From assembly GCA_004214015.1 (NCBI GenBank), contig SGZE01000001.1:13787-77786 (forward strand): DNA of 64,000 bases, written 5' to 3'. Position numbers and translations under genes: made by a program. Positions 1 through 64,000 of the stretch are shown here, piece after piece. The notes below the pieces were generated by a model. The model did not search any database, was not told the DNA's origin, and saw only the letters and a program-made list of their open reading frames with translations. The DNA comes from Flavobacteriales bacterium (GTDB taxonomy: Bacteria > Bacteroidota > Bacteroidia > Flavobacteriales > Flavobacteriaceae). The first letter of the stretch is position 1, and every line of letters begins with the position of its first letter.

Positions 1-453
1 TGGGATGCATTGTTTAGTCAAAAAGAATTTAATCTAAAACCTATTGGATTAGCTGCTAGGGATACATTAAGAATTGAGATGGGGTATTGTTTATATGGAA
101 ATGACATTAATGAAGATATAACTACAGAAGAAGCGAATTTAAGATGGATTACAAAAATTGAAACAAATTTTATAGGTAGTCAAATTATTAATGAGCAGAT
201 TCAAAATGGGTGCGATAAAAAATTAATTGGTTTTAAGTTAAAAGAAAAATCAATACCAAGAAAAGATTATGAAATATTTGACAAGGAAAATAAATTTATT
301 GGCAAGGTTACTTCGGGTACATTTTCACCAATTTTAAAGAAAGGAATTGGACTTGCACATATTAATTATATAAATCGCAAAGATGATTTAATATACATTA
401 AGATTAGAAATAATATTTATCAAGCTGAAATTATAAAAACACCCTTTATTTAA
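1..453 (+). CDS. gcvT: Glycine cleavage system aminomethyltransferase (T protein), C-terminal part; the 5' end lies outside the window
   Basis: Frame 1 is open from base 1; the track ORF 10..453 only starts at an internal TTG. ARDTLRIEMGYCLYGNDI and GKVTSGTFSP resemble the conserved C-terminal half of GcvT. Confidence 0.8.
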   Translation, partial: WDALFSQKEFNLKPIGLAARDTLRIEMGYCLYGNDINEDITTEEANLRWITKIETNFIGSQIINEQIQNGCDKKLIGFKLKEKSIPRKDYEIFDKENKFIGKVTSGTFSPILKKGIGLAHINYINRKDDLIYIKIRNNIYQAEIIKTPFI

Positions 454-455
454 CT

Positions 456-1172
456 ATGGGAAGAGCATTTGAATTTAGAAAAGCCAGAAAAATGAAAAGA
501 TGGTCTAATATGGCTAAAACTTTCACTAGAATTGGTAGAGAGATAATAATTGCTGTGAAAGACTCAGGGCCTGATCCATCTACAAATTCAAAATTAAGAG
601 CCATTATTCAGAACGCAAAGGCTGCTAATATGCCTAAAGATAATATTGAAAGAGCTATAAAAAATGCTTCTGAAAAAAGCACAGAAGATTTTAAAGAGAT
701 TTTACTTGAGGGGTATGGTCCTCATGGTATCGCAATTCTTGTAGAAGCTGCTACTGACAATAATAATAGAACTGTTGCAAACATAAGAAGTTACTTTAAT
801 AAGTGTGATGGTAACCTTGCAACATCAGGGTCAGTTGATTTTTTATTTAATCATTTATGCTTCTTTCAAATAAGAGACGAAGGGCTAGACATTGAAGAAC
901 TTGAATTAGACTTAATAGACTTTGGAGTTACAGATTTAAGCAAATCAGAAAGCGAAATAAGTATTACAGCAAAATTTGAAAATTTTGGATCTCTTCAAAA
1001 AGAATTAGAAAGAAGAAAATTTGATATTATATCTAGTGAATTTGAAAGAGAAGCAATTACATTGAAAAACCTTAGTGAGGATGAAATAATTAAAGTAGAG
1101 AAACTAATAAATATGATTGATGAAGATGACGATGTTCAAAATGTTTATCATAATATGAAATCTGATAATTAA
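456..1172 (+). CDS. yebC: YebC/PmpR family DNA-binding transcriptional regulator
   Basis: 238 aa. The N-terminus MGRAFEFRKARKMKRW...NSKLRAIIQNAKAANMPKDNIERAI is the typical YebC signature. Confidence 0.9.
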   Translation: MGRAFEFRKARKMKRWSNMAKTFTRIGREIIIAVKDSGPDPSTNSKLRAIIQNAKAANMPKDNIERAIKNASEKSTEDFKEILLEGYGPHGIAILVEAATDNNNRTVANIRSYFNKCDGNLATSGSVDFLFNHLCFFQIRDEGLDIEELELDLIDFGVTDLSKSESEISITAKFENFGSLQKELERRKFDIISSEFEREAITLKNLSEDEIIKVEKLINMIDEDDDVQNVYHNMKSDN

Positions 1173-1726
1173 ATTTTATTTCTAACAATTACATCACTAA
1201 CCATTTTTTTGAGCTCTTTAAAATCATTATCAATGTTTCCTGTTGGATAAAATCGATTGTTAATCTTTACTTCTTTTCTATTATAGTCAAAAGATACCAT
1301 TAGTATGGGTAATTTTGCTTTCAATGCTATGTAGTAGAAACCTGTCTTCCATTTGTTTACTTTTTTCCTTGTTCCTTCTGGGGCAATTGCCAGAATTTCA
1401 ATTTTATTTGTTTTAAAAAGATCTACAACTGCATCAACAAGGTTTTCATTCTTATTTCTATCAACTGGAATTCCACCAAGAAATTTAAAAAAAAATGATG
1501 TGATTGGATTGAATAATTCTTTTTTACCAATAAATTTAATTTTCAAACCAGAATAAGTTCTTATCAAAACAGCTACTATTAAATCAAAGTAACTAGAATG
1601 AGGAACAACAGCAATAATATATTTATCATTAATAGGTAAAAACCCCTTAACCTTCCATCCAAGAACTTTCTTTAAAATAAACTTTGATAGAATTTTAATC
1701 ATTTTGTGAACTAAATTTTTTTGCAT
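1169..1726 (-). CDS. PlsC-family lysophospholipid acyltransferase
   Basis: Contains the HX4D acyltransferase motif (HSSYFD) and the PEGTR motif. Start is uncertain because it overlaps the kdsB 3' end. Shares a TTAA stop overlap with yebC. Confidence 0.75.
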   Translation of the reverse strand: MQKNLVHKMIKILSKFILKKVLGWKVKGFLPINDKYIIAVVPHSSYFDLIVAVLIRTYSGLKIKFIGKKELFNPITSFFFKFLGGIPVDRNKNENLVDAVVDLFKTNKIEILAIAPEGTRKKVNKWKTGFYYIALKAKLPILMVSFDYNRKEVKINNRFYPTGNIDNDFKELKKMVSDVIVRNKI

Positions 1727-2417
1727 TTAGAAGATCTTCAGGTGTATCTATAGATATACCATGAAAGGAAGTGCTAATCATTTTAATTTTTTTGGAATTC
1801 TCAACAATTCTATTTCCTTCAAGGCTTTCTATCATTTCAAGTTTTGATCTTTCTAATTTAGAAAAATCAATTAATGAGTCTTTTAAAAATGCATATACAC
1901 CTATATGCCTATTATAATCTTGAACTTTATTTGAACCATAAGGAATTGGTAAACGTGAAAAATAAATAGCATTACTATTATTGTCAACAATAACCTTAAC
2001 ATTATTTGGATTGTTTATTTCATCAAAAGACTTAAACTTAGTCATTAATGAAGCAATTTGAACATTAGGATCTTTAAATGAATTTATTAAATCACTAATA
2101 GCATCTTTATTAATAAATGGTTCATCACCTTGAAGGTTTACAACGATATGATGATCTATATTAACTGCCGCTTCAGCAATTCTATCGGTTCCTGAAGAAT
2201 GATTTTTTAAAGATTTAGACACAAGCCCTCCCTCAGATACTATAAGATCTAAAATCTCACTATTAGCACTAACTACATAAACTTCATCGAAAAGCTTAGT
2301 ATCTATTGCAGATCTATAAGTTTTAAGTATAATAGGTATTCCATTAATTTTTTTAAGTAATTTATTAGGAAACCTTTCAGACTCGAGTCTAGCAGGGATT
2401 AAAGCTATAGTTTTCAT
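1695..2417 (-). CDS. kdsB: 3-deoxy-manno-octulosonate cytidylyltransferase (CMP-KDO synthetase)
   Basis: 240 aa. IALIPARLESERFPNKLL N-terminus and LQGDEP motif are typical of KdsB. Confidence 0.9.
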   Translation of the reverse strand: MKTIALIPARLESERFPNKLLKKINGIPIILKTYRSAIDTKLFDEVYVVSANSEILDLIVSEGGLVSKSLKNHSSGTDRIAEAAVNIDHHIVVNLQGDEPFINKDAISDLINSFKDPNVQIASLMTKFKSFDEINNPNNVKVIVDNNSNAIYFSRLPIPYGSNKVQDYNRHIGVYAFLKDSLIDFSKLERSKLEMIESLEGNRIVENSKKIKMISTSFHGISIDTPEDLLNAKKFSSQND

Positions 2418-2505
2418 TTAAAATATTTTTCTAATATAATTCATTTATATATTGTATCACGAAAAAAAAAAAATTGTAGATTTGTTAGAATCAAAAATTA
2501 CCGAA

Positions 2506-3162
2506 ATGAATAAAAAACGTGCATTATTTTTCTTTTTATGGTGTCTATCAATCTTTTTTGCATCACAAATATACAGTTCTATTAATGGACCTATAAAATT
2601 TAATAAAGTAAAGAATGAGAGATATACTCAAGTTATTAATAGGCTAAAGGATATTAGAAATGCTCAGATTGCCCATAAAGATGTAACTGGCTTTTACGCA
2701 AACAACTTTGACAGCTTAGTAAGTTTTGTTGATAATGGGATATTTACACTTATCGAAAAAAGAGATTCATCTTATTTAGAGTATAACAGATTATACAGAA
2801 TTGATATGCTAAAAGAAGTTGAAATAGTTGATACACTTGGTTTTGTTTCAGTAAAAGATTCACTATTTGGTCAAAATGAATCATACAAGATGATGGCAAA
2901 AGTTCCGATACAAGGAACTGATTCAGAGTTTTCTATAAAAGCAGATATAATTGACAAAAATGGTTATCAGGTTCCTGTATTTGAAGTTAAAGTTACTAAA
3001 GATATTGTCCTATTCGATCAAAACAAAGATTTACTAGATCAAGAAAATAAAGTTATTTCGGTTGATGGAGTTAATGGAAGAGAGATTATTTTAGGTTCTA
3101 TGTCTGAGGTAAGTACTAGCGGAAACTGGCCTACTATTTTTGATGCAAAAAACAAAGAGTAA
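2506..3162 (+). CDS. Hypothetical membrane-anchored protein
   Basis: The track ORF starts at TTG 2452. ATG 2506 gives MNKKRALFFFLWCLSIFFASQ, an N-terminal signal/anchor. I recognised no family motif. Confidence 0.5.
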   Translation: MNKKRALFFFLWCLSIFFASQIYSSINGPIKFNKVKNERYTQVINRLKDIRNAQIAHKDVTGFYANNFDSLVSFVDNGIFTLIEKRDSSYLEYNRLYRIDMLKEVEIVDTLGFVSVKDSLFGQNESYKMMAKVPIQGTDSEFSIKADIIDKNGYQVPVFEVKVTKDIVLFDQNKDLLDQENKVISVDGVNGREIILGSMSEVSTSGNWPTIFDAKNKE

Positions 3163-3892
3163 CACTAAAAAAACATTTGTTTATCAATTTGAAACCCACT
3201 TTCTTATTGAATCAGCAACTGATAATCATGAATTTTATTTTTCAGATAAGGATTATCTTGCAAAATCAAATATTTTTTTTTCAAAACTAGATAAAGATTA
3301 TGTTGAAGTTATTTATTTAAATTCTCAACCGTCTATTGTTCCCAGTTTATATTTTGAGGAAAACATGAAGTCCAAATACTTAGATACAAACACAGTTGTT
3401 TCTAAGTCTATTGTAACTGACACATCAAGTGATAGAAAAATAAAAGTGGTTTATTCAATTTCAGATGAATTAACTGAATTACTAGTTAAAAATAACCTGG
3501 AATACTCTAATAACAATTACTTTACTTATTTATATAATTTCTTAGTTAATAAAATTTCAAAATCAGATGGATTTTCATTTTATATAAACCTAAACTATAA
3601 ATCGTTTGATATAATTATTTTTAATAATAACGAGTTTATTTTTTTTAATTCTTTTAAAATCAATGATGAAAATGAGTTTTTGTACTATTTGTTCTTTGTA
3701 TTAAAGAACTATGAAAGTTCAAATAAAAGTGATAAAATTATATTTCTAGGAAAATTCGAAAAATTTAAAGATTATTATGAAATTGCTTCAAAGTACTCTA
3801 TTATTGATTTTGTTGACCTAACCAATAATTCCTCAATAATTAATGATTCACCATTTTTTTCAATTGTAAATGAGAATTATATCAGGAACTAA
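3143..3892 (+). CDS. Hypothetical protein, possibly the conserved Bacteroidota protein usually found upstream of rsmD (DUF3822-like; from memory, unverified)
   Basis: 249-aa ORF with ATG at 3143. Overlaps both neighbours, consistent with co-translation. Identified only by its position next to rsmD. Confidence 0.5.
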   Translation: MQKTKSNTKKTFVYQFETHFLIESATDNHEFYFSDKDYLAKSNIFFSKLDKDYVEVIYLNSQPSIVPSLYFEENMKSKYLDTNTVVSKSIVTDTSSDRKIKVVYSISDELTELLVKNNLEYSNNNYFTYLYNFLVNKISKSDGFSFYINLNYKSFDIIIFNNNEFIFFNSFKINDENEFLYYLFFVLKNYESSNKSDKIIFLGKFEKFKDYYEIASKYSIIDFVDLTNNSSIINDSPFFSIVNENYIRN

Positions 3893-4415
3893 AAAAAGTA
3901 TCTCTATTAGAGCTCCAAAAAACCTTCCAGTTAGACCAACTACAGATAAGGTAAAAGAATCCCTTTTTAATATAATTTCAAATAAATTTGATATTCCTGG
4001 ATTAACTGTTTTAGACTTGTTTTCAGGAACAGGAAATATTTCATATGAATTTGCATCTAGAGGTTGTTCTGAAATAGTATCTATTGATAACAATCATAAT
4101 TGTATTAGATTCATTAATAAAACTGCACTAAATTTTGATTTTAATATTCAAACAAAAAAGATAGACTATAAAGTTTACTTAAAGAATACAAAGAGAAAAT
4201 TTGATATAATTTTTGCAGATCCTCCATATAATTTTTCGAATAAACAATACATTGAAATGGTTAATCAGATTAAAGAATTTGATATTCTAAATAATGATGG
4301 AGAGATAATAATTGAACATAGTTCAAACATATCCTTATTTAATTCTAATGAAAAAATAGAAGAAAGGAAATATGGTTCTTCTGTATTAACTATTATAAAA
4401 AAAGCAAGCCTATAA
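3870..4415 (+). CDS. rsmD: 16S rRNA (guanine966-N2)-methyltransferase
   Basis: 181 aa. SAM-binding LDLFSGTGN and DPPY catalytic motif; length is typical of RsmD. Confidence 0.85.
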   Translation: MRIISGTKKSISIRAPKNLPVRPTTDKVKESLFNIISNKFDIPGLTVLDLFSGTGNISYEFASRGCSEIVSIDNNHNCIRFINKTALNFDFNIQTKKIDYKVYLKNTKRKFDIIFADPPYNFSNKQYIEMVNQIKEFDILNNDGEIIIEHSSNISLFNSNEKIEERKYGSSVLTIIKKASL

Positions 4416-4685
4416 GCCGGATTCTGTCGAGTCTTATCATTTATCTAGATGTAATATTACTATTACATTCATACCGCCTACCCTTCTACTTAAAACGAGC
4501 AATTTTAAAATGTAGATTTACTTGGCGTTTCACCATGCAGAGTTTACAAGATTCCACTACAGCATTACCTGTACATACTTTCTGTTGCACTATTCCTATC
4601 TATAAATAGATGACGGGTGTTACCCGCTGCATTGCTCTTTGGTGTCCGGACTTTCCTCTGAATAAACAGCGATAAGTCAGCTTGC
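4404..4685 (-). ncRNA. rnpB: RNase P RNA (bacterial type A-like, reduced size, about 282 nt)
   Basis: The minus strand reads GCAAGCUGACUUAUC...GAGGAAAGUCCGGAC (universal P4 5' strand) ...GGUAACACCCG...CAACAGAAAG...ACAGAAUCCGGCUUAUAGGCUUGC (P4 3' strand). GCAAGC/GCUUGC at the two ends can form P1. The region is locally G+C-rich in an AT-rich genome. Ends are inferred from P1 pairing only. Confidence 0.85.
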
Positions 4686-4689
4686 ATAA

Positions 4690-4697
4690 CAAATATA
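4690..4697 (-). promoter_or_regulatory. Candidate Bacteroidota -7 promoter box (TATATTTG) for rnpB
   Basis: Exact TAnnTTTG on the minus strand, 4 nt upstream of the inferred RNase P RNA 5' end. Confidence 0.45.
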
Positions 4698-4759
4698 GTG
4701 TTTGTTGATAATTTTATTAAAAAAAATATATCATTTGAGAATAATTTTTTCTCAATCTC

Positions 4760-4767
4760 TATATTTG
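4760..4767 (+). promoter_or_regulatory. Candidate -7 promoter box (TATATTTG) for dnaX
   Basis: Exact TAnnTTTG, 6 nt upstream of the dnaX ATG at 4774. Confidence 0.4.
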
Positions 4768-4773
4768 TTAATA

Positions 4774-5835
4774 ATGAATAAATCCTCAATTTCATCAGCA
4801 TCTGAATACAGACCAAAGGATTTTAGTGATATGATTGGGCAAGATGCCATAGTCAAAACACTTTCAAATGCTATAAAAAATGATCAAATACCACAAGCTC
4901 TTCTCTTTTGTGGACCAAGAGGTGTGGGTAAAACATCATGTGCAAGGATTCTTGCTAAACAGATAAATGATCTAGAGGATAACTTTGAGTATAATATTTT
5001 TGAACTTGACGCAGCATCTAATAATTCTGTTGAAGATATCAGAAATATTACTGATCAAATTAGAATACCTCCTCAAATTGGAAAATATAAAGTTTACATA
5101 ATAGATGAAGTTCACATGCTTTCTAATGCTGCATTTAATGCATTCTTAAAATCATTAGAAGAACCTCCAAAACATGTTGTATTTATTTTAGCAACAACAG
5201 AAAAAAATAAAATTATTCCAACAATTTTATCTAGATGTCAAATTTATGATTTTAAGAAAGTTGACAGCTCATCAATCACCAAACTTTTAACTAGTATTTG
5301 TGTTGACAAAAAAATTAAATTTGATGAGAATTCATTGGCATTGATAGCTGAGAAATCTGATGGATCAATTAGAGATTCACTCTCAATGTTTGACAGGTTG
5401 GTAAGCTTTACAGATTCTAATTTAACAATCGCTGATGTAACATCTAATTTAAATGTTTTAGATTATGATACATATTTTGATTTATCAAGTTTTATTTTAA
5501 AAAAAGATATTCCAGGGATTTTAACAAAATACAATGATATTTTTAGTCGTGGTTTTGATGATATCAATTTTTTAAATGGTTTATCTAGACACTTAAGAGA
5601 GATGTTAGTCAGTAAATTAGGTACTTCAGAAAAAATATCTGACTTAAACAATGAATTAAAAGCAAAATATTTAGATCAATCTAATAATTTTTTAGATGCA
5701 GATCTTATTCTAATGATTCAAATAATTAATGAATGTTTAATAAATTATCAAAAAATAAATGATAAAAGAATTCATATAGAGCTTTGCTTAATGAGGATAG
5801 CTTCAATTGATAGCATTAAAAAAAAAAATCCTTAA
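4774..5835 (+). CDS. dnaX: DNA polymerase III clamp-loader subunit, zero-frame product (gamma-like, domains I-III, 353 aa)
   Basis: Walker A GPRGVGKTS, Walker B DEVHML, SRC motif SRCQ. ATG 4774 (MNKSS...) is preferred over the track start at 4702, which would run through the rnpB promoter region. Stops at TAA 5833-5835, two codons after an A11 run. Confidence 0.9.
   Translation: MNKSSISSASEYRPKDFSDMIGQDAIVKTLSNAIKNDQIPQALLFCGPRGVGKTSCARILAKQINDLEDNFEYNIFELDAASNNSVEDIRNITDQIRIPPQIGKYKVYIIDEVHMLSNAAFNAFLKSLEEPPKHVVFILATTEKNKIIPTILSRCQIYDFKKVDSSSITKLLTSICVDKKIKFDENSLALIAEKSDGSIRDSLSMFDRLVSFTDSNLTIADVTSNLNVLDYDTYFDLSSFILKKDIPGILTKYNDIFSRGFDDINFLNGLSRHLREMLVSKLGTSEKISDLNNELKAKYLDQSNNFLDADLILMIQIINECLINYQKINDKRIHIELCLMRIASIDSIKKKNP
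5818..5828 (+). other. A11 homopolymer: candidate -1 ribosomal frameshift / transcriptional slippage site in dnaX (or a homopolymer sequencing error)
   Basis: Eleven consecutive A. The only overlap between the zero-frame dnaX ORF and the downstream -1 frame ORF (5820-5832) coincides with this run. Contains the A AAA AAA slippery heptamer. Confidence 0.5.
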
Positions 5836-6386
5836 TTAAAACTTCAGACATAAAAAGTCTTATAAAGAAGGAAACAAAAGAACTTGATGATTATACTGAA
5901 TCTAATAATAAAAAATTATTTAATTCACCTCAACTTGAAGAAGTATCATCTTTATCTCTAGCTAGTTTAAGTTTTAAAAATTCCACTGAAGAAATACAAG
6001 AAGAAAAATTAGATAATTTACCTTCAGATAATTTCACAGAAAATGATTTTCAAATTGTTTGGAAAAAATTCTGTGATATAGAAAAAAATAAAGGAAATAA
6101 TAATATTCTTTCTCTCTTAAATATGAATAATCCGAGTATTAATGATAATATCATTACAATATCTACAATTAATAAAATGAATTTTAAAGAAGTTAAAGGT
6201 TACAAAAGTAGAATTCAAACATTCTTATCAAAGGAGTTAAATAATTACTCAATATCAGTAGATGTTAAATTATCTGATGAGATTACTAAAAGTTCTTACC
6301 TAGACAGTAAAGATAAACTTGATTTATTAATAAAAGACAATGAAAACATTGGTAAATTAATTACTGAATTAAAGTTAAGAATCTAA
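5820..6386 (+). CDS. dnaX: dnaX C-terminal (tau-specific) segment in the -1 frame, 188 codons
   Basis: The frame with codon starts divisible by 3 is closed by TAA 5817-5819, then open from 5820 to TAA 6384-6386. The track shows only 6123..6386, from the first ATG. The sequence ...NFTENDFQIVWKKFCDIEKNKGNNNILSLL...SRIQTFLSKELNNYSISVDVKL resembles the C-terminal part of full-length Bacteroidota DnaX as I recall it. Confidence 0.7.
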   Translation, partial: KKKSLIKTSDIKSLIKKETKELDDYTESNNKKLFNSPQLEEVSSLSLASLSFKNSTEEIQEEKLDNLPSDNFTENDFQIVWKKFCDIEKNKGNNNILSLLNMNNPSINDNIITISTINKMNFKEVKGYKSRIQTFLSKELNNYSISVDVKLSDEITKSSYLDSKDKLDLLIKDNENIGKLITELKLRI

Positions 6387-7271
6387 CTTACTAGCATTAT
6401 TTTCATAAAATATTTCATTTATCATCCCATCAACTAAGCCTGACTTTGGTACAAAAATTTTATTAGCTTTAACAAACTCCATAGTTGTTATAAATATTTT
6501 TAAAGCATAAATTATTACATCAGCTCTATCAGGGTTTAAATCAAACTTCATCATTCTCTCTTGGTAATTAAATTCCATTAAATTATTTGATAAATCTTTA
6601 ATTGAAAGATAAGAAATAGGTTTACCAGATTTTGAACCTGTCATTGATTGAATTTTATTTATGTTTCCGCCTGTTGCAAATAATTTAATCTTATCATCAT
6701 TATCTATGTTAGATTGTAACCATTTTTTTATATCCATAAACATTGAATCATCAACTAAATTATTAAGGAGTCTAACAGTACCAATTTTAAATGATCTAGA
6801 TATCTTTTCCTTACCTTTTCTTAAAATTGAAAATTCAGTGCTTCCTCCACCAACATCAACATATAAAAAGGTTTTATTAAACTCAATTTTCTCATGAGAA
6901 TTACCTTTAGAGATTATTTTAGCCTCCTTTATGCCTGTAATTAGTTCTATATTTAAATCCGTATTCTTTTTTACAATTGATATTACTTCTTTTGAATTTA
7001 TTGATTCTCTGAGAGCTGAAGTAGCGTAAATCTTATAATCTTTTACTCCATGCACTTTCATTATATACTTAAAAGATAAGATTGCATTTGTAAGTAGAAT
7101 GATTTTTTCATTTGATATTACACCATTTTTGAAAGAATCTTCACCAAGCCTTATGGGTAGTCTTAAATATGAGTTTTTTTGAAATACATATTCATCTCCT
7201 GAAGAAATAACATAGGAAATAAGCATTCTCACAGCATTAGAACCAATATCAATAGCAGCAATTTTTCTCAA
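6375..7271 (-). CDS. ppx: Exopolyphosphatase (Ppx/GppA family)
   Basis: 298 aa. IAAIDIGSNAVRMLIS and DVGGGSTE are actin-fold ATPase motifs typical of Ppx/GppA. 4-nt overlap with ppk1. Confidence 0.85.
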   Translation of the reverse strand: MRKIAAIDIGSNAVRMLISYVISSGDEYVFQKNSYLRLPIRLGEDSFKNGVISNEKIILLTNAILSFKYIMKVHGVKDYKIYATSALRESINSKEVISIVKKNTDLNIELITGIKEAKIISKGNSHEKIEFNKTFLYVDVGGGSTEFSILRKGKEKISRSFKIGTVRLLNNLVDDSMFMDIKKWLQSNIDNDDKIKLFATGGNINKIQSMTGSKSGKPISYLSIKDLSNNLMEFNYQERMMKFDLNPDRADVIIYALKIFITTMEFVKANKIFVPKSGLVDGMINEIFYENNASKLDS

Positions 7272-9313
7272 TTTAATATATTGTTTTTAAAATAAGTGTA
7301 GGTATCTAACTGAGATCTAATAGTTTTATTTGAATTATTAACAAATTCATTTTGAGAGGTATGGTTAATTAGCCTAGTTTTAACATTATCATTATCACTA
7401 ATGTAAAGAGTTTTTAAAATTTGTTGTTTAAGATTATCTTGATAAATTGGACAAGCAACTTCAACACGTTTTTCAATATTTCTTGTCATTAAATCAGCAG
7501 AAGATATATAGACTTTTGTTTTTCCTCCGTTTTCAAAAACATAAACTCTAGAATGTTCAAGATATTTATCTACAACACTTTTAACCTCAATATTTTCACT
7601 AAGACCAATTTTACCTGGTATTAAACAACATATTCCTCTAACTAATAATTTTATTTTTACACCTGAATTACTAGCCTCGTATAATTTGTCAACAAACTTA
7701 TAACTTGTAAAGCTATTTAATTTAAATATGATATTAGCTTTTAATCCTTTCTTAGCATTTGAAATTTCATTATCTATAAGTTCAAAAAGTTTTTTAGAAG
7801 TCTGATGAGGTGAAACAATTAGATGTTTATAGTCATGTATTTTATAATTAGCTTTAAGAAAATCAAAAACTTTATGAACTTCTTTTAATATTTTTTGATT
7901 TGATGTAAATAGTGTGAAATCAGAATATATTTTAGCTGTAGATTCATTAAAATTTCCTGTACTAACAAACCCATAGAATCTTTTTTTATAACCCTTAAAC
8001 CTTTCAATTAAACATATCTTTGAATGAACTTTTAAACCTTTAACTCCAAAAATTAAATCTACGCCTGCTGCTTTTAATTGTTGGGATACCTTAATATTGT
8101 TTTCTTCATCAAATCTAGCTTGAAGTTCAATTTGAACTAATACTTTTTTACCATTTTTTGCAGCATTAATAAGAGAGCTTATAACATTTGATTTTTTTGA
8201 TAATCTGTATAAAGTTATTTTAATTGACTTAACACTTGGATCTATTGCAGACTGCCTAAGGATAGACACCAAATAAGAAAACGAATGATAAGGGGTATAC
8301 ATTAAAAAATCCTTTTCAGATATTTGATCTAAAAGATTAGATTCAATTTTTAAACTATTTATATCTAATGCTTTTTCTTTTGGATATAGCAAATCAGATC
8401 TTCCTAAATCTGGAAAATTCATGTAATCACTTCTATGGTGATATTTACCTCCAGGTATCAAACTATCATAAGAAGAAATTTTAATTTTTTTAATTAAATA
8501 GCTTAAAGTTGAACCAGAGATATTTTTATCATAAACTAACCTAACTGGGTTACTAATTTTTCTCTTATTAACGTATTCTTGAATTTTTTTAATATAACTC
8601 TTAGATAGATCAATATCATCTATGTCAAACTCTGCATCTCTAGTAATTTTAAGCATATTAGCTTCAATATCAGAGTAGTTAAAAAAACTAAAGATAATAT
8701 CTAAATGATATCTAATTATATCATCAATAAGCATAATATACTGTTTATCGCCTTTTTTAGGAAGAACAACGAACCTACTTATATCTCTGGGTATTTCTAC
8801 CAATGCATAGATATTATTATCATCTATAAGCTTAATGTTAGTTATTAGAAATGCCTTATTGTCTTTGAAATCATGAAGCTTGTTGTTTGACAATATTACA
8901 GTAACTAAAGAAGGGCTAATTTTTCTAATAAAATAATCCTTTAAAAATTCTTTTTGAGACTCTAACACCTCATTTTCATTAATAAAAACTATATTTTCAT
9001 TTTTTAATGATTTTTCAATTGACTCAAGAATTAATGAACTTTTTGACTGAAGATTTATAACCTTAGAAGTAATTTGATCTAAAAGATTTTTAGCAGCTAT
9101 ATGATCTTTACTGTTTTTTGAAGTTGGTTTTGTGTCAGCAATTCTTTTTACAGTTGCATATCTAACTTGAAAAAATTCATCTAAATTATTTGAAAAAATT
9201 CCTATGAACCTTAATCTTTCTAGGATTGGGACCTCTTTATTAGAAGCTTCCTGAAGAACTCTTGCATTAAAATCTAGCCAACTTAGCTCTCTATTTATGT
9301 ATCTAGGTTCCAC
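7268..9313 (-). CDS. ppk1: Polyphosphate kinase 1
   Basis: 681 aa. N-terminus YINRELSWLDFNARVLQEA; two PLD-like C-terminal domains with HSK motifs (VHSKICLIE). Confidence 0.95.
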   Translation of the reverse strand: MEPRYINRELSWLDFNARVLQEASNKEVPILERLRFIGIFSNNLDEFFQVRYATVKRIADTKPTSKNSKDHIAAKNLLDQITSKVINLQSKSSLILESIEKSLKNENIVFINENEVLESQKEFLKDYFIRKISPSLVTVILSNNKLHDFKDNKAFLITNIKLIDDNNIYALVEIPRDISRFVVLPKKGDKQYIMLIDDIIRYHLDIIFSFFNYSDIEANMLKITRDAEFDIDDIDLSKSYIKKIQEYVNKRKISNPVRLVYDKNISGSTLSYLIKKIKISSYDSLIPGGKYHHRSDYMNFPDLGRSDLLYPKEKALDINSLKIESNLLDQISEKDFLMYTPYHSFSYLVSILRQSAIDPSVKSIKITLYRLSKKSNVISSLINAAKNGKKVLVQIELQARFDEENNIKVSQQLKAAGVDLIFGVKGLKVHSKICLIERFKGYKKRFYGFVSTGNFNESTAKIYSDFTLFTSNQKILKEVHKVFDFLKANYKIHDYKHLIVSPHQTSKKLFELIDNEISNAKKGLKANIIFKLNSFTSYKFVDKLYEASNSGVKIKLLVRGICCLIPGKIGLSENIEVKSVVDKYLEHSRVYVFENGGKTKVYISSADLMTRNIEKRVEVACPIYQDNLKQQILKTLYISDNDNVKTRLINHTSQNEFVNNSNKTIRSQLDTYTYFKNNILN

Positions 9314-9791
9314 TTTTTAAATTATTAGTATAAGAAGTTGGTTTTAAATTTAAAATATCAGACCATGAATTAGAATTAAACTTCATAGAAAACCATCTTG
9401 CAGTTGGTAAATTTAAAATTTTATTTTCGGAAAAATAATTTGAAATTTCAGTATACGCAGGATTATGACCAACCAAAACAACTTCTGAATATTTATTTTC
9501 AATTTTATTTACAAAATTAAGTACTTCATTAAATTCAAAAGTATATAAGTCTTCACAAATACTAATCCTATTTGAGTTGATAGATAAACATCTAGTTAAA
9601 ATTAAAGAAGTATGAATAGCTCTAGCAGCAGAACTTGAAAATATTTTATCAGAGTTAATAAACTGAACTTTTGATAATTCAGCTATTTTTTTAATTTTTA
9701 CAACACCAGAATTATTTAATGGTCTATCAATATCGTCTAAATTATAATCCCAGGAAGATTTTGAATGTCTTAAAAAGGTGATTTTTTTCAT
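9303..9791 (-). CDS. Histidine phosphatase superfamily protein, SixA-like (phosphohistidine phosphatase family)
   Basis: 162 aa. N-terminal RH motif (FLRHSKS) and GHNP motif (VGHNPAYT). The size matches SixA-type proteins. Overlaps the ppk1 start by 11 nt. Confidence 0.7.
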   Translation of the reverse strand: MKKITFLRHSKSSWDYNLDDIDRPLNNSGVVKIKKIAELSKVQFINSDKIFSSSAARAIHTSLILTRCLSINSNRISICEDLYTFEFNEVLNFVNKIENKYSEVVLVGHNPAYTEISNYFSENKILNLPTARWFSMKFNSNSWSDILNLKPTSYTNNLKSGT

Positions 9792-10427
9792 CTAAGGAGA
9801 CAAAATATTATGTTGCCATTTATCATCAATTAAATTTGACACAACCCTATTATGAAGTCTATTTTTTCTTCCTTGCCAAAATTCAATTTCATGAATTAAA
9901 ATTTCAATTCCTCCCCAATGAGAAGGTCTTACAAGATTTGAGTTTTTATTTTTTTCTAAGAATTCAGCATGTCTATCTAACAACTCATCATAATTAGAAA
10001 TAATTTGACTTTGATTTGAAACTATTGCACCTACTTGACTAGTAAAAGGTCTAGATTTAAAATATGTATCTGAATATTTTTCTGATGTTTTTTTGGCAAT
10101 CCCCTTAAAAATCACTTGTCTTTCTAATGGTGCCCAATAAAAGGATGCACAAATATTTGGATTTTCATTTATAGCCTTACCTTTTTTACTTTGATAGTTA
10201 GTAAAGAAAATTAAACTCCTATCTCTAATCTCCTTAAGTAAAACAACCCTTGATGAAGGAACATTATTATCACTTGTAGAAATGGTCATAGCATTTGATT
10301 CAATTATTTCGTCAGATTTCTCTGCATCCTTGAACCACTTTTTAAAAAAATTCATAGGATTATCTCCGATTTCATCTATACTAAGGGAATCCCTATCGTA
10401 AAATTTTCTGTGATTAAATAATTTCAT
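9792..10427 (-). CDS. pdxH: Pyridoxamine 5'-phosphate oxidase
   Basis: 211 aa. C-terminal IEFWQGRKNRLHNR signature. Confidence 0.9.
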   Translation of the reverse strand: MKLFNHRKFYDRDSLSIDEIGDNPMNFFKKWFKDAEKSDEIIESNAMTISTSDNNVPSSRVVLLKEIRDRSLIFFTNYQSKKGKAINENPNICASFYWAPLERQVIFKGIAKKTSEKYSDTYFKSRPFTSQVGAIVSNQSQIISNYDELLDRHAEFLEKNKNSNLVRPSHWGGIEILIHEIEFWQGRKNRLHNRVVSNLIDDKWQHNILSP

Positions 10428-11368
10428 TATTCATTAATTGAAAAATTCATTTTTGATGCAAGCAAATAAATTATAGCCATTCTTATTGCAACACCATTCT
10501 CTACTTGGTCTAAAATAAGAGAATTATTTGATTCTACAACGTCGGAAGTAATCTCAACACCTCTATTAATTGGTCCAGGATGAAGAATCAATATGTCTTT
10601 TTTGATTTTATTTAATTTATTAACATCTAAACCAAATAGCATTGAATACTCTCTATTATCAGGAAAATATGATTTTAGCATTCTCTCACGTTGAACCCTA
10701 AGAACATTTACAGCATCACACCATTTTAATGCTTTAACAACGTCCGTTTCAATTGATACATTAAGCTTTTCAATATCTTTAGGGAGAAGACTTAAAGGAC
10801 AAGATAATTTTACATTTGCTCCTAATAGATTAAGAGTATATATATTTGATAATGCAACTCTAGAATGGATAATATCACCAACAATTAAAATATTCTTACC
10901 CTTCAGATCTTTTAAGTTTTCATATAATGAAAATGAATCTAATAAAGCTTGTGTTGGATGTTCATGAGCTCCATCTCCTGCATTTATAATACATGAATTG
11001 GTATGTTGAGACAGTAGCAATGAAGATCCTGGATTAGGATGCCTTAAAACTATCATATCAACTTTCATAGCTAGTATATTATTAACTGTATCAATTAATG
11101 ATTCACCTTTTTTAACAGATGAAGAAGAACTAGAAAAGTTAATTATATCTGCTCCTAATCTTTTTTCTGCTAATTCAAAAGATATTTTGGTTCTAGTACT
11201 ATTTTCAAAAAATAAGTTAGCAATGGTAATATCACGTAATGTTGGAACCTTTTTTATTGGTCTATTTATTACTTCTTTAAAATGAGATGCAGTCTTAAAT
11301 ATTAAACTTATGTCGTTTTCATTTAAAGACTTAATACCTAAAAGATGGTCAACACTTAGTTTATTCAT
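10427..11368 (-). CDS. pyrB: Aspartate carbamoyltransferase catalytic subunit
   Basis: 313 aa. STRT(K), HPTQALLD and HPGP motifs. Confidence 0.95.
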   Translation of the reverse strand: MNKLSVDHLLGIKSLNENDISLIFKTASHFKEVINRPIKKVPTLRDITIANLFFENSTRTKISFELAEKRLGADIINFSSSSSSVKKGESLIDTVNNILAMKVDMIVLRHPNPGSSLLLSQHTNSCIINAGDGAHEHPTQALLDSFSLYENLKDLKGKNILIVGDIIHSRVALSNIYTLNLLGANVKLSCPLSLLPKDIEKLNVSIETDVVKALKWCDAVNVLRVQRERMLKSYFPDNREYSMLFGLDVNKLNKIKKDILILHPGPINRGVEITSDVVESNNSLILDQVENGVAIRMAIIYLLASKMNFSINE

Positions 11369-11905
11369 TTAACTCTCAATATATATTACGTTATCTTTTA
11401 ATTTTTCACCCCATAAAACCTTTACTCTATCGCCTTTGAAAGTATCAATTTTAGCACCACAGTAATTGGCTTCAATAGGAATTTCTCTTTTAAATCTTCT
11501 GTCTATTAAAACAAGTAGTTCAATTGACTTTGGTCTTCCATAAGTATCGATAGATGACATAGCTGCCTTAACACTTCTTCCAGTAAATAACACATCATCG
11601 ATTAAAACAACATTTTTATTTTCAATTGAAAAATCAATTTTTGTTGAACTTGCGGAGAGTGTTTTCTCAGATCTTCTAAAATCATCTCTGAAAAAAGTAT
11701 AATCCAGAATACCACTTTTAATCTTAATATTAGGATGATCTCTTTCAAAGACTTCTAAAATTTTATCAATTAAAAAAACACCTCTTGGCTGTAATCCTAA
11801 TAATACTGTATCATGAAAGTTTTTATGGTTTTCAATTAATTCATAAACAAGCCTACTTAGTATTATTTCAATTTTTTTTGAATCTAAGAGGATTTTATTT
11901 GGCAT
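11369..11905 (-). CDS. pyrR: PyrR (pyrimidine operon regulator / uracil phosphoribosyltransferase)
   Basis: 178 aa. PRPP-binding VLIDDVLFTGRS. Directly abuts pyrB. Confidence 0.85.
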   Translation of the reverse strand: MPNKILLDSKKIEIILSRLVYELIENHKNFHDTVLLGLQPRGVFLIDKILEVFERDHPNIKIKSGILDYTFFRDDFRRSEKTLSASSTKIDFSIENKNVVLIDDVLFTGRSVKAAMSSIDTYGRPKSIELLVLIDRRFKREIPIEANYCGAKIDTFKGDRVKVLWGEKLKDNVIYIES

Positions 11906-11920
11906 GATCTTAAGTTATTA

Positions 11921-11928
11921 CAAAAATA
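11921..11928 (-). promoter_or_regulatory. Candidate -7 promoter box (TATTTTTG) for pyrR-pyrB-pdxH-...
   Basis: Exact TAnnTTTG on the minus strand, 15 nt upstream of the pyrR ATG and downstream of the rpsA terminator. Confidence 0.4.
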
Positions 11929-11954
11929 TAAATTTTAAATTTTAAGTATGGTGT

Positions 11955-11983
11955 AAAAAAAAATCCTCAAAAATTGAGGATTT
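11955..11983 (-). terminator. Rho-independent terminator of rpsA
   Basis: Perfect 10-bp stem (AAATCCTCAA / TTGAGGATTT, 11961-11970 and 11974-11983) with a 3-nt loop. On the minus strand it is followed by a U-run (A-run 11955-11960 on plus). Begins 7 nt after the rpsA stop. Confidence 0.65.
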
Positions 11984-11989
11984 AAAAAT

Positions 11990-13768
11990 TTATTCTTCAT
12001 CTTTTTTATTGGATTTCTTTTCCTTGACTTTTTCTTCAACAATTTCTTCAGGAGATGAATCATTATGAGTTTGCATATGAGATACAACAACTCTTTTAAA
12101 TTCTTTGCTAAACTCTATTACTTTGAATTCAGCAATTTCTCCTTCAACTAATTTAGAGCCATCTTTTTTATCTAAATGTCTTGTAGGGCAAAAAGCTGAT
12201 ATATCTTCATTGAAGTTTATAATAGCTCCTTTATCAATAACTTCAGAGATTTCAGATTTATGAATAGTGTCCAAAGCGAAATCTTTTTCATAAACATCCC
12301 AAGGATTTGGTTTAGTTTGTTTGTGACCTAAACTAAGTTTTCTACCATCTACATCTAAGTCAAGTATAACAACTTCAATTTTATCACCAAGTGATAGGAA
12401 CTCAGAAGGATGTTTTATTTTTTTTGTCCAAGAAAGGTCAGATATATAAATTAAACCATCAATACCTTCTTCAAGTTCAATGAAGACTCCAAAGTTTGTG
12501 AAATTTCTAACAGAACCTGTATGATTTGAACCTATTGGGAATTTCTTTGTAATATCTGTCCATGGATCCTCAGATAATTGTTTCATACCTAAAGACATTT
12601 TTCTAGATTCTCTGTCAAGATTAAGAACAATCGCTTCAATGTTATCACCAACATTTACAAAGTCTTGAGCACTTCTAAGATGAGTTGACCATGACATCTC
12701 AGAGACATGAACTAAACCTTCAATACCTTCATCGATTTCAATAAAAGCACCATAATCAGCTATTACAACAACTTTACCTGTTACTTTTGATCCTTCTTTA
12801 ACATCATCGCCTAGCTTATCCCATGGATGTTGAGTTAATTGTTTAAGTCCTAGTTGAATCTTTGATTTATCATCGTCAAAGTCTAAAATAACCACTTTGA
12901 TAGTTTGATCAAGTTCAAGAATTTCACTTGGATGATTGATTCTACTCCATGATAAGTCAGTTATATGAATAAGACCATCAACACCACCTAAATCAATAAA
13001 CACACCATAAGATGTCATATTTTTTACAGTACCTTCTAAAACCTGACCTTTTTCAAGTTGACTAATTATACCCTTTTTCTGTTCTTCAATATCTGCTTCA
13101 ATAAGAGCTTTATGAGAAACAACAACATTCTTAAATTCATGATTGATTTTAACTACTTTAAAATCCATGTTTTTATTAGTATACTGATCATAATCCCTAA
13201 TAGGTTTAACATCAATCTGAGATCCTGGCAAGAATGCCTCAATTCCAAAAACATCTACAATCATACCACCTTTTGTTCTGCACTTAACAAATCCTTGAAC
13301 AATATCTCCTTTGTCATGAGCTTCATTAACTCTATCCCAAGCTTTAATTACTCTAGCTTTTCTATGAGATAAAACTAATTGACCTGACTTATCTTCTCTA
13401 GTATCAACTATAACTTCAACTTTATCACCAATCTTAAGATCAGGGTTATATCTAAACTCATTTTTTGAAATCACTCCCTCTGATTTAGCATTAATATCAA
13501 TTATAATGTCTTTGTCAGTTAAATGAATAACTTCTCCCTCAATTATATTATCATCTGATGTGTCAACAAAGTTTTTTTCGACAAGTTTTTCAAATTCCTT
13601 AATTTGCTTGTCATCAAGCTCATCTATTCCTTCTTGGTACTGATGCCAATTGAAGTTTGTTAAAAAATCGTCTTTAGGTTCAGCCTTTTTTTTAGCTTTA
13701 GAGGGAGTAGTTTTAACTGACTTTTCCGTCTCCTCTAAATTAGTATTTGCAGTATTTTCTTCACTCAT
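11990..13768 (-). CDS. rpsA: 30S ribosomal protein S1
   Basis: Six S1 (OB-fold) repeats. ATG 13768 (MSEENT...) is preferred over the track TTG at 13777, which lies inside the putative -7 box. Confidence 0.95.
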   Translation of the reverse strand: MSEENTANTNLEETEKSVKTTPSKAKKKAEPKDDFLTNFNWHQYQEGIDELDDKQIKEFEKLVEKNFVDTSDDNIIEGEVIHLTDKDIIIDINAKSEGVISKNEFRYNPDLKIGDKVEVIVDTREDKSGQLVLSHRKARVIKAWDRVNEAHDKGDIVQGFVKCRTKGGMIVDVFGIEAFLPGSQIDVKPIRDYDQYTNKNMDFKVVKINHEFKNVVVSHKALIEADIEEQKKGIISQLEKGQVLEGTVKNMTSYGVFIDLGGVDGLIHITDLSWSRINHPSEILELDQTIKVVILDFDDDKSKIQLGLKQLTQHPWDKLGDDVKEGSKVTGKVVVIADYGAFIEIDEGIEGLVHVSEMSWSTHLRSAQDFVNVGDNIEAIVLNLDRESRKMSLGMKQLSEDPWTDITKKFPIGSNHTGSVRNFTNFGVFIELEEGIDGLIYISDLSWTKKIKHPSEFLSLGDKIEVVILDLDVDGRKLSLGHKQTKPNPWDVYEKDFALDTIHKSEISEVIDKGAIINFNEDISAFCPTRHLDKKDGSKLVEGEIAEFKVIEFSKEFKRVVVSHMQTHNDSSPEEIVEEKVKEKKSNKKDEE

Positions 13769-13774
13769 AGTGCG

Positions 13775-13782
13775 CAAAAATA
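13775..13782 (-). promoter_or_regulatory. Candidate -7 promoter box (TATTTTTG) for rpsA
   Basis: Exact TAnnTTTG on the minus strand, 6 nt upstream of the rpsA ATG. Confidence 0.4.
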
Positions 13783-13824
13783 TAATTAATTAAGTTATTG
13801 GCAAAGTTAAGTTCAGTTTTTTAT

Positions 13825-14481
13825 CTATTGAGATTTTATTTTAGAAAGTATTTTCTCAAAAACCTGCTCAATAGTAAGAAGTGTAACGTCTATTTCAAAG
13901 GCATCATCAGCTTTTTTAAGAGGTGCGATTTTTCTTGTTGAATCAGTATTATCTCTTAATATAATTTCTTCTTCAATTGATTCTAATTTAACTGATTTAT
14001 CGTTAATCTGCTTATGGCGTCTTTCTGCCCTTATTTTTGGATCTGCTAGAAGAAAAAATTTAAATGTAGCATTTGGAAAAACTACTGTACCTATATCTCT
14101 TCCATCTATAACAAGTGAATTGGATTTTGCTGAACTCCTTAATTGTTCATAAACAAAATCTCTTATTTCAGGTTTCTTTGCAAAATTACTGACATTTACA
14201 GAAACCTTAAAACCTCTAATTTTCTGCGTTACATCATTACCATTAAGATAAATACTTAGTTTTTTATCTTTATATACCTGCTCAATAGAGATTTGATTTA
14301 AAACACTTTGACTAATATTATCATTTGAGTTAATATTGTTTTGAATAAGATATAGTGTAATTGCCCTATAATAAGCACCTGAATCTCGATAATTATAATC
14401 AAATTTTTCAGCAATTTTTTTAGCTTGAGTGCTTTTTCCTGTTGAAGCTTCTCCGTCAATAGCAATAATTACTGGGTCCAA
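13825..14481 (-). CDS. cmk: Cytidylate kinase
   Basis: 218 aa. P-loop IAIDGEASTGKST. The conserved cmk-rpsA neighbourhood supports the call. Confidence 0.9.
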   Translation of the reverse strand: MDPVIIAIDGEASTGKSTQAKKIAEKFDYNYRDSGAYYRAITLYLIQNNINSNDNISQSVLNQISIEQVYKDKKLSIYLNGNDVTQKIRGFKVSVNVSNFAKKPEIRDFVYEQLRSSAKSNSLVIDGRDIGTVVFPNATFKFFLLADPKIRAERRHKQINDKSVKLESIEEEIILRDNTDSTRKIAPLKKADDAFEIDVTLLTIEQVFEKILSKIKSQ

Positions 14482-14482
14482 A

Positions 14483-16933
14483 TCAAATTACTTTATGGTT
14501 TAAAACTTTCCTGTTTGTCATGGCGTTATCAATAACTTCAGTCATTGAATCAACATAAATAAACTTTACTCCTTTAAGATATTTTTGATTAATTTCTTCA
14601 ATATCTTTTTTATTATATGAACTTAGAATAATTTCTTTAATATTAGCTCTTTTAGCAGCTAAAATCTTCTCTTTAATACCACCGACAGGTAATACTTTTC
14701 CTCTTAAGGTAATCTCACCAGTCATAGCAATGTTCTTTTTTACTCTTTTTTGAGTAAATAATGAAACCAGAGAAGTTAAAATAGTTATACCAGCACTTGG
14801 ACCATCTTTTGGAGTTGCTCCTTCAGGAACATGAATATGTATATTATATTTTGAGTAGTCTAGGTCTTTGCTAACTCCAAGTATTTTATGGTTAGATTTA
14901 ATATATTCAAGAGCGATTATAGCAGACTCTTTCATGATTTTACCTAAGTTTCCAGTAATAGAAAGATCACCTTTTCCATCTGAAATTGATGATTCAATAA
15001 ATAATATTTCACCACCAACAGAAGTCCATGCTAAGCCGGTAACAACTCCTGCCACTGAATTGTTTTCATATTTATCTCTAAAGAATTTTTTAGGACCAAG
15101 AACATTTTTTAAATAATTAATATCTGAAGTATCGTTAAGTTTAGATTTAGAAACTATGTTTTTAGCTCTATTTCTTATTAATTTTGCAATCTGTTTTTCT
15201 AAACTTCTAACACCAGACTCCCTGGTATAATCACTTATGATATCTTTTATTGTTTGATTATTAATTTTAAAATCATTAATCTTCATTCCATGGTCTAATA
15301 GTTGTTTTTTAATCAAGAATTTTGAAGCAATTGAGGATTTTTCTTCTGTTGTATAACCTGATACATTTATCAACTCCATCCTATCTAATAATGCTGGGTG
15401 CATTGATGATAAGTTATTAGCAGTGGCTATAAACATAACTTTTGAAAGATCATATCCGATTTCCAAGAAGTTATCATGAAAAGAATTGTTCTGTTCTGGA
15501 TCTAATAACTCCAATAATGCTGAACTAGGATCACCTTGAGATCCACTGGAGATTTTATCTATTTCATCTAACACGAATACTGGATTTGAAGTACCTGATT
15601 TTCTGATACTTTGAATAATCCTACCTGGCATTGCACCTATATATGTTTTTCTATGTCCTCTAATTTCAGCCTCATCTCTTAATCCTCCAAGAGACACTCT
15701 TACATATTCTCTATTAATTGATTTTGCAATAGATTTACCTAATGAAGTTTTTCCAACTCCAGGAGGTCCATACAAGCAAAGTATGGGAGATTTCATATCA
15801 CTTCTAAGTTTAAGAACTGCTAGATATTCTATAATTCTTTTTTTGACATCTTCAAGTCCAAAATGATCCCTGTCCAAAATCTTTTGAGCTTTGGTTAGAT
15901 CAAAATTATCTTCAGAAAACTTTTCCCAAGGCAAATCAACTAATAAATCGAGATAATTTCTTTGAACAGAATATTCCGCTACCTGAGAATTCATTCTCTT
16001 TAGCTTAGATAGCTCTTTATCAAAATGGACTTTAGTTTCGTTATTCCATTGCTTGTTTTTTGATTTATTGATTAGCTCCTGAACATCTTCTTGATATGAA
16101 TTCTCTCCAAGTTCTTCCTGAATAGTCTTCATCTGCTGCTGAAGATAATATTCACGTTGTTGTTGATCTAAGTCATTTTTTACCTTAGATTGAATATCAT
16201 TTTTTAATGCAAGTTTCTCGTATTCAACATTTAAAAACTTTAAACATTTAAGAGCTCTTTTTTCAACACTTACACTTGAGAGTAATTCTTGTTTATCTTT
16301 TACAGTTATATTCATATTAGAACAAACAAAGTTTATTAAAAATGTAGAGCTATGAATATTTTTAATAGCAAATGAAGCTTCAGAAGGAATATTAGGGTTT
16401 TCCTTAATTATCTTTAGAGCTATATCTTTAATTGCATCTATTGTAGCTAAAAAATTACTATCTGATTTTTTTTGACTCTTATCTGAAACCGGGTCTACAG
16501 TTGCCTGAATATATGGATCAGTTTTAACTACAGATTTTATTTTAAATCTTTTTTTACCTTGGATTATAACTGTTGTGTTTCCATCTGGCATTTTTAAAAC
16601 TCTTAATATTTTAGCCACAGTTCCAATACCATAGATATTCTCAATAGTTGGGTTCTCTATTTTAGAATTTTTTTGAGCTACAACACCAATTAGTTTATTT
16701 GATTTGTTTGCATCATTAATCAATTTGATTGACTTGTCTCTACCAGCATTTATTGGAATTACAACACCTGGAAACAAAACAGTATTTGTTAATGGAAGTA
16801 TAGGTAGTACCTCTGGAAGACTCTCTTTCTCTAGTGCTTCTTCGTCCTCAGATGTCATTAATGGAATGAATTCTGATTCTTCACCAAGATCATCAAATGA
16901 CATTTTGTCTATATTATTAAAAATGATACTCAT
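14483..16933 (-). CDS. lon: ATP-dependent Lon protease
   Basis: 816 aa. LON N-domain, AAA+ GPPGVGKTS, and protease active-site KDGPSAG. Confidence 0.95.
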   Translation of the reverse strand: MSIIFNNIDKMSFDDLGEESEFIPLMTSEDEEALEKESLPEVLPILPLTNTVLFPGVVIPINAGRDKSIKLINDANKSNKLIGVVAQKNSKIENPTIENIYGIGTVAKILRVLKMPDGNTTVIIQGKKRFKIKSVVKTDPYIQATVDPVSDKSQKKSDSNFLATIDAIKDIALKIIKENPNIPSEASFAIKNIHSSTFLINFVCSNMNITVKDKQELLSSVSVEKRALKCLKFLNVEYEKLALKNDIQSKVKNDLDQQQREYYLQQQMKTIQEELGENSYQEDVQELINKSKNKQWNNETKVHFDKELSKLKRMNSQVAEYSVQRNYLDLLVDLPWEKFSEDNFDLTKAQKILDRDHFGLEDVKKRIIEYLAVLKLRSDMKSPILCLYGPPGVGKTSLGKSIAKSINREYVRVSLGGLRDEAEIRGHRKTYIGAMPGRIIQSIRKSGTSNPVFVLDEIDKISSGSQGDPSSALLELLDPEQNNSFHDNFLEIGYDLSKVMFIATANNLSSMHPALLDRMELINVSGYTTEEKSSIASKFLIKKQLLDHGMKINDFKINNQTIKDIISDYTRESGVRSLEKQIAKLIRNRAKNIVSKSKLNDTSDINYLKNVLGPKKFFRDKYENNSVAGVVTGLAWTSVGGEILFIESSISDGKGDLSITGNLGKIMKESAIIALEYIKSNHKILGVSKDLDYSKYNIHIHVPEGATPKDGPSAGITILTSLVSLFTQKRVKKNIAMTGEITLRGKVLPVGGIKEKILAAKRANIKEIILSSYNKKDIEEINQKYLKGVKFIYVDSMTEVIDNAMTNRKVLNHKVI

Positions 16934-17024
16934 AAGATATAATTACAGTCATTTTGTCATAAACTAAAAACAATTAAATATTAATTGACTAGCTACAACT
17001 ATTACATATATATAAAGACAAAAG

Positions 17025-18344
17025 CTATGCCAACTTATTTTTATCAATTCGTGGGACTCTTGTAAGTAAAATTGCTCCTAGGAAGAAGAAGAACATAAAT
17101 ATTATCACAGAAAATCTAACAGAACCCGTAACCTGGGCTGCTATAGCATAAAAAAGCATACCAAATACAATTCCAATTTTTTCTGTAACGTCATAGAAGC
17201 TAAAAAATGAAGTTGTATCATTAGTGTCTGGAATAAATAAAGAAAATGTGGCTCTAGCAACTGGCTGAGTACCACCCATTAATAGACCAACAAGTCCTGC
17301 AATCATATAAAACTCATTAGGTGTATTTATGTAATATGCATATAAACAAACTGCACCCCACAGAAAGATTGCAAAAGTCAATACAATAATATTTCCAAAT
17401 TTTTGTGCTAATCTACTAAATATGAATGCACCCGCTATTGCTACAATCTGTATAAGTAAAATACTAATAATAAGACCTGATGTTTGATCTGAACCAGTCC
17501 AATCAATTTCATTTACTCCGAAATATGAAGCTATGTATAAAACTGTTTGCAAAGAGAATGAAAAAACAAAAAATGCTATTAGAAACCTAGTAAATCTTTT
17601 ACTTGATCGAATAATTTTGTATACATTTTTCAATTCTTTAAATCCGTTCCAAATAATATTTTTTGGAATTTTAACTCCTATATTTCCTTTAGGTAGATGA
17701 TAAAATGAATATTGACTGAATCCTAACCACCATAGTCCAACTATTGCAAATGAAGACTTCATTGCTATTATTTCTGATTCAAAACCAAAGGACTCATAAA
17801 AATTTATCATAATAAGATTGATAAGAAGAAGTAAAACACTTCCTATATACCCCATTGTATACCCTTTGGCACTTACGATATTTGTTTGATTTGGATATGT
17901 AATATCTCTTAAGTATGAATTATAATAAACTAAGCTTCCCCAAAAACCAATCAAAGTAAGTGTATAAAAAATCAAACTTATTTCAATTGTTTCAAGCTCA
18001 AACCAATATAAGCCAATACATGATAAGGATCCTAAGTAAACAAAAAACTTCATGAATATTTTCTTATTTCCAATATAATCAGCAACTCCACTTAAAAGTG
18101 GAGAGAGAAATGCAATTAATAGAAATGAAAAAGCAGAAACTAAGCTAATGAGAGTGTCTTTATTAATTTCAGCATTAAATAATATTATAGAATTAGTTTG
18201 AGAAAAGACATATTGAGAATAATAAATTGGAAAAACTGCAGATGATATGACTAGTGAGTAAACTGAATTGGCCCAGTCATAAAGTGTCCATGCTCCAATT
18301 AGCTTTTTACTTCCTCTTGGATGATCGGTTTTTTTATTAAACAT
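17025..18344 (-). CDS. MFS transporter (UMF1/Atg22-like family)
   Basis: 439 aa with about 12 hydrophobic segments. The N-terminus WTLYDWANSVYSLVISSAVFPIYY is typical of the UMF1 family. Confidence 0.8.
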   Translation of the reverse strand: MFNKKTDHPRGSKKLIGAWTLYDWANSVYSLVISSAVFPIYYSQYVFSQTNSIILFNAEINKDTLISLVSAFSFLLIAFLSPLLSGVADYIGNKKIFMKFFVYLGSLSCIGLYWFELETIEISLIFYTLTLIGFWGSLVYYNSYLRDITYPNQTNIVSAKGYTMGYIGSVLLLLINLIMINFYESFGFESEIIAMKSSFAIVGLWWLGFSQYSFYHLPKGNIGVKIPKNIIWNGFKELKNVYKIIRSSKRFTRFLIAFFVFSFSLQTVLYIASYFGVNEIDWTGSDQTSGLIISILLIQIVAIAGAFIFSRLAQKFGNIIVLTFAIFLWGAVCLYAYYINTPNEFYMIAGLVGLLMGGTQPVARATFSLFIPDTNDTTSFFSFYDVTEKIGIVFGMLFYAIAAQVTGSVRFSVIIFMFFFFLGAILLTRVPRIDKNKLA

Positions 18345-18389
18345 AAATTTAAATGATTCTCAAATTAAGTAAATAAATCAAAAGATATA

Positions 18390-18397
18390 TATATTTG
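18390..18397 (+). promoter_or_regulatory. Candidate -7 promoter box (TATATTTG) for msrB-lpd
   Basis: Exact TAnnTTTG, 13 nt upstream of ATG 18411. Confidence 0.4.
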
Positions 18398-18398
18398 T

Positions 18399-18406
18399 CA
18401 AAAATA
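18399..18406 (-). promoter_or_regulatory. Candidate -7 promoter box (TATTTTTG) for the MFS transporter gene
   Basis: Exact TAnnTTTG on the minus strand, 1 nt from the oppositely oriented msrB box and 54 nt upstream of ATG 18344. Confidence 0.35.
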
Positions 18407-18410
18407 ATTG

Positions 18411-18902
18411 ATGTTTAAAAAATTACATTTATTTGGAGTTTTAATTTTTAGCTTTACTTTTCTAAATTGTCAAACTTCAACAAATATTGAAGAACCAAAA
18501 ATAACTTTTAAAGTGAGTAAAACAGATAAAGAATGGAAAGAAGACCTTTCCCCTGAAGAATATGAAATTCTAAGAAATAAAGGAACTGAGAGACCAAATA
18601 CAGGGATCTACAATATGCATTTTGAAGAAGGTGTTTATGCTTGTAAAGGTTGTGGCCAAGCCCTTTTTAAAAGTAATAATAAGTTTATGTCTGATTGTGG
18701 ATGGCCAAGCTATGAGAGTGCTATTCCTGGTGCTATTACATATGTAAAAGACACAAGTTTAGGAATGATAAGAACAGAGATATTATGTTCTAATTGTGGT
18801 GGACACCAAGGTCATGTTTTTGATGATGGACCAACTGCAACAGGTAAAAGATATTGTGTAAATTCTGCGAGTATTAATTTTATAAATAATAAAAATGAGT
18901 AA
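18411..18902 (+). CDS. msrB: Peptide-methionine (R)-S-oxide reductase MsrB with an N-terminal signal/lipoprotein-like peptide
   Basis: Two CxxC pairs (CKGC, CSNC), GHVF and RYCVNS motifs. The N-terminus MFKKLHLFGVLIFSFTFLNC has a charged n-region, a hydrophobic core and a Cys. Confidence 0.9.
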   Translation: MFKKLHLFGVLIFSFTFLNCQTSTNIEEPKITFKVSKTDKEWKEDLSPEEYEILRNKGTERPNTGIYNMHFEEGVYACKGCGQALFKSNNKFMSDCGWPSYESAIPGAITYVKDTSLGMIRTEILCSNCGGHQGHVFDDGPTATGKRYCVNSASINFINNKNE

Positions 18903-20286
18903 AAAATATGATTTAGTTGTTTTAGGTAGTGGTCCAGGTGGTTATGTAACTGCCATAAGAGCCTCTCAGTTAGGATTAAAAACTGCTATAATTGAAAAAG
19001 AAAGTCTTGGTGGTGTTTGCCTTAATTGGGGATGTATCCCAACTAAAGCATTATTGAAGTCAGCCCAAGTATTTGAGTATCTAAAAAAGGCTGATACATA
19101 TGGTTTAAAAATTAAAGATTTTGATAAAGATTTTGACTCTGTCGTAAAAAGAAGTAGAAGTGTAGCAGATGGTATGAGCAAAGGTGTTAACTTTTTGATG
19201 AAAAAAAATAAAATTGATGTAATTAATGGGTATGGTAAGATTCTTCCAAATAAAATTATTTCAGTTGAAAATGAAGGAAAGATTGAAAATTATGAAGGAG
19301 ATAATATTATAATAGCAACTGGGGGAAGATCAAGGGTTATTGAATCAATTCCTCAAGATGGTAAAAAAATAATTGGTTACAGAGAAGCTATGACTCTTCA
19401 AAAACAACCAAAAAAAATGATAATAGTTGGATCTGGAGCTATAGGTATTGAATTTGCATACTTCTACAATTCTATGGGAACTGAGGTTAAAGTAGTTGAA
19501 TACATGGACAGAGTTTTACCTGTTGAAGATAAAGATATTTCAAATCAATTAAATAAAACCTTTAGAAAATCAGGAATTGAAATTCTTACTAATTCAGAAG
19601 TAATTTCATCAGACACTAAAGGTAAAGGAGTTAAAGTTCAGATTAAGTCTAAAGGACAGATTTCTGAACATGAAGCAGATATTGTTCTCTCTGCAGTTGG
19701 TGTAAAAAGTAATATTGAAAATATTGGACTTGAAGAAGTTGGTATTGCAGTTGATAAAGACAAAATAATTGTTGATGAATATTATAAAACTAATATTCCT
19801 GGTTACTATGCTATTGGTGATGTAACTTCTGGACAAGCACTTGCTCATGTAGCTTCAGCTGAAGGTATACTGTGTGTAGAGAAAATTGCCAATCATGATG
19901 TTGAACCTATTGATTATGAAAACATACCTGGTTGTACTTATTGTGCTCCTGAAGTTGCTTCTGTAGGATTAACAGAAGAAAAAGCTATTGAAAAAGGGTA
20001 TAGCATTAAAGTTGGTAAATTTCCATTTACAGCTTCTGGAAAAGCACAAGCTTCAGGACATTCTGATGGTTTCGTTAAAGTGATTTTTGATGAAAAGTAT
20101 GGAGAGTGGCTTGGATGTCACATGATTGGAGCTGGAGTAACTGACATGATAGCTGAGGCTGTTTTAGGTAGAAAACTTGAAACCACAGGTAAAGAGATAA
20201 TAAAATCAGTTCATCCACATCCTACAATGAGTGAAGCTTTAATGGAAGCTGTAGCTGATGCCTATGATGAAGTAATTCATCTTTAA
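18895..20286 (+). CDS. lpdA: Dihydrolipoyl dehydrogenase (E3)
   Basis: 463 aa. FAD site GSGPGGY, redox disulfide CLNWGCIPTK, C-terminal HPHPT interface motif. Confidence 0.95.
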   Translation: MSKKYDLVVLGSGPGGYVTAIRASQLGLKTAIIEKESLGGVCLNWGCIPTKALLKSAQVFEYLKKADTYGLKIKDFDKDFDSVVKRSRSVADGMSKGVNFLMKKNKIDVINGYGKILPNKIISVENEGKIENYEGDNIIIATGGRSRVIESIPQDGKKIIGYREAMTLQKQPKKMIIVGSGAIGIEFAYFYNSMGTEVKVVEYMDRVLPVEDKDISNQLNKTFRKSGIEILTNSEVISSDTKGKGVKVQIKSKGQISEHEADIVLSAVGVKSNIENIGLEEVGIAVDKDKIIVDEYYKTNIPGYYAIGDVTSGQALAHVASAEGILCVEKIANHDVEPIDYENIPGCTYCAPEVASVGLTEEKAIEKGYSIKVGKFPFTASGKAQASGHSDGFVKVIFDEKYGEWLGCHMIGAGVTDMIAEAVLGRKLETTGKEIIKSVHPHPTMSEALMEAVADAYDEVIHL

Positions 20287-20696
20287 TTGATTAAACTCTC
20301 AATTGCGAGTCTATAACTATCTAAACCAAAACCTATAATTATTCCGTTTACTACAGGAGATAAGAAAGAGTTATGTCTAAATTCTTCTCTAGAATAAGTA
20401 TTCGAAATATGAACCTCAATAACTTTACTATCTATTGATTTAACAGCATCCGCAATTCCAACAGAAGTATGAGTGTAAGCAGCAGCATTTAATATAATTC
20501 CGTCACAATCTTTAGATTCATGAATATGATTAATAATTTCACCTTCAATATTTGATTGAAAATAATCAAATGTAATGTTAGGAAAAGAAGATTTAAGTGA
20601 ATCTAAATATGAATCAAAATTCTGACTGCCATATATATCAGTCTCTCTAGTTCCTAGAAGATTCAAATTAGGTCCATTAATTATCGTTATTTTCAT
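20283..20696 (-). CDS. aroQ: Type II 3-dehydroquinate dehydratase
   Basis: 137 aa. INGPNLNLLGTRE...IYG signature. Shares a TTAA stop overlap with lpd. Confidence 0.9.
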   Translation of the reverse strand: MKITIINGPNLNLLGTRETDIYGSQNFDSYLDSLKSSFPNITFDYFQSNIEGEIINHIHESKDCDGIILNAAAYTHTSVGIADAVKSIDSKVIEVHISNTYSREEFRHNSFLSPVVNGIIIGFGLDSYRLAIESLIN

Positions 20697-20738
20697 ATAT
20701 TATAAAGGTAATGTATAAAGACTAATTAAAAAATTAAA

Positions 20739-21635
20739 ATGAATTGGGATTCTAGCTTTGAGAATTTTAAAAATTATCTAAAATTAGAAAGAGGGTTAAG
20801 CGATAACTCAATTAAAAGCTATGAATTTGATCTTAATTTATTTAAAAATTTTTTGGATTCAAATCAACTCAAAGACACTCCTCTTAACTGTAAAACTGAG
20901 ACTATAAAAAATTATTTATATAAAAACCTATCAGATAAAAAATCAAGAAGTCAGGCTAGAAGTATATCTGCTTTAAAAAGTTTTTTTAATTATTTAATTT
21001 TTGAAGAACTAATTAAAGACTCTCCTATATCTAATATTGAGGCTCCCAAACTAGAGAAAAAACTTCCTCAAGTATTGACAGAAGACGAGATTAGTCAACT
21101 AATAAAATCAGTTGATCTTAATCACGTATTTGGACAGAGAAATAAAACAATAATAGAGGTTTTATATGGAACAGGGATTCGTGTAAGCGAGTTGGTAAAT
21201 TTAAAATTATCAAATATATTTTTCAAAGAAAATATTCTTAAAGTAAATGGTAAAGGAGATAAAGAGAGGTTTGTACCGTTAGGGGAAATTGCTTCTAATG
21301 AAATTAAGACATATATAAACCTAAGAGATAATTTAAAAATTGATTCAAAATTTACAGATATCTTATTTCTTAATAGATATGGGAGAGCGTTAACTAGATC
21401 AATGATTTTTAAAATAATAAAGGATGCTTCTAAAAGTATTAAATTAGAGAAGAAAATAAGTCCACATACATTAAGACATTCATTTGCAACTCATTTACTT
21501 AAAAATGGTGCAGATTTAAGAACAATTCAGTTAATACTTGGTCATGAGAGTATAACAACTACTGAGATCTATACACATCTAGACACTTTTCACCTAGAAG
21601 AGGTTTTAAAAAAATATCATCCCAGAGGAAACTAA
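20739..21635 (+). CDS. xerD: Site-specific tyrosine recombinase XerD-like
   Basis: 298 aa. Catalytic region RHSFATHLL...LGHESITTTEIYTH. Confidence 0.85.
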   Translation: MNWDSSFENFKNYLKLERGLSDNSIKSYEFDLNLFKNFLDSNQLKDTPLNCKTETIKNYLYKNLSDKKSRSQARSISALKSFFNYLIFEELIKDSPISNIEAPKLEKKLPQVLTEDEISQLIKSVDLNHVFGQRNKTIIEVLYGTGIRVSELVNLKLSNIFFKENILKVNGKGDKERFVPLGEIASNEIKTYINLRDNLKIDSKFTDILFLNRYGRALTRSMIFKIIKDASKSIKLEKKISPHTLRHSFATHLLKNGADLRTIQLILGHESITTTEIYTHLDTFHLEEVLKKYHPRGN

Positions 21636-21661
21636 TTGATTAATTGTAACCCTAGAGGAGA

Positions 21662-22360
21662 CTACTCCTTCATTAATCGGAATCCTTCACCATGAACATT
21701 AATAATTTTTAGAGAAACGTCTTTATCAAGATATTTTCTAAGCTTAGCAATATAGACATCCATACTTCTTGAAGTGAAATAATTAGCATCTCTCCATATC
21801 TTATTTAAAGCAATATCTCTAGGAAGAAGATCGTCAAAATTAAGAACTAGCATTTTAAGTAATTGGTTTTCTTTTGGAGATAATTTAAAAGAGTCACCCT
21901 CCTTGTGAGTTAAAATACGAAGCTTTGAATTGAAATCAAACTGACCAAATTCAAACTCAAATTCATCAGTTTCCTGAGTACTTAGATTGGGTTTTCTATT
22001 TAAAATAGATTTAATTTTAGCTAATAGTATTTCAGAATCAAAAGGTTTAGTCAGGTAATCATCAGCACCAATTTTATAACCTTTTAGAACATCATCTTTT
22101 AAATTTTTTGCAGTTAAAAAAATTAATGGAATAAGTTCATTTACCTCCCTTATTTCTTTAGCTAGGGTCAAACCATCCTTAAATGGCATCATTATATCAA
22201 GAATGCATAAATCAAAATCAGATCTATTAAATTTCTCAAATCCTTCTATACCATTAACAGCAAGAGATACTTCATAGTTGTTTATAGTTAAATAATCTTT
22301 TAAGATTCTTCCAAAATTTGGATCATCTTCTACTAATAAGATTCTTTTATTTGATTTCAT
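21662..22360 (-). CDS. OmpR-family response regulator
   Basis: Receiver domain (LLVEDD...DLCILDIMMP) plus a winged-helix C-terminal domain. Confidence 0.9.
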   Translation of the reverse strand: MKSNKRILLVEDDPNFGRILKDYLTINNYEVSLAVNGIEGFEKFNRSDFDLCILDIMMPFKDGLTLAKEIREVNELIPLIFLTAKNLKDDVLKGYKIGADDYLTKPFDSEILLAKIKSILNRKPNLSTQETDEFEFEFGQFDFNSKLRILTHKEGDSFKLSPKENQLLKMLVLNFDDLLPRDIALNKIWRDANYFTSRSMDVYIAKLRKYLDKDVSLKIINVHGEGFRLMKE

Positions 22361-22361
22361 A

Positions 22362-23939
22362 TTAAATATTTTTAAGAGTTATATAAAACTTTGTTCCTGT
22401 ACCTTTTTTACTTTCCAATGAAATTTTTCCATTATGAAAGTCAATAATTTTCTTAACATAGGATAATCCAAGACCATGACCTTTTATATTATGAATGTTA
22501 CCATTATGTTCTCTGTAGAATTTTTCGAATATCATTTTTTGGGTATTCTTATCCATCCCTATTCCATTATCTTCAAAGCATAATATAATATCTTTATTTA
22601 AGTTTGTTGATGATATTATTATCTGTGGATTATCTTTAGAATACTTCACTGCATTATCTAAAATATTTATAATAATGTTCTCTAAATGATTACTATTTCC
22701 ATTGATGTTAAAACTTTCAGCTTTAAGAGATAATTTTATTGATCCTTTTTTACTTTCTACTATTAATTTCACATGCTCTATAGCATCTTCTATTACTTCG
22801 TGAATGTTTATCTGTTCCATGTCAAAAGGATTAGAACTCTTCTCTAACTGAGATATTCTAAGAATATTCTCAACTTGTGATAACATTCTAGAGTTTTCTT
22901 CTCTTATCATTCCCAAGTAGGATATAAATTTATCATTTAAATTATTTTTAGAACTTGAGATTGCATCAAGAGCGAGATTTATAGTTGCTATAGGTGTTTT
23001 AAATTCATGAGATATATTGTTAATAAAATCATTTTTAATCTCAGATAATTTTTTTTGTCTAATTATTTGATAAAGTGCACTGGTTGAAATGACTACAATA
23101 ACTAGAGTAAGCATGAAAGAAAGAGTAGCAACACCTATTATGCCTGAAAGAACATATTCTTGCTTTTCAGGAAATGATACAATTAAATTATAAGGAACGG
23201 GACCAGATCTATCATATAAAAATGGAATAGAATATTTGGGACCAGTCTGAACTTCTAAATAATTATTCGATTTAACCTTAGTTGAAAGACCATTACTGTA
23301 TATACCAAACTCATATGGAGTAATAATATTTCTATCATTGAATCCTTGATTTAATAAAATTTGAATCTCACGTGAAGTAGTTCTTTTATGAATGGGAAGG
23401 GAAGATGCATATTCTTGAAAGGCTGCTTTATATTTCTCAAATTTGAATAAGTCTATATCTTCAACACTTTTTAACTTAGATATAGATGCGTTTAATCTAT
23501 TCTCTCTTCTATCAAAAATATTTTTGTTTACTATAGTTGTTTTTACAGCCTTATAGTCTTTAAGATCATCATCTCCATATCTGTTTGAAAGATTATCAGG
23601 TAAATTTATATTATAGTCTTCTTCAAGAATTCCATAAGCAAAAAAGGTAGAAAGGTTAGATGATTGATCTTCATCTAAAAATAAAAATACATCAGTAAAG
23701 TTTGATTCATCTGGAGTTCCTAAAGAATCGATTAATAATTGATAAGTAAACACATAATCATTAAGCTCTCTATTTTGTATTTCATCAACAACTTCTCTAA
23801 GAGTTCTATTTACAGCAAGTGAAAACTCTTCTTCTTTAGTTTGCCATGCAGAATATATCCAGTAACCTTGCATTAGAATAATACCAATCAAAGAAAATGA
23901 CATTAATAAAACTAAAGATGTATAGAGTTTCTTATTCAT
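22362..23939 (-). CDS. Sensor histidine kinase with a large extracytoplasmic domain
   Basis: Two TM segments flank a loop of about 240 aa. H-box SHEFKTPIA, N-box, G1 DNGIGM, G2 GHGLGLS. Confidence 0.9.
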   Translation of the reverse strand: MNKKLYTSLVLLMSFSLIGIILMQGYWIYSAWQTKEEEFSLAVNRTLREVVDEIQNRELNDYVFTYQLLIDSLGTPDESNFTDVFLFLDEDQSSNLSTFFAYGILEEDYNINLPDNLSNRYGDDDLKDYKAVKTTIVNKNIFDRRENRLNASISKLKSVEDIDLFKFEKYKAAFQEYASSLPIHKRTTSREIQILLNQGFNDRNIITPYEFGIYSNGLSTKVKSNNYLEVQTGPKYSIPFLYDRSGPVPYNLIVSFPEKQEYVLSGIIGVATLSFMLTLVIVVISTSALYQIIRQKKLSEIKNDFINNISHEFKTPIATINLALDAISSSKNNLNDKFISYLGMIREENSRMLSQVENILRISQLEKSSNPFDMEQINIHEVIEDAIEHVKLIVESKKGSIKLSLKAESFNINGNSNHLENIIINILDNAVKYSKDNPQIIISSTNLNKDIILCFEDNGIGMDKNTQKMIFEKFYREHNGNIHNIKGHGLGLSYVKKIIDFHNGKISLESKKGTGTKFYITLKNI

Positions 23940-23999
23940 TTATATAAAATTCTCATTTTTAAAATTAAAATTTCTTAATGAAATGTTAATATCTATTGT

Positions 24000-24578
24000 T
24001 TAGGCTTTTAAATCAAGATGAATACTTAAAACTTTATCTTCTAGATCTTCTATGTTCTCGTTTCTAATTACATAATCACACTTATCAATAATTAAATTTT
24101 CATCTAGCTGATTATTAATTCTTTTCATTACTTCTTCTCTAGAAATGTTATCTCTATTCATAACTCTTTCAATTCTAATTTCTAAAGGTGCTTGAATAAA
24201 AATAATTTTATCATAACTATTCTCTGATTTAGTTTCAAAAATAATTGCAGCCTCTTTAACTATGTAATCTTCGTTATTTGAATTTAAAAAAAGTTTAAAG
24301 TCTTTTGCAACTGCTGGATGAATAATTGAATTTAGTAATTTAAGTTTCTCTGTATCTTCAAAAACAATTTTAGATAACTTTCTAGAGTTTAATATACCTT
24401 TATCATAAATATTATCTCCAAAAGAGGACTTTATTAAATTGATTAAATAAGGATCAGTATTAACCAATTTTTTAGCAGACTCGTCTGCACTGTAAGTTTT
24501 TACTCCTAAAAATTTAAAAAGCTCTAAAACAGTAGATTTTCCAGATCCAATACCTCCGGTTAATCCAATGATTTTCAT
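24000..24578 (-). CDS. coaE: Dephospho-CoA kinase
   Basis: 192 aa. P-loop GLTGGIGSGKST. Confidence 0.9.
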   Translation of the reverse strand: MKIIGLTGGIGSGKSTVLELFKFLGVKTYSADESAKKLVNTDPYLINLIKSSFGDNIYDKGILNSRKLSKIVFEDTEKLKLLNSIIHPAVAKDFKLFLNSNNEDYIVKEAAIIFETKSENSYDKIIFIQAPLEIRIERVMNRDNISREEVMKRINNQLDENLIIDKCDYVIRNENIEDLEDKVLSIHLDLKA

Positions 24579-25387
24579 TTTGAATTTAATTTATCAATAA
24601 TTTCTTGACTAACTCCAACATTAGAAAATCCACCATCATTAAATATGTTTTGAAGAGTCACTCTTTTTGTATAGTCAGAAAAGAGAGATACTGTAAGATT
24701 TGCACAATCTTCAGCAGTTGCATTTCCTAGAGGTGAGGTTAATTGAGCATAATTTAGAAAATCATCAAGTCCTTTAACTCCTTTCCCAGCAGTTGTTAGG
24801 GTTGGAGATTGAGAAATAGTATTAACTCTAACATTTTTTTCTTTACCAAATATATATCCAAAACTTCTAGCTATTGACTCTAAATAAGCTTTATTGTCAG
24901 CCATATCATTATAGTTTGGGAAAGCTCGTTGAGCTGCAATGTATGTAAGGGCTACTATACTTCCCCATTGATTCATTGCGTCTAATTTAAAAAGAGATTG
25001 CATTAATTTATGAAAAGAAACAGCAGAAACATCCCAACCTTTAGTTAACCAGTCATAATTTAAATCTGTATACGGCCTACCCTTCCTTACATTTACTGAC
25101 ATACCAATGGAATGAAGAATAAAATCAAGCTTACCGAATTTGTCTGTAGCTATATTAATTAATTTTTCAAGATCCTCAAGACTTGTTGCATCTGCAGCTA
25201 CAACCTCAGATTTTGTCTTTTCAGCTAACTCATTAATTGATCCCATTCGAATTGAAACAGGAGCATTTGTTAAAACAAATTCTCCACCTTCATTAAAAAC
25301 ACTCTCGGCTGTCTTCCAAGCAATAGAACTACTATCTAAAGCGCCGAATATTATTCCTTTTTTTCCTTTTAAAATATTATTTTCCAT
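24575..25387 (-). CDS. fabI: Enoyl-[acyl-carrier-protein] reductase (NADH), FabI type
   Basis: 270-aa SDR-like protein. LKGKKGIIFG N-terminus and overall FabI-like layout. Confidence 0.85.
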   Translation of the reverse strand: MENNILKGKKGIIFGALDSSSIAWKTAESVFNEGGEFVLTNAPVSIRMGSINELAEKTKSEVVAADATSLEDLEKLINIATDKFGKLDFILHSIGMSVNVRKGRPYTDLNYDWLTKGWDVSAVSFHKLMQSLFKLDAMNQWGSIVALTYIAAQRAFPNYNDMADNKAYLESIARSFGYIFGKEKNVRVNTISQSPTLTTAGKGVKGLDDFLNYAQLTSPLGNATAEDCANLTVSLFSDYTKRVTLQNIFNDGGFSNVGVSQEIIDKLNSK

Positions 25388-25404
25388 CGTATTGTAAATA
25401 TAGT

Positions 25405-27057
25405 TTAATTCAATAATTCACTTGCAAGTTCATGGGCAGATTTATTTGATTTATCTCCTGACAACATTTCTGCTATCTCGTTAACTCTCTCTTTATCAGA
25501 AAGAAACTTTACATCAGTAATAATCTTATTATTGTCTTCTCTTTTAAATACTTTATAATGAAAATCACCCTTTGAAGCAACTTGGGGAGTATGAGTGATA
25601 ACTATCACTTGCATTTTCTTAGACATATGTTTCATAAGCTCAGCAACCTTAGAAGATACAGAGCCTGATATACCTGTGTCAATTTCATCAAAAATAATTG
25701 AAGATAATTGTGTAAAGCTTGATAAAATAGATTTTATAGAAAGCATAACCCTCGATATCTCTCCACCTGAAGCTATGTCTTTTAATTCACTATATAGCGC
25801 ACCAGCATTTGATTTAAATAAAAATCTACCTTCACTAATTCCATTTCTATGAATTGTTTCGCTTTTGATTAAATCAATCTTAATATCAGACTTTTCCATT
25901 CCTAATTCTGATAAATTCTTATTCATTAAAATTTGAAATTCAGGAATTACAGAATTTCTTTTATCATGAATTTTATTTGCTTTTGATATTAAGTTTGTTT
26001 TAATCAATTCTAACTCTTCTTCAAGCTCATCGATTTCAATATATATACTATCATGACTTGATATTTTAGAGGCTAAATCTTGCTTAATTATCAATAAATC
26101 ATTCAATGAATCAACTTTATGTTTGTTTTGAAGAGAGAAAACCTTATCCAAAGTGTCTCTTAAGCTATCAATATTTTCATCTGAATTTGAGATATCATTG
26201 AGAATCAGTTCTGAGTCATTTACAATCTGATTTAAATTCTCATTAACTAAATTAAGATTCATACTCAACTCATTAAGACGATTTGAAGAATTTGAAACCT
26301 TACTTAAACTTTTAACTATCTGAGATAATTTATCTGATATACCAATTTCATCAGCATTTAACTCAGTATCAATTTTGGATAAAATATCTTTTATTTGATC
26401 AACATTATCAGCTTCTTTTACTTTATTATGAAGATCATCTAGGTTTAAATTATCAAGATCAAGATCTTGAAATTCAGTATATAAGAATTTATTATAGTCT
26501 AAATCAGAATTTAATTTTTCTCTAATTAGTCTCTTTGTTTCAATCTTTTTTTCAATTGACTGTAATGATTTAAATTCATTTAAATATATTTTAAAATCAT
26601 CTAAATTATTAGAGAGTGAATCTAGAATTATAAAAATAAAATTTGAATCTAGTATACTTAAATTATTAAACTGTGAGTGAACATCAATTAATCTATTTGT
26701 AAGACTTGATAAAAGTTCAAGCTTGACAGGAGTATCATTAATAAAGGCTCTTGATTTACCATTTTGATTAACTTCTCTTCTTATTATAGTAATTTCATCA
26801 TAATCTAAATCATTATTGGTAAAAAAATCAATTGGATTAAGATCCTTTAGATCAAATACAGCTTCAACAAAACATTTTTTATCCTTATTTATGATTTTTG
26901 AATTATCAATCCTAGACCCTAGAACCATTGAAAGACCTCCTAAAATTATTGACTTTCCAGCACCTGTTTCACCAGTAATAGATGTCATACCCTTATCGAA
27001 AGAAATTTCGATAGAGTCTATTAAAGCATAATTATTAATTTTAAGTGTCTTTAACAT
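25405..27057 (-). CDS. recN: DNA repair protein RecN
   Basis: 550 aa. SMC-like Walker A GETGAGKSI, long coiled coil, C-terminal signature/Walker B (IIFDEIDTGISG). Confidence 0.9.
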   Translation of the reverse strand: MLKTLKINNYALIDSIEISFDKGMTSITGETGAGKSIILGGLSMVLGSRIDNSKIINKDKKCFVEAVFDLKDLNPIDFFTNNDLDYDEITIIRREVNQNGKSRAFINDTPVKLELLSSLTNRLIDVHSQFNNLSILDSNFIFIILDSLSNNLDDFKIYLNEFKSLQSIEKKIETKRLIREKLNSDLDYNKFLYTEFQDLDLDNLNLDDLHNKVKEADNVDQIKDILSKIDTELNADEIGISDKLSQIVKSLSKVSNSSNRLNELSMNLNLVNENLNQIVNDSELILNDISNSDENIDSLRDTLDKVFSLQNKHKVDSLNDLLIIKQDLASKISSHDSIYIEIDELEEELELIKTNLISKANKIHDKRNSVIPEFQILMNKNLSELGMEKSDIKIDLIKSETIHRNGISEGRFLFKSNAGALYSELKDIASGGEISRVMLSIKSILSSFTQLSSIIFDEIDTGISGSVSSKVAELMKHMSKKMQVIVITHTPQVASKGDFHYKVFKREDNNKIITDVKFLSDKERVNEIAEMLSGDKSNKSAHELASELLN

Positions 27058-28252
27058 TCTTTATAATCTGGTTCAAAATATCAACTGAGACATCTGACTT
27101 TAACTTTTTATCAAATGAAGTTAATTTTAAAGTTGAATTTATAAAATCAATTTGATTATAGTCACTTGAAATTGGATTAAAATCACCAATTTTATTAACG
27201 ACTATAGCATCAAGATTTTTTGATTTTAATTTGTTTTTTGCATTCTCAATAATATTATCAGTCTCAAGAGCAAATCCAACCAGATATTGTGAAGTTTTAA
27301 TACTACCTAATTTCTTTAAAATATCTATGGTAGGTTCTAGTTTAATTGTATCTAGACCTTTTTCCTTTTTAATTTTATTTTGTTGAACTTCTACAGGTTT
27401 GAAATCAGATATGGCAGCAGAACAGATTACTACATCTGAAGTATCAAATAATTTAATTGTCTCATTAAACATTTCTTGAGAGTCTTCAACCCTAATAGTA
27501 TTAATATTTTCAAGATCCATAGTAAGATTTGTAGGACCAATAATTAAAGTAACATTAGCTCCAAGTTCAATAGCTTTTTGAGCAAGATTATATCCCATCT
27601 TACCAGACGAACTGTTTCCAATATATCTAACTGGATCAATTTTTTCATGAGTTGGTCCAGCAGTAATTAAAAAATTTAAATTGTTTAATGGTAGTTTATC
27701 CTTAATTCTATTTTCTACATAATGAATTATTTCATTAGGCTCAAGCATTCTTCCCTCTCCCTCTAGACCACTTGCAAGAGAACCTGTGCCAACAGGTAAA
27801 ACATATGTAGAATTATCTTTTAACTTCTTTATATTATTTTGATTTAGACTGTTTTTAAACATCTCAAGATCCATAGCAGGAGCAACAAAGACAGGACAGT
27901 TAGATGATAAGAAACAAGCCAAAAGGAGATTATCACATCTTGCATTAGCCATTGAAGAAATTGTATTTGAAGTTGCTGGAGCTATAATAAAAATATCAGC
28001 CCACTCAGCAAGCTCAACATGATTATTCCATGAAGGATTATTATTTTTTTGGGTAGTAAACTCTGAGAATACATCATTTTTAGATACCGTTGATAAAGTT
28101 AAAGGTGTAACAAAGTCTTTTGATGAAGGTGTCATCACAACTTTTACATTAGAGTTTAGCTTAGTAAGCTGTCTTATCAACAAAGGTGTTTTGTATGCAG
28201 CTATTCCTCCTGAAACTCCAATTAAAATATTTTTCTGAGCTAAAACACTCAT
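27041..28252 (-). CDS. coaBC: Bifunctional phosphopantothenoylcysteine decarboxylase / phosphopantothenate-cysteine ligase
   Basis: 403 aa. N-terminal flavoprotein domain (GVSGGIAAYK) and C-terminal CoaB domain (NSSSGKMG). Confidence 0.9.
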   Translation of the reverse strand: MSVLAQKNILIGVSGGIAAYKTPLLIRQLTKLNSNVKVVMTPSSKDFVTPLTLSTVSKNDVFSEFTTQKNNNPSWNNHVELAEWADIFIIAPATSNTISSMANARCDNLLLACFLSSNCPVFVAPAMDLEMFKNSLNQNNIKKLKDNSTYVLPVGTGSLASGLEGEGRMLEPNEIIHYVENRIKDKLPLNNLNFLITAGPTHEKIDPVRYIGNSSSGKMGYNLAQKAIELGANVTLIIGPTNLTMDLENINTIRVEDSQEMFNETIKLFDTSDVVICSAAISDFKPVEVQQNKIKKEKGLDTIKLEPTIDILKKLGSIKTSQYLVGFALETDNIIENAKNKLKSKNLDAIVVNKIGDFNPISSDYNQIDFINSTLKLTSFDKKLKSDVSVDILNQIIKNVKDT

Positions 28253-28266
28253 ATTATAGAAGTTTA

Positions 28267-28596
28267 TTACTCACTTTCAGAATCAGTATCTCTGAAGTAA
28301 ATTTTATCATCTAACCATTCTTGAACAGCAATTGCATAAGGCTTAGGAAGCTTTTCGTAGAACCTGGAAACTTCAATTTGTTCCTTGTTTTCAAATATTT
28401 CTTCTAAGCTGTCATTGTGTGTAGCAAATTCATCAAGTTTATCGTGAAGTTCCTTTTTAATTTCAGAATTAATTTGACTAGACCTTTTAGAAATTATTGA
28501 GATTGCCTCATAAATATTATTGGTTGGATCTTCTATATCGTGCTTATTGTAAGTTTTTGTTGTATTTGCAGCGTTAGTGTTTCTGTATTTATTCAT
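28267..28596 (-). CDS. rpoZ: DNA-directed RNA polymerase subunit omega (Bacteroidota long form)
   Basis: 109 aa. YEAISIISKRSSQI core. Its position between bamD and coaBC is as I recall for Flavobacteriia. Confidence 0.7.
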   Translation of the reverse strand: MNKYRNTNAANTTKTYNKHDIEDPTNNIYEAISIISKRSSQINSEIKKELHDKLDEFATHNDSLEEIFENKEQIEVSRFYEKLPKPYAIAVQEWLDDKIYFRDTDSESE

Positions 28597-28604
28597 TAGT
28601 TTGT

Positions 28605-29411
28605 TTATAAAAGTTGTTTTGCAATATTGATTTTATCTGACAAATCTTCAATGAAAATTGTGTCAGGATAGTATCTTAAAAAGTTATTAAGCGATCTTTC
28701 TAGCTCAGTAACTCTCTCATTTATTCTAGCCTCTATACTATTTACTGCAATCTCATATTGAGATAGCCACCTATAATATAGTGCTTCTTCCCTGAAAATT
28801 GTTCCAGGATTATCTGCTATAAAATTATCTAATGATTTGATAGCAGAGTTAAAGTCTCTAATAGTGTAATATTGTTTGGAGACCTCAAATTCTTTTTTCT
28901 CTAATTTATTTTGTAGCTCTTCCATTAACTCTAGAGCTTCAGTAACATATTCACTGTTAGGGAATCTATTAATAAAAACTTGTAGTTTATCTATTCCTGT
29001 ATATGTATCATCCTGATCAAGAGTATAAAGCGGTGAAAGCATGAAATATGATTTAGCTTCCATAAAATAAGCTTCTTGAATTCTTTGACTATTAGGATAC
29101 GATTTAATGAAATTTTCAAATTGAATAGCAGCAGAGTAGTAAATTTTTGTTTCATAAAAAGAATTTGCAAAAAAGTAAACTAATCTTTCACCTTGAGGTT
29201 TTCCTCTATATGAAGGAATTATTTGTTCAAAAAGAGCATTTGCTCTTCTAAATTCTCCATTATCATAATATTCTTCGGCAGCTGTATATTTATCAACCTC
29301 GTTCTCAGGACTATTTAATAATTTCTGATAGTCATTACATGAAGACATGAAAAGAATAATCAATAATAAAAAAGAAAATCTGTACATATTTAATCTTGAG
29401 TATTTTGGCAA
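28605..29411 (-). CDS. bamD: Outer membrane protein assembly factor BamD (TPR lipoprotein)
   Basis: 268 aa. Lipobox MSSC, with TPR-like repeats throughout. Confidence 0.8.
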   Translation of the reverse strand: MPKYSRLNMYRFSFLLLIILFMSSCNDYQKLLNSPENEVDKYTAAEEYYDNGEFRRANALFEQIIPSYRGKPQGERLVYFFANSFYETKIYYSAAIQFENFIKSYPNSQRIQEAYFMEAKSYFMLSPLYTLDQDDTYTGIDKLQVFINRFPNSEYVTEALELMEELQNKLEKKEFEVSKQYYTIRDFNSAIKSLDNFIADNPGTIFREEALYYRWLSQYEIAVNSIEARINERVTELERSLNNFLRYYPDTIFIEDLSDKINIAKQLL

Positions 29412-29424
29412 ATTTAATATAAGT

Positions 29425-31422
29425 TTATGAAATTAAGTCAATTAATGATACTTCATTAATAACTGGCACTCCAAGTTCATTTGCTTTGTTGAATTTTGAA
29501 GGACCTATATTTTTACCAGCGACAAGATAATTAGTCTTAGAACTAATAGAAGAGCTAATTTTGCCGCCATTTTGTTCAATTATTTTTTTCAACTCTTCTC
29601 TACTGTGAATTTCAAAAACACCAGAAATAACAAATATAAGATTAGATAAGCTAGATGAATTTGGACTTAATGTATCGCTAGTAAAATTTAAACCTGATAA
29701 TTTAAGTCTATTTACTAGGTTCAAATTATCAAAATCATTAAAAAAATCTAAAATACTTGAAGCTGTTTTTTCGCCAATTTCATCAATTGATGATAATGCT
29801 TCTATATCTAAGGATATTAGTTCATCTATAGACTTAATTTGTTTCAAAATTGTTTTTGAAGCAGACTCTCCAACATATCTAATCCCCATACCATATAAAA
29901 CTTTTTGAAATGATTTCGACTTAGACTCTTCAATTCCATTTCTAAGATTTTCAATTGATTTCTTAGCATGTCCTTCAATTTTTGAGATGGCTTCATAGTC
30001 TAGGTTATAAATATCTGATATATCAACTATATGACCTTTATCATACAAAAGCTTTATTGTTTCGTCACCCAAGCCATCAATATTCATTGCCTTTCTTGAT
30101 GCGAAGTGTTGAATTCTTCCAATTGCTTGAGGTCTACAATTATTTTTATTTGGACAAAAAAAGTTAGCTTCAGTTTCTAGTTTTATCAATTCCGTTTCAC
30201 ACTCTGGACAGTTTAAGGGGAATGATATTTCATCTTTTTCAAATCCACGATTATTAATATCAATTCCTGTTATTTTAGGGATTATTTCACCTCCCTTTTC
30301 AACAAACACAGTATCATTAACTCTCAATCTAAACTTAATCATCTGATCATAACTGTGAAGCGAAGCTCTTTTTATAGTCGATCCTGAAATCAAAACAGGC
30401 TTAAGGTTTGCAACTGGTGTGATAGCTCCTGTTCTACCAACATTAAATGAGATTGACTCTAATTTAGTAGCTAAGTTCTCTGCCTTGAATTTATAAGAAA
30501 TTGCCCATCTTGGGAATTTAGAAGTAAAACCTAACATGTCTTGGTATTTAATACTATTCACCTTTAATACTATCCCATCTATTTCAAAAGGCAAAGTATG
30601 CCTATTCTTATCCCAGTATTGAATATATTTTTTAACACCATCTAAATCATTAACAACCTTTTCATAGGAAGGAATATTAAATCCAATATCTCTAGCTTTA
30701 TTTAATAATTCAGAGTGATTATTTATAAGTTTATCATCGGAAACAATAGAATAAAGAAAACATTCTAATGGTCGTCTAGCAACTTCTTTAGAATCTAATA
30801 GCTTAATACTACCTGAAGCAGTATTTCTGGGATTCATAAATAATGGCAAACCCATTTGTTCTCTTTTTTTATTAAGTGAATTAAAAGAAGTTTTAGGTAT
30901 TATTATCTCCCCTCTGATTTCAAATTTATTTGGAAATGATTTATCTTTTAATTTGAGTGGAATAGAATTGATAGTTTTAATATTATTAGTAATATTATCA
31001 CCCTGGGAGCCATCTCCTCGTGTAAGCCCCCTTATAAGATTACCATTTTCATAAAGAAGATTTACGGAAGCTCCATCGTATTTTAATTCACAACAAAAAT
31101 CAAAATCTTCTACATTAATAATCTTAATAATTCTTTTGTACCATGCTTCAAGCTCAATATCTGAGTAAGTATTATCAAGAGAAAACATTGGAAAAGTATG
31201 TGATTCTGAATCAAATTTATCAGAAAGTCCTCCTCCTACTCTTTTTGAAGGTGAATTTTCATCATAGAATTCTGGATGTTGATTTTCAAGTTTGATCAAC
31301 TCATTGATCAATTTATCATACTCAAAATCAGAAATTAAATTTTTATCAAGATCATAATAATTATGATTATGTTCTGTAACAAGATTTCTTAATTCTAAAA
31401 TTCTAGATCTAATTTTACTCAT
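29425..31422 (-). CDS. ligA: NAD-dependent DNA ligase
   Basis: 665 aa. Adenylation motif KYDG (CELKYDGAS), Zn-finger cysteines, HhH and BRCT regions. Confidence 0.95.
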   Translation of the reverse strand: MSKIRSRILELRNLVTEHNHNYYDLDKNLISDFEYDKLINELIKLENQHPEFYDENSPSKRVGGGLSDKFDSESHTFPMFSLDNTYSDIELEAWYKRIIKIINVEDFDFCCELKYDGASVNLLYENGNLIRGLTRGDGSQGDNITNNIKTINSIPLKLKDKSFPNKFEIRGEIIIPKTSFNSLNKKREQMGLPLFMNPRNTASGSIKLLDSKEVARRPLECFLYSIVSDDKLINNHSELLNKARDIGFNIPSYEKVVNDLDGVKKYIQYWDKNRHTLPFEIDGIVLKVNSIKYQDMLGFTSKFPRWAISYKFKAENLATKLESISFNVGRTGAITPVANLKPVLISGSTIKRASLHSYDQMIKFRLRVNDTVFVEKGGEIIPKITGIDINNRGFEKDEISFPLNCPECETELIKLETEANFFCPNKNNCRPQAIGRIQHFASRKAMNIDGLGDETIKLLYDKGHIVDISDIYNLDYEAISKIEGHAKKSIENLRNGIEESKSKSFQKVLYGMGIRYVGESASKTILKQIKSIDELISLDIEALSSIDEIGEKTASSILDFFNDFDNLNLVNRLKLSGLNFTSDTLSPNSSSLSNLIFVISGVFEIHSREELKKIIEQNGGKISSSISSKTNYLVAGKNIGPSKFNKANELGVPVINEVSLIDLIS

Positions 31423-31423
31423 A

Positions 31424-32260
31424 TTAAAATGATACTTTAACTAATCTTTTTTTACCTCTAAAATCATCTCTAAAGTTAACATCATTTAGATTAAAATCTG
31501 ATAATAATTGATTAAAATCTTCAATAAAAACTGGGTTTATTTCTAGATAAATTTGACCTTTTTTATTTAAATTAATTAAAGCAAACTCAATAATTTTTTT
31601 ATAAAAATGAAGTGGTTTGTTAATTGGAGCAAATAATGCTATTTCTGGTTCAAATTTAACATTTTCACCGATTTTGTTAGCTTCTTTTGGACTAAGATAA
31701 GGCGGATTTGAGACTATTATGTCATATTTATTTTGAGATATAAAATTCGAGTTAAGATCAAGTTTTATCATTTTTACAGAAGACTTAAGATTAATTCTAT
31801 TTTTATTACAAATGTCTAGAGCTTTTTCTGAAACATCTGATAATGTAACATCCATATATTTATTTTCTTTATTGATTGTAATTCCAATACAACCTGACCC
31901 AGAACATAAATCAATGAGTTTTTTTGATTTATTATTTGCATTATCCTCAAGAACCCATTGAACTAGCTCTTCTGTCTCTGGCCTAGGAATTAAAACGTTT
32001 TCATCTACATAAAAATCATATCCATAAAAATTTTTTTTATTAATTATATAATCAATAGGATAATTTTTGGAGATTTGATTTAGACTTTCTATTAAAATAT
32101 TTTGAGAATCTTGATTTAATAGATGATAAGGATCTAAAGCAATTTTAATAGGATCTATGCTACATAATTCTTTTAAAATTATCTTATAAATAAAATCACA
32201 TTCATTATTGGAAAGCTTTAGTCCCTTTCTATAAATATTTCGCAACTCAATAATTGTCAT
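31424..32260 (-). CDS. prmC: Release factor glutamine N5-methyltransferase
   Basis: NPPY catalytic motif and SAM-binding DLCSGSGC. ATG 32260 forms an ATGA overlap with the upstream stop and is preferred over track start 32290. Confidence 0.85.
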   Translation of the reverse strand: MTIIELRNIYRKGLKLSNNECDFIYKIILKELCSIDPIKIALDPYHLLNQDSQNILIESLNQISKNYPIDYIINKKNFYGYDFYVDENVLIPRPETEELVQWVLEDNANNKSKKLIDLCSGSGCIGITINKENKYMDVTLSDVSEKALDICNKNRINLKSSVKMIKLDLNSNFISQNKYDIIVSNPPYLSPKEANKIGENVKFEPEIALFAPINKPLHFYKKIIEFALINLNKKGQIYLEINPVFIEDFNQLLSDFNLNDVNFRDDFRGKKRLVKVSF

Positions 32261-32736
32261 ATTATATTTTTTATTAACCATACAGGACAAGCATTATGAC
32301 CTGTATTACCAAGAGGATTATCTATATATTTAAATCCCTTTTTTAAATATAGTTTTTGAGCTTTCAGCATATTAGGCATTGTTTCTATATAGCATTTTTT
32401 AAAACCAGATTCAATAGCAAAATCTATACAAATCTCTATCATTTTATCACCTATCCCTCTTCCTCTTAGAGATTTATGAAAATACATTTTTTGAAGTTCA
32501 CAAATATCTTTATCACCACCTTTTAGTGGACTTATTCCTGCACCACCCAATATTGCGCCTCTCTCCACTACTACAAAGTATTTTGACCTGGGTAATTGAT
32601 AAGTCGAGAACATATTATCTAGTTCAGGATCCTCATATGCAGAACCTTTTTTTGGTATTTGCATTTCAATTAATACTTCTCTAAGTATAACTGATAAGGA
32701 TTTGTTATCAGATTCATTAATTGGTCTTATCAACAT
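32257..32736 (-). CDS. GNAT family N-acetyltransferase
   Basis: 159 aa. Acetyl-CoA-binding motif A (RGRGIGDKM). Confidence 0.8.
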   Translation of the reverse strand: MLIRPINESDNKSLSVILREVLIEMQIPKKGSAYEDPELDNMFSTYQLPRSKYFVVVERGAILGGAGISPLKGGDKDICELQKMYFHKSLRGRGIGDKMIEICIDFAIESGFKKCYIETMPNMLKAQKLYLKKGFKYIDNPLGNTGHNACPVWLIKNII

Positions 32737-32784
32737 GATTAAGCTTTTTGGCTTAAATTTACAATTCTAATTTTATTAGTAATC

Positions 32785-33807
32785 ATGGAGTATAATATAA
32801 AATATATGAAAAGGTGTATTGAAATTGCATCAAAGGAAATAGGTAATACCTATCCCAATCCATTAGTTGGCTGTGTTATCGTTCATGAAAATAAAATTAT
32901 AGGAGAAGGTTCTCATAAAAGGTATGGAGGTAAACATGCTGAAGTAAATGCGGTTAACAGTGTTGAAAATAAAGACCTTCTAAAAGAATCTACACTTTAT
33001 GTTAATCTGGAGCCATGTAATCACTTTGGAAAAACTCCACCATGTACTGATTTAATTATTAAATATAAAATACAAAATATAATTATCGGTTCAATGGACC
33101 CTAATAGCATGGTTGCGGGAGGAGGTATTCAAAGACTTAAGGATAATGGTTGTAATGTGGAGTATGGAGTTTTAAAAGATGAATGTGATTATTTAAATAA
33201 AAGATTTTTTACATATCATAAACTCAAAAGACCATATATAATTTTAAAATGGGCAGAGTCAAAGGATGGTTTTATAAGTCCAATAAAAAGTCAAAGAAAA
33301 GTCTTTAAGATTTCCGGAGATCAATCACTAAAATTATCTCATACTTGGAGAAAAGAAGAAGATTCAATTTTGGTCGGTGTTCAAACCATAATAGATGACA
33401 ACCCTAAGCTTACTACTAGGTTAGTAAAAGGAAAAAACCCTATTAGAATTGTTTTAGATCCAAATTGTAGAGTTCCTGTTAACTCTAATATTTTTTCAAA
33501 AGATTCAAAAACTATAATATTATCAAAAAATGAGAATAGTTCAATTAGTGAAAATGTAAGAATAATCAATTTTGATAAAATGGACTTTATTTTAAATGTT
33601 TTATATGAGATGAAGATTCAATCAGTAATAATTGAGGGTGGGACTAAAACAATTAAAAAATTTCTTGATAATGATTTATGGGACTCAATAAGAGTATTTA
33701 AAGGAATGAAAAATATAGAAAATGGAATAAAAGGGCCTAAAATTGATTTTAATAACTTCAAACAAACTAATAGTGGTAATGATTACCTATATATTCTAGA
33801 CAAATAG
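32785..33807 (+). CDS. ribD: Bifunctional riboflavin biosynthesis deaminase/reductase
   Basis: 340 aa. CMP/dCMP deaminase zinc motifs HAEVNA and PCNHFGKTPPC, plus a C-terminal reductase domain. Confidence 0.9.
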   Translation: MEYNIKYMKRCIEIASKEIGNTYPNPLVGCVIVHENKIIGEGSHKRYGGKHAEVNAVNSVENKDLLKESTLYVNLEPCNHFGKTPPCTDLIIKYKIQNIIIGSMDPNSMVAGGGIQRLKDNGCNVEYGVLKDECDYLNKRFFTYHKLKRPYIILKWAESKDGFISPIKSQRKVFKISGDQSLKLSHTWRKEEDSILVGVQTIIDDNPKLTTRLVKGKNPIRIVLDPNCRVPVNSNIFSKDSKTIILSKNENSSISENVRIINFDKMDFILNVLYEMKIQSVIIEGGTKTIKKFLDNDLWDSIRVFKGMKNIENGIKGPKIDFNNFKQTNSGNDYLYILDK

Positions 33808-34203
33808 TTATTCAAAAAGTTTACCTATCATATTTGGGCATCTTAATGGTTTTCTTGTCAATGAATCAACAAATGCAAGAGATGTTTTACCTTCTGTAGT
33901 TATTTCATTTTTGTCATTAAAAATTTCATAAGTAAACTCAATTGTAGAGGTTGGTTTTTTTGAACAGAAAACTTTAATAAAAAAAATATCACCAAAAATT
34001 AATGGTTTTATAAATTTCAATTCACATTTAACTACTGGTAAAATAATATTATTACTTTCAATTTCTTCATAAGGCATATTTAGTTTTTCAAGCCATTCAA
34101 TTCTTGCCAATTCAAAAAATTTTAAATAATTACTATGGTGAACAATTCCCATTTGATCTGTTTCATTATATCTAACTTTAATTTTATCTGATGTGTAGTT
34201 CAT
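33808..34203 (-). CDS. YbgC/4HBT-family acyl-CoA thioesterase (hotdog fold)
   Basis: 131 aa. N-terminus VRYNETDQMGIVHHSNYLKFFELAR is typical of the family. Confidence 0.8.
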   Translation of the reverse strand: MNYTSDKIKVRYNETDQMGIVHHSNYLKFFELARIEWLEKLNMPYEEIESNNIILPVVKCELKFIKPLIFGDIFFIKVFCSKKPTSTIEFTYEIFNDKNEITTEGKTSLAFVDSLTRKPLRCPNMIGKLFE

Positions 34204-34240
34204 TTGATAGGTTTTATGAAGGAAAATCTAAATTTTCCTA

Positions 34241-34248
34241 CAAAATTA
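34241..34248 (-). promoter_or_regulatory. Candidate -7 promoter box (TAATTTTG) for the thioesterase gene
   Basis: Exact TAnnTTTG on the minus strand, 37 nt upstream of ATG 34203. Confidence 0.3.
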
Positions 34249-34387
34249 TCTTACATGATTTTAATTAAAAAAAAATTAATAATCAATAGTAAATCATGTT
34301 TTTTTTTCACTTTTTTTAACTAATATTTGTATTCAACCAAAAACAACATTTCATAAATATATTCAATTAATATCTAGTTAAGAAAAA

Positions 34388-35815
34388 ATGAGTCAAACAC
34401 CCTCTGCAGTATGGAACAATTGTTTATCCTTTATTAAGGATAATATTCAACCGCAGGCATATAAAACATGGTTTGAGCCCATAATCCCAGTTAAGCTTAC
34501 TAATGATGTTTTAAGTATCCAAGTACCTAGTAAATTTTTTTATGAATGGCTTGAAGAGCACTATGTAAAAATATTACGTATGGCTCTCACAAAAGAACTA
34601 GGGTCTGATGCTAGACTTGTGTATATAATTAAGATGGAAAATACCTTCGGTAATAAGATGCCATTTACAGAGAAAATTCCCAGCTCTTCAAGTTCTAGTA
34701 TAAAATCACAATCTATTGAATCTCCATTTAGCACTTTTGCATCTGAATTAAAAAATCCATTCGTAATACCAGGTATTAGGAATCTACAGATTGAATCTCA
34801 ATTAAATCCAAACTATACTTTTGAAAATTTCTTAGAGGGTGATTCAAACAGACTTGCTAGATCTGCAGGAATTGCTGTTTCAACCAAACCAGGAGGGACA
34901 TCATTCAATCCTCTTCTTGTATATGGAGGGGTTGGATTAGGTAAAACTCACTTAGCTCATGCTATTGGAGTTGATATCAAACAAAAGTATCCAGATAAAA
35001 CAGTCTTATATATATCTGCAGAAAAATTTACTCAACAGTATGTTGATTCAGTCAAAAAAAATACTAGAAATGATTTTATTCATTTTTATCAAGTAATAGA
35101 TGTTTTAATTGTTGATGATGTTCAATTTCTTTCAGGTAAATCTGGAACTCAAGATGTATTCTTTCATATTTTTAATCATTTGCATCAAAATGGTAAGCAA
35201 GTTATTTTAACTTCAGATAAAGCTCCAATTGACATGCAAGATATAGAACAAAGACTCCTGTCTAGATTTAAGTGGGGATTATCTGCAGAGCTTCAAAATC
35301 CTAATTTTGAGACTAGAGTTTCGATTTTAAAAAACAAACTATATAGGGATGGTGTTGAGATACAAGATGATGTAATTGAATTTGTTGCTAAGAATATTAA
35401 TTCTAATGTAAGAGAACTAGAGGGTGCAATCATTTCATTAATAGCTCAATCATCCTTTAATAAAGCTGAAATAACTGTAGAATTAGCTAAAGAAGTTATT
35501 AATAAATTTGTCAAGAATAACAGAAGAGAAGTATCTATAGATTATATACAAAAAGTTGTATCTGATTACTTCCAAATGGATATTCAAACTCTACAATCTA
35601 AAACTAGAAAAAGACATATAGTCCAAGCAAGACAAATTGCTATGTATTTTGCTAAAAAATTCACTAAAGCTTCATTAGCTAGTATAGGAACACAAATTGG
35701 AAGAAGAGATCATGCAACGGTCCTACATGCATGTAAAACTGTCGATAATCTTAGCTTTACTGATAAACAATTCAGAAAATATGTTGAAGATTTGAACCAG
35801 AAACTTTCTAACTAA
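34388..35815 (+). CDS. dnaA: Chromosomal replication initiator protein DnaA
   Basis: 475 aa. AAA+ GGVGLGKTHL, sensor motifs, and a C-terminal DNA-binding domain (RDHATVLHA). Confidence 0.95.
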   Translation: MSQTPSAVWNNCLSFIKDNIQPQAYKTWFEPIIPVKLTNDVLSIQVPSKFFYEWLEEHYVKILRMALTKELGSDARLVYIIKMENTFGNKMPFTEKIPSSSSSSIKSQSIESPFSTFASELKNPFVIPGIRNLQIESQLNPNYTFENFLEGDSNRLARSAGIAVSTKPGGTSFNPLLVYGGVGLGKTHLAHAIGVDIKQKYPDKTVLYISAEKFTQQYVDSVKKNTRNDFIHFYQVIDVLIVDDVQFLSGKSGTQDVFFHIFNHLHQNGKQVILTSDKAPIDMQDIEQRLLSRFKWGLSAELQNPNFETRVSILKNKLYRDGVEIQDDVIEFVAKNINSNVRELEGAIISLIAQSSFNKAEITVELAKEVINKFVKNNRREVSIDYIQKVVSDYFQMDIQTLQSKTRKRHIVQARQIAMYFAKKFTKASLASIGTQIGRRDHATVLHACKTVDNLSFTDKQFRKYVEDLNQKLSN

Positions 35816-35816
35816 G

Positions 35817-36845
35817 CTACCTGTATATTCCCCTGTTATTAAGCCATCGAGTATATACTTTTTTATTTCGGTTATGCTCAGTTAAATTTCTAGCAAATAA
35901 ATGATAGCCTCTATTATAAGGATCTGCTACAAAAAATATATAATTATGTTTCTCATAATTTAGCACAGCATCAATAGCTGATATATCTGGCATTGCAATA
36001 GGTCCTGGGGGAAGACCATTAATACGATAAGTATTATATCTTGATTTTAATCTTAAATCTCTGTATAAAACTCTTCTAATAATAGTATCAAAATTTTTAT
36101 AATAATCTTTAATTGAATAAATAACTGTTGGGTCTGCCTGAAGTCTCATTCGTTTATTAAGCCTATTAATATATACACCTGCAATGGTTGGACGTTCATC
36201 AATTTTTATACTCTCTTTTTGGACAATTGATGCAAGATTAGTTACTTCAAGTTTTGATAAACCAATTTTTTTAGCTTTTTGAATTCTATTATCATTCCAG
36301 AATTTTTGATATTCAGAAAACATTTTATCTCTGAGTTGGTTAGGTTCAACATTCCAATAAACCTCATATGAATTAGGAATAAAAATTGATAATATATTCT
36401 CTTTGTTGAATCCATTCTCTTTCAAAAACTTTTCATCAGTAAAAGCTCTAATCAAAGATATACTATCAGCATAAACCTGACTTGCTAGTCTTCCTGCTAG
36501 ATTTTCAACTCTTTCTTGATTATTAAAAGTTACTGTTAAGGGGGTATTTGCAAATTTTAATGAAGTTATCAGTTCTTTGTTTCCAATACCTTTAGATATT
36601 TTGAATCTTCCAGTTTTTATATTGTCTAAATAATCAAGTCTTTGTGCAGCTTTATAGAAAGTTTTTTCATTTTTAATATATTTTGAAATTGAATCTGAAA
36701 AAGCCAGTGAATCTCCTTCTACAACATAGAGAAATATAGCCTCTTCATCAAAGTTTGTATTTTCTTTATAAAACTTATTATAATAATCAAAAGCCAGAAC
36801 TGACAGAAGAATTATAATTGGTATAATTATTTTTAAGACTTTCAT
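35817..36845 (-). CDS. mltG: Endolytic murein transglycosylase MltG (YceG-like)
   Basis: 342 aa. N-terminal TM anchor and YceG-type core (ASIVQKE...DPTVIY...YNTY). Confidence 0.9.
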   Translation of the reverse strand: MKVLKIIIPIIILLSVLAFDYYNKFYKENTNFDEEAIFLYVVEGDSLAFSDSISKYIKNEKTFYKAAQRLDYLDNIKTGRFKISKGIGNKELITSLKFANTPLTVTFNNQERVENLAGRLASQVYADSISLIRAFTDEKFLKENGFNKENILSIFIPNSYEVYWNVEPNQLRDKMFSEYQKFWNDNRIQKAKKIGLSKLEVTNLASIVQKESIKIDERPTIAGVYINRLNKRMRLQADPTVIYSIKDYYKNFDTIIRRVLYRDLRLKSRYNTYRINGLPPGPIAMPDISAIDAVLNYEKHNYIFFVADPYNRGYHLFARNLTEHNRNKKVYTRWLNNRGIYR

Positions 36846-37345
36846 TTATTTAAAATTTTTTGAAATAAGAACTCATCATTAAATTTGTTGTTGTAAAATA
36901 TCCAATCTTTTTTCAAACCTACGTTAACATATTTACTTTTTTCAAAAAGTGAGATACTTTCTTTATTTGTAGATGAAATATTTGCATATACTTGATGAAT
37001 AGGCACATGCTCAAGTAAATAATTTTCAGTTAGTTGCAACGAACTTAACCCTATTCCTCTAGATCTATACTTTTTAAATATAATTATCCCTACACCTACT
37101 CTTCTATTTATAAAGTCATAATCATATAGATCTATAAAACCATATGATTGTTCATCATCAGTTATTACCAATCTTAACTGTTTATGTTCAATAATATCTA
37201 GGTGAGAATTTTCTATAAATTTCTTAAGAGTATGTCTAGAAAAAGGTGAAGCAGTATTTGAATAGACCCACAATGATTTATCATTTTCTACCTCATAAAT
37301 CAACTCTAAATCATTTGGTTCAAGGGCTCTAAGCTTTAAATTCAT
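36842..37345 (-). CDS. GNAT family N-acetyltransferase (RimJ/RimL-like)
   Basis: 167 aa. Motif A RSRGIG. Confidence 0.8.
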   Translation of the reverse strand: MNLKLRALEPNDLELIYEVENDKSLWVYSNTASPFSRHTLKKFIENSHLDIIEHKQLRLVITDDEQSYGFIDLYDYDFINRRVGVGIIIFKKYRSRGIGLSSLQLTENYLLEHVPIHQVYANISSTNKESISLFEKSKYVNVGLKKDWIFYNNKFNDEFLFQKILNK

Positions 37346-37415
37346 AATACTCTAGTTAAACAATAGTTAAAATATAAATATTAAAAATTTAATATGTTAT
37401 TTTTACTTAAAAAAA

Positions 37416-38555
37416 ATGAAATCAAACATTAAAATTCTTCTTATTTCTGTTGTATGTTCAACCATAACTTTTTTCATTTTTAATAGTCTAGTTACAATCA
37501 AGGAAAACAATTATGAAGTATCCTATGAAAATGAAATTATACCTCAGTATTCACTTAACAAAATTTCTAATCAAAGGAATATAACCTCCTCCTCATCACT
37601 TCCAGATTTAACTTTTGCAGCAAGTAAATCAATAGATGCAGTTGTTCATGTTAAAAACACAAGTATAGTTGAGGACAATGATAGTTGGGCTTTACAATTT
37701 TTTTATGGTGATGATTCCAGAAAAAAAGTTGGTACTGGCTCTGGAGTAATTATATCACCAGATGGTTATATAGTAACCAATTATCATGTAATTGAAAATT
37801 CTAGTGAAGTCATTGTAACAACCAATGACAATAAAGAATATGAGGCTGTAATTATTGGTTTTGATGAAATTTATGATATAGCCGTTTTAAAAATTGATTC
37901 AGATAAGAGTTTAAATTATATATTTTTTGGTGACTCAGATTCAACACTTATTGGGGAATGGGTTCTTGCAGTAGGAAATCCTTATAACTTAAATTCAACA
38001 GTTACTGCTGGAATTATAAGTTCTAAATCAAGAGATTTAAATGAATATGATCAAAAAAATCAATCATTTATTCAAACTGATGCGGCTGTAAACTTTGGAA
38101 ATAGTGGTGGAGCTCTTGTTAATATCGAAGGTGAGTTAATAGGTATTAACACACTTATCCAATCAATGACTGGAGGCTATGTTGGATATTCTTTTGCAGT
38201 ACCTAGTAATACAGTTAGGAAAATATTTGAAGATTTATTAGAGTATGGAGATGTTCAAAAAGGTTTACTTGGAGTAAGAGGAGTCGCTTTAAATTCTCCA
38301 TATTCAAGGCAATTAAACATTAGTGAAACAGAGGGGTTTTATATTGATGAAATTGAGGTAGGTTTTGGAGCAGACTCAGCTGGACTTAAAAGAGGTGATA
38401 TTATTAAATCAATTGATGGTTTTAAAATAAACCGATTTTCAGATTTATCAGGATATTTATCTTCAAAAAGACCAGGTGACAAAGTGGAAGTAAAATACGT
38501 TAGGGATAATAAATCTAAAACTACTATTGTAGTATTAAAAAAGAGCTCTAGCTAA
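37416..38555 (+). CDS. HtrA/DegP-family serine protease with one PDZ domain, membrane-anchored
   Basis: Catalytic triad context TNYHV, DIAVLKI, GNSGGAL. C-terminal PDZ (GLKRGDIIKSIDG). N-terminal TM segment. Confidence 0.85.
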   Translation: MKSNIKILLISVVCSTITFFIFNSLVTIKENNYEVSYENEIIPQYSLNKISNQRNITSSSSLPDLTFAASKSIDAVVHVKNTSIVEDNDSWALQFFYGDDSRKKVGTGSGVIISPDGYIVTNYHVIENSSEVIVTTNDNKEYEAVIIGFDEIYDIAVLKIDSDKSLNYIFFGDSDSTLIGEWVLAVGNPYNLNSTVTAGIISSKSRDLNEYDQKNQSFIQTDAAVNFGNSGGALVNIEGELIGINTLIQSMTGGYVGYSFAVPSNTVRKIFEDLLEYGDVQKGLLGVRGVALNSPYSRQLNISETEGFYIDEIEVGFGADSAGLKRGDIIKSIDGFKINRFSDLSGYLSSKRPGDKVEVKYVRDNKSKTTIVVLKKSSS

Positions 38556-39232
38556 TGAGAATAGATGTATTAACGTTATTTCCAGAAGTATTTGAAAATC
38601 TTAATTCTTTTTCAATAATTAAAAAAGCTATTGACTCTAAGAAAGTTGAAGTTAGGACACACAATCTTCGAGATTATGCAGATAATTCTAGAAAAGTAGA
38701 TGATTACCCATACGGAGGGTTTCCAGGGATGTTAATAAAAATAGAACCTATAGACAAGTGTATTGAATATTTAAAAAAAGATACTGAGTATGATGAAATA
38801 ATTTATCTTACTCCTGATGGTGACTTATTAAATCAAAAAAAATCAAATTATTTTTCAACTTTAAAAAATATTATAATTATCTGTGGACATTATAAAGGTA
38901 TTGACCACAGAGTAAGAGAATTCCTAGTAACTAAGGAAATTTCAGTTGGTGATTATGTAGTTTCAGGAGGCGAGTTACCTGCTGCCGTGTTATGTGATTC
39001 AATAATAAGGCTTCTACCTGGTATTATTGGTGATGAATCTTCAGCTCTTTCTGATACTTTTCAAGACGATCTTCTATCTCCTCCAATTTATACTAGACCT
39101 GAGATATATAAAGGTCTAAGTGTCCCAAAGGTTCTTTTATCAGGGAATGATAAAGAAATCCAAAAGTGGAATGATGAAAAATCTTTAGAAAGAACTAGAT
39201 TACTTAGGCCAAATCTTTTTGATAATGATTAA
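38555..39232 (+). CDS. trmD: tRNA (guanine37-N1)-methyltransferase
   Basis: 225 aa. TrmD knot motifs (ICGHYKGIDHRV, SVGDYVVSGGELPA). TAATG overlap with the upstream gene. Confidence 0.95.
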   Translation: MRIDVLTLFPEVFENLNSFSIIKKAIDSKKVEVRTHNLRDYADNSRKVDDYPYGGFPGMLIKIEPIDKCIEYLKKDTEYDEIIYLTPDGDLLNQKKSNYFSTLKNIIIICGHYKGIDHRVREFLVTKEISVGDYVVSGGELPAAVLCDSIIRLLPGIIGDESSALSDTFQDDLLSPPIYTRPEIYKGLSVPKVLLSGNDKEIQKWNDEKSLERTRLLRPNLFDND

Positions 39233-39240
39233 AAAAGGTT

Positions 39241-39248
39241 TATTTTTG
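39241..39248 (+). promoter_or_regulatory. Candidate -7 promoter box (TATTTTTG) for rplS
   Basis: Exact TAnnTTTG, 41 nt upstream of the rplS ATG. Confidence 0.35.
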
Positions 39249-39289
39249 CCCGAGTTTGAAATTAATCAAACAAAATAAAAAAAATTTCA

Positions 39290-39634
39290 ATGGATTCTTT
39301 AGTAAATTTAGTTCAAGAAAAACTTATCAATAAAAATGATTTTCCTTCATTTTCAGCCGGTGACACTTTAACCGTTACAATTGAAATACGAGAAGGTGAT
39401 AAAGTTAGACCTCAGTCATTCAAAGGTGTTGTGATTCAAGTTAAAGGAAGTGGACAATCTAAGACTTTTACTATAAGAAAAATGTCTGGAACCGTTGGAG
39501 TTGAAAGAATTTTCCCAATTAACATGCCTGGTTTAAAGAAAATTGAAGTTAATAAGAAAGGTAAGGTTAGACAATCAAGAATTTATTACTTCAGAGAACT
39601 TAGAGGAAAGAAAGCTAGGATTAAAGAAGTATAA
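39290..39634 (+). CDS. rplS: 50S ribosomal protein L19
   Basis: 114 aa. FSAGDTLTV...[14 protein letters not shown] signature. Conserved trmD-rplS linkage. Confidence 0.95.
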
Positions 39635-39639
39635 ATCTT

Positions 39640-40869
39640 ATGTCAAAAATTAAAGTAGCCAATCCCATAGTAGAAATTGATGGCGATGAAATGGCTAGAA
39701 TCATCTGGAAGTTTATAAAAGAAAAATTAATTCTAGATTACATTGACTTAGATGTTATCTATTATGATTTAGGTATTGAATCAAGAGACAAAACTGATGA
39801 CCAAATAACAGTTGATGCCGCAAATGCTATCAAAAAATATAATGTTGGTATCAAATGTGCTACGATAACTCCTGATGAACAAAGAGTTGATGAATTCTCA
39901 CTAAACAGAATGTATAAGTCTCCTAATGGAACTATTAGAAACATCGTAGGTGGTACCGTATTTAGAGAGCCTATTATTTGTAGATCTATTCCAAGATATG
40001 TTCAAGGATGGTCAAGACCGATTTGTATTGGAAGACATGCTTTTGGTGATCAATATAGAGCAACTGATGTTACGACTCACGGTCCTGGAAAACTTGAAAT
40101 GAAATTCACACCACAAGATGGAAGTGAGGCTAAGACATGGGAAGTATATAATTTTGAAGAAGATGGAATAGCTATGTCAATGTACAATATTGACTCTTCT
40201 ATTTATGGATTTGCAAGATCATGTATGAATATGGCTATTACAAAAAGATGGCCTCTATATCTTTCAACAAAAAATACTATTCTTAAAGCATATGATGGTC
40301 GATTTAAAGATATTTTTCAAGAAGTTTTTGAAAATGAATTCAAAGATAAATTTGAAAAAGAAAACATTACCTACGAACATAGATTAATTGATGACATGGT
40401 TGCAGCTGCTATTAAATGGAAGGGTGGCTTTGTTTGGGCTTGTAAGAACTATGATGGAGATGTTCAGTCAGATATTGTTGCTCAAGGATTTGGTTCTCTT
40501 GGATTAATGACTTCTACATTAGTAACTCCAGATGGAAAAACTCTTGAAGCAGAAGCTGCTCACGGAACTGTTACTAGACATTTTAGAAGACACCAAAAAG
40601 GTGAGCAGACCTCTACTAATCCAATAGCATCAATTTTTGCATGGACTCGAGGACTAATGCACAGAGGTAAGCTTGATGATAATCAAGATCTTATAAACTT
40701 CTGTAAAACTCTTGAAGAAGTTTGTATTGAAACTGTTGAAGATGGTAAAATGACTAAGGATCTAGCACTACTTGTTTTCAGAGATGATCTTGTAGACTCT
40801 AATTTCCTTACTACTCAGCAATTCTTAGATGAATTGAAAAATAATCTTAATAAAAAGCTTAGTTTATAA
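39640..40869 (+). CDS. icd: NADP-dependent isocitrate dehydrogenase (homodimeric subfamily II, eukaryote-like type)
   Basis: 409 aa. N-terminus [20 protein letters not shown] and the overall sequence resemble type II IDH. Confidence 0.95.
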
Positions 40870-40874
40870 GTATA

Positions 40875-41690
40875 ATGAAGTTTATTAAGATTACAGAACA
40901 AGATTCCAACCATAAAGATTTAGAAAAAAAGTCTATAACTGAGCTTGTAGCTGCAATGCATGAAGAAGACAACAACGCACTAAAAGCTGTAAATAAAGTT
41001 CTTCCAAAGGTTGTTGAATTAATCAAACAAATTGAACCTAAATTTAAAAATGGAGGAAGATTATTTTATATTGGTGCTGGAACAAGTGGAAGACTTGGTG
41101 TTTTGGATGCTTCAGAATGCCCTCCAACATTTGGCACTCATCCTGAAAAAGTTGTTGGTCTATTAGCTGGAGGTATTCCAGCTCTTTACAGTTCTATTGA
41201 AATAGCTGAAGATGATTTAGATCAAGCATGGAAGGATTTATCTGAACACAATATTAATTCTAATGATTTTGTAATCGGTATAGCTGCCTCTGGTACAACA
41301 CCATATGTTATTGGTGGATTAAAACAATGTCAAAAAAATAATATCTCAACAGGATGTATTGTTTGTAATGAAAATTCACCCCTATCTAAATATGCAGATT
41401 ATAAAATTGAGGTAATTGTTGGGCCTGAATTTTTAACTGGTAGTTCGAGACTTAAAGCTGGTACAGCTCAAAAACTTATCTTAAATATGATTTCAACTAT
41501 ATCAATGATTCTTGATGGTCATGTTAGGGGAAATAAAATGATTGATATGCAGATGACTAATGCCAAACTAAACAAAAGAGCTAGAAGAATAATTATGGAG
41601 GAATTAGATGTCAGTGCGGAAGAAGCAGATAGACTAATAATTAAACATAAGAGTATTAGATCAGTAATTGATAATTATTCAAATGAATAA
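40875..41690 (+). CDS. murQ: N-acetylmuramic acid 6-phosphate etherase
   Basis: 271 aa. SIS domain (GAGTSGRLG, AASGTTPY). Confidence 0.9.
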   Translation: MKFIKITEQDSNHKDLEKKSITELVAAMHEEDNNALKAVNKVLPKVVELIKQIEPKFKNGGRLFYIGAGTSGRLGVLDASECPPTFGTHPEKVVGLLAGGIPALYSSIEIAEDDLDQAWKDLSEHNINSNDFVIGIAASGTTPYVIGGLKQCQKNNISTGCIVCNENSPLSKYADYKIEVIVGPEFLTGSSRLKAGTAQKLILNMISTISMILDGHVRGNKMIDMQMTNAKLNKRARRIIMEELDVSAEEADRLIIKHKSIRSVIDNYSNE

Positions 41691-41910
41691 ATTTTTAAGA
41701 AAAGGATTTATTCAAGTTTTCATTGGAATATCTCTTTGCTTTATAGCACCAGTTATTGTATCTCAAGCCTTTAATAATCAAGATCACCCATTCTTTGTAT
41801 TTGTTCTAATTATAGGAGCTATATTGCTTTTATTAGCAATATTTTATGGGTATAGGGGTATAGTTAACATATTAAATGGAACATTAGGTCCGAAGAATAA
41901 ATTAAATTGA
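41683..41910 (+). CDS. Small two-TM membrane protein, function unknown
   Basis: 75 aa from ATG 41683, which overlaps the murQ stop. Two hydrophobic helices. Confidence 0.5.
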   Translation: MNKFLRKGFIQVFIGISLCFIAPVIVSQAFNNQDHPFFVFVLIIGAILLLLAIFYGYRGIVNILNGTLGPKNKLN

Positions 41911-41912
41911 TT

Positions 41913-41920
41913 TATTTTTG
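41913..41920 (+). promoter_or_regulatory. Candidate -7 promoter box (TATTTTTG) for thrS-infC-rpmI-rplT
   Basis: Exact TAnnTTTG, 16 nt upstream of the thrS ATG. Confidence 0.4.
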
Positions 41921-41936
41921 AATCTCATAACAGATT

Positions 41937-43886
41937 ATGATAAGTATAATTTTTCCAGATAGTTCAGTAAAAAAGTTTGAAAAAGGAACTAAAGTTATTG
42001 ATGTAGCCAAGAGCATTAGTGAAGGATTGGCTAGAAAAGTAATATCAGCATCATTTAACAAAGAAACTTGTGAACTTGAAACAAAGTTAGATGTTGATGG
42101 AAATATAAAGTTTTATACTTGGGATGATGACGAAGGTAAGCAAGCATTTTGGCATTCTTCAGCTCACATATTAGCACAAACAATAAAATTTTTCTATCCA
42201 AAATCTAAATTAACAATTGGACCTTCAATCGAAAATGGTTTTTATTATGATGTAGATTTTAATGGAGATAATATTTCAGAAAATGATTTTCAAAAAATTG
42301 AAGCTAAATTTTTAGAATTTGCAAGAACTGATAGCCAGTTTAACATGAAATCAATGTCTAAAGATGAGGCTCTTGAATTTTATAATAAAGAAGAAAATCA
42401 ATATAAAGTTGAATTAATTCAAGGGCTAGATGATGGAACTATTACCTTTTGTGATCATTCTGATTTTAGTGATTTATGTAGAGGTGGACATATTCCATCT
42501 ACCGGAATTGTTAAAGCTGTAAAGCTGCTTAATATTGCAGGAGCATACTGGAGAGGAGATGAAAAAAATAACCAACTTACTAGGATTTATGGTATCTCTT
42601 TTCCAAAACAAAAACTTTTAACTGAATACCTTGAGTTAGTTGAAAAAGCAAAAGAAAGAGATCATAGAAAATTAGGTAAAGAACTTGAGTTGTTCACTTT
42701 CTCAAAGAAAGTTGGACAAGGACTACCACTTTGGTTGCCAAAAGGTACTGAACTTAGAGATCGCCTTCAAAGATTTCTTGAAGATGCTCAAAAAAAAGCA
42801 GGTTATAAAAAGGTGATGTCACCTCATATCGGTTCAAAAGAACTTTATGTAACATCTGGCCATTATGATAAGTACGGTGAAGACAGCTTTCAGCCTATTC
42901 TAACTCCAAATGATAGTGAAATTTTTATGCTTAGACCTATGAATTGTCCACATCATTGTGAGATTTTTAATTCTAAACCTTTAAGTTACAGAGATCTTCC
43001 TCTTAGGCTAGCTGAGTTTGGAACTGTCTATAGGTATGAGCAAAGTGGAGAACTTCACGGATTAAGTAGAGTAAGGGGTTTTACAGTAGATGATGCACAT
43101 ATTTTTTGTGCACCCGAACAAGTTGATTCAGAGTTTAAAAACACAATTGATTTAGTACTTTATGTATTTAAATCTTTAGGATTCAGTGATTTTTATGCTC
43201 AAGTGTCATTAAGAGACCCAGATAATCCAGAAAAGTACATAGGGACAAAAGAAAATTGGAATATAGCTGAGAAAGCTATACTAGATGCTGCAAAAGAAAA
43301 AGAGTTAGATTATAAAATTGAATATGGAGAGGCAGCTTTTTACGGTCCAAAGCTTGATTTTATGGTTAAAGATGCACTAGGCAGAAGTTGGCAGCTCGGA
43401 ACTATTCAGGTTGATTACAACCTTCCTGAAAGATTTGAACTTACTTATAAAGGCAGTAATAACAAGGATTTAAGACCAGTAATGCTTCATAGAGCTCCGT
43501 TTGGAAGTATGGAAAGATTTGTAGCAATTCTACTTGAACATACTGCTGGGGTTTTCCCATTATGGCTAGCAACAATTCAAGTTGAAATCTTAATTGTTAG
43601 TGAGAACTTTAAAAATTATGGTGAAAAAGTTTTAAATATCTTAGAAAATGACGAAATTCGCGCGCACTTAGATGATAGAAATGAGACTGTTGGGAAAAAA
43701 ATTAGAGAATCTGAAATAAATAAGATTCCTTTTATGATTGTTGTTGGTGAAAATGAAGTAAATAACAACACTATTTCCATAAGAAGACATCATGGTGATG
43801 ACCTAGGTGAAATGAAAATTGAAAAATTTATTGATATAATCAAAAAAGAAATTTCTGATTGTATCCCAAAATTTAATATTAATTAA
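41937..43886 (+). CDS. thrS: Threonine-tRNA ligase
   Basis: 649 aa. TGS domain, editing domain, class II core motifs (FRPMNCPHH-like [10 protein letters not shown]) and anticodon-binding domain. Confidence 0.95.
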
Positions 43887-43891
43887 AAATA

Positions 43892-44455
43892 ATTGTTATA
43901 GCAATAAGAAGAAGAAGATCGAACAGGAGATTCAGCAGAGTAATAAAAGAAGATCCTCATAAAATCAATACAAAAATAACTGCTCATGAAGTTAGACTTG
44001 TAGGAGATAACGTTGATGTAGGAGTGTATTCAACAAATGAGGCCTTAAGAATTGCAAGAAATCTTGAGTTAGACTTAGTTGAAATTTCTCCAAAAGCTTC
44101 TCCACCTGTGTGTAAAATTCTAGAATATAAGAAGTTCTTATATGAACAGAAAAAAAGGGACAAAGCATTAAAATCAAAAGCAACAAAAATTGTTGTTAAA
44201 GAAATTAGATTTGGACCTCAAACAGATGAACATGATTATCAGTTTAAAAAGAAACATGCAGAGAAATTTTTAAATGAGGGTGCTAAATTAAAAGCATTTG
44301 TATTTTTTAAAGGAAGATCGATTATTTTTAAAGAACAAGGTCAAATTTTGCTACTTAGATTAGCTCAGGATCTTGAAGATATTGGAACGGTTGAGCAAAT
44401 GCCGCAGCTAGAAGGAAAAAGAATGATAATGTTTATACAACCTAAAAAGAATTAA
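43892..44455 (+). CDS. infC: Translation initiation factor IF-3 with a non-AUG start (ATT 43892; ATA 43889 or 43898 also possible)
   Basis: The track ORF starts at internal GTG 44024. The same frame is open from 43883 and encodes [38 protein letters not shown], the conserved IF-3 N-terminus. There is no ATG/GTG/TTG in that stretch. Confidence 0.85.
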
Positions 44456-44466
44456 AAACAGGAATT

Positions 44467-44664
44467 ATGCCTAAAATGAAAACAAAATCCAGTGCAAAGA
44501 AAAGATTCAAAGTAACTGGATCAGGTAAAATAAAAAGAAAGCATGCCTTTAAGAATCATATTTTGACAAAAAAATCAAAAAAGAGAAAATTAAGGTTAAC
44601 TCACTTTGGACTTGTCCATGAAAGTGATGAAAACAGTATTAAAAGACAATTAAGATTAAAATAA
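44467..44664 (+). CDS. rpmI: 50S ribosomal protein L35
   Basis: 65 aa. [27 protein letters not shown] signature. Confidence 0.95.
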
Positions 44665-44674
44665 ATTACTAGCT

Positions 44675-45019
44675 ATGCCAAGATCAGTAAACTCAGTTGC
44701 TTCTAGAGCAAGAAGAAAAAAAATAATTAAACAGGCTAAAGGATACTTTGGAAGAAGAAAAAATGTATGGACAGTAGCCAAAAATGCTGTTGAGAAAGCA
44801 CTTCAATACGCGTATAGAGATAGAAAAACTAAAAAGAGAAACTTTAGATCTTTATGGGTTATGAGAATTAATGCTGCTGCTCATCAACACGGTTTGTCTT
44901 ATAACGAGTTTATGTTTAAACTTAAGTCGAATAACATATCTCTTAATAGAAAGGTCTTAGCAGACTTAGCGATGAATAATCCAATTGCATTTGAAGCGAT
45001 TGTTAAATCATTGAAATAA
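44675..45019 (+). CDS. rplT: 50S ribosomal protein L20
   Basis: 114 aa. Basic N-terminus and RINAAA motif. Canonical infC-rpmI-rplT order. Confidence 0.95.
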
Positions 45020-45080
45020 GCTTACCCCCTCTTCTACCTCAACTTTATCTAATTTTTTAGGTCTAATTAAAAAATATAGA

Positions 45081-45626
45081 TTGAAAGAAGGTACTTTACT
45101 TAAACTTTTAAAGAATTCTGATACTAAGAATGAAGGCTTTAGACTTCTTGTAGATTTATATCATGAAAAAACTTATTGGATGATAAGAAAAATGATACTA
45201 TCGCATGATTCAACAAATGATGTTCTTCAAGAAACATATGTTAGAATATTTAAAGGTATAGATAACTTTAAAGAGAAGAGTAAACTTTCTACTTGGATTT
45301 ATAGAATTGCATATAATGAGTCTATTAGGTTTTTAGCTAGTGAATCTAAAATTAAAAAAGTTGAACTAGATTCTAATGATGACAACTATTCAAGAAAATT
45401 ATATGCAGACGGATATTTTGATGCAGAAAATTTATCTCTTAAATTTCATCAAATATTATCCGAATTAACTTTAAGACAAAGGAATGTCTTTAACATGAAA
45501 TATTTTGATGAACTTAAGTTTAACGAAATATCTAAAATTACTGGGATAAATATTAACACAATTAAGTCAACATACTATTTAGTTGAAAAAAAAATTAAAA
45601 AAGAAATAAATGAATCAGCATTATAA
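45081..45626 (+). CDS. ECF-type RNA polymerase sigma-70 factor
   Basis: 181 aa (TTG start). Region 2 (VLQETYVRIF...STWIYRIAYNE) and region 4 (LRQRNVFNMKYFDELKFNEISKITG). Confidence 0.85.
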   Translation: MKEGTLLKLLKNSDTKNEGFRLLVDLYHEKTYWMIRKMILSHDSTNDVLQETYVRIFKGIDNFKEKSKLSTWIYRIAYNESIRFLASESKIKKVELDSNDDNYSRKLYADGYFDAENLSLKFHQILSELTLRQRNVFNMKYFDELKFNEISKITGININTIKSTYYLVEKKIKKEINESAL

Positions 45627-45933
45627 AAAACTAGGCTTTAAAACACCTAAAAACTATTTTCAAAAATCTAAAGATCAAATTTTAGCCACTAATATTAATT
45701 ATAGAACTAAAAAAATTGAATATCAATCTACATTTCAATTGTTAATTGCTGCAGTTTTTATAACATCTATACTGTATATAAATTTTTCAAGTTTAAATAC
45801 TGAATCCAAAAGCTTTAGTTCTAAATCACCTATTATTTCTAGTATTCTATTAAATGAGGAAATAACTGAAGAATACATTATTGATTATCTAACTGATAAA
45901 ATAGCTGAAAATGATATATATATACCCAAATAA
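45610..45933 (+). CDS. Single-pass membrane protein in the anti-sigma position (no recognisable zinc anti-sigma motif)
   Basis: 107 aa. Overlaps the sigma gene by 17 nt. Central TM helix LLIAAVFITSILYI. Confidence 0.45.
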   Translation: MNQHYKKLGFKTPKNYFQKSKDQILATNINYRTKKIEYQSTFQLLIAAVFITSILYINFSSLNTESKSFSSKSPIISSILLNEEITEEYIIDYLTDKIAENDIYIPK

Positions 45934-45964
45934 ACTTTTATCTTTTTTAAAGGTCAAACAAACA

Positions 45965-46387
45965 ATGATTAACACGAACAAAATATCTTTATTATTAATC
46001 TTAATATTTTTTACATCTAATATTACTATTGGTCAGGAAAATCAAAAAATTGGATATAAGAGAGGATATTCAAAAGAGTTAGCTGAGTCTTTTTCATCTT
46101 TTCAAAAAGATTTACTTAAGAAAGAAACAATGTTATGGAAAAGACATCATGAAGTAATAAAAAAATCACTTTCTGAATCTCAAAAACAAGTTATTGAAGA
46201 CAGTTCAATTAGTCGAAGAGATGCTCGTAAAAAAATTATTCTTTCATTGAATAATAATCAAAAAAATATGCTCAAAAAATTTGAAGAAAGAATAGATACT
46301 ATTCGAAGAAAATTTTATGAATCTTTAACAGAAAGTCAGAAACAAATGATTAAAAAAAACAGAAGAAAATCTAAAAAAAATGATTAG
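45965..46387 (+). CDS. Secreted helical protein with four LTXXQ-like repeats (CpxP/Spy/ZraP-like periplasmic protein)
   Basis: ATG 45965 gives the signal peptide MINTNKISLLLILIFFTSNITIGQ. Repeated SFSSFQKDLLKK / SLSESQKQVIED / SLNNNQKNMLKK / SLTESQKQMIKK units; highly basic. Confidence 0.5.
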   Translation: MINTNKISLLLILIFFTSNITIGQENQKIGYKRGYSKELAESFSSFQKDLLKKETMLWKRHHEVIKKSLSESQKQVIEDSSISRRDARKKIILSLNNNQKNMLKKFEERIDTIRRKFYESLTESQKQMIKKNRRKSKKND

Positions 46388-46430
46388 ACTTTTTAACAAA
46401 TCCTTGTGTTTTCTTTCAATTAATTAAAAA

Positions 46431-46438
46431 TATATTTG
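46431..46438 (+). promoter_or_regulatory. Candidate -7 promoter box (TATATTTG) for the outer-membrane barrel gene
   Basis: Exact TAnnTTTG, 20 nt upstream of ATG 46459. Confidence 0.4.
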
Positions 46439-46458
46439 CCCAACCAAACATTAAAAAA

Positions 46459-48960
46459 ATGAACAAAATCTACTTATTTTTCTTATTAACTTTTACTACG
46501 TACACATTTTCACAAGAATATACTGCTGAGCAACGTGCGAATTTTGCTAAAATGACTTTCAATGTATCAGGAATTGTGACTGATTCTGAAACCTCAGAAC
46601 CACTTGAGTATGCTACTATATCATTAGAGCACAAAAGAATTCCAGACAAAATTTTTGGTGGAATAACTGATGAAAACGGAAAGTTCTCAGTGGATGTAAA
46701 TCCAGGAATGTACAATGTAAAAATTGACTACATATCGTTTGAATCATATTTAAATGAAAACTTAAGAGTTGTAGAAAATACTGATATTGGAAATATTGCT
46801 TTGAATATTGATGTTTCTATGCTTGATGAAGTTGAAGTAAGAGCAGAAAGAACTCAAGTTGAAATTAGATTAGACAAAAAAATATATAATGTAGGTCAAG
46901 ATATTACAGTAAGAGGTGGAAACGTCTCAGATGTTTTAGCTAATATCCCTTCTATTGATGTAGATTTTGATGGAAATATATCATTAAGAGGAAATAATAA
47001 CGTTAAGATATTAATTAATGGTAAACCCTCTGGACTAGTTGGCTTATCTGGCCCTCAAGGGTTGAGATCTATTCCTTCTGAATCAATTGAAAAAGTTGAA
47101 GTAGTTACCTCTCCATCTGCTAGATATTCAGCAGAAGGAACCGCAGGAATTCTTAATATTATACTTAAAAAACAGGACCTTTTAGGATTTAATGGTAATG
47201 TAAATTTGAATGTTGGTGAACCAAAAAACACTGGTGCTTCAGGAACATTCAACTTAAGGAATAATAAAATAAATATCTTTAGTACGACTTCAATTAAGGA
47301 TTCTGATAACAGTGGAAGCTTTATAGGAAATACTGAATACTTTAACAGTAATCTAAAAATTGATAATAACACAAACAGCGACAGAAATAGAAAAAATACA
47401 TTCCTCAATTTAGGAGTTGAATATTACTTTGATGACAATACATCCCTAGCTCTAAGCGGATTCTATAGAAAAGGTGATGAATTAAGTTACTCAAAAAATA
47501 TAGTTAACGATATAACTAATATCAATATTGTATCCTCAAATGAGAGAGTAGCAAACGATGAAGAATTAGAGGAATCCTTTGAATATTCATTGGACTTTTA
47601 TAAAGATTTTGATAAAGATGGTCACACATTAAGCGCCAAAGTATCATATGAAGAGAATGATGAGAACTCAATTGATAAAATTGAAGATTACTCTACAATT
47701 CCATTTGTTTCGGAATCTTCTTTTGAAAGAACTACTAATATTGATTTTCAAAACAGGCTATTAGCTCAAGTAGACTACGTTTATCCTATAGACGAAAATA
47801 CTGAATTTGAATTTGGATATAGAGGTAGGTTCCTAGACAGAGAAACTGATTTTGATGTTTCATTCTTAAATGGTGGAACTTATCAATCAGATCGTGGATT
47901 ATCTAATATTTTTAAGTATAACGAAAGCATTAATTCATTATACACTCAGTTTGGTAAGAAAATTAATTCTGTATCAATTCTATTAGGACTGAGGTATGAA
48001 GCTTCTAAACAAGAAATTGATCAAAGAACGACAAATCAGTTTGAGGTAAAGAAATACTCAGACTTATTTCCAACTGTTAATCTTGCGTATGAAATTTCAG
48101 ATGTAGAATCTCTAACTTTAGGATACAGTAAAAGGGTAAGAAGACCTAGAGGATGGGATATAAACCCATTTCCAAGAAGAAACTCAATTACATCATACAG
48201 AAGAGGTAATCCATTTTTAGATCCAACATTTACATCTGCATACGAAGTTGATTACTTGAAAAGATTTAAAAAAATTACAATTAATACTGCTTTGTTTTAC
48301 AGACAATCTGACGGAAATGTTGAAAGAATTCAACAAGAAACAGGAGATTTAGTTGACTTAATAGTAGATAGAGGAACTAACAATCCTGTGCTTCAGGTTC
48401 CTGTTCTTGAATATTATCCAATAAATTTATCTACAAATAAAAGATTTGGATCTGAATTAAGTATAACATATACACCTTCTAGGTCTGTAAGAATTAATGG
48501 GAGTTTTACTTTAAATTCTACAAAAATAAGAGGTAATTATCTAGAACAAAGTTTTGATTCTGACGATACTAATTGGAGTGCAAGATTTAACGGATTTATT
48601 AGACTTCCTAAAGATTATAGTCTACAGTTTTTTGGATTCTTAAGAGGTCCTAGTGAAAATGCATTCTCCAAAAGTAAAGCATTTGGATTCACAACAGCAG
48701 CAATTCAGAAAAGCATACTTGATAAAAAAGGAAATATCTCTCTTAGATACTCTGATTTATTTAATACAGGTAGGTGGAGATCAATTACTACAAGAGAAAC
48801 ATTTAGATCTGAATCTGAAGGTCAATGGAGAGAGCCTTCTTTAATATTGACTTTTTCATATAGAATAAGTGAGAATAAATCTAAAAGAAAGCAAAGGGTT
48901 AGAAATCAACAACAAGAATTTGATGGTGGTGGTGATGGTGAAGGACCTATCTTCAACTAA
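46459..48960 (+). CDS. Outer-membrane beta-barrel protein of TonB-dependent-receptor-like architecture (carboxypeptidase-regulatory-like domain + plug + barrel)
   Basis: 833 aa. Signal peptide; CarboxypepD_reg-like N-domain (SGIVTDSETSEPLEYATISL...GKFSVDVNPGMYNVKI); plug-like segment (VEVRAER...ISLRGNNNVKILINGKPSG); long region of alternating beta-strand pattern. Confidence 0.8.
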   Translation: MNKIYLFFLLTFTTYTFSQEYTAEQRANFAKMTFNVSGIVTDSETSEPLEYATISLEHKRIPDKIFGGITDENGKFSVDVNPGMYNVKIDYISFESYLNENLRVVENTDIGNIALNIDVSMLDEVEVRAERTQVEIRLDKKIYNVGQDITVRGGNVSDVLANIPSIDVDFDGNISLRGNNNVKILINGKPSGLVGLSGPQGLRSIPSESIEKVEVVTSPSARYSAEGTAGILNIILKKQDLLGFNGNVNLNVGEPKNTGASGTFNLRNNKINIFSTTSIKDSDNSGSFIGNTEYFNSNLKIDNNTNSDRNRKNTFLNLGVEYYFDDNTSLALSGFYRKGDELSYSKNIVNDITNINIVSSNERVANDEELEESFEYSLDFYKDFDKDGHTLSAKVSYEENDENSIDKIEDYSTIPFVSESSFERTTNIDFQNRLLAQVDYVYPIDENTEFEFGYRGRFLDRETDFDVSFLNGGTYQSDRGLSNIFKYNESINSLYTQFGKKINSVSILLGLRYEASKQEIDQRTTNQFEVKKYSDLFPTVNLAYEISDVESLTLGYSKRVRRPRGWDINPFPRRNSITSYRRGNPFLDPTFTSAYEVDYLKRFKKITINTALFYRQSDGNVERIQQETGDLVDLIVDRGTNNPVLQVPVLEYYPINLSTNKRFGSELSITYTPSRSVRINGSFTLNSTKIRGNYLEQSFDSDDTNWSARFNGFIRLPKDYSLQFFGFLRGPSENAFSKSKAFGFTTAAIQKSILDKKGNISLRYSDLFNTGRWRSITTRETFRSESEGQWREPSLILTFSYRISENKSKRKQRVRNQQQEFDGGGDGEGPIFN

Positions 48961-49115
48961 GATTTTAATTTATTAGTTATAAATTTTTTAACTTTTTGAA
49001 AGATATAAGATGAAGCCCAATATGGCGCAACTAGTGCTAAGAAAATCATAAGCCAAAAGCCCATAGTGAAAATTGCTAAAAAAGCTAAAAAACCGAGGTA
49101 TTGTTGAAACTCCAT
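48957..49115 (-). CDS. Possible 52-aa two-TM membrane peptide (below the track size cut-off)
   Basis: My own translation of the minus strand gives MEFQQYLGFLAFLAIFTMGFWLMIFLALVAPYWASSYIFQKVKKFITNKLKS followed by TAG. It has a hydrophobic core and a basic tail. No homology evidence. Confidence 0.3.
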   Translation of the reverse strand: MEFQQYLGFLAFLAIFTMGFWLMIFLALVAPYWASSYIFQKVKKFITNKLKS

Positions 49116-49122
49116 ATATTTG
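49115..49122 (+). promoter_or_regulatory. Candidate -7 promoter box (TATATTTG) for fumC
   Basis: Exact TAnnTTTG, 46 nt upstream of the fumC ATG. Confidence 0.35.
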
Positions 49123-49168
49123 TAATTGCTTAACAAAAGTAATTTTTTTTAAGTAAATTACAAAGGCC

Positions 49169-50566
49169 ATGAAGTATAGAATTGAAAAAGATACATTAGG
49201 AGAAGTTAAAGTCCCTAAAGACTCATTATGGGGAGCTCAAACAGAAAGATCAAGAAAGAATTTTAAAATAGGTAATGCATCTTCAATGCCTATTGAAATT
49301 ATTCATGCATATGCAATACTCAAAAAATCTGCTGCACAAACAAATGAAAATCTTGGAGTATTACCCAAAGAGAAATCTCTTCTTATTCAAAAAGTTTGTG
49401 ATGAAATCCTTGAAAATAAACATAATGATCAGTTCCCATTAGTTATATGGCAAACTGGATCAGGCACACAAACAAATATGAATATAAATGAGGTTATTTC
49501 TAATAGAGCTCATTTATTAGAAGGAAAGAAGCTGGGTGAATCTGAAAAAATATTATCACCTAACGATGATGTTAATCTATCTCAGTCCTCAAATGATACA
49601 TTCCCAACAGCGATAAATATTGCTGCAATGAAAATAATTACAAAGAATACTCTTGTAAATCTTAGAAAATTAAAAGATAGCTTAAGCAAAAAATCTAAAG
49701 AATTTAATGACATTGTTAAAATTGGAAGGACTCATTTAATGGATGCTACTCCAATTACTCTTGGTCAAGAGTTCTCTGGTTATGTTTCACAAATTAATCA
49801 TGGAATAAATACAATAGAGAATGCAATAGGCCATTTAAGCGAACTTCCCATAGGAGGAACTGCAGTTGGAACAGGGTTAAACACTCCTAAAGGGTACTCG
49901 TCAAAAATTGTTGAATATATCTCAAAAAACTCAGAAATGTCTTTTAAAGAGTCTTCAAACAAATTTGAAGGTATCGCATCTCATGATTGTATAGTCGAAA
50001 TGCATGGAGCCCTAAAGACTGTTGCAGCTTCAGTTTATAAAATATCGAATGATATAAGACTAATGGGATCTGGTCCTAGATCAGGATTAGGTGAGTTAAT
50101 ACTTCCAGCGAATGAACCTGGAAGTTCTATTATGCCAGGAAAGGTAAATCCAACACAATGTGAAGCAATTTCAATGGTTTGTGCTCAAATTATTGGAAAT
50201 GATGTTGCAGTTAGTTTTGCAGGAGCAAATGGACATTTTGAGTTAAATGTTTTTAAACCTCTTTTTGCTTTTAACATCATTGAATCATCAAAAATATTAG
50301 GTGATGCCTCAATTAGTTTTACTGAAAACTGTATCGACGGTCTAAAACCAAATAATAAGAAAATTCAAAAATTCTTAAATGATTCATTAATGCTAGTAAC
50401 TGCATTAAATTCAAAAATAGGATACTACAAAGCTGCTGAAATAGCCAATAAAGCACATAAAGAAGGAAGCACTCTTAAAGAAGCGACTATTAAGCTTGGT
50501 TATTTAACTGAAGATGAATTTGATCAATATGTCAATCCAGAAAGAATGACAAATAATGAAGGTTGA
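49169..50566 (+). CDS. fumC: Class II fumarate hydratase
   Basis: 465 aa. [11 protein letters not shown] signature loop. Confidence 0.95.
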
Positions 50567-51026
50567 AATAGTTTCATTCCAAGATAAATATTCAAATTAC
50601 TTCTATGAACTCAATTATGATTGGTTAAACGAATATTTTTACGTTGAAGAGTATGATGAAATAGTACTCAAAAATTGTAAACAAGAGATAATCAATAAAG
50701 GTGGCAATATATTTTTTGCAATTTACAACTCAGATGTAGTAGCTACAATGGCTTTAATTCCTAGGGAGAAGGGTGTTTATGAATTAAACAAAATGGCTGT
50801 CAAAAAAGAATTAAGAGGTAATGGTATTGGCCATCAACTAATCAATTTTACCATAGACTTTGCAAAAAGCAAAAATTATAATTCGATAATATTATACTCT
50901 AATAAGGTTCTTAAAAATTCTATCCATTTATATAATAAATTTGGATTTAAAGAAATTAAATCAGAAGGAAACACTCCTTACAAGAGAAGTGACATAAAGA
51001 TGGAGTTAATTTTATCTGACTTTTGA
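50556..51026 (+). CDS. GNAT family N-acetyltransferase
   Basis: 156 aa. Motif [11 protein letters not shown]. Overlaps fumC by 11 nt. Confidence 0.8.
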
Positions 51027-51914
51027 AAATAGTTTCTCTTTCCAATTACTCCATGAATATTTTCTAGCAAAAACTGCAAGAATAATAGGGTATATTATAA
51101 GAGGGGCTATCCAATCTGTTATCCCAAGACTAGGCTCAGCAATGTTAATCAAAATAGATTCAGTTTGAAAAACTGTCCAATCTGCTGTTACGAGTAGAGC
51201 AGCGATTAAATTATTTGCAGCATGGAATCCTATAGCAAGTTCAAGACCATCATCCATTAAAGTCATTATTCCCAATAAGAATCCAACCGAGATATAAAGA
51301 AATATAAATTCATAACCAAGTGCTGTTATTTCAGGATTGGCTAGATGAAGTGAACCAAAAACAATTGATGTGAGAAATAAAGCCATAAACCTACTATTTA
51401 ACCAATGTCCAAAACCTTGCATTAGGTAACCCCTAAATACGACTTCTTCTACACTAGTTTGAATTGGTATAAATAATATTGCTATTACTGCAAGAATTAA
51501 AAATTCCTTAAGCTTAAAGTTTATTTCATAATCTTCAGGACTTAGAGAATACTCTAAGAAAACAAAAGCAGAAACAATAGATCCCCATAACATAAATGAA
51601 TACATAATTCTTTCAAGATCAACTTTTTTTCTACTTGATAAAATAGACATTAAAGGAAGATCATGGAGTTTTTTTACAACTAACCAAATGCCAGGGACTA
51701 CAGCTACAAAGCTAAGTAGTAAAAGAAAAAGTCTAAGATTTGAAGGAATAGACTTAAAAAGATCCATTGGATTAGCATCAGGGCTAGGCAATTCTGTTGG
51801 CAAGAATGGTATCATTGGAAGTTGTCCAATAAAACTGAAAAAAATCAGAATAAATGAACCTAGTATATAGTATCCAAAATTCTTTAATCTGTATGATTTA
51901 TCAAATAAAAACAT
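51012..51914 (-). CDS. CPBP family (CAAX protease / Abi-like) intramembrane glutamic endopeptidase
   Basis: 300 aa, polytopic. Motif 1 EEVVFRGYL, motif 2 FGSLH, motif 3 HAANN. Confidence 0.85.
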   Translation of the reverse strand: MFLFDKSYRLKNFGYYILGSFILIFFSFIGQLPMIPFLPTELPSPDANPMDLFKSIPSNLRLFLLLLSFVAVVPGIWLVVKKLHDLPLMSILSSRKKVDLERIMYSFMLWGSIVSAFVFLEYSLSPEDYEINFKLKEFLILAVIAILFIPIQTSVEEVVFRGYLMQGFGHWLNSRFMALFLTSIVFGSLHLANPEITALGYEFIFLYISVGFLLGIMTLMDDGLELAIGFHAANNLIAALLVTADWTVFQTESILINIAEPSLGITDWIAPLIIYPIILAVFARKYSWSNWKEKLFSKVR

Positions 51915-51922
51915 TTTTGTTT

Positions 51923-53275
51923 TTATTGAAAGTTAGCTAAAATTATCATATAAATAAATGAAAAGATCATATGAAAATATATTGTATGAATATTATATTT
52001 TATAAGATCTCTACTTTTATAATATTTAAATAATCCTGAAATCAAATAGTAAGAATAGAACATTGTTACAGGAATAAGTAAGTACATAAATAACATAGCT
52101 TGTGTGTTATTTGTTATATTTTCAGAAATATAATATAATGAACCTACTGCTAAAGCTAAATTTAATGCATATACCCATCTTGAAGCTTTTTTTCCAAGTA
52201 AAACTACTAAATGATTTTTACCCACTTTCTTATCAGAAGTATAATCTGGGAATTGATTGATAAATAATATGTTGGTGGTTAAAATACCTATTGGAACTCC
52301 TAAAAGTAATAGATTGTAAAATTCATCTGAATAAGAGATGATAGTCTCCATTGAAATTGCATAGCCTGTACCAAGTGTTAGTAAAGGTCCAAAAGCTAAA
52401 AAAATTGAAATTTCACCAAGACCATACCTTGAAGAAAGTCTAATTGGTTTAGCAGTATAAAAATATCCTACTAAAACACCTATTAATGCAATTATGGATG
52501 AATAATAAGCGTTACTTGTAGATCCAGTATTTATATAACTAGTAAATAAAATTCCTGCAGCTGTAAGAAGACCAAGAATAAACATAATATTAGCTAGACT
52601 CTTAGTTCCTTTAAGTGTTATTAATCCTAATTCAACTGCCCTACTTCCACCTGATAGTTGAGCTCCTTTAAGCATAGAAGAATTCATGCCAGCATTAAAA
52701 TACTCAGTATTTGCTTCGTCGGTTCCATGAGACACATCAAAGTAATCGTTATATAAGTTAGAAAATAAATGAAAAAAAAGTATTCCAAAAGTAGTTAATG
52801 TTAAAGATATAGGACTAAATAGACTATCTCCGATTCCTGCATAATAACATCCAATAGCAAAAACAGGAAATAATGATGCAGATGCAAAACCAACTCTAGT
52901 TATTGCAACTCCTTTTATAATTTTTGTAACCCAGTTAATTTTAATATTTACATCCTCTTTTATTTCCTCGGTTATACCGCAATAACCAGTCTGAGGATTA
53001 TCTTTTCCATCAGCAAAATTTGGTGTAATCTTAATTTTTGCATTGAAGGTTGACCCATCCTTTCTTACAAAATTTGTTTTGGTTACATGTTCACCAGTAT
53101 CATTAGCATCTTTTAACCAACCTAATACATTTTGTAAAACAATTTCACCTGGAGAAAAGATTGAAACTCTTTTAATACCAACAAGATCTTTAGCCTCATG
53201 ACCAAACATATTAACAGCTCCGTCGTTTAGGTTTGTGATTAAACCTTCCATATCGCAAATAATAACACTTTTCAT
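51923..53275 (-). CDS. PAS domain fused to a UbiA-superfamily (MenA-like 1,4-dihydroxy-2-naphthoate) prenyltransferase
   Basis: 450 aa. Residues 1 to about 115 look like a PAS fold (DMEGLITNLNDGAVNMFGHEAKDLVG...FVRKDGSTFNAKIKI...GYCGITEEI). The rest is polytopic, with Asp-rich motif 1 NDYFDVSHGTD and motif 2 NQFPDYTSDKKVGKNHLVVLLG, as in MenA. Confidence 0.8.
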   Translation of the reverse strand: MKSVIICDMEGLITNLNDGAVNMFGHEAKDLVGIKRVSIFSPGEIVLQNVLGWLKDANDTGEHVTKTNFVRKDGSTFNAKIKITPNFADGKDNPQTGYCGITEEIKEDVNIKINWVTKIIKGVAITRVGFASASLFPVFAIGCYYAGIGDSLFSPISLTLTTFGILFFHLFSNLYNDYFDVSHGTDEANTEYFNAGMNSSMLKGAQLSGGSRAVELGLITLKGTKSLANIMFILGLLTAAGILFTSYINTGSTSNAYYSSIIALIGVLVGYFYTAKPIRLSSRYGLGEISIFLAFGPLLTLGTGYAISMETIISYSDEFYNLLLLGVPIGILTTNILFINQFPDYTSDKKVGKNHLVVLLGKKASRWVYALNLALAVGSLYYISENITNNTQAMLFMYLLIPVTMFYSYYLISGLFKYYKSRDLIKYNIHTIYFHMIFSFIYMIILANFQ

Positions 53276-53295
53276 ATATTTTTTTTTAGAATGTT

Positions 53296-53303
53296 CAAAT
53301 TTA
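53296..53303 (-). promoter_or_regulatory. Candidate -7 promoter box (TAAATTTG) for the PAS-prenyltransferase / CPBP gene pair
   Basis: Exact TAnnTTTG on the minus strand, 20 nt upstream of ATG 53275. Confidence 0.35.
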
Positions 53304-53339
53304 CATCCTGTGCATCTTAAATAAAAATTTTTTTATGAA

Positions 53340-53765
53340 TTATTTATCAATGGTAAGTGTAGTCAGTTTTGCAAAAGAAATATCTCTATTATCTTCATCA
53401 ATAATAGTTATTTTCCATAACTGCATCGTCCTTCCCATATGAACAGGGGAAGCATTTGCATAAACATAGCCTTCACTTATTCCTCTGACATGATTAATAG
53501 ACAGTTCAACTCCCCTAAGCATTTGATTTTTTTTCATTGAAAAAATTGCGGCAGCTGAACTCCCTACAGTTTCAGCAAGAGCAGCTGTAGCTCCTCCATG
53601 AAGAACACCAGCTGGCTGATGAAGATTTGGAGTTACTTTCATTTTTGCCTCTAAAAAGTGTTCACCAACATCGGTAAAGACAATACCAAGAGTGGAAACT
53701 AAAGTTCCTTTACAACGATCATTAGCTTCTTTAAGGATAGATTCCTTGAGGTTTTTATTAAACAT
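53340..53765 (-). CDS. PaaI/YdiI(MenI)-type hotdog thioesterase (possible 1,4-dihydroxy-2-naphthoyl-CoA hydrolase)
   Basis: 141 aa. HQPAGVLHGGATAALAETVGS closely parallels the YdiI/YbdB motif [21 protein letters not shown] as I recall it. Starts immediately after the dnaK stop. Confidence 0.8.
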   Translation of the reverse strand: MFNKNLKESILKEANDRCKGTLVSTLGIVFTDVGEHFLEAKMKVTPNLHQPAGVLHGGATAALAETVGSSAAAIFSMKKNQMLRGVELSINHVRGISEGYVYANASPVHMGRTMQLWKITIIDEDNRDISFAKLTTLTIDK

Positions 53766-55673
53766 TTACTCTTCTTTTACCTCTTCAAAATCAACATCCT
53801 GAACATCGTCACCTTTAGAATCATTATCAGAAGTAGTTTCGTTAGCACCTTCTGGTTTAGCTTCGCCTTCAGCTTGGGCTTTATACATTTCTTCTGAAGC
53901 ATTTTTCCATGCTTCATTAATTGTATTTAAAGTCTCATCAATCTTCTCAAGATCTTTAGATTCATGAGCTTTTTTCAAGTCTTCTAATGCTGATTCAATT
54001 GGTTTCTTTTTATCATCAGATAATTTATCTCCAAAATCTTTAAGTTGTTTTTCAGTTTGGAATATCATCTGATCAGCACTATTTAATTTATCAACTTCTT
54101 CTTTCGCTTTTTGATCAGCATCAGCATTAGCTTCTGCTTCTTTTTTCATTTTCTCAATTTCTTCCTCAGTTAACCCAGAAGAAGCTTCGATTCTTATATC
54201 TTGGGATTTATTAGTTGCTTTATCTAATGCACTTACATTAATAATTCCATTAGCATCAATATCAAATGTAACCTCAATTTGAGGTGTTCCTCTTTGAGCT
54301 GGAGGAATTCCATCTAAATGGAACCTTCCAATTGTTTTATTATCTTTTGCCATTGGTCTCTCTCCCTGTAAAACATGAATTTCTACAGAAGGCTGATTAT
54401 CTGCAGCTGTAGAAAAAACTTGAGATTTTTTAGTTGGTATAGTTGTGTTTGACTCTATAAGTTTAGTCATAACATTACCCATTGTTTCAATACCTAGTGA
54501 TAAAGGCGTTACATCAAGAAGAAGAACATCTTCTACATCTCCAGAAAGAACACCTCCTTGAATAGCAGCTCCAACAGCAACAACTTCATCAGGATTTACT
54601 CCTTTAGATGGTTTTTTTCCAAATAAAGCTTCAACTTCGTTTTGTATAATAGGAATTCTAGTTGATCCTCCAACTAAAATTACCTCATCAATATCTTTTT
54701 TAGTAAGACTAGCGTCTTTTAATGCTTTTTTAACTGGCTCCATAGATCTTTTTACCAATGTATCAGATAATTGCTCAAACTTTGCTCTAGTTAGTGTAGT
54801 TACAAGGTGTTTTGGACCTGATGATGTAGCAGTTACATATGGTAAATTAATTTCAGTCTGAGCTGACGAAGAAAGTTCAATTTTAGCTTTTTCAGCTGCT
54901 TCTTTTAATCTTTGAAGAGCCATTGAATCTTCTCTTAGATCAATTTGCTCATTCTTTTTAAATTCTTCAGCTAAAAAGTCTATAATTACTTGATCAAAAT
55001 CATCACCACCTAAGTGAGTATCTCCATTGGTTGACAACACCTCAAAAACTCCATCGCCTAATTCTAAAATTGATATGTCAAATGTACCTCCTCCAAGATC
55101 ATAAACAGCTATTTTTTTATCTGTTCCACCTTTGTCCATTCCATATGCTAAAGCAGCAGCAGTAGGCTCATTTATTATCCTTTGAACTTTCAATCCTGAA
55201 ATTTCACATGCCTCCTTAGTAGCTTGTCTCTGAGAATCATTAAAATATGCAGGGACAGTAACTACAGCTTCTGTTACAGTTTGGCCAAGGTAGTCTTCTG
55301 CAGTTTTTTTCATTTTTTGAAGAACCATAGCAGATAATTCTTGAGGTGAATACAATCTTCCATCAATATCTACTCTAGGTGTATCATTATCACCTTTTAC
55401 AACTTTGTAAGCAACAGTTTTGACATCATTAGATGACTCTGAATACTTGTTACCCATAAATCTTTTTACAGATGCAATTGTTTTTTCAGGATTTGTAACA
55501 GCCTGTCTTTTCGCAGGGTCACCTACTTTAATCTCTCCATCCTCTACAAATGCAATTACAGATGGTGTAGTTCTTTTTCCTTCAGCGTTAGGAATAACAA
55601 CAGGTTCACTACCTTCCATAACAGATACACATGAATTCGTTGTTCCTAAATCAATTCCGATAATTTTACTCAT
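53766..55673 (-). CDS. dnaK: Molecular chaperone DnaK (Hsp70)
   Basis: 635 aa. [18 protein letters not shown] and [10 protein letters not shown] signatures. Confidence 0.97.
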
Positions 55674-55758
55674 AATATTTTTTTAAATAATAAAGACAAC
55701 CATTATGCCATTTTAATTTAAGTGACATTCTGTCATATTATTATAACTTTATTTACAC

Positions 55759-55766
55759 TATTTTTG
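55759..55766 (+). promoter_or_regulatory. Candidate -7 promoter box (TATTTTTG) for panB
   Basis: Exact TAnnTTTG, 14 nt upstream of the panB ATG. Confidence 0.4.
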
Positions 55767-55780
55767 TGTAAAAAGTAATA

Positions 55781-56596
55781 ATGACTAACAATTCTAATAC
55801 CAGCAGAGTTACCGTAAAGGTACTTGAACAAATGAAGAATGACGGCGAGAAAATCTCAATGCTTACCGCTTATGATTTTAGTTTTGCTAAAATTATAGAC
55901 GAAGCTGGTGTAGATGTAATTCTAGTTGGAGATTCTGCCTCTAATGTAATGGCAGGACACGAAACAACATTACCAATTACTTTAGATCAGATGATATACC
56001 ATGCTAGTGCTGTAGTAAGAGCTGTAAAAAGAGCTTTGGTAGTAGTCGATCTTCCATTTGGAACATATCAAGCAGACTCTAAAGAAGCATTGAAATCTGC
56101 TATTAGAATTATGAAAGAGTCTGGGGCTCATGCTGTAAAACTTGAAGGAGGACATTTAGCCAAAGAATCTATTGAAAGAATAATTCAGGCTGGAATACCA
56201 GTAATGGGTCATTTAGGATTAACCCCTCAATCTATATATAAGTTTGGAACATATACAGTAAGAGCTAAAGATGATGAAGAGGCTAATACACTAATAGATG
56301 ATTCTAAAATGTTAGAGAACATTGGTTGTTTCTCTATTGTTCTGGAAAAAATACCAAATATATTAGCAAAAAAAGTAGCTTCAAATCTAAAACTCCCTAT
56401 TATTGGTATTGGTGCAGGATCTGGTGTTGACGGGCAGGTACTTGTTTCTCATGACATGCTTGGTATGAACAAAGATTTTAGTCCTAGATTTTTAAGAAGA
56501 TATTTAGACCTAGACTCTCTAGTTAGTGAAGCTGTCAAAAAGTATTCGTCTGATATTAAAAGTGGTAGTTTCCCAAATAAAGAAGAGCAATACTAA
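55781..56596 (+). CDS. panB: 3-methyl-2-oxobutanoate hydroxymethyltransferase
   Basis: 271 aa. LTAYD...VGDS...KLEGG...GHLGLTPQS motifs. Confidence 0.95.
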   Translation: MTNNSNTSRVTVKVLEQMKNDGEKISMLTAYDFSFAKIIDEAGVDVILVGDSASNVMAGHETTLPITLDQMIYHASAVVRAVKRALVVVDLPFGTYQADSKEALKSAIRIMKESGAHAVKLEGGHLAKESIERIIQAGIPVMGHLGLTPQSIYKFGTYTVRAKDDEEANTLIDDSKMLENIGCFSIVLEKIPNILAKKVASNLKLPIIGIGAGSGVDGQVLVSHDMLGMNKDFSPRFLRRYLDLDSLVSEAVKKYSSDIKSGSFPNKEEQY

Positions 56597-56597
56597 T

Positions 56598-57272
56598 TTG
56601 GCATTTCAAGATTCAGATATATTATTTGAAGACAATCATTTGATTATTGTAAATAAACCTTGCGGAGTTCTTGTTCAGGGTGATAAAACTGGCGATGTTC
56701 CATTACTTGAAGTTATTAGGAAATACATAAAGAATAAATATGACAAGAAGGGTAATGTATTTCTAGGTCTTGTAAATAGAATTGATAGACCAACATCAGG
56801 AATTGTAATCTTCGCAAAAACAAGCAAGGCTCTTTCTAGGATGAACGAAAAATTAAAGAATAGGGAAATTAAAAAAATCTATTGGCTTATAATTTCCAAT
56901 AAGTTTAAATCTAAAGAAGGAATACTTGAGGGTTGGTTTAAGAAAAATAACAAGAAGAATAAGTCTTTTTTTTCAACTAAAGAAAATGATAATTCAAAAT
57001 TTGGAATTTTAACATATAAAAAAATTCAAACTCTTGAAAAATATTGTAAAATTCAAGTAGAACTTATTACAGGTAGACATCATCAAATTAGATGTAATTT
57101 TTCTGAGATAGGATATCCTATTCTAGGTGATTTGAAATACGGATCTAAAAGATCAAATAAAGATGGGGGAATATACTTACATTCAAGAGAGATAGATTTC
57201 ATTCACCCTGTTTCAAAGGAAAAAATTCACATTAAAGCTAAACCTCCAGCACAAGGCTTATGGATTATCTAA
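56598..57272 (+). CDS. RluA-family pseudouridine synthase
   Basis: Catalytic NRIDRPTSG motif and ILFEDNHLIIVNKPCG. The track start GTG 56526 overlaps panB by 71 nt. TTG 56598, directly after the panB stop, is preferred but uncertain. Confidence 0.75.
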   Translation: MAFQDSDILFEDNHLIIVNKPCGVLVQGDKTGDVPLLEVIRKYIKNKYDKKGNVFLGLVNRIDRPTSGIVIFAKTSKALSRMNEKLKNREIKKIYWLIISNKFKSKEGILEGWFKKNNKKNKSFFSTKENDNSKFGILTYKKIQTLEKYCKIQVELITGRHHQIRCNFSEIGYPILGDLKYGSKRSNKDGGIYLHSREIDFIHPVSKEKIHIKAKPPAQGLWII

Positions 57273-58818
57273 CCCTTTTATTAATAATAAGTGCTTTTTC
57301 CTTTATAATTTCTTGAACTGGCCTGCTACTTATTTTACTTTCAAGCCACGATATAATATCTAAATATAGAAAAGCTCTTTTTTCATATGGATCATCTTCA
57401 TATACTTTAAGCTCATTATAAAGATTTCTTAAGAACCCCTTTATTTCTCCAGGATAGATGTTTTCTAAACCCTTTAAATATTTTAAAATTGTTTTTTGAA
57501 CCTCATGTAAATCATTCATTTTATAAAGATAATTATATGTATCCTTAATAATTTTATCAAGATTGAAATCAATTCCAGCCTCCCAATGAGCAATAAGATT
57601 AAGTACTCTTGTAAAACATTGAAGATCTTCCCTCATTTTAATATTTTTGTTTTTCATAATAATACTCAGATATTTTATACAATTATCAAAATCATCAACT
57701 GTAAAATACATACAAGCAATTTTATAGTAAAGAAGCATTATATGATGATGATCAATAAAATTTTTATTAGTTTCTATACCATCTAATACCTCGGGGACAA
57801 TTTTAATTGAATCTCTAAAGTTACCTTCTAGGACGTGAAGATTAAATAGGTTATTATACTTATACATAAAAATCAAAGCATTTAAATTTTGATTTACTGG
57901 AAATGAGCTACTTTCAACCGAATTAATCAAATCACTCAAACGATTTTTAAATTCTGAAGGATGTTTAATTAATGCTAAAGCCTCTAATAAAAAATTATAA
58001 CCTTTAAGATAAAAAACAGGATGAACTTTAATCATCTCTGGATTTTTATTAAATGTGTCTATCCATTTTGAAGCATACTTGTAGCTTGAAAGAAAATCTT
58101 GAACCAATAAGCTATACCAAACCCATATTTGATAATAAATAAGTTTTTCACGGAATCCCAGTGATTCTAGTTTAAAATTTTGAATTTTTTGACTGAAAAA
58201 TTTTTGAATTTCTTTAGATTCAGTATCACTTTTTGCATAACCAGCTTTAATAAGTTTTTCATAAAGCTGAAGCGAGATATTAGATAGATTACTGTTTATA
58301 TCATTTTGTTCTTTTAAATGATTAGTCTGAGAAACAAGTTCATATGTTCTATTGCTTAGACTCCTTGTCACATAAAGAGATTCAATTAATTTTTCAAATT
58401 CAACAATTTCATATGCAGATGTATTTTCATCATATTTTAAAGCAAATGATTTTGCTTTATCTAATATTTTTAAACTTTGCTTATATAACCCTTTTTGATA
58501 TAAAATTGTAGCAAAATCAATTTGACTTCTAATATGTAGTTTAACGTTTTTGTGTTGTGGGTTTAATCTTAAACTAATTAAAATCTGTTTATATAGATGA
58601 GCCTTTAAATTTGAAAGTTGGACTTTAGAAACAATTTTTTTTTCAATTATTACATCTTCTTTATAAATATTCATTTTATCAAGCTGATTAAATAATTTTA
58701 AAAACTTTGAATCTTCATTTGATTCCATTCTACCTACATAAAGTTTAAATTGTCTCTTCTCTGACTTGGTAAGAGATTTAATTAAAACAAATAGATTATC
58801 TTTTAACTCATTAGTCAT
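57265..58818 (-). CDS. Hypothetical all-helical (TPR-like) protein, 517 aa
   Basis: Long uninterrupted ORF with helical-repeat composition. I recognise no catalytic motif. Confidence 0.6.
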   Translation of the reverse strand: MTNELKDNLFVLIKSLTKSEKRQFKLYVGRMESNEDSKFLKLFNQLDKMNIYKEDVIIEKKIVSKVQLSNLKAHLYKQILISLRLNPQHKNVKLHIRSQIDFATILYQKGLYKQSLKILDKAKSFALKYDENTSAYEIVEFEKLIESLYVTRSLSNRTYELVSQTNHLKEQNDINSNLSNISLQLYEKLIKAGYAKSDTESKEIQKFFSQKIQNFKLESLGFREKLIYYQIWVWYSLLVQDFLSSYKYASKWIDTFNKNPEMIKVHPVFYLKGYNFLLEALALIKHPSEFKNRLSDLINSVESSSFPVNQNLNALIFMYKYNNLFNLHVLEGNFRDSIKIVPEVLDGIETNKNFIDHHHIMLLYYKIACMYFTVDDFDNCIKYLSIIMKNKNIKMREDLQCFTRVLNLIAHWEAGIDFNLDKIIKDTYNYLYKMNDLHEVQKTILKYLKGLENIYPGEIKGFLRNLYNELKVYEDDPYEKRAFLYLDIISWLESKISSRPVQEIIKEKALIINKRVR

Positions 58819-58943
58819 TGTATAAATTTTATAATTAATATGTTTATTTACAGGTATTTATAACAATAATATACATATCGGATATTGTAAAATTAATATA
58901 CTTTTTTTTAAGTATCACCATTTAAGTAATAATTTAGATAAGA

Positions 58944-60104
58944 ATGAAAAATCAAGTTCAAATATTTGACACTACCCTGAGAGATGGTGAGCAAGTGCCA
59001 GGTTGTAAACTTGATACTAAAAGCAAACTAATATTAGCTGAAAGAATTGATATTCTTGGAGCAGATATTATAGAAGCTGGATTTCCAATCTCAAGTCCAG
59101 GAGATTTTAAATCAGTTGTAGAAATTTCAAAAATTGTCAAAAATGCATCAGTTTGTGCTCTGAGTAGAGCAAATGAAAAAGATATTGATGTTGCAGCTGA
59201 ATCATTAAAAGATGCAAAAAAACCCAGGATTCATACAGGAATAGGAACATCTGAAATTCATATTAAACATAAATTTAATTCTAATAAGGAATCTATAATA
59301 GAGTTAGCTAAAAAATCAGTTTCTCATGCTAAAAAATATGTTTATGATGTTGAGTTTTATGCAGAAGATGCTGGTAGAACTGATAATGACTTTCTTGCTA
59401 AAGTATGCGAAGAAGTTATAAAGTCAGGAGCTACAGTTTTAAATATTCCAGACACTACAGGCTATTGTCTCCCTGAAGAGTATGGTGATAAAATAAGATT
59501 TCTAATCAATAATGTTAATGGAATTGAAAATGTTACCATTTCGTGTCATTGTCATAATGACTTAGGGCTTGCCACAGCAAATTCTATTTACGGTGTAATT
59601 AATGGTGCTAGACAAATTGAATGTACCATTAATGGTATTGGTGAAAGAGCAGGCAACACATCATTGGAAGAAGTTGTTATGATATTAAAACAACATTCTG
59701 ATCTAGGTCTTTATACTAATATCAACTCAAAACTTCTCAATGACACAAGTCAAAAAGTTTCTGATTTAATGGGAATGCCCGTTCAACCTAACAAAGCAAT
59801 TGTTGGTTCGAATGCTTTTGCACATAGCTCGGGAATTCATCAAGATGGAGTAATTAAAAAAAGAGAAACTTATGAAATAATTGACCCTCATGACGTAGGG
59901 ATTGATAAATCTTCTATAGTTTTGACTGCTAGAAGCGGAAGAGCTGCATTAGCTTTTAGGATGAAGGAGTTTGGAGTAAACTTGAGCAAGAAAGAACTTG
60001 ATGAAGTTTATAATGAATTTTTAATTGTAGCTGATAAAAAGAAAGAAGTAACAGAATCTGATTTTCCAATTATGCTAAAAAATCAAAATATTAAATATGG
60101 CTAA
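58944..60104 (+). CDS. leuA: 2-isopropylmalate synthase, short form lacking the C-terminal regulatory domain
   Basis: 386 aa. [18 protein letters not shown] and NGIGERAGN motifs (DRE-TIM barrel). It ends soon after subdomain I. Confidence 0.85.
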
Positions 60105-61488
60105 TACACTTTTTGATAAAGTTTGGGACTCTCATGTGATTGAGAAAATTGAAGATGGACCTGACGTTTTATTTATTGACAAACATTTTATTCATGAAGT
60201 TACTAGTCCTGTTGCTTTTGTAGGGCTAAAAAACAGAGGGCTTAAAGTGATGTACCCTAAGAGAACATTTGCAACTGCTGATCACAATACCCCTACATTA
60301 GACCAACATCTACCAATTAAAGATGAATTGTCTGCCCTACAGGTTAAGACTTTAGAAAAGAATTGTAATGAGCATGGTATAGACTTTTGGGGATTAGGAC
60401 ACAAAAAAAATGGTATTGTTCATGTCATTGGCCCTGAAAACGGAATTACTCAGCCTGGACTTACAATTGTTTGTGGTGATTCTCACACTTCTACACATGG
60501 GGCATTTGGTGCAATTGCATTTGGAATTGGTACATCTGAAGTAGAAATGGTTTTAGCTTGCCAATCTATTATGCAGCAAAAACCAAAAAAAATGAGAATT
60601 AATGTGGACGGAGAACTTAATCGCCACGTAACACCCAAAGATGTAGCTCTTTTTATAATATCAAAATTATCTTCTTCAGGAGCTACTGGTTATTTTGTTG
60701 AGTACTCTGGTAGAGTTTTCAAAGAAATGAGCATGGAAGGAAGAATGACTGTTTGCAATTTAAGTATAGAAATGGGAGCTAGAGGTGGAATGATTGCACC
60801 AGATAATAAGACATATGAATACCTAAAAGGCAAAGAATATGCACCTAAAGATCAAGAATGGGATAAAGCTATCAAGTATTGGTCCTCATTAAAGACTGAT
60901 GAAGGAGCTGTTTTTGATAAAGAATATAATTTTAAAGGAAAAGATATTGAGCCTATGATTACATATGGAACTAATCCAGGGATGGCAATACCTATATCTA
61001 AATCAATCCCTTCTTCAGAGACTTCAGACTCAAAAACTTCATACAAAAAAGCTCTAGACTACATGGAATTTAATGAGGGAGATTTAATGATTGGTAAAAA
61101 AATTGATTATGTTTTCTTAGGAAGCTGCACAAACGGAAGAATTGAAGATTTTAGAGTTTTTGCTAGTTTAATTAAGGGTAGAAGAAAATCTGATAGTGTA
61201 GATGCTTGGCTTGTTCCAGGCTCTCATAAAGTACTTAAAAGCATAAAAGATGAAGGTATATTAGATATTTTAACTGATTCAGGTTTTAAATTAAGAGAGC
61301 CAGGTTGTTCTGCTTGTTTAGCAATGAATGATGATAAAATCCCTAAAGGAAAATATGCAGTAAGCACAACTAACAGAAATTTCGAGGGAAGACAAGGTCC
61401 TGGTGCTAGAACCCTTCTAGCTAGTCCTCTAGTCGCAGCAGCTACTGCTATAACAGGAAAAATTACAGATCCAAGAGAAATAATTTAA
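60097..61488 (+). CDS. leuC: 3-isopropylmalate dehydratase large subunit
   Basis: 463 aa. Aconitase-type Fe-S ligand motifs (GSCTNGR, GCSACL). Confidence 0.95.
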
Positions 61489-61489
61489 T

Positions 61490-62086
61490 ATGGCTTACGA
61501 TAAATTTGAAATACTAAAAAGTACTGCAGTCCCATTGAACATAGACAATGTTGACACAGATCAAATAATACCAGCAAGATTTCTAAAAGCAACTGAAAGA
61601 AAAGGCTTTGGCGATAATCTTTTTAGAGATTGGAGATATAATTCTGATGGTAAAGCTATTGACTCATTTCCTCTAAACAATCCTAATTATAAAGGTAAAA
61701 TATTAATTGCTGGTAAGAATTTTGGATGCGGATCATCTAGAGAACATGCAGTTTGGGCTATATATGATTACGGTTTCAGAGTAGTTGTGTCAAGTTTTTT
61801 TGCCGATATATTCAAAAATAATTGTCTAAATATTGGAGTTCTACCAATTCAAGTTTCAGACTCTTTTTTATTAGAAATTTTTTCTCAAATAAATAAAAAC
61901 TCAGAAAGTCTATTTGAAGTCAATCTTGAAAACCAAGAATTTATAATTAAAGAATTAAATAAGAAAGAAGTATTTAAAATAAGTCTCTATAAAAAAGGTA
62001 ATATGTCTAATGGTTATGATGATATTGATTATTTATTAAACAAAAAGGAAGATATTTCTAGATTTGCTAATAAATTTATTGTTTAA
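61490..62086 (+). CDS. leuD: 3-isopropylmalate dehydratase small subunit
   Basis: 198 aa. DNVDTDQIIPARFL and GKNFGCGSSREHA motifs. Confidence 0.95.
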   Translation: MAYDKFEILKSTAVPLNIDNVDTDQIIPARFLKATERKGFGDNLFRDWRYNSDGKAIDSFPLNNPNYKGKILIAGKNFGCGSSREHAVWAIYDYGFRVVVSSFFADIFKNNCLNIGVLPIQVSDSFLLEIFSQINKNSESLFEVNLENQEFIIKELNKKEVFKISLYKKGNMSNGYDDIDYLLNKKEDISRFANKFIV

Positions 62087-63597
62087 TGACTCGCTCAATA
62101 GAAATAATGGACACAACTCTAAGAGATGGTGAACAAACATCTGGAGTCTCATATTCCCCAAAAGAAAAACTTACAATTGCTAAACTATTATTAGAAGAGT
62201 TAAAAATTGATAGAATCGAAGTTGCATCTGCAAGAGTCTCTGATGGTGAGCTCAACTCTGTTAAAGGAATAACCACTTGGGCAAAAGAAAATAATCACCT
62301 TCAAAAAATTGAAGTGTTAACTTTTATTGATAATAACAAATCAATAGAATGGCTGCTAGAATCTGGATGTAAAGTTCAAAATTTACTTACAAAAGGATCT
62401 CTAAATCATCTAGAACACCAGTTAAAAAAAACTCCAAGAGAACACTTTGAAGATATTTCTGAAATAATTCAAAATGCTAAAAAAAATTCAATCGAAACTA
62501 ATATTTATTTAGAGGATTGGAGTAATGGTATGAAAAATAGTAAAGAGTATGTTTTTAAATTTTTAACGTTCTTATATGAACAAAAAATAAAAAGAATACT
62601 TCTACCTGACACACTTGGTATATTAACACATACCGAAACTTATGAATTTATTAAAGAAGTGAAATTAAAATTTCCTAATTTTCATATTGACTTTCATGGA
62701 CATAATGACTATGATCTTAGTGTAGGTAATTCAATGGAAGCAATTAGAGCAGGTTGTAACGGGTTACATTTAACTATAAATGGAATGGGCGAAAGAGCAG
62801 GAAACACACCTCTTTCAAGTGCTGTAGCAGCTATTAAAGATTTTTTGCCAAATATTAAAATTAACGTAAATGAGAAAAGTTTATTTAAAGCAAGTAAACT
62901 AATTTCAACTTTTTCAGGCCAAACTGTTTCCTCCAATAAACCAATTGTTGGAGAAAATGTTTTTACTCAAACTGCTGGTGTGCATGCTGATGGTGATAAT
63001 AAAAAGAACCTTTACTATAATAACTTACATCCTAGCAGGTTTGGAAGAAAAAGAAAATATGCTCTTGGTAAAACATCTGGAAAAGCAAATATTAAGAAAA
63101 ATTTAGATGAGCTAGGGATTAAACTAAATGACGAAGAATTAGGAATTATTACATCTAAAGTCATTGAACTAGGTGATAAAAAAGAGAAGGTCACAATTGA
63201 AGATTTACCATATATAATAAGTGATGTTCTAGATTATCCTACAAAGAAGAAAAACATTATAATTGAGTCTTATGTTTTAACTCATGCTAAAACGCTGAGA
63301 CCTTCTGCATCTTTATCTTTAATAATAAATGATAAATTATTCCAAGAAAGTTGCTCAGGAGATGGTCAATTTGATGCGTTTATGAATGCTCTAAAAAAAA
63401 TATATTCTAATCAAAAAAAAGAACTTCCAAAATTAATAGACTATGCTGTTAGAATACCTCCTGGAAGCCATTCTGATGCATTTTGTGAAACTACTATTAC
63501 ATGGGATACTGGTGTGAAAAAATATAAAACAAGAGGACTAGATACCGATCAAACAGTTGCTGCTATTAAGGCAACTGAAAAAATGTTAAATACCTAA
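62086..63597 (+). CDS. Second LeuA-family synthase with a C-terminal LeuA-dimer/regulatory domain (citramalate synthase-like or long 2-isopropylmalate synthase)
   Basis: 503 aa. [18 protein letters not shown] and NGMGERAGN motifs, plus a C-terminal regulatory-domain-like region (GDGQFDAFMNALKKI). TAATG overlap with leuD. Confidence 0.8.
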   Translation: MTRSIEIMDTTLRDGEQTSGVSYSPKEKLTIAKLLLEELKIDRIEVASARVSDGELNSVKGITTWAKENNHLQKIEVLTFIDNNKSIEWLLESGCKVQNLLTKGSLNHLEHQLKKTPREHFEDISEIIQNAKKNSIETNIYLEDWSNGMKNSKEYVFKFLTFLYEQKIKRILLPDTLGILTHTETYEFIKEVKLKFPNFHIDFHGHNDYDLSVGNSMEAIRAGCNGLHLTINGMGERAGNTPLSSAVAAIKDFLPNIKINVNEKSLFKASKLISTFSGQTVSSNKPIVGENVFTQTAGVHADGDNKKNLYYNNLHPSRFGRKRKYALGKTSGKANIKKNLDELGIKLNDEELGIITSKVIELGDKKEKVTIEDLPYIISDVLDYPTKKKNIIIESYVLTHAKTLRPSASLSLIINDKLFQESCSGDGQFDAFMNALKKIYSNQKKELPKLIDYAVRIPPGSHSDAFCETTITWDTGVKKYKTRGLDTDQTVAAIKATEKMLNT

Positions 63598-63602
63598 TAA
63601 AT

Positions 63603-64000
63603 ATGAAATTAAAAATAGCTATTCTCCCTGGTGATGGAATTGGACCAGAGGTTACAAATGAATCAATCAAAGTTCTTAATTGCATTGCAAAAAAATTTAA
63701 TCATGATGTTGAAATGAGTACTGGATCAGTTGGAGCTATTGCAATAGATGAATATAATGATCCTTATCCCGATGAAACACATAAATTATGCTCTGAATCA
63801 GATGCAATTTTATTTGGAGCTATTGGTGATCCTAAATATGATAATGATCCTAAAGCAAAAATAAGACCTGAACAGGGTTTACTTAAATTAAGAAAGAAAC
63901 TAGGACTTTATGCAAATTTAAGACCTACCAAAGTTTTTGATTCACTTTTAGAAATGTCACCAATTAAGGAAGATAGAATAGCCGGAACTGATATACTTTT
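63603..64000 (+). CDS. leuB: 3-isopropylmalate dehydrogenase, N-terminal part (runs off the window)
   Basis: ATG 63603. MKLKIAILPGDGIGPEV...AILFGAIGDPKYD...LRKKLGLYANLRP is the typical LeuB N-terminus. Not in the ORF track because there is no stop within the window. Confidence 0.9.
   Translation, partial: MKLKIAILPGDGIGPEVTNESIKVLNCIAKKFNHDVEMSTGSVGAIAIDEYNDPYPDETHKLCSESDAILFGAIGDPKYDNDPKAKIRPEQGLLKLRKKLGLYANLRPTKVFDSLLEMSPIKEDRIAGTDIL

Follow-up and report, generated by a model that had tools for sequence, protein, structure and literature searches.

A split dnaX gene with a conserved A11 run at the gamma/tau boundary in uncultured marine Flavobacteriales: evidence for a recoded tau subunit

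Recoding in dnaX and related genes

Recoding of dnaX has been described in several bacterial groups. In Escherichia coli, a -1 ribosomal frameshift occurs on lysine codons at the boundary between the gamma and tau portions of the protein (PMC5009743); the slippery site is A_AAA_AAG, it is accompanied by an upstream Shine-Dalgarno (SD)-like element and a downstream stem-loop, and the shifted product is gamma. In Thermus thermophilus, dnaX carries an A9 run that undergoes transcriptional slippage (Larsen et al. 2000, as cited in PMC1088944 and PMC5009743), and two subunits are made from one gene via heterogeneous mRNAs. Tau is templated in the zero frame of the Thermus gene, and gamma comes from the slipped mRNAs. 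Rescue by slippage at poly(A) tracts is also known from the endosymbionts Buchnera and Blochmannia. Shigella mxiE and Citrobacter tssM likewise depend on RNA polymerase slippage for their longer product (PMC1088944, PMC4256274).

The closest described systems are the two-ORF dnaX genes with A10 runs of Flavobacterium, Cytophaga, Capnocytophaga and Chlorobi (Antonov et al. 2013, NAR 41:6514, PMC3711429). The GeneTack dnaX cluster in Supplementary Figure S3 of that study contains Flavobacterium johnsoniae, F. psychrophilum, Cytophaga hutchinsonii and Capnocytophaga ochracea, and programmed transcriptional realignment was predicted for these genes of the Bacteroidetes/Chlorobi. A single nucleotide can reverse which dnaX product requires a shift (Atkins et al. 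2016, PMC5009743). In the literature we searched, no experimental test of Bacteroidota dnaX recoding was found.

We analysed a 64,000-nucleotide stretch of DNA (the window) from an uncultured marine Flavobacteriales bacterium of 29% GC, whose relatives are labelled MED-G11 or Ca. Marisimplicoccus. An earlier note, made from the sequence of the window, had reported that dnaX is split at an A11 run, and the coordinates that it gave for the first ORF, the run and the -1 frame were all reproduced. The locus contains the following features:

4774..5835, + strand: dnaX ORF1, encoding clamp-loader domains I-III; 353 aa, the gamma-like product under standard decoding
5818..5828, + strand: A11 run, the putative slippage site; frame 0 reads Lys-Lys-Lys and then the first two bases of AAT, with the heptamer A_AAA_AAA inside the run
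5829..5842, + strand: conserved post-run motif TCCTTAATTAAAAC, which stops both non-tau frames and reads SLIKT in the tau frame
5820..6386, + strand: dnaX ORF2, the tau-specific extension in the -1 frame, 188 codons
6021..6383, + strand: predicted tau C-terminal globular domain, ORF2 residues ~68-188; precomputed Pfam label DUF8439

Translation of ORF1 from the ATG at 4774 gives 353 codons with the C-terminus ...DSIKKKNP, and ends at TAA 5833-5835. The zero-frame phase at the run is ATT AAA AAA AAA AAT, which places A_AAA_AAA in phase; the E. coli site is A_AAA_AAG. In the -1 frame, a TAA at 5817-5819 is followed by an open stretch from 5820 up to TAA 6384-6386; its translation begins KKKSLIKTSDIK..., and it overlaps ORF1 only at 5820-5832, essentially the A run. 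The post-run motif supplies the frame 0 stop at 5833-5835 and a +1-frame TAA at 5837-5839. Within ORF2, a variable linker is followed by the motif VSSLSLASL and the C-terminal domain.

ORF1 scored 368.6 bits with the NCBIfam model TIGR02397 (dnaX_nterm), whose cut-off is 250, and matched the Pfam families DNA_pol3_delta2, DNAX_ATPase_lid and DNA_pol3_gamma3. In database annotation it is a 353-aa 'DNA polymerase III subunit gamma/tau', and ORFs derived from ORF2 are 'hypothetical protein'. ORF2 matched PRK14971, a Bacteroidota DnaX model of 614 positions, over positions 474-612 (E 5e-14), and the C-termini of unsplit relatives aligned with it along its full length. A search of ORF2 against a local Pfam copy found no family, the DUF8439 label coming from precomputed annotations alone. 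A moderately confident AF2 model of the C-terminal domain, built from an alignment of database proteins, had a pLDDT of ~80-87 over ORF2 residues ~68-188, and predicted an alpha/beta fold of the type-II KH kind; the full-length fused protein modelled from a shallow alignment was unusable in its C-terminal third (pLDDT 30-60). The best Foldseek matches of the domain in the PDB were DnaA domain I (4tps, 2e0g) and DciA (8a3v, 7ykm), with TM-scores of 0.55-0.68 (target-normalised) and a best E of 0.05, none of them significant, and the C-terminus of E. coli tau (5fku_E) appeared only at rank 14. A profile search with the C-terminus against PDB sequences returned only a chance match, S100-A9 (E 0.1). 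DnaA domain I, DciA and tau domain V are described as sharing a type-II KH fold (PMC8216460), and the likeness of the modelled domain to DnaA domain I and DciA is suggestive only.

The locus resembles the two-ORF genes of Antonov et al. in that ORF1 encodes domains I-III and ends just past the poly-A run, the C-terminal part is encoded in the -1 frame of the DNA, and tau requires recoding; orthologues share the site, and purifying selection acts on the frame downstream of it. It differs from them in the run itself, which is A11+T here and A10+G there (relatives of the L014 type do carry A10+G), in its uncultured, AT-rich marine host, and in that flipping between split and fused genes is visible among close relatives. 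With Thermus it shares an A run at the gamma/tau boundary (a Thermus-type cassette having a run of at least ~9 nt) and nearby stops in both alternative frames. The register is reversed, tau lying in the -1 frame of the window and not in the templated zero frame; the Thermus register is that of fused relatives (L008-L013, L017, L018, L020, L023-L025), in which tau is in the templated frame. The gene and domain boundary, the lysine codons at the shift site and the -1 frame relation are as in E. coli dnaX, but in E. coli the shifted product is gamma and not tau, the heptamer is not embedded in a run of at least 10 as it is here, and the stimulators of the E. coli site are absent here. Like mxiE, tssM and the endosymbiont genes, the locus has an A/T run between overlapping ORFs at which slippage would restore the frame of the long product, but those cases are lineage-specific or degenerating, whereas here an ancient conserved run lies in an essential replication gene. 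The inverted logic remarked on in the earlier note is not new: two-ORF dnaX genes of this kind were reported in 2013 (PMC3711429), and the reversal by one nucleotide is discussed in PMC5009743.

Conservation of the split, the run and the downstream frame

The same dnaX split was present in 15 other GTDB species representatives; the C-terminus is encoded in the -1 frame in 14 of these and in the +1 frame in the remaining one, L001. Of 37 metagenome contigs that matched the junction pattern, 30 were split in the -1 register: 17 independent contigs with A11+TC and 13 with A10+C/G, all in one shared register. Two split contigs bear AACY accessions, which we take to be Sanger GOS data. The gene is likewise split in cultured Prolixibacteraceae, in genomes of Maribellus and Draconibacterium. 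Among the best 120 matches listed, homologues at 86-97% identity were nearly all 353 aa long, and one 353-aa homologue among them was found on 182 contigs from several sources.

These data bear on the trivial explanation of the split, also raised in the earlier note, namely that the true genome has A12 and a single-ORF dnaX and that the run length is a sequencing error. Three short, low-coverage contigs of split lineages (L059, L060 and L061) do have A12 and a fused 537-aa ORF, and L059 is 99% identical to the window. However, such an error would have to recur in all 30 contigs above, including the two with AACY accessions, in the 353-aa protein on 182 contigs and in the cultured Maribellus and Draconibacterium. 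Moreover, L002-type (A10+C) and L014-type (A10+G) loci have an unchanged frame structure although their position 11 is a non-A base, so a miscounted homopolymer is no explanation there, and in the fused relative L023 the frame is restored via an insertion upstream of the run. No other gene of the window is split at a homopolymer run, long ORFs making up 96.7% of the window. The error hypothesis is thus effectively refuted and was rejected, since the split occurs in many independent assemblies and species and ORF2 is under the same selection as in unsplit relatives. The variants of the +1 type (L001, L071, L082) could be assembly errors.

An A run of 10-12 nt was present at the homologous gamma/tau codon boundary in 53 of 53 Bacteroidota loci tabulated, whatever its codon phase (1, 2 or 3) or the tau register. 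In these 53 loci one frame runs on for ~190 codons and both non-tau frames stop within 1-6 codons. The run and the next ~15 nt formed the most conserved columns of the alignment. No AAG codon occurred inside the run in any locus tabulated, although in 27 close loci 22.6% of the dnaX Lys codons outside the run are AAG. The earlier note had proposed related dnaX loci as the check on its reading and had held that uninterrupted relatives with no A run, together with the lack of any trans-frame peptide, would count against it; the split recurs in many species and assemblies, and uninterrupted relatives exist but retain the run.

Composition alone could generate an A11 run, as codon-order shuffles of the window's ORFs gave an expectation of 3.3 runs of at least 11 nt. 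Long A/T runs are nevertheless avoided in the coding DNA of this genome: in the window's ORFs, a single coding run of at least 10 nt was observed against 7.7 expected (5 of 1000 shuffles were that low), and it was the dnaX A11. Such avoidance is the expectation if RNA polymerase slips on long runs, an argument made in PMC1088944. The other long run of the window, A12 at 2462-2473, is intergenic and was rejected on that ground as a second recoding site. An A9 run at 45586-45594 was rejected as a second split because the genes there are two ordinary neighbours, with an ATG at 45610.

Selection on ORF2 was compared between split and fused pairs. The dN/dS of ORF2 was 0.236 for split and 0.231 for fused pairs; the linker gave 0.50 and 0.53, and the domain 0.16 and 0.175, respectively. 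Split lineages have reached synonymous saturation (dS above 1) with ORF2 still under selection. In nearly all split species ORF2 opens exactly at the run, and the earliest start codon conserved in it, at codon ~99, comes after the conserved segments VSSLSLASL and FTENDF..W.KF. ORF2 is, to judge from these comparisons, translated without initiation of its own.

Two further explanations were weighed against this evidence. Gene callers and NCBI annotate the ORF1 and ORF2 pieces separately, as would suit a gene fission or decay that left a gamma-only DnaX and an ORF2 in decay, or else one translated from its own start as a distinct protein. A remnant should not keep 182-186 codons free of stops in every split species of the clade, where at 29% GC a random frame would meet a stop about every 12 codons (estimated from base composition), nor have a dN/dS equal to that of fused orthologues; a separate start is hard to reconcile with conserved segments that precede the first conserved start codon. 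In studied bacteria, a tau that forms the physical link between clamp loader and polymerase is essential, with which a gamma-only DnaX conflicts. We regard fission or decay as very improbable. Equally improbable is phase variation at the DNA level, in which replication slippage would toggle the run between A11 (gamma only) and A12 and tau would be supplied by the A12 subpopulation. The occurrence of A10, A11 and A12 variants within lineages and the several evolutionary changes of register would accord with it. However, A11 is the consensus in nearly all split-lineage assemblies, which it could not be if A11 cells had no tau, since a cell without tau should not replicate, and the split lineages have persisted to dS above 1 with ORF2 still selected.

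Transcriptional slippage and ribosomal frameshifting

Taken together, the comparative data indicate that dnaX is here a functional two-register gene and that the A11 run is a conserved recoding cassette. We put the probability that tau is made via recoding at the run at roughly 0.9. The expectation of the earlier note, a 353-aa gamma-like protein by standard decoding and a 537-aa tau through a -1 shift or one extra A, was borne out by the comparative data as far as recoding is concerned.

Transcriptional slippage is the somewhat favoured candidate for the main route to tau. The A10-12 run of every tabulated locus, the early stops in both non-tau frames and the lack of AAG inside the run together have the architecture of a slippage cassette. 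On this model, an unaltered mRNA would terminate two codons past the run and yield the 353-aa gamma-like subunit. Slips of RNA polymerase at the template's 11 T's would leave some transcripts with A12 (also A9, A15 etc.); transcripts of this class would join ORF1 and ORF2 in frame and give the 537-aa tau by ordinary translation, with the junction ...DSIKKKKSLIKT... The remaining length class would enter the +1 frame, stop immediately and yield a second gamma-sized product. One gene would thereby supply both clamp-loader subunits, with the genomic register making tau the slippage product. The predicted fused product, with the junction ...SIKKKKSLIKT..., is identical to that of the rare A12 allele P0001/L059. 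The data show the anatomy of the locus, its conservation, the selection on ORF2 and the lack of both an ORF2 start codon and RNA-structure stimulators; that slippage occurs at transcription rather than at the ribosome is inferred, as is the tau:gamma ratio. The length of the run is suggestive and not decisive, because any run of at least 10 holds A_AAA_AAA in every phase and ribosomes can shift unstimulated; slippage is also apparently suppressed in some AT-rich bacteria (PMC1088944).

Programmed -1 ribosomal frameshifting would give the same tau, ...IKKKKSLIKT..., by a slip on A_AAA_AAA in an A11 mRNA, and the perfect heptamer does stand in the zero-frame phase. The C-terminus is in the -1 frame in all split GTDB representative loci except L001, as pure -1 frameshifting predicts; this distribution fits slippage only if insertion of one A is the commonest event. 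E. coli dnaX sets a precedent with its -1 shift on lysine codons at this boundary, and a two-ORF dnaX of Chlorobium whose stimulators resemble those of E. coli is mentioned (PMC5009743). At the present locus, however, neither side of the run showed a conserved RNA structure or an Rfam family. RNAalifold found 0 conserved pairs downstream of the run in 13 split loci, downstream folding in the window gave a minimum free energy of -4.8 kcal/mol (z +0.5) with no stem-loop stimulator, and nothing meaningful was found in the RNA upstream of the run. A permissive Rfam scan of 5600-6100 produced four sub-threshold matches to unrelated families and no frameshift element. The tRNA-Lys repertoire bears on how readily a site shifts, and the window contains no tRNA genes. 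The sole candidate for an SD-like stimulator, a GAGG 21 nt upstream of the window's run, is not conserved in relatives, and Bacteroidetes mRNAs are generally without SD sequences (PMC6847099). The run is never shorter than 10 nt although the ribosomal heptamer requires just 7, and it is kept in every codon phase; fused genes keep it too, and there its role must be to make gamma. In E. coli, A_AAA_AAA is reportedly far less shift-prone than A_AAA_AAG (PMC5009743). On balance, ribosomal frameshifting is unlikely to be the main route, and transcriptional slippage remains the preferred one.

Register flips among relatives and their meaning

Within one genus- to family-level marine clade, the tau register has switched between close relatives on at least four occasions. 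The fused L023 sits within the split clade, with the likewise fused L024 as its sister, and the split L101 and the fused L013 share 95.5% nucleotide identity. Rare A12 alleles are present in split lineages. Such easy flipping of the register fits a site that yields both products in either register (PMC5009743). The A10-12 cassette may be an ancient, Bacteroidota-wide device for transcriptional slippage that gives gamma from unsplit and tau from split genes and has undergone repeated register flips by one-base indels, a proposal for which we consider the odds to be even; with the published cases, the same reading of the cassette would extend to Chlorobi. If the proposal is true, slippage would be efficient enough to make either register viable, and these lineages would be a natural series for the tau:gamma ratios that the replisome tolerates.

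As the principle has been published since 2013, the present finding extends existing knowledge rather than alters it. The conserved cassette and its flipping register support the idea in the literature that one nucleotide swaps which product needs the shift. Annotation pipelines miss this arrangement, and the two halves are open to misreading as a pseudogene or an assembly error. From the comparative evidence, non-standard decoding appears to be the only way in which an abundant group of marine bacteria makes an essential replisome subunit, and the natural variants of dnaX offer material for testing how the tau:gamma ratio is set.

Two reading frames at the dnaX locus

Re-inspection of the window sequence matched exactly the dnaX frames and the A11 coordinates of an earlier note, which had been made from the sequence alone. 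The features of the locus are listed below.

4774-5835, + strand: dnaX ORF1, ATG 4774, 353 codons, ending ...DSIKKKNP, stop TAA 5833-5835
5818-5828, + strand: A11 run, eleven consecutive A
5820-6386, + strand: dnaX ORF2, -1 frame, 188 codons, stop TAA 6384-6386
6021-6383, + strand: C-terminal domain, ORF2 residues ~68-188

The -1 frame is closed on its upstream side by TAA 5817-5819 and is open from 5820, and the +1 frame likewise ends at once at TAA 5837-5839. ORF1 comprises DnaX domains I-III, with Pfam matches to DNA_pol3_delta2, ATPase lid and gamma3, and scored 368.6 bits against NCBIfam TIGR02397 (cut-off 250). ORF2, the tau-specific extension, had no match in the local Pfam copy but aligned with the final 140 positions of PRK14971, the model of Bacteroidota DnaX (E 5e-14). 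Window G+C is 28.8%, long ORFs make up 96.7% of the window, and no other gene broken at a homopolymer was found within it.

Upstream, an RNase P RNA gene of class A (RF00010, 191 bits, E 2.6e-60; 4397-4688, - strand) adjoins the 5' side of dnaX; it accounts for the G+C-richer patch before dnaX and rules out TTG 4702 as an upstream start. Downstream lie a convergent Ppx/GppA phosphatase gene (6375-7271, - strand), whose 3' end overlaps that of ORF2 by 12 nt (6375-6386), and then a polyphosphate kinase gene (7268-9313, - strand). Related loci keep these two neighbours.

In precomputed annotations, the C-terminal domain of ORF2 is labelled PF28557 DUF8439. An AlphaFold2 model built from a diverse alignment of C-terminal homologues was moderately confident over residues ~68-188 (pLDDT about 80-87). 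A Foldseek search of the model against the PDB gave no significant match; the top, non-significant matches were DnaA domain I (4tps, 2e0g; TM 0.55-0.68 normalised to target) and DciA (8a3v, 7ykm), with the E. coli tau C-terminus 5fku_E a weak rank 14. A type-II KH fold is reported for DnaX domain V as well as for DnaA domain I and the N-terminal domain of DciA (PMC8216460), so the model is compatible with tau domain V, a suggestive assignment.

Recurrence of the split and conservation of the run

The host belongs to an uncultured, AT-rich marine lineage of Flavobacteriales; its relatives bear the label MED-G11 or Candidatus Marisimplicoccus. When the conceptually fused product was used as the protein query, the matches listed at 86-97% identity were mostly 353-aa proteins, with only three fused 537-aa proteins among them; one 353-aa homologue was recorded on 182 contigs (NCBI, JGI, ENA, Logan, Tara). 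A GTDB scan with one genome per species yielded 58 loci. Of the species representatives, 14 resembled the window in having the C-terminal part in the -1 frame and one (L001, A10) had it in the +1 frame; 12 close relatives had a single-ORF dnaX. A scan of metagenome contigs for the junction pattern matched 37.

Junction classes among the 37 metagenome contigs
A11+TC: split, 17/37
A10+GTC: split, 7/37
A10+CTC: split, 6/37
A11+CTC: fused, 5/37
A12+CTC: tau in +1 frame, 2/37

Two split contigs have AACY accession numbers and are taken to be Global Ocean Sampling sequences read by the Sanger method. In several lineages the eleventh base is C or G with the frame structure unchanged, and in the fused locus L023 one additional base 5' of the run restores the frame; a homopolymer miscount cannot explain these patterns. 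The trivial alternative raised in the earlier note, a homopolymer-length error hiding a true A12, is therefore rejected, as the split also recurs across species and contigs. Three fused contigs from split lineages (L059, L060, L061) all have A12. These contigs are short, at 2.4-4.1 kb; each protein is known from one contig, and the one stating its coverage gives 2.7x. They represent rare alleles or else errors. The variants with tau in the +1 frame (L001 3545-3554, A10+TCC; L071 648-683, A12+CTCC; L082 3361-3396, A12+CTCT) may be assembly errors; if real, they are alleles that slippage alone could rescue. The L071 sample, Ga0075511, may be a metatranscriptome.

The earlier note proposed to compare orthologous dnaX loci of related Flavobacteriia. 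A10-A12 stood at the end of domain III in 53/53 related loci tabulated, among them Flavobacteriales whose N-terminal part is only ~50% identical, and two isolates of Prolixibacteraceae. Run length was never below 10, the run started at codon position 1, 2 or 3 depending on lineage, and none of the tabulated runs contained an AAG codon (AAG is 22.6% of Lys codons elsewhere in dnaX in 27 close loci). In each of the 53, one frame was open for 182-216 codons past the run, where the locus reached the stop, and both remaining frames stopped within 1-6 codons of it. Judged from these comparisons, this cassette of run and nearby stops is much older than the split state. Among cultured strains, the -1 split (A10, then TAG) occurs in Draconibacterium sp. 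IB214405 and in Maribellus sp. CM-23, and Maribellus mangrovi is fused with A12. An independent Logan assembly one base off CM-23 near the run has the -1 split too. The Prolixibacteraceae loci of this polymorphism are as follows.

L045, 3580-3592
L100 and L099, ~2400-2414
L044, 3579-3590

In a neighbour-joining tree of concatenated protein, all members of the window clade (the window locus and L001-L007) were split. A second clade held two split groups, L014 with its relatives and L021/L022, with fused L023 nested beside the latter (bootstrap 100) and fused L024 as the sister lineage of this clade. Elsewhere in the tree, the L008 clade, L020 and all outgroups were fused. Within the otherwise fused L008 clade, a split (-1) allele, L101-L103 (L101 gene, 1003-2603), occurred in 86 blocks of the collection per index, and L101 was 95.5% identical in nucleotides to fused L013 across the gene, which points to a recent register flip. 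These positions require at least 4 changes between split and fused states, and such repeated flips fit the remark that a single nucleotide can reverse which dnaX product needs a shift (PMC5009743).

Selection on ORF2

Nei-Gojobori dN/dS was estimated from codon alignments for pairs with dS < 1.

dN/dS in split and fused genes
ORF1: split pairs (n=17) 0.078; fused pairs (n=36) 0.086
ORF2: split pairs (n=17) 0.236; fused pairs (n=36) 0.231
Variable linker of ORF2: split clades 0.50; fused clade 0.53
Conserved C-terminal part of ORF2: split clades 0.16; fused clade 0.175

The earliest start-like codon common to split species is an ATG at ORF2 codon ~99, upstream of which lie conserved VSSLSLASL and FTENDF..W.KF segments, and SLIKT directly after the run is identical in split and fused genes. 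Given the equal dN/dS, the late ATG and the shared SLIKT, gene decay or an independent start of ORF2 is very unlikely. The pattern of constraint indicates that translation of ORF2 runs across its junction with ORF1.

Route to tau and relation to known systems

The selection on ORF2 and the conservation of the cassette support the recoding proposed in the earlier note, in which tau arises by a -1 shift or one extra A. RNA polymerase would add one A in the run, or the ribosome would slip -1 on A_AAA_AAA; both routes would give an identical tau. We favour transcriptional slippage, with a probability of about 60%, because selection has kept at least 10 A's, whatever the codon phase and also where the gene is unsplit, though the heptamer would be enough for the ribosome, and because stops cap both off-frames. 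In unsplit genes, making gamma is the only plausible use of the run. Signals expected of ribosomal frameshifting also speak for slippage by their absence: conserved RNA structure was found neither upstream nor downstream of the run (downstream, 0 conserved pairs and a minimum free energy of -4.8 kcal/mol, z +0.5), the run region had no Rfam match, and a Shine-Dalgarno-type stimulator is lacking, since the single GAGG upstream in the window is not conserved in relatives and such sequences are described as generally absent from Bacteroidetes mRNAs (PMC6847099).

Long A/T runs are also depleted in coding DNA, as expected if polymerase slips on them (argument of PMC1088944). Against codon-order shuffles of all window ORFs, 6 runs of at least 9 were observed versus 18.5 expected (0/1000 shuffles as low), and 1 of at least 10, the dnaX run, versus 7.7 (5/1000). 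Only one further run of more than 9 nt occurs in the window, A12 at 2462-2473; it lies in the intergenic spacer of two divergent genes, 34 nt 5' of ATG 2507, and may belong to a promoter or 5' UTR. Ribosomal frameshifting may nevertheless produce tau: the -1 register bias among split genes is strong and is predicted equally by this route, and ribosomes sliding on poly(A) require no stimulator. Both processes may contribute.

The Thermus thermophilus dnaX slippage cassette has the same architecture of a run with capped off-frames (PMC1088944, PMC5009743). Antonov et al. (2013, PMC3711429) predicted transcriptional realignment for two-ORF dnaX genes, nine of them with A10; the members in their Supplementary Figure S3 include Flavobacterium johnsoniae, F. 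psychrophilum, Cytophaga hutchinsonii, Capnocytophaga ochracea, several Chlorobi and Coraliomargarita. The window gene agrees with their type in every sequence-level character and is a further member of it, the phenomenon being already in the literature; the literature searched gave no experimental confirmation of recoding for any Bacteroidota dnaX. New here are the undiminished selection on ORF2, the retention of the same cassette in unsplit relatives and the several register flips among close relatives, and the Draconibacterium and Maribellus strains would offer culturable test systems for dnaX recoding.
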